A program made the position numbers and the translations under genes. From Paramicrosporidium saccamoebae KSL3 (Eukaryota > Fungi > Cryptomycota): DNA of 19,152 bases. The stretch covers positions 2,979 to 22,130 of the forward strand of contig MTSL01000085.1 of NCBI GenBank assembly GCA_002794465.1. The letters are read 5' to 3'. The notes beneath the pieces were generated by a model, which saw only the letters and a program-made list of their open reading frames with translations, made no database searches and had not been told where the DNA came from. Shown here piece by piece: positions 1-19,152 of the stretch (the stretch's first letter is position 1; each line of letters begins with the position of its first letter).

Positions 1-919
1 GCCTGGCAATAGAGTCTCGGACCTCTTGAGAGGCGTCCACCATGGAGTTGATTGGAACTCCAGGCAGATAGTCTGAAACTAATACTTTGCCAGTTGATAA
101 GTCATCATGGACATTAGGCACGACAAATCCGGCATCGCTCGCCAGGAGCTGTTGAAAATGTCGCATATATTTGGCTTCCCTCTGGTAATCGCATTCCCAT
201 TCCAGTTCTCTCTGTGCTACTTTGACAGAATTTTCCAAAAACAATCCCTTTGGCAGGAACTGGGAGAACGTCAGGATGGACTTTAAATTCTCCAGATCAC
301 TGACAATGCTCTGCGCAATCCCGGGATACTGAATCTTTACTGCCACCTCCTTCCCCGCTACTGTTGCCTTGTGAACCTGTCCAATAGACGCCGCTGCGAA
401 GGGCCGATCATCAAAAGTGTCAAACTTGGCTCGCCAGTGCGGTCCGAGTTCGTCACACAGCACATTCTCCATTTGCCAGGTGGGCATGAAATTGGCACTG
501 TCGCGGACGCGAGCAAAAATTGCCTCCACTTCGGGAGGAAAAATGTTATTGTCCTGCATGCTGACCATTTGGCCTAGTTTTAGAGCAGCGCCGCGCATCC
601 GGGTCAGGGTAGCGACTATCCGCTCAATGTTATCAGGGCTGAACCAAATTGACGACGATGATGCTGTCAGGATGAGAAGATGCAGGTTGGCATACATGGT
701 GTGTTTGAGACGCGCTTCAAGAGCTGGCCCGCTGCCCCGATTCCCAAGCTAGCCGCCAGACCACCAAAACGCAGTAATCTCTCACTCCTGCTCGTGGGTA
801 CGGGCGATTCCTAAGGCAGTTAAAATTCAATCAATAGGGCCTACTTGCAGAAAGGAATTGATTTGCTCTGCAATAGTCTTGCCTGTGGAAGAGTAACACT
901 TTTGAAAACTACGAAACAT
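1..919 (-). CDS. COQ8: Coq8/ABC1 (ADCK3/4) atypical kinase of ubiquinone biosynthesis; C-terminus runs off the window start
   Basis: Not in ORF track. Manual minus-strand splice: exons 919-845, 810-696, 663-<1; introns 844-811 (34 nt, GTAGGC..TTAG) and 695-664 (32 nt, GTATGC..CAG). Reads MFRSFQKCYSS...RLLRFGGLAASLG...RMRGAALKLGQM (KxGQ motif)...PFAAASIGQVHKA...VAVKIQYPG...ELEWECDYQREA. Confidence 0.95.
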
Positions 920-1162
920 TGTGGGAATTAGTGGTCAATGGTCCGGGGGTAAAGGACTTGATTGCGCGAAATAATAATTAAGAGTCGGGAAAAGGACACC
1001 TCAGTGATTGTAAGAAAAATCATGTCGCTGATTAGGAATAAAAGGTTTCCCGTGATTCTAAAAGGGAGAGCATGTCACGGATCAGGAAGAAAGAGCCTTT
1101 ACTATTGCGAGAGTACTTTACGTGTCAAAGACTACAAAAATCTTTACTACAAGCACAAACTC

Positions 1163-1209
1163 CACACAAATCTAACCTCCCCTCAATAAAGGATGTCTAT
1201 TACGAGCCT
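1163..1209 (+). repeat. Copy A of a degenerate direct repeat (partner 3085-3131)
   Basis: CACACAAATC (1163-1172) and TCCCCTCAATAAAGGA (1178-1193) are identical to 3085-3094 and 3099-3114; about 38 of 48 aligned columns match by hand. Confidence 0.85.
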
Positions 1210-1259
1210 CATAATATTTATTCTAATCGTCTCCAAATCTGCATTTTTAAAAGTCGATA

Positions 1260-2864
1260 TCAGATAGGGAAAGTCATAAAAGTACACACGCAACAAATGA
1301 TGTATAGGGCCAGTCCCAGATCTCCCTCAAATACAATGCCCAAACCCCACATCAGAGAGTAAAAAAGCACATAAATGACGACACAAACTAGAGCTGCCGG
1401 AGCAAGAACTGTTGCCAATACGTTACCCGAGGGGCTCGGAAGTGAAGTTGGGCTCGGCCATAGTGGTGCTGCTTGTATGACCTCGGTGCCTATGTAAACT
1501 ACAAATCCCGCCTGATCGTATAACAGTCCCCCCAATATATATAGTGCGGGTGTATAACAAAGCAGCCGTTTGCTCAGACACCGGTACAGGGCAGTAGAAA
1601 CTGGTAGATTCCCCACATGCGCACGGTAAAGAATATTACTGGTCAGGGTGCGTGCGTATGCCTTGATGATGGCATAACTGACCTCTACTCTTTCTGTTGA
1701 AAGAACCAGAGTCGTGGCCTCTAGAATCGACGTAGTTGTAATCAGAATCAGCGTCAGCTCACCAAGCAGACAGGAAATTTCACGACACACCATTGGGCAT
1801 CCTCGATGATCCAAGAAGCTTAGTGGATCATCAAACGTTTGTCTAAAGAGCAATGATCGCCCAAGATTGTCATAATTGGCCCACCACTCGAGTAATTGTG
1901 TATGATCCAGCATTTCTGTCGGTATCTGGAGTCGATGTCCACCAACGTCATGCAAAAAGTCTATCCATTGTATATTGCGCATGGCTAAATTGTCACTGAG
2001 ACCTGGGAATCCTGGGAGTGACCTTTGGATCTTCAGCATCGACGCAGCAATCGGAGGGGGAAGGACATTAGTAAGCGATGGGCCATATATACGAATCTGT
2101 ATGAAAAGTTTCACGACGAGGAATGGGGGTGCATGATCGATTTCAACATTTTCCAGATACTCGTTAATTGAGGCCCTTTTTTGCACATTGGAGTTTGTGG
2201 GGTGGCGTATCATGAGGCCTAACAGTAGTGTACGCCAGGCAGCATATGGAAAATCCCCTATAACAGCACGCCGTTTCTCCAAGTCTTCCAAACGCAACTC
2301 ATAATCCAATTTGGAAAAGGTAACATTTCGTTCATCTAGTGATATCATTTCGGCAAGCTCGCTGTAAAAGGGCCCAATTTCATTTTCGGTAGCGCAAAAT
2401 GCCACAGAAATATCTCCATAGAGCGTGATTTGACCCCCGATTCTCCTGACAATTGTAATTCTGTCCTCGGGTGTGAAGATGGAATGTTTGTCGAAGCCAA
2501 AGCTCACGACACCTGGCTTGTACTCTGAAAGGCGTGGTTTAATCAATGTCGTCAGACTGGGATTATTGCAAAGGAGTTTGAAAGGAAACACAAACTGGTG
2601 CAGGTGGGGCTTGTCAAAGTAGTTTTGGAAGAGAGTAGCACTTTGCGACTTGGTGAGCAAACTCTCTTCGTAGTCATCAAGCAATGGTTGCTTTTCATTT
2701 GTGAGCAGCGACGAGAAGACATTTTGCATCTCGTGAATCTCGTGGTCGATGGACGCCACCAAGGCAGTACGTGACCCTTTCCGAATATCATAGTACATGG
2801 TCTGTAGAGTGACATGCAGTGTGATACCATAAGCACAGCCAGTCAGTAAACTCCGCCACCACAT
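1260..2864 (-). CDS. Hypothetical 534-aa protein with a possible N-terminal signal/anchor and two C-terminal hydrophobic segments
   Basis: Uninterrupted ATG-started 1605-nt ORF filling an otherwise empty gap. No recognisable family motif. Hydrophobic C-terminus VLAPAALVCVVIYVLFYSLMWGLGIVF and LGLALYIICCVCTFMTFPI. Confidence 0.75.
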   Translation of the reverse strand: MWWRSLLTGCAYGITLHVTLQTMYYDIRKGSRTALVASIDHEIHEMQNVFSSLLTNEKQPLLDDYEESLLTKSQSATLFQNYFDKPHLHQFVFPFKLLCNNPSLTTLIKPRLSEYKPGVVSFGFDKHSIFTPEDRITIVRRIGGQITLYGDISVAFCATENEIGPFYSELAEMISLDERNVTFSKLDYELRLEDLEKRRAVIGDFPYAAWRTLLLGLMIRHPTNSNVQKRASINEYLENVEIDHAPPFLVVKLFIQIRIYGPSLTNVLPPPIAASMLKIQRSLPGFPGLSDNLAMRNIQWIDFLHDVGGHRLQIPTEMLDHTQLLEWWANYDNLGRSLLFRQTFDDPLSFLDHRGCPMVCREISCLLGELTLILITTTSILEATTLVLSTERVEVSYAIIKAYARTLTSNILYRAHVGNLPVSTALYRCLSKRLLCYTPALYILGGLLYDQAGFVVYIGTEVIQAAPLWPSPTSLPSPSGNVLATVLAPAALVCVVIYVLFYSLMWGLGIVFEGDLGLALYIICCVCTFMTFPI

Positions 2865-3084
2865 TGCAAATTAACCAGGGACCCGGATGGAATACTCTTA
2901 GGATAAGATTTATGATTCTCTGATGAACATTGTAAGGAAAGACCAATTCCGACAAGCCACAGGAGGGAGATGGTGCGGTATACATATGGTCACTGTGGGA
3001 GGCTCTATCAGAGATTTGATAAGGGAACTTTACTACAAATCTCTCGCACACACCTGTACGGAACAAAATCCTCCCAATAGCCCT

Positions 3085-3131
3085 CACACAAATCAAAATC
3101 CCCTCAATAAAGGAGCCACTACTACAAACCT
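3085..3131 (+). repeat. Copy B of the degenerate direct repeat (partner 1163-1209)
   Basis: See copy A; offset between copies is 1921-1922 bp. Confidence 0.85.
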
Positions 3132-3241
3132 AAACCTCACATTGGATAAAGTCGGCTGTTTGTCGAATTGTTCGCCGTTAAGGTATGATTGGGCGACTCG
3201 TAATGACCATCCTGATCCGGGCGAATTAGCACCGGACTTGG

Positions 3242-3328
3242 CGCTGATTGGCCACAATTCGAGGTTCAGGATCGCTGATTGGCACAAACAGACTGTGCAC
3301 GCCGTCTGCCTTCTGGTGTGTATATAAG
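3242..3328 (+). promoter_or_regulatory. Tandem inverted CCAAT boxes plus TATA box upstream of the cyclin gene
   Basis: CGCTGATTGGC occurs exactly at 3242-3252 and 3273-3283 (31-bp spacing); another ATTGG at 3188-3192; TATATAAG at 3321-3328. Confidence 0.6.
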
Positions 3329-3340
3329 CAAGAGGGAGAT

Positions 3341-4207
3341 ATGGCTCGGAGATGCTGCTCTGAGATGTACCATCAGCAGAGTGGTTGGAGCATTAGAACC
3401 GATGGGGACGAACGGAGCGGCGAAGATTCCTGGAACTCTGTGTCTCCCCCCGATGATCGAAGGCAATTCTTGTCCATGGGACGGCCACAAGGAGTGGATG
3501 TCGAATGGCGCACCTTTCTGGGCCATTGGAACCAGCCAATGCTTCGGATGTTAATTGCCGAACGCATTCCCGATTTGGTGGCCATCATCTGGCAGCGTGA
3601 ATTTGTGGAATTGCCTTTGCATGGAACCATGGGATTCCCTCCGCGGAGAGCACCAGCTGACGAGGATGCGGTCCATGCGACACGAAAGCTGCTGCATGCA
3701 ATCCTCAACCGAACACGGATTACCACCGCTGCCATGTTATTGGCACTGTTCTTTGTACATCGCTATCGGATCTTTCCCGATTCCGAAGTGGGCTGTGCCG
3801 GATCGCAATATCGCATGTTTCTGGTCGGAATGTTGCTTGCGCACAAATACAGCGAAGACCATCCCTTTTCAAATCGTGTCTGGGCACAGCTCTCCGAGTT
3901 ACAAGTCAGTCATGTTAATGTGATGGAGCGGGACTTTTTGCGACGAATTGATCATCGTCTGTCGGTGCAATTGGAAGAGTTTCAGTTATGGGTGGTTGCT
4001 CTTGACCGTCGCTTCGGATGGACAGGGGCAGTCAGTATGAACACGAGTTATCGGACGATGCCGCTTCCACCGATACCCAACATGATCCGGACTCCTGCTC
4101 CAGTACAGGCCAAGAACGACAATAGTCAGAGGAGACCCGCGTCCAAGATTCATTTGGATCTGCCAACCACTTCGGCCCGTCGAAATAGTCATATCTTTTC
4201 CCTATAG
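3341..4207 (+). CDS. Pho85/PCL-type cyclin (cyclin-box protein)
   Basis: Cyclin-box text LLHAILNRTRITTAAMLLALFFVHRY...YRMFLVGMLLAHKYSEDHPFSNRVWAQLS...VNVMERDFLRRIDHRL. The track start at 3248 is non-ATG; in-frame ATGs are at 3341 and 3365, and the TATA position favours 3365. Confidence 0.85.
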   Translation: MARRCCSEMYHQQSGWSIRTDGDERSGEDSWNSVSPPDDRRQFLSMGRPQGVDVEWRTFLGHWNQPMLRMLIAERIPDLVAIIWQREFVELPLHGTMGFPPRRAPADEDAVHATRKLLHAILNRTRITTAAMLLALFFVHRYRIFPDSEVGCAGSQYRMFLVGMLLAHKYSEDHPFSNRVWAQLSELQVSHVNVMERDFLRRIDHRLSVQLEEFQLWVVALDRRFGWTGAVSMNTSYRTMPLPPIPNMIRTPAPVQAKNDNSQRRPASKIHLDLPTTSARRNSHIFSL

Positions 4208-4467
4208 AAATTGCAAGTACAATGAGTTTTGTTAAAAGTATAAAGTTTGTGTGAAATGCGTGTCGAGTTGTAGCGACCATTTTTTGCTCTAGATCTGTAG
4301 ATTTGTGAGAGGATGGTATTAAAGAAAGACTTTTTCTCTAGTTTGTATACATAGTATGTTCTGATCGTAGATGATTGAAATCTAGGACTCTAAGCCTACC
4401 ATTAGGGTTCTCGGACCCACACAGATACTAAACCCACCAACACTGACTCACATTCCAATTTTTACTT

Positions 4468-5050
4468 TTACTTTTTCTCTTTTCTCATTTCGTCGGGAAC
4501 AGTTTTTCGGGCCGCCGTCAAACCCATCATCAGCATCACAGCCGCCAGGCCGGCCATCTGTCCATACAGACGGACATTCATAAACTTTTGTGCGCCTGTC
4601 GTGTTGCTGTTTTGCATCACTTTGTATCCAGTGCCAAGTACAGCCGCGCTTACAGCGGTGCCAAAAATGGCCAAACGATGGTCGACTATGGCCTGTGTTG
4701 TGGAGCGCTCCTGGTTCGCGGCCGGACGGGTAAGTCGATAGACTGCATGTTCCGAGGCAAATGTGCCCGCCCCAAATGTCGCCACTAGCCATTAGTACAT
4801 GTGCTAGAATCGTACTGGAAACAAAAATGGCCTTGATAGGCAGACGAAGTACACGATATGACGTCGCTAAAATATAAACTCAGAAGGGCCAGTTAGTACA
4901 GAATCGGCTCAGCAGCAGTGACAAGCCAAGACCACCCGCCAGTCCATACGACGCACCACGCAAAAATCCATTTCTTGACACTTTATATGCAGTATCTGAG
5001 CGCGCCTGTTCCTCTTCAAGACGTTTGTTCCGCTGTTCTGTGGGTTCCAT
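4468..5050 (-). CDS. RCF2: Rcf2-like HIG1-domain respiratory supercomplex factor, 172 aa
   Basis: Joins two track ORFs: exons 5050-4900, 4866-4816, 4784-4468 (519 nt); introns 4899-4867 (33 nt) and 4815-4785 (31 nt). Spliced text LSRFSTSYRVLRLPIKAIFVS; C-terminal TGAQKFMNVRLYGQ resembles the HIG1 motif. Confidence 0.8.
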
Positions 5051-5107
5051 CGCATGAAACACTGACGATCTCAGCCAATAGGATCTGCCGATAAATAAAA
5101 ATAAAGT

Positions 5108-6610
5108 TTACTCATTCGGATGGGGGCGGGTCATTGGGGGCGTGTCTTGATGCATTGGGGGAGAATAGTGGCCGTAGGGCTGACCATAGGGAGGCACAGG
5201 ATAGCCGTACACAGGGTCGCCCATCATGTACTGGGACGGTGGTGGCATAGAGTAAGGATTATAATAGCCTCCCCCATGTGGAGGATACATGGGAGGGGGA
5301 GCATAATGCTGTGGAATAAACGGCTGGCCATAAGGAACAACTAAAGAATGAGAATACACGTCTGATCTACATGGTGCAGCAGCCACGGTGGGAACGAACG
5401 CCGATGCATTCGGATTTAAATGCTTCCCAGTTGAAGAGGCGGATTGGGGTGACATTGACTCTGTTGGACTCAGTTTGTTTGAAATCTTGTCGCTAAACGC
5501 TTTATACTCCATCGCCTTGTCCTTCTTGTGCTTCTCAAACATTTCTCGTCGACACGCCTCATGGACAACGGCTCCAAATTGCGGATTGTTCTCGGCAACC
5601 TGACTCATCCTACGCTGCAGATTCTCCGTTGTCGTCTGGACCACCTCCATTGCCTGATTCAGCGACTCGGGAGTCACCTGCAGGTTGACAATAGATCTCC
5701 GTGGCTTGCGCTCCGACACTTCCGAGGCGGTGGGAGATGTTTTGTTGGTGGATGAGGTGGAGGAAGGCATACTCACTATGGGGATTTTTCCCTCTAAAGG
5801 AGCAGTCGTCGGCTTCTTGGGGGAGGACACTCCATTAGCCATTGCCGCTTGTTTGTATGAAACTGGCGAACGTTGTGCTAACCGCGCATCTTGGTCAGTA
5901 TGGGTGGAGCGTTTTGCTTCTGGTGCTCTAACAACGGCGCCATATCGGTCCTCTTCGTCTATTTGACTATCATCAAAAATCTTTCCCCTTTCCTCCATGA
6001 CATGCACATTTGTTGTTCCGCCCCTCTCAATCTCTCTCGCCAGTCGCGCCGCCTCCTTCTCCATTCTTCCATAGTCAGCGCTCTCTCGATCAATCACTGT
6101 GGTGTACTCGTGTTCGTCAAAACTGGTCACTACGCCAAAAAGTCTCTCATTCAGCTCAAACTGGTTCCAACTGCCAGGCGGGCCGTCCTCCAGTCCGTCA
6201 AGTTCCGTTTCATCGCCGCCCTCCCATCGGGACAGCTCGCGTTGTCGAGACACACCGCCGCTGATTTCAGAATCGGTGGCAAACGCAGTGCTACCCGTCA
6301 CTTCGGCAAAGTTGACCGTCTCAGCCACCAGCGAGCACAGGTCGGCAAGGGGAAACTTGAACATTTGATGGTCGACGCTCTTCTCTCCGTCCACCAAGTG
6401 CGCCAGTCTAATGGAAATTTGCTTTTCCTTCTGGTCAAACGCATGAAATATGCCCTCTACGCGCACACCACTCGACAGTCGGACGGTTACCAAGGTTCCC
6501 GTTAGCGCAAGGAGGACAAAGCCAGTGCGGGGATTTGTTTCAGACGGCTTAGCGGGTTTATTTGGCGAAGATGAGTGTTTTGTTGGCTTTGTGATAACGT
6601 CTCCTCCCAT
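5108..6610 (-). CDS. PBP1: Ataxin-2/Pbp1 poly(A)-binding-protein interactor (LSm, LsmAD, PAM2, Pro/Tyr-rich tail)
   Basis: LSm (TLVTVRLSSGVRVEGIFH), LsmAD (WNQFELNERLFGVVTSFDEHEYTTVIDR...NVHVMEERG...EEDRYGAV), PAM2-like KHLNPNASAFVP. Start uncertain: 6610 preferred, because upstream in-frame ATGs up to 6739 lie in a tandem repeat. Possible 30-nt intron at 5370-5341. Confidence 0.9.
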   Translation of the reverse strand: MGGDVITKPTKHSSSPNKPAKPSETNPRTGFVLLALTGTLVTVRLSSGVRVEGIFHAFDQKEKQISIRLAHLVDGEKSVDHQMFKFPLADLCSLVAETVNFAEVTGSTAFATDSEISGGVSRQRELSRWEGGDETELDGLEDGPPGSWNQFELNERLFGVVTSFDEHEYTTVIDRESADYGRMEKEAARLAREIERGGTTNVHVMEERGKIFDDSQIDEEDRYGAVVRAPEAKRSTHTDQDARLAQRSPVSYKQAAMANGVSSPKKPTTAPLEGKIPIVSMPSSTSSTNKTSPTASEVSERKPRRSIVNLQVTPESLNQAMEVVQTTTENLQRRMSQVAENNPQFGAVVHEACRREMFEKHKKDKAMEYKAFSDKISNKLSPTESMSPQSASSTGKHLNPNASAFVPTVAAAPCRSDVYSHSLVVPYGQPFIPQHYAPPPMYPPHGGGYYNPYSMPPPSQYMMGDPVYGYPVPPYGQPYGHYSPPMHQDTPPMTRPHPNE

Positions 6611-6657
6611 CCCAAGTCCTAGAGTACAGGGGATGTCACCATTGATGACTGCGTATC

Positions 6658-6741
6658 CATAATGCATGCTATACATGGCATAAGGCCTAATATACACGTC
6701 ACAAGGCCTAATATACACGCCATAAGGCATAATATACATGG
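6658..6741. repeat. 4 x 21-bp tandem repeat
   Basis: Units cataatgcatgctatacatgg / cataaggcctaatatacacgt / cacaaggcctaatatacacgc / cataaggcataatatacatgg, with no spacers. Confidence 0.95.
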
Positions 6742-6761
6742 TGCCGCTCGATATATCGCGT

Positions 6762-7986
6762 TTAAATTTGCTTAGACTGCTCTAGTGATTTTAGTTGTCC
6801 GCACGCCGCCATAATATCTTGGCCTCGGGTCTTTCTAATCGTGGTGGGAACGTCGAGACTCTCCAGTAGCTCACGGAACTGTTCTATTACCTTCATTGAT
6901 GTACATTCATATCCTGCACCTGGCCAGCTGTTAAATGGGATCAGATTCACATGTATCGGCATCCCAACTAACAGCGCAGCCAATTGTCGGGCATGTTGTG
7001 ATTGGTCGTTAATGCCTTTCAGCATGACATATTCAAAGGACACCCGGCGGGTGGCACAAGATGCATGTTCTATGAATTTGTGAATGGCAGAGAAGAGGAC
7101 GGGCAGAGGATAGGTTTTGTTAATGGGCATAATTTGGGAACGCAAGGCATCGTTAGGTGCATGCAAGGACACTGCCAAATTAACGCCCAGCTCGGTCGCA
7201 ATTTTGGGTATCAGCGGCGCGATCCCGGACGTGGACACTGTAACTTTACCGCGTCCAAATCCCAAGCCCCGCTGATCAGTCATGATGGATACTGCTTTGG
7301 ACAGATTCTTGAAATTATACAGCGGCTCCCCTTGCCCCATGAACACGATATTGCTGATGGTGGAGCGGATTGAATCGGGAAGAACGAGATATTGACGAAG
7401 GATATCACCCGAGGTGAGGTTACTGTCAAACTTCTGGGTGCCCGTGTGGCAGAACGTACACTGGAGGGAGCATCCAACCTGGCTACTGATGCATAGCGTT
7501 GAGCGTTCCTCTTCTGGTATTAAAACCGCTAAACAGTCTACTCTGACTGATCATTAGGTACCTTCAATTGTCCGTGTAGGTGCCACCTTGATGAGGTATT
7601 TTCGTGTTCCGTCTGAGGATTGCTGTCGTGCGATAATGGTACCATGGTCCAGTGTGGTGCGCATCTGAAGCCATTCCCTCAATACCTTTGGGATGCCAAT
7701 GGCGTCTTCCCATCGTCTGCCTCCTATCCATGGTTACAAACCCTACTTTACAAATACGCTGGAAATGGACGAATTGATAAACTTGGGAGGGTCGATATCG
7801 TTCAAACTCACCGTCCTGAAGGAGATTGGTAAAATCTTTCACAGTATTTCCAACTGCATCTTGTAAACTGGGTAAACCTGTTGCAGTCTTCTCACTTGCC
7901 GTGCTTCTCCCAACTATATTCTGTAATTCTTTTTGGACCACGGCAATATTCTCGCTCGACAAGAAACGTACAGGAATTTTCCTCAT
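6762..7986 (-). CDS. rlmN: RlmN-family radical-SAM RNA C2-adenosine methyltransferase, 385 aa (406 aa if ATG 8049 is used)
   Basis: Exons 7986-7758, 7723-7562, 7528-6762 (1158 nt); introns 7757-7724 (34 nt, donor inferred from reading frame) and 7561-7529 (33 nt). The spliced product has SSDGTRKYLI, IEAVLIP, TLCISSQVGCSLQCTFCHTG (CxxxCxxC), MGQGEPLYN, FEYVML, VNLIPFN, RGQDIMAACGQL. The cluster motif lies outside the track ORFs. Confidence 0.95.
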
Positions 7987-8071
7987 TCGGCCTACTTGAG
8001 CATTATCTATTTTTTCGTATCTAATATTTTCGTATGTGCTGTGGTGCATCTACTGTTTTGCAATTACACTC

Positions 8072-8118
8072 GCATATCCCTTCACACAACTGCATATCCC
8101 TCCACACAACTGCATATC
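8072..8118. repeat. 2.35 x 20-bp tandem repeat
   Basis: gcatatcccttcacacaact / gcatatccctccacacaact / gcatatc. Confidence 0.9.
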
Positions 8119-8168
8119 AATGCTCTACATCATAGTACCGATGATTTATATAGTTTAATGGTATACAG

Positions 8169-8993
8169 CTACTCTTCTTCAGCGGCAGGAGGCGAAGTGC
8201 TGGAGCCAGTGCGACTGCCCATCATTCCCTCCATCCTACACGTCAAATCACTTTAAACATTTACATTGATGCAAGGTTGGGATTGCTCATCATATTTCGC
8301 ATGGCCTCTGGATTGCCCATCATTTGTGCAGCCATGTTCATAATTTCTGGATTGTTCATCAACGATGCAAAATCCATCGGTGGCGTGCCTGGATTCTTGG
8401 CTGCCGGTTTGCTCTTCTTCCGTGCCTGCTCGATAGCACTCATATAGCTTGCATTGTCCGGCTCCAGCTCAGACGCCTTGGTGTATGCCTCAACAGCCTT
8501 GTCTACATTCCCAACCCCCAAATACGCAGCTCCAAGCCGACCGTAAGCTTTAGCATAGCGAGGATTCAAGGTGATGGCGGCCAGACCATCCTCAATGGCG
8601 CTGTCGTAATCCTCCTGCATTGTAAAGGCGGCCGCTCTGTTGCTGTAATAGACGGCATTTGACGAGTCCAACTCGATAGCCTTTGTGTACTCATCCGCAG
8701 CGTCCAGCGCACGTTTTGCAGAAAGATGCACATTTCCTGCGTTCTTATGCTCCTCTGCAGCCGCCTTGCAGCCCTCATTGGCGACGCCAGTAGAAATGGT
8801 AAGAGACGGTGCAGCAGAAATGGATGCGGGAGAGATACTGTAGGCTTGTTTGATGCACGATGCAGCCACTACCATTAGTGCATTCCCGAATAATACCTTG
8901 AAGACCTTCTTTTTGCACTCCATCAACTAGAGCTACCTCTCCTTCAAGGAACTTGACAATGGCTGCCACTAAGACTGTATTGGACTGGCGCAT
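8169..8993 (-). CDS. SGT2: Sgt2/SGTA TPR co-chaperone of the GET pathway, 255 aa
   Basis: Exons 8993-8897, 8868-8265, 8235-8169 (768 nt); introns 8896-8869 (28 nt) and 8264-8236 (29 nt). Dimerisation helix VAAIVKFLEGE...KEGLQVAASCIKQAY; three TPRs (AEEHKNAGN...AVYYSNRAAA...KAYGRLG); Met/Asn/Pro-rich DP domain. Confidence 0.93.
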
Positions 8994-9025
8994 AACGATA
9001 AATCCAATTAGCATTAACCTCAAGT

Positions 9026-9822
9026 TTATTTGGTACAATCGATCAAGGAGCGCAATAGGGTACTGCTGAGCTTTGACTCGGCGATTCCGTGAACATGGAT
9101 GTTTATCAGATCGACAATGACGAGCTCGAGCTCAGGGATGCCATTCTCTTTCCTAATTCGATTAACTAAACAATGATTTGTGGGATAAGAGTCATACTGG
9201 CCCGACCGCCGTCTATGGTTTCGTGGGAGACTACGAGGGCATTGATGCCTTTGATTATCGTTGTGGGTCCATACGGATCTGTCAGCTTTACCGTCTCAAT
9301 GGTAATGTGAGATGGAGCAAAGGCACTTAGAAAGGTTTGGACATTTTGTGCACGCTTTGCCCACGATTCGATACGCTCCTTAAAGTGTTTCTGCTTCAAC
9401 ATGTCGCCCTCATCTGTGATCCCTACGACAATCCGTTCCGTGGCTAGCAGTGCAGCAACCGACAGCATCAGTTTGTGCCCCGCGTGGAGATGATCAAAAG
9501 TTCCACCGATAGCAACCACTGGATACTGACTTGTCCTGTACTCCCTTAGAGTTTGTGGTGGAGAGGACAGAGATGGGAGGGTTATATTAAGCCCATCCGA
9601 ATGGCAGTAACGGGGTGGAAGAAGCACTTGGACGTCTAGGCTTGGTTTTCGTATGGTGAGCATGGCATTTGTTAGCTGTTGATATGTTTCCTTGAGAAAT
9701 GCATAAGGAGTGGCCAGGTTGTCGCACTTTCCGACATTGGCCACCACAAGGACGAGTTGTTTGTGGGAATTGCTGACCAACTCTTCCACCACATCCAATG
9801 TCATAATAATATCTTCTGTCAT
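9026..9822 (-). CDS. CAB4: Stand-alone phosphopantetheine adenylyltransferase (CoA biosynthesis), 254 aa
   Basis: Exons 9822-9198 and 9165-9026; intron 9197-9166 (32 nt). GGTFDHLHAGH (HxGH), DPYGP, LVVSHET, and after splicing INRIRKENG...KLSSTLLR. Confidence 0.9.
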
Positions 9823-9881
9823 CGCCAAATAGCCCTAAAGTTCCCCACTGCTCTCCCTCGCAACCCCAGCGCAATTAAACA

Positions 9882-11310
9882 ATGACGAGCAAACGCCTTT
9901 ACCTGCGACTTGTTCCGCAGCTTCAGAGCTACTCCACCAAGGTTCGATTGATGGCAGTATTGTTGATGAGTCTATAGAGCCTGAAGGAGCGGATGGCGGA
10001 GATTATCCCGGGTCGGAGGGAGGAGATAAAGGCACTGAAGGCGGAGCATGGCAACAAGTCCTTGGGAGAGGTAACTGTTAACATGGCCTATGGTGGAATG
10101 CGTGGAATCAAAGGTCTAATTTATGAAACATCTCTGCTCGATGCAGAGGAAGTACGGATTGACGACGATTGGTGATTGTTAGGGAATTCGGTTCCGGGGA
10201 CTGACCATCCCAGAATGTCGTGAGAAGCTTCCCAAGGCATCAGGTGGCGAGGAGCCGTTGCCAGAGGGTCTCTTTTATTTACTGATGACAGGAGAAGTGC
10301 CCACAACGGATCAAGTAAAGTTGATTTCAGAGGATTGGAAGTTGCGTGCCCAAACACCACTTCCCTCCTATCTTGTAGAGCTACTCAGCAAAAACGTTCC
10401 CAAGACACTCCACCCAATGTCCCAGCTTACAATGGCAGTCATGGCGCTACAGGAGCGCAGTCTATTTGCCCGTGCATATGGAGAGGGCAAAATTAACAAG
10501 AACAATATGTGGGAGTATGCCTTTGAAGATGTAAACAATCTTATTGCTGTGCTCCCACAAGTAGCGGCACTGATCTATCGGACACGTTATGGTAAAAAGG
10601 CCGCTGACTCGAATGTGTCAGATTGGGCAGGCCGATTTGCAGGAGAATTGGGATTTACCGATGCAAAGTTTACGGAATTGCTGCGTCTGTACTTGTCGAT
10701 CCACACAGACCATGAGGGCGGAAATGTAAGTGCTCATACCGTTAAATTAGTGGGAAGTGCATTATCAGATCCTTATCTTTCCTTTGCGGCCGGTGTCAAC
10801 GGACTGGCAGGTCCGCTCCATGGTCTTGCTAATCAAGAAGTACTCCAATGGATGCTCAAGTTGCGTCGTGAAGTAGGCGATTCGCCCTCCGATCAGCAAA
10901 TTACCGATTATCTTTGGACCACCCTGAAGGCAGGCCAAGTGGTACCCGGGTTTGGACATGCCGTGCTTCGAAAAACTGATCCGCGATATCTCTGTCAACG
11001 ACAATTTGCCCAGAAACATTTACCCGCCGATCCATTGTTCCGTCTGACCTCTCAAATCTACGAAATTGCGCCCCGTGTGCTCGAGGAACATGGCAAGACC
11101 AAGAATCCATGGCCCAACGTGGATGCCCACAGCGGAGTTTTGTTGCAGCATTACGGGCTGGTGGAGCAGGATTACTACACAGTGCTCTTTGCCGTTTCCA
11201 GAGCACTAGGTGCATTATCAGGTCTTATTTGGGATCGTGCATTGGCATTCCCGATTGAGAGACCAAAAAGTCTTACTACAGAGGCCGTAAAGAAGTTGGT
11301 GGGTGCGTGA
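9882..11310 (+). CDS. CIT1: Mitochondrial citrate synthase, 453 aa
   Basis: Exons 9882-9941, 9978-10151, 10183-11310; introns 9942-9977 (36 nt) and 10152-10182 (31 nt). Motifs [71 protein letters not shown]. Confidence 0.97.
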
Positions 11311-11844
11311 ATTGAAATAGTAGCTGTAGTAACACTGAGTGCACGCGCATTATAAAAACTGTGTAGCTGACTGTATTTAAAGCATACACGCTACATAAAT
11401 TGTGTACTTGACACCGCAAGCATATAACAGCATTTTTTGATTGTCAGCGTAAGGCTATGCTGAGATCCAAAGCAACCAACAGAATCTTCAGGGTCAAGTT
11501 TATCTCAACAAGTCGGGTGATATGGATAATCCAAGCTGGGCATTATTATTAACAGCTGCGTGATTGGCACAGATGCAGACATAGACGTGCCGATAGGAAC
11601 ACCAACAGAATCAAGGACAGCAATACAAGAGCAGATACACTGATTGAAAAGAAAAATAAGCAGATTGATAAGAACACTGACAGAATATGCAAAATGACAT
11701 ACAGACTGAAAAATAGGCCCAAAAGCAGGCAAAAATATAAACATCCACGTACCAGCAAGGACACCATGACGGGCATTATCAGGAGAGTTGACAGTACCAT
11801 CAAAGACTAAAGTAATTACCGTTGTAACGTTGGCGCCAAGTCCG

Positions 11845-13729
11845 ATGCCTTCTGTCAATGACACGCCCCGTGTCTCCCGTGCTACCGGCACTCCAAAAAG
11901 CGGCAAGTCTAATAAGCGATACGAATTCAGTGCGCCCCAATATTACGATTTTGGTGGCCCTTCTCCCGATGTTGGTAAATCAGAATCTTGGTTTGGTACC
12001 GTTTAAATGTTCTATTAATGATGTAGATAAACCGCATTCTACCCAGCCCACACCGAAAAGTGCAAAGAGTCGTAATAGTGTCACTCCTCGAAGTGATGGA
12101 AAGTCGCCCGGCGTCCCCGCCACTGTAACCCAGAACCGCAAGGGATGGAGCCGGAATAGCGAAGCCCGCAATTCTCACGAATTTATGGAAAGCGGACAGT
12201 CGCCCACCCTTATTGGTGCCGACAAGCGGAAATCTGACAATATCTTTGACCCGGAACCATCGCCCAAGACGCGTAAACAGGCCTCTTATGAGAAATTGTT
12301 CGAAATGACTCGGAGGGAGAAGCCAAGACAGGTTGCGACGCTTGGACGCGTAAGGACGCCAGATAAAGCTATGATTGTCAAGATGAAAACTGCGGCCCCT
12401 CTGCTACCTACGCGATCTACAAAGCCTCTGACCATGCCGGTGGAATTTAATCTCTCCAGTAGGACCAGGTCGGAGAAGAGAGTTAGTTTCGAGCTGCCGA
12501 GGCAAAAGAGCATAAAGGGACCCTTGGCTGCAGTCAAAGCATCAGAGGTGGCATGGGAAACAAAACTAATGTTTTTAGAAAAAGTTGACAGTTCCCGAGT
12601 CCCCAAAGCTCATGACAAAACTTCGTCAAAAACCTACCTTGTCGTACACAGTCCTAATTTTTCCCTAATATTAGGAGTGCGGAAGCAAATTTCGCCAAGC
12701 CGTTTGTAGCAAAGCCGGTTGACTCTAGAATGATTTACGGAGCTGGTAATTTTGGCGTTCCCCATGTGAAAAAGACAAAGATTACTGTTCCGGTAGACTT
12801 TCACTTTTCCACCACTGCCAGATCGAAAGCAATCTCTACATCCCCCTTTACAACCACAGAGTCTATTCCAGAACGAAAGAGGGAAATGAAGTTGACCGTC
12901 CCAATGTCTCCCAATCTCAGTAAGCCAACCAGACGAATCGCTCGAGAGCAGAATTCGGAAGATCACCCCGAAACATTCAAGGCTCGACCCGCGCCCCATT
13001 CCAAGCCATTTGTTCCCGTAATCCAACACTATAGAACTGAACCGCATCCCATTCGATTTCCTGGTGACGCCATTACAACGGAAAAACGAAAAAGATTTCA
13101 GGAAACATTGAAGCGTGAACGGGAAGCTGCCGAAGAAGCCAGAAAATTCCACGCCCGGCCAGCTCCTCATTTCGAACCGGACCATTTCACTGTATCTCGT
13201 GACTTGAGATTGAACTAATTTCTAGGGCGTTCCAGAACCTAAATTACGTCCATTGACAAAGCCCGAGCCATTCATGCTGCAATCAGATTTGCGGTACGAA
13301 CAACATCAAGCTGCATTGCACGAACGGCTCATAGAAGAAGAGGAACGAATGAAAGACGAACGCGAGTTCCAAGCGAGGCCTGCACCTCATTCAATGCCCT
13401 TTTATCCCAAAAAATCTACAAAACCTCTAACTCAGCCCGCAGATGTAATGTTACACTCTTCCGTACGCGCAGGCCAGCGTCGTCACTTTGATGAGCAACT
13501 TCGCATAAAAGAAGAAGAAATGGCGGACGTTGAAAATCAACAGTCCCACCTACGGATGGAGCGAGAAAAGGAAGAATTGCGCGAATTGCGAAAAAGCCTA
13601 GTGCCTAAAGCACAGCCGATTCATCATTACGCTCCCGTGCAACTAAAGCCGTCAGAAAAACCGTTGACCATTCCCCGCTCACCAGCCCTCCAAACTAGTA
13701 TGAGATTGCGTAAGCACCAAAATGAATAG
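11845..13729 (+). CDS. TPX2: TPX2-like spindle assembly factor, 585 aa
   Basis: Joins four track ORFs: exons 11845-11995, 12027-12547, 12579-12643, 12675-13191, 13226-13729 (1758 nt); introns of 31, 31, 31 and 34 nt. N-terminal YEFSAPQYYDF...ESWF; repeated LTxPxxPxL/F and FxARP motifs; importin-region KITVPVDFHFSTTAR; C-terminal LRKSLVPKAQPI...KPLTIPRSPAL. Confidence 0.85.
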
Positions 13730-13742
13730 CATTGTTTTTGTT

Positions 13743-13784
13743 GTGTATAGTGCGTGGTGTATGGTGCAGGGTGTGGGGCGTAGG
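13743..13784. repeat. 3 x 14-bp degenerate G/T-rich tandem repeat
   Basis: gtgtatagtgcgtg / gtgtatggtgcagg / gtgtggggcgtagg (11/14 and 10/14 identity between neighbours). Confidence 0.6.
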
Positions 13785-14090
13785 GGCCCTTTTTGCATAT
13801 AGGAACTATATTATCACGCACGCTTAACGAGAGCTGTTTTTGTGGGGTATAATATCTTTTATAGAGTGAATCCTTTCGTCTGACTATGCTCTAAATAGAA
13901 TTTGTCACCTCTTGAACACAAATTGCTTCACCGCGCGTCAGTAGCCATTCCTCGATCGTTTATCTTTTGTTGTATCTTGCCCATACATTTCACCATTCTC
14001 CCATTGTTTCCCCTCGCTCATAAACCCTCCATTGAAGAGCTTTTTGTAGTTAATGCGTAAAGTTATTTTTGGCGCCGAGTCTATCATCAC

Positions 14091-15547
14091 ATGCAGGAAC
14101 CATCCAAGCAGAGTTTGGAAAAGTCGGCAGCTTTGAAGCTCCGGATGGAGGGATACTATCAATCCATTGTACAGCAAGCCAAGGAACGCGAATCACGGTA
14201 CAGCTTTGCAAAATACCAACAACGGTAGGAGTTTGAAATTTGAGGAACGCGTCACGGACCTGTCCCACGATAAACGCAAATGGCATGAACAGCAATTTCG
14301 CAAGAAAGAGTCGGATTTTCTGCGCGCCAGGCGGATTCGCATTTGCGCCGACGATTTTAGGACACTGCAAGTTATCGGAAAGGGCGCGTTTGGGACAGTG
14401 CGGCTCGTGCAAAAGATTGACAATGGAAAGTTGTACGCAATGAAGGTGATGAGAAAGACTGAGATGATTAAGCACGATCAGGTATATCGGGTCGTTGTGG
14501 CTTGATGGATTGTAGCTGGCTCACATCAAAGCGGAGAGGGACTTGCTGGCAGAGAGTGAATCGCCGTGGGTGGTCCAACTGTATTACTCATTCCAAGATA
14601 ACAATTATCTGTATCTCATCATGGAATATCTTCCTGGGGGCGACATGATGAGTCTGTTAATCAAATTGGACATTTTCCCAGAGGACATGTGCAGATTTTA
14701 CATGGCCGAGTGCGTCCTGGCCATTGATTCGGTCCATAAACTGGGCTTTGTGCATCGTGACATTAAGCCCGACAATATTCTGTTCGATTCGAGGGGACAC
14801 GTCAAGCTCACTGACTTTGGACTGTCAACTGGATTTCATAAAACTCACGATTCCGTCTACTACCAGAAACTGCTCAAAGGCCTCAGCAGCAAATCGAGGG
14901 CAAGCAAGAGCGGATCGGAGGAATTGCTGGACAGCAAAAAAATTGATCTGACATTGTCGAATCGTGATAGTCTCGGCACTTGGAAGAAGAACCGACGGCA
15001 GCTTGCGTATTCTACCGTAGGCACACCAGATTACATTGCTCCCGAGGTATTCCAAAATCGAGGCTATGGGAAAGAGTGCGACTGGTGGTCATTGGGGGCC
15101 ATTATGTTTGAAATGCTGGTTGGCTATCCCCCCTTTTGCTCTGAGAGTCACACGGAAACTTACCAAAAAATTCTACGCTGGAAGGAGTACTTGGTGTTCC
15201 CGTCAGAAGCGTTCATCAGTCCGGCAGCGGAAAATCTAGTGAGAAGATTAATGTGTGATGCAGAGCACCGACTTGGAAGACTAGGTGCAGATGAGATCAA
15301 GCAGCATCCCTTCTTTGCCGGCATTGACTGGGAGAACATTCGGTGTGAAAATGCGCCATTTATCCCGAAACTTCGGTCAATGGCAGATACTTCGCATTTT
15401 CCCGTTGAAGATGTCCAGGCTGCCCTACATGATCCTCCTCCCAGTGCCCAGCCTGAATCTGGAACATTGGTGCGTCAAAAGGATCTAGCATTTGTGGGGT
15501 ACACATACCGTCGATTTGAGACGTTGGCCCGCCATCAAGCACTGTAA
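14091..15547 (+). CDS. CBK1: NDR/LATS-family kinase (Cbk1/Orb6/Cot-1 type), 463 aa
   Basis: Exons 14091-14197, 14229-14481, 14516-15547; introns of 31 and 34 nt. MOB-binding NTR ([10 protein letters not shown]), [24 protein letters not shown] with long insert, [14 protein letters not shown], hydrophobic motif AFVGYTY. Confidence 0.95.
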
Positions 15548-16022
15548 ATAACCGATTGTGTAGGAGAGACTGATAAACAGTATCCGCTTACGACTGGTAA
15601 TCCTAATAGCTATCCCACAATCGGGCGGGGAAAGGGCAAAGGCGTCACATACTTTAGCAAATACATACTTGTGGGGTTAGTAACAAGACCCTTTATTCCT
15701 GATCCGTAGTTATATTATAACACAATGCTCTCACGCATGAGAAAGGTCTGTTAGGCAGCATCCGCCCGCGGTTGGTGAGCAAGATAGCTATTCCATTAAT
15801 CTTAGTGAGAATGATGGTATAGAAAGGCGCCTTTAATAAAAATATCCTCTCGCTCGTCAGCACAAAGTCTCAATCTCGGATTGTGATTAATACAGTGTAG
15901 GGATGATAAAGAGTTACGACTTTCAATACCACGGTCAATGTGGCGGTCAACATTACGTCAATATCCTAGCCAATATCGCCGATGGCGTTTTCTTTTTCTA
16001 ATTTATTCATGCAAATGCTAAT

Positions 16023-16587
16023 TTAGTAAGGAGTAAAATGTGCTCGGCGTGAGCGAGAACCGCGGGCGCGACCACCACGGGCACGTCCACGTCCGCGTCC
16101 CCTCGCGTTAAAACCAGGAACATTGGTCCGCTTCGAGGTGACCTTGATCAGCCTATTTCTAAACAGCGACTCGTTCAAAGCCATGGCGTTTGCCACATGC
16201 GCCGGGTCGGCAAATTCCACATATGCGTAGCCTTTGGGCTGACCGCTCCAGCGGTCACATAGGATGGTGATCCGGTTGATGGTCCCGCAGGCTTGGAAAT
16301 GCGCCTGCAGCTCCTCTGGCGTCGCTGCGTAATCCACATTTCCAACGTACACGGACCGGGCGTCTGTCTCGGCTGAATTTCCAAACTCGAGACCAGCCAT
16401 AGTCATTTCCTTCTCGACTTGAGCCTGCATTTCGCGCAGCTTGGCTGCCTCCTCCTCCATCTCCTTGACTCGACGCTTCATCGCTTCTAGTTCCTAGAGG
16501 TTAGATATGTGGGAGGAGTACGGGATCCTCGTCGTATTCGGGCATGGCGAGGTCTTCCTCAGTCACTTTTTGTTTCTCCTCTGCCAT
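16023..16587 (-). CDS. PAB2: Nuclear poly(A)-binding protein PABPN1/Pab2, 178 aa
   Basis: Exons 16587-16522 and 16493-16023; intron 16521-16494 (28 nt). [21 protein letters not shown] coiled coil; RRM ([17 protein letters not shown]); RG-rich tail ending in FTPY. Confidence 0.95.
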
Positions 16588-16740
16588 TGTCTCCTCCTCC
16601 CCGGGGTGCTACCGCGCAATATATATAAAGGTGGGGATTATGAAAAAGTACAAGGAACCTATGAGAGTGTAAACTTGTACATGTAGCTACGAGAGAGAAT
16701 GGCTCGAATGGCCACTCTGGGTTTTGATTTTATAATTTAT

Positions 16741-16922
16741 AAATGTGTGTCCTAGAAACCAAGGAGCGTCATCACGTCCAACGACCCAACTCTCAGAGAA
16801 CACTGGAGTATGTCTGCAGGTGCCAAAACGACCACCACAGACTTCCTTCCTCTCACATCCTTGTAACAGAGCACCGTCACGGATGTCACACAAGGTGGAC
16901 GGGCTCCTGACTTAAGGAAGTG
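16741..16922 (-). ncRNA. SNORA74: H/ACA snoRNA, U19/SNORA74/snR191 homologue (guides the two conserved helix-69 pseudouridines)
   Basis: 5' hairpin: lower stem 16922-16914/16862-16854, upper stem 16906-16898/16878-16869, pocket AAGUCA/GUUAC, 15 nt from H box AGAGGA (16853-16848). An extra hairpin follows (16842-16812). 3' hairpin: lower stem 16803-16797/16753-16747, pocket GAGAGU/UGGUU, 15 nt from ACA (16746-16744) plus 3 nt. Both pockets pair with conserved LSU H69 GUAACUAUGACUCUC. Confidence 0.85.
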
Positions 16923-16944
16923 TAAAGTCGACCCTGGCCATCTC

Positions 16945-16952
16945 CTTTTATA
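16945..16952 (-). promoter_or_regulatory. TATA box of the snoRNA gene
   Basis: TATAAAAG, whose first T lies 30 nt upstream of the first base of the snoRNA 5' stem; it is 20 nt downstream of the COQ2 stop. Confidence 0.65.
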
Positions 16953-16971
16953 CTCTTTGACAGCTCCATGT

Positions 16972-17904
16972 TTATAGAAACGGCCTGAAGGAAACTAAAT
17001 GGGCAATTTCGTAGGGAATTGCCGCGTCTAGAAGGATCCCCGCAAACACAATGGCGCCGAGCCACCGATTTGATTTGAATTTGGAAAGACAATCGGCTAC
17101 ATTATGGGGCCGAAGGGTGTAAATCTGCCATGTCATGTGTACGGCCGCACCGGCAATACCGGCATAGTAGAATAATGACATTCCTTGCTGCATCCCTGCA
17201 ACGACGAACGAGCTGATGGAGACGGCCGCAAATCCGCACAGCCATCGCTTTACGTTCCCGCCGAATCGGATGGCCGTCGACTTGACGCCAACCTGCAGAT
17301 CGTCTTTAATGTCCTGAAGGGCGTATATGGTGTCATAGAGCATTGTCCAGGAAATGCCAGCCAAGTAAAGAGGCAGGACAACGGGTAATTGGAGGGTACC
17401 GGTTTGCGCTGTCCAGCCCAATAATACTCCCCAATTGAATGTGAGACCAAGGACGAATTGAGGCCAGTATGTGACACGCTTCATTAGCGGATACAACGCC
17501 ACAGGTAGCAGAGATGCAGCGCCGACAGCAACACTTGTCCAATTCAACTGCAGTAGAATGACAAGTCCCACTGATAACTGCGCACCCAAAAACACCACTG
17601 CCTGACGGGTGCTCAGCCTCCCCGCTGGTAACGGCCTTTTTCGCGTCCTCTCGACAAGTGCATCAATCCGTTGATCCCATAGGTCGTTTATTGTACACCC
17701 TGCCCCACGCATTACCACCGCTCCCGTGGCAAATAGCGCTAATAGAGGCAAGCTGACGGGCGGAGTAAAGGCGAGTGACCAGGCAGAGGGCCAAAAGAGC
17801 AGCCAGGAGCCGATGGGCTTATCGAGGCGCATCAAATCTGTGTAGGGATGCATGCGACGGAAAAGGGGGCGGTTCCAGAGCGCCATGATGGGATACCGTA
17901 TCAT
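16972..17904 (-). CDS. COQ2: 4-hydroxybenzoate polyprenyltransferase (UbiA family)
   Basis: LMRLDKPIGSWLLFWP, RGAGCTINDLWDQRIDALVERTRKRPLPAG, YPLMKRVTYWPQ, YDTIYALQDIKDD, KSTA; intronless. Confidence 0.97.
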   Translation of the reverse strand: MIRYPIMALWNRPLFRRMHPYTDLMRLDKPIGSWLLFWPSAWSLAFTPPVSLPLLALFATGAVVMRGAGCTINDLWDQRIDALVERTRKRPLPAGRLSTRQAVVFLGAQLSVGLVILLQLNWTSVAVGAASLLPVALYPLMKRVTYWPQFVLGLTFNWGVLLGWTAQTGTLQLPVVLPLYLAGISWTMLYDTIYALQDIKDDLQVGVKSTAIRFGGNVKRWLCGFAAVSISSFVVAGMQQGMSLFYYAGIAGAAVHMTWQIYTLRPHNVADCLSKFKSNRWLGAIVFAGILLDAAIPYEIAHLVSFRPFL

Positions 17905-18024
17905 CCCGGTCCACTCTGCACCAAGCCGGGATGCTACAGACTAGAAGACAGATGCTTGTTTGTGATAATATAATTGTATTGCATGCACAATTCCTCAAAT
18001 ATTTGCCTTAATAGGTAGTAGGTG

Positions 18025-18969
18025 ATGCTGACCCATGCGAGCATGATTTTACTCCGCAAGTCCTGTCCAGTACTTTCCAACCGGAATGTCCTGTCCATTG
18101 GTCCTCATATCATGTCCGCCAGCTTTAATATTCTCCCCGTGAGCACCCACATTCAGTTTACTGGCTTTGCCACTCATACACCGGTGGAACTGAAACAACG
18201 ACAATGGCGCAACAAATTCCGCAGAGTCGGGGCTGTTGGCTTTAAATTAGGAATGCTGTCCCATTTTGATGAATGGGGCCATCGTCATCCAGTCACTGTG
18301 CTCTCCCTCGCCGGCTGTCAGGTGGTGCGCAACTTTCCACTGGGCGACGCATTAATACAAGAAGTGGGTGCAGGCGAGAAGAGCGTCAAGCAGCTGCATC
18401 CCGCGCAAAAAAAACTCTACGAGACGACCATGGTGGAGCCAAAGCTAGCTGTGCGTGGCTTTTCCGTCTCACAGTCTGCATTGTTGCCAGCGGGAACCGC
18501 AATTTATGCGGCTCATTTCCAGCCTGGCCAATATGTGGATGTCCGATCCCGTTCCATAGGAAAGGGCTTTCAAGGGGCCATGGTGCGTTGGGGCTTTAAA
18601 GGTATGCCCGCTTCCCACGGTGTGTCCCTATCCCATCGTCATCTTGGAGCGACAGGTGGAAGAACGGATCCTGGCCGCGTGTTTCCAGGAAAAAAAATGG
18701 CAGGCCGGATGGGCGGGCATTGGGCGACACAAAAGGCTTTGAGGGTGATCAAAGTGGATAATGCCCTTAATTGTCTGTTTGTGAGGGGCAGTGTGGCAGG
18801 ACACAAAGGCACACAGATCCAAGTGTGGGACTCGAAAAAGAATCCCATTTTTACCAAATCTCCCCCACCATACCCAACATTCATCCCGTCTGCCGAGAAT
18901 CCACTGCCGAGGATCATGATGGCGCCTGGAACGGAAAAGGATACTCTTCACATTGAGGCTCTCGAGTAA
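18025..18969 (+). CDS. MRPL3: Mitochondrial large-subunit ribosomal protein uL3
   Basis: RRVGAVGFKLGM...FDEWG...PVTVL, HFQPGQYVDV...IGKGFQGAMVRWGFKG..ASHG.S.SHR..GATG...DPGRVFPGKKMAGRMG. First ATG is 18025 (track start 18022 is GTG). Confidence 0.95.
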   Translation: MLTHASMILLRKSCPVLSNRNVLSIGPHIMSASFNILPVSTHIQFTGFATHTPVELKQRQWRNKFRRVGAVGFKLGMLSHFDEWGHRHPVTVLSLAGCQVVRNFPLGDALIQEVGAGEKSVKQLHPAQKKLYETTMVEPKLAVRGFSVSQSALLPAGTAIYAAHFQPGQYVDVRSRSIGKGFQGAMVRWGFKGMPASHGVSLSHRHLGATGGRTDPGRVFPGKKMAGRMGGHWATQKALRVIKVDNALNCLFVRGSVAGHKGTQIQVWDSKKNPIFTKSPPPYPTFIPSAENPLPRIMMAPGTEKDTLHIEALE

Positions 18970-19152
18970 TAAAGTAGACGGTGGTTACACTCGGGCCTCT
19001 AGTAATGTACTAAGCAGTGGCCATAATAGGTCTTCTAGTTGCCGCGTAGTGGGGATAAATAGTATGGACTGGAAGGGGGTCTGTTTACTGCTAGTCCTAT
19101 AATAGTATGGATACACATCTCACTGTCCTCAAATACCCAGCAAAGCGATCCA

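Follow-up and report, generated by a model that had tools for sequence, protein, structure and literature searches.

An RlmN-type methyltransferase gene of alphaproteobacterial affinity in Paramicrosporidium saccamoebae, with a probable role in mitochondria

Introduction

RlmN makes m2A at A2503 of large-subunit rRNA and/or at A37 of tRNA, a modification that is known from bacteria and chloroplasts and is absent in yeast and humans, the models by which mitochondrial RNA modification is defined. A complete RlmN gene is read on the minus strand (6762..8049) of a stretch of 19,152 nucleotides, here called the window, from Paramicrosporidium saccamoebae (Rozellomycota), a parasite of amoebae. The locus raises the question of whether this gene truly belongs to the fungal nucleus, where it was acquired from, and in which compartment its product would act. 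A previous sequence-only reading had described at this position a complete catalytic set, two micro-introns and two alternative start codons, all of which are present in the sequence.

A three-exon gene with two micro-introns

The preferred product of the gene is a 385-aa protein that starts at ATG 7986 and is encoded by three exons. Exon 1 (7758..7986, minus strand), as read from its translation, comprises an N-terminus that resembles a presequence, a linker with little conservation and the beginning of the N-terminal RlmN domain; its YR..Q motif is aligned with FRADQV of E. coli, and it ends with EFERYRPSQVYQFVHFQ and the first base of the codon for R77. Intron 1 (7757..7724, minus strand) is 34 nt long (GTATTT...GGATAG), lies in phase 1 and has to be removed for the frames to be joined. 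Exon 2 (7562..7723, minus strand) runs from GRRWEDAIGIPKVLREWL to TRTIE and is followed by intron 2 (7561..7529, minus strand; 33 nt, GTACCT...GTTTAG), which is also in phase 1. Exon 3 (6762..7528, minus strand) encodes the radical-SAM core and the C-terminus, as supported by its open reading frame, a match to Radical_SAM (PF04055) and the alignment to 3rf9, and it is closed by the stop codon TAA at 6764..6762.

Three acceptors were considered for intron 2. The acceptor at 7538 (an intron of 24 nt) inserts DCL, and the acceptor at 7514 (48 nt), which is the choice of the public model, loses the conserved AVLIP; both are missing in the sister-species contig L001. The acceptor that gives 33 nt results in IEAVLIPEE, as in the homologues P0002 and P0003, brings the match to E. 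coli RlmN up from 255 to 262 bits, and is the sole one of the three that is found in L001; it was chosen on these grounds. All five introns that can be verified in the window are 29-36 nt long. No tRNA genes and no Rfam matches were found within the window.

Catalytic residues, family and fold

In the 385-aa model the catalytic set is complete, with E130 (in IEAV), C143, C150/C154/C157, Q196 (in MGQGEP) and C373. The codon of C143 (TLC, within TLCISS; 7491..7493, minus strand) corresponds to C118 of E. coli RlmN, which resolves the covalent enzyme-RNA intermediate. The codons of CSLQCTFC (7449..7472, minus strand) supply C150, C154 and C157 in a CxxxCxxC arrangement that is predicted to bind a [4Fe-4S] cluster and is equivalent to E. 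coli C125, C129 and C132, while C373 (AACGQL; codon at 6801..6803, minus strand) is equivalent to C355, the methyl-carrying cysteine. C143, C373 and the CSLQCTFC cysteines are invariant in an alignment of 50 sequences (A1). The same is true of G195, G197, E198 and P199 within MGQGEP (residues 194-199; 7323..7340, minus strand), where Q196 stands in for the Met found in bacterial MGMGEP (E. coli M178). The MGxGEP motif, which follows the core beta strand, is usually MGMGEP in bacteria, with I or T at the variable position in some.

The protein scores 353.3 bits against the NCBIfam RlmN equivalog TIGR00048 (cutoff 290, E = 1e-105, profile positions 13-350 of 355), and every catalytic residue is aligned in the match to E. 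coli RlmN in PDB 3rf9 (E = 7e-77). By sequence criteria, the match to RlmN is far above chance. Pfam PF21016 (RlmN_N) gave no match at E <= 0.001, which indicates that the N-terminal domain is divergent in sequence, its fold being present in the AF2 model. This model has a pLDDT of 86, with residues 41-380 mostly above 90 and residues 1-40 of low confidence and outside the fold. The top Foldseek match is E. coli RlmN (3rf9, 3rfa and 5hr7; 38-39% identity), with a TM of 0.80 on the query and 0.85-0.89 on the target, and an rmsd of 2.6 A; with 5hr7_A there are 343 aligned columns (TM 0.80/0.86). Equivalents of C118, C125, C129, C132, C355 and E105 are thus kept together with the N-terminal domain. 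The P. saccamoebae protein differs from the E. coli enzyme by an N-terminal extension of 40 residues, by Q in place of M178, by the splicing of its gene and by its presumably mitochondrial substrates.

Cfr, the methyltransferase acting on C8 of 23S rRNA A2503, shares fold and chemistry with RlmN (Foldseek TM 0.65 on the query and 0.80 on the target). The assignment to RlmN rather than Cfr, already proposed from the SSQVGC motif, holds: the Cfr models reach 209-212 bits, far short of their cutoffs of 468-550, Cfr has SSQCGC and MGMGEA where P. saccamoebae RlmN has SSQVGC and MGQGEP, and Cfr is the outgroup in neighbor-joining (NJ) trees. Nothing gives grounds for expecting either C8 methylation or a role in resistance.

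The public model joins three genes

The only public protein for this locus, PJF19035.1 / A0A2H9TMQ1 (1096 aa), joins RlmN to both of its neighbors. Upstream lies a gene for an SGT-like TPR co-chaperone (8169..8926, minus strand, 8926 being the end of the open reading frame), which has its own stop codon TAG at 8171..8169 and a 29-nt intron (8264..8236) whose position is kept in the relative L002. Downstream lies an open reading frame for an ataxin-2/Pbp1-like protein with an LsmAD domain (5108..6667, minus strand), the start of which is probably ATG 6667 or 6610. The spacer between the SGT-like gene and RlmN (8050..8168, minus strand) contains TATATAAA at 8152..8145 and a tandem repeat of 20 nt x2.3 at 8118..8072, and it is presumed to hold the promoter and 5' region of the RlmN gene. 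The spacer on the other side, between RlmN and the ataxin-2-like gene, carries a tandem repeat of 21 nt x3.3 (6670..6738).

If the public model were correct, a single 1096-aa protein would combine TPR, rRNA methyltransferase and ataxin-2 parts, and a 2026 paper on ataxin-2 cites PJF19035.1 as a real ataxin-2/rRNA-methyltransferase fusion (PMC12898128). Such a fusion has in its favor the existing GenBank annotation, which clusters with the RlmN exon, and the adjacency of the three genes on one strand. However, it requires "introns" of 244, 85 and 97 nt, with annotated junctions at 8264/8019, 7810/7724 and 6804/6706, in a window where the five verifiable introns measure 29-36 nt, and these "introns" remove the C-terminus and stop codon of SGT, 18 conserved RlmN codons, and the invariant cysteine of CGQL along with the RlmN stop codon. 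The "intron" that removes the catalytic C373 is 6803..6707. In the sister species the skipped RlmN codons, which encode EFERYRPSQVYQFVHFQR, are conserved, and their substitutions show a synonymous pattern. Furthermore, the three open reading frames are separate in relatives (the TPR gene is a gene call of its own in L002, L003 and L029, and the LsmAD frames are separate in L002, L003 and L004), and the annotation was made with Augustus trained on Rhizopus (PMC5701793). We consider the fusion very improbable; on sequence grounds, the SGT-like, RlmN and ataxin-2-like units are three separate genes. The record is corrected accordingly: PJF19035.1 is a three-gene chimera that lacks the catalytic cysteine and is nevertheless cited as a fusion (PMC12898128).

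The public model of the neighboring citrate synthase contains the same kind of error. Given faulty models at both loci and introns of about 30 nt, the gene models of P. saccamoebae need re-prediction.

A genuine eukaryotic gene under purifying selection

Citrate synthase in the window is 100% identical to that of P. saccamoebae, which assigns the window to this species. RlmN is a bacterial family and the genome assembly derives from the metagenome of an amoeba culture (PMC5701793), which makes bacterial contamination of the assembly an explanation to be weighed. The gene has, however, two spliceosomal introns that restore the frame, and both are kept in the sister species (contig L001) at the same positions and with the same lengths, alignment indels being confined to the introns. 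In L002, a more distant relative, an intron of 37 nt occupies the position of intron 1. The contig carries eukaryotic neighbors, namely SGT, ataxin-2, cyclin, citrate synthase and NDR kinase, the relatives L002 and L003 have the genes in the same order, TPR-RlmN-LsmAD(-cyclin), with citrate synthase close by, and the protein itself falls within a fungal clade. In Linnemannia, the adjacency of RlmN and ataxin-2 is absent. Intron conservation in the sister species and gene order in relatives refute a contaminant origin, the probability of which we regard as close to negligible, and they bear out the sequence-only reading of a spliced nuclear gene.

Comparison with the sister species, whose contig L001 begins within exon 1 (contig L031 runs the other way), gives a dN/dS of 0.06 over 344 codons, which indicates that the RlmN gene is under strong purifying selection.

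Clade membership and evolutionary origin

Duan et al. 2024 (Nat Commun) described a fungi-only, RlmN-like "clade VI" near Alphaproteobacteria and read it as the result of horizontal transfer (PMC10838301). P. saccamoebae RlmN shares with this clade its grouping with Mucoromycota and Zoopagomycota, its alphaproteobacterial affinity and MGQGEP (PMC10838301); judged by its sequence, it belongs to clade VI and is closest to alphaproteobacterial RlmN. The clade VI paper names no member from Rozellomycota and gives no localisation or function for the clade (PMC10838301). The copy in P. saccamoebae is distinguished from other clade VI genes by its occurrence in a reduced intranuclear parasite, its 33-34-nt introns, its shorter presequence-like tip and its concealment in a chimeric public model. 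What is already known is therefore the fungal RlmN clade (PMC10838301), and what is new is the Rozellomycota member and the corrected gene model.

The alphaproteobacterial resemblance noted from the sequence is confirmed by several observations. All named bacterial top matches are Alphaproteobacteria, and FCHTGTQ, IPFNxWPG and AACGQLKS are shared by nearly all alpha-like matches and by none of 25 other bacteria. A phylogeny had been proposed as a check, and our NJ trees place the clade as sister to the alpha-like group with modest bootstrap. In these trees the eukaryotic clade is monophyletic (bootstrap 43-79%), its inner order tracks fungal phylogeny, and the eukaryotic and alpha-like sequences together are separated from Gammaproteobacteria and others with 73%. 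Support at the deep nodes of these NJ trees is modest and the bacterial sample was picked by similarity to the query; 24 taxonomically scattered bacterial RlmN genes, which share an 8-residue word and are not the nearest relatives, served only as outgroups. The replacement of MGMGEP by MGQGEP, first noticed in this one gene, is a mark of the whole fungal clade, being found in 52 of 52 eukaryotic-clade sequences and in 0 of 147 bacterial ones (0/122 alpha-like, 0/25 other).

In two database searches the named eukaryotic members, besides the Rozellomycota lineage, were only Mucoromycota and Zoopagomycota; when a profile built from the basal clade was used for searching, no further named eukaryote from outside these two phyla appeared. 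The basal sequences (P0002-P0014, P0018, P0032 and P0054) carry no taxon name, and their contigs are eukaryotic. The published clade is thereby extended to Rozellomycota, which stand at the base of the lineage that leads to Microsporidia. With a Rozellomycota member, the age of the gene moves back to an early ancestor within the fungi, and the common ancestor that Rozellomycota share with zygomycete fungi probably already had it.

Two routes of acquisition have to be weighed. In the first, a single ancient transfer from an alphaproteobacterium to the fungal stem would have been followed by gain of a presequence and by losses in Dikarya, most chytrids, Rozella, Mitosporidium and Microsporidia. 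The distribution limited to fungi, in our own searches and in Duan et al. 2024 (PMC10838301), argues for this route. So does the gene tree, which mirrors fungal phylogeny with the Paramicrosporidium group apart from the zygomycete phyla and so points to vertical descent after one acquisition, and the clade-wide MGQGEP fits a single origin. Against this, the tree topology is equally compatible with endosymbiont descent, and a fungus-to-fungus transfer may also have occurred. On balance we lean slightly towards the single ancient transfer.

The second route, favored by the sequence-only reading, is direct descent from the mitochondrial endosymbiont by gene transfer in a eukaryotic ancestor, with loss everywhere except in some early-diverging fungi. 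It is consistent with a sister relation to a broad alphaproteobacterial set (Hyphomicrobiales, Rhodospirillales, Micavibrio and Fretibacter) rather than nesting within one order, and with a protein that is probably mitochondrial. However, the sister relation is weakly supported and drawn from a similarity-selected bacterial sample, many independent losses would be required, and the authors of clade VI, which is fungi-only, favor horizontal transfer (PMC10838301). Presence across several eukaryotic supergroups was not seen: both searches and literature return fungi only, the named members being confined to Mucoromycota, Zoopagomycota and the Rozellomycota lineage. The NJ tree fits either route, and we did not uphold endosymbiont descent, which we judge unlikely.

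N-terminus and proposed function

From ATG 7986 the protein begins with MRKIPVRFLSS (codons 7954..7986, minus strand), a putative short mitochondrial presequence with three basic and no acidic residues, in which RFL|S resembles an R-3 cleavage motif. The acid-free stretch is only 11 residues long, with E12, E21 and E32 following, and is shorter than in orthologues. In orthologues, 3.6 of the first 20 residues are basic and 0.9 acidic, and the first acidic residue stands at a median position of 20, as compared to 1.8 basic and 2.1 acidic residues and a first acidic residue at position 9 in alpha-like bacteria. Basic, Ser/Thr-rich and acid-free N-termini are found in Kickxellomycotina, in Mucorales and in the close relatives L002, P0005 and P0010. 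Citrate synthase and COQ2, encoded in the same window, likewise have short basic N-termini.

An upstream in-frame ATG at 8049, preceded by an in-frame TAG, would with 20 more codons (MHHSTYENIRYEKIDNAQVGR; 7987..8049, minus strand) add 21 residues and give a 406-aa form. This extension has three acidic residues within its first 15 and is not presequence-like. The segment 7987..8049 has a GC content of 0.37, as compared to 0.38 in the intergenic spacer, and includes a tandem repeat of 15 nt x2.2 (8004..8035). Codon-usage log-odds and GC content favored neither ATG over the other, codon bias being weak and the segment short. We interpret 7987..8049 as probably a 5' leader rather than coding sequence. 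Dual targeting through the two starts, which had been suggested earlier, has the second in-frame ATG as its sole basis and is not retained here.

The mitochondrial DNA of P. saccamoebae is 25.4 kb long and encodes rnL, rnS and 23 tRNAs (PMC5701793). With this full mitochondrial genome and with presequence-like N-termini in orthologues, writing of m2A in mitochondria becomes the best reading. As a whole, this explanation of the protein as a functional RlmN-type radical-SAM RNA methyltransferase that is encoded in the nucleus and acts in this way appears reasonably probable. In this scheme the protein would be translated from ATG 7986, imported into the mitochondrion by its short basic presequence, and loaded there with its Fe-S cluster. 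It would then methylate C2 of the A2503-equivalent in mitochondrial large-subunit rRNA and/or of A37 in some mitochondrial tRNAs. By the RlmN mechanism, a methyl group would be put on C373, activated by the 5'-deoxyadenosyl radical and added to the adenine, after which C143 would resolve the enzyme-RNA adduct. We know of no report of m2A in mitochondrial RNA.

Other eukaryotic enzymes of this kind give reasons for caution. Arabidopsis RLMNL1, RLMNL2 (chloroplast) and RLMNL3 (non-chloroplast) are also nuclear-encoded and make m2A in organellar rRNA/tRNA or in cytosolic tRNA (PMC10838301). They belong to other clades (I, II and III), have cyanobacterial, deltaproteobacterial or no close prokaryotic relatives, and retain MGMGE. 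RLMNL3 is an example of a eukaryotic RlmN that can work outside organelles (PMC10838301). Toxoplasma gondii TgRlmN, too, is an RlmN-like radical-SAM protein of a eukaryote that is associated with the mitochondrion; it sits on the outer membrane facing the cytosol (PMC5749711). TgRlmN is held there by a tail anchor, a C-terminal transmembrane domain, whereas P. saccamoebae RlmN ends in AACGQLKSLEQSKQI with no C-terminal membrane anchor and has a putative N-terminal signal instead.

These precedents bear on a rival reading in which the protein would write m2A37 in cytosolic or nuclear tRNA, as proposed for RLMNL3, and the N-terminal extension would be a linker or regulatory tail. In plants, RLMNL3 is excluded from chloroplasts and cytosolic tRNA carries m2A (PMC10838301); moreover, the acid-free stretch spans only 11 residues and would be buried by use of the upstream in-frame ATG. 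Against this reading, the orthologues, including L002, P0005 and P0010, begin with classic presequence-like peptides, and clade VI is distinct from clade III (PMC10838301). A cytosolic or nuclear role seems doubtful.

Mitochondrial m2A writing, in turn, leads to the testable proposal that m2A may occur in some fungal mitochondria. A bolder version, in which clade VI RlmN would descend from the alphaproteobacterial endosymbiont as a relic and still write m2A in the mitochondrial large-subunit rRNA and tRNA of early-diverging fungi, strikes us as rather improbable. If it is true, neither a radical-SAM RNA methyltransferase nor m2A would have been shown in a mitochondrion before, and the clade-wide change from M to Q in MGxGEP would be an adaptation to the reductant or the Fe-S supply of mitochondria.

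The RlmN gene and its public annotation

Translation of the window places the RlmN gene at 6762..8049 on the minus strand, with two changes of reading frame, a TAA stop at 6764..6762 and the motifs IEAV, TLC, SSQVGC, CSLQCTFC, MGQGEP and AACGQL. Its exons (7986..7758, 7723..7562 and 7528..6762) encode 385 amino acids when spliced, and the two phase 1 introns (GTA...TAG; 7757..7724, 34 nt, and 7561..7529, 33 nt) bear out the two micro-introns proposed in the sequence-only reading. In L001, a sister-species contig with 84% nucleotide identity to the window, both introns occur at identical positions and lengths, all four alignment gaps are intronic, and the 344 spliced codons differ at 31 first, 15 second and 114 third positions (dN/dS = 0.06 for the two species). 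L002, a contig from a more distant relative, has intron 1 at the identical codon. The 33-nt acceptor of intron 2 yields IEAVLIPEE, where homologues have VEAVLIPE or VETVLIPE, and with it the score against E. coli RlmN rises from 255 to 262 bits; the alternatives, for introns of 24 or 48 nt, were rejected, being missing from L001, where the 33-nt acceptor alone occurs. Such micro-introns are normal for the P. saccamoebae genome because three further introns of the window, all ending in TAG, measure 29-36 nt: one in the SGT-like gene (8264..8236, minus strand, 29 nt), directly 5' of its Met-rich C-terminal tail and matched by a 31-nt intron at the same codon of L002 (about 5525..5555), and two in the citrate synthase gene (plus strand; 9942..9977, 36 nt, and the real second intron, 10152..10182, 31 nt). 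Introns of Rhizopus are longer.

The public annotation was produced by Augustus trained on Rhizopus (PMC5701793). Its sole protein at the RlmN locus, PJF19035.1 / A0A2H9TMQ1 ('Cfr family radical SAM enzyme', 1096 aa), maps to minus-strand exons 8875..8264, 8019..7810, 7724..6804 and 6706..5111. We rejected it as one gene: it is a chimera of SGT, RlmN and ataxin-2 (5111..8875) whose three false introns measure 244, 85 and 97 nt. Because of where the four segments map, parts of both SGT and RlmN are spliced out: the first false intron drops the SGT C-terminus and stop (TAG, 8171..8169, minus strand) together with the RlmN start, the second takes 18 conserved codons from the N-terminal domain, and the third drops the catalytic CGQL cysteine and the RlmN stop. 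A 2026 ataxin-2 survey (PMC12898128) took the chimera as a real TPR, rRNA-methyltransferase and ataxin-2 fusion, a natural domain addition. Within the long ataxin-2 ORF (5108..6739) a repeat at 6670..6738 is translated as protein; ataxin-2 probably begins instead at ATG 6667 or 6610. The public citrate synthase model (401 aa, starting MAEIIPG) is also faulty, missing a 5' exon (ATG 9882, plus strand) that encodes 20 presequence-like residues and calling 27 conserved codons an intron.

P. saccamoebae lives as a parasite within the nuclei of amoebae and belongs to Rozellomycota, close to the root of the microsporidian lineage. A full respiratory chain is encoded by its 25.4-kb mtDNA, together with rnL, rnS and 23 tRNAs (PMC5701793). 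Other genes of the window are SGT, ataxin-2/Pbp1, a Pho80-type cyclin, NDR kinase, PABPN, COQ2 and mitochondrial ribosomal protein L3, and the order citrate synthase, TPR, RlmN, LsmAD, cyclin is kept in metagenomic relatives, as separate ORFs. With these eukaryotic neighbors and this conserved order, bacterial contamination is ruled out as the source of RlmN, as the sequence-only reading had held. RlmN lies within 11 kb of three more nuclear genes for mitochondrial proteins: COQ2 (16972..17904, minus strand), ribosomal protein L3 (18022..18969, plus strand) and citrate synthase (9882..11310, ORF 10258..11310, plus strand). The short basic N-termini of all three were taken as the yardstick for presequences in P. 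saccamoebae, whose GenBank citrate synthase matches ORF 10258..11310 with 100% identity.

Family membership, relatives and origin

The protein passes TIGR00048, the NCBI RlmN equivalog model (353 bits, cutoff 290), falls far below the cutoffs of all Cfr models, and aligns with E. coli RlmN over 318 residues (E = 7e-77). The catalytic set already recognized is complete, E130, C143, C150, C154, C157 and C373 corresponding to E. coli E105, C118, C125, C129, C132 and C355. An AlphaFold model using 50 homologues has a pLDDT of 86, mostly above 90 for residues 41-380 and low for residues 1-40. Its ten best Foldseek matches in the PDB are all RlmN structures, the Sphaerobacter thermophilus homologue 6fz6 among them; E. 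coli RlmN matches with TM 0.77-0.80 (query) and 0.85-0.89 (target) and an rmsd of about 2.7 A. Cfr follows in the ranking, well ahead of other radical-SAM enzymes. By every sequence and structure criterion the protein belongs with RlmN rather than Cfr, as first read, and RlmN activity is predicted for it.

The closest database matches are eukaryotic contigs (59-92% identity), followed at 44-53% by proteins of Kickxellomycotina, Entomophthoromycotina, Mortierellomycotina, Endogone, Umbelopsis and Mucorales. Bacterial RlmN (44-49%) is interleaved with these proteins, and all bacterial matches named below phylum level are alphaproteobacterial (Hyphomicrobiales, Roseospira, Micavibrio, Fretibacter, Rhodospirillaceae). 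The motifs FCHTGTQ, IPFNxWPG and AACGQLKS, cited in the sequence-only reading, hold up: they occur in most sequences of the eukaryotic clade and of the alphaproteobacterial-like group, the latter a biased sample whose members were picked for resembling the query, and all three are missing from the 25 other bacteria, five of them Gammaproteobacteria. MGQGEP, noted earlier as replacing MGMGEP, is a clean signature, present in 52/52 eukaryotic and 0/147 bacterial sequences. Neighbor-joining trees on 347-348 columns (140 sequences, 200 bootstraps; 199 sequences, 100 bootstraps, two distance corrections) recover a monophyletic eukaryotic clade (support 43-79%) as sister of the alphaproteobacterial-like group, in agreement with the likeness first proposed. 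The two separate from the remaining sequences with 73% support, Gammaproteobacteria coming next (84%). Within the eukaryotic clade the Paramicrosporidium group stands apart from the zygomycete phyla, which branch roughly in species-tree order; this topology argues for vertical inheritance since an early fungal ancestor.

Duan et al. 2024 (PMC10838301) divided eukaryotic RlmN-like proteins into six clades. They describe clade VI as confined to various fungi, near to alphaproteobacterial RlmN and a probable product of horizontal transfer; its localization and function were not reported, and our literature search found no paper on fungal RlmN function. The P. saccamoebae protein is a new basal member of this described clade. 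Either endosymbiont descent or an old transfer from Alphaproteobacteria into stem fungi would account for the clade's place as sister to Alphaproteobacteria. Because the distribution is fungi-only, transfer is the more parsimonious, and we lean cautiously towards it; the endosymbiont derivation suggested by the sequence-only reading went unsupported and seems unlikely.

An uninterrupted clade VI RlmN (8001..9095) also occurs on L033, a 240-kb contig (Logan SRR31089926) of a very compact eukaryotic genome with apparently few introns; it adjoins a gene for a Twinkle-like (DnaB_C) helicase, and citrate synthase lies about 5 kb away. Several models from Coemansia spp. (database homologues P0021, P0023, P0055) fuse RlmN to ubiquitin-conjugating PF00179 or HD PF13328, PF01966; the fusions may reflect either conserved neighbors or, once more, chimeric annotation.

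Predicted localization and start codon

N-termini of RlmN orthologues are basic, with no acidic residue over about 20-30 positions, as in MLRRPFSVRGFASVRSFKV (Mucor), MSLAALRRASPVVTAGRRL (Martensiomyces) and MWKHRATSTAIAIRRMTSLQ (L002), whereas those of alphaproteobacterial RlmN are acidic. The citrate synthase of the window has a short basic N-terminus of 20 residues, on the exon absent from the public model; with COQ2 as a second yardstick, it shows that short basic putative presequences are in use in this organism. ATG 7986 gives RlmN the N-terminus MRKIPVRFLSS, short and followed by a low-confidence linker of about 30 residues; as the earlier comparison to a presequence implied, it matches this style, and RFL|S resembles an R-3 site. 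Mitochondrial import is favored because of the orthologue N-termini, the citrate synthase and COQ2 yardstick and MRKIPVRFLSS: RlmN would enter the mitochondrion through a short basic presequence and there probably form m2A on mitochondrial LSU rRNA and/or tRNA. A role on cytosolic tRNA is less probable. Toxoplasma RlmN is tail-anchored in the outer mitochondrial membrane (PMC5749711), whereas the Paramicrosporidium protein has no C-terminal anchor.

A start at ATG 8049, which an in-frame TAG immediately precedes, would lengthen RlmN by 21 residues. The 63 nt that separate it from ATG 7986 are intergenic-like (GC 0.37), hold a tandem repeat and encode an acidic peptide, non-presequence in character as already remarked; comparison with homologues makes ATG 7986 the likely start. 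Given the element TATATAAA (8152..8145, minus strand), transcription may begin upstream of both ATGs. Position -3 is a pyrimidine at each, and leaky scanning between them is possible; dual targeting through two starts, raised in the initial reading, gained no positive support.

Tandem repeats at 8072..8118, 8004..8035, 6670..6738 and 13743..13774 (14-21-nt units, 2.2-3.3 copies) sit in spacers near gene starts and flank RlmN on both sides; together with TATATAAA, they may serve this compact genome as promoter or terminator elements.
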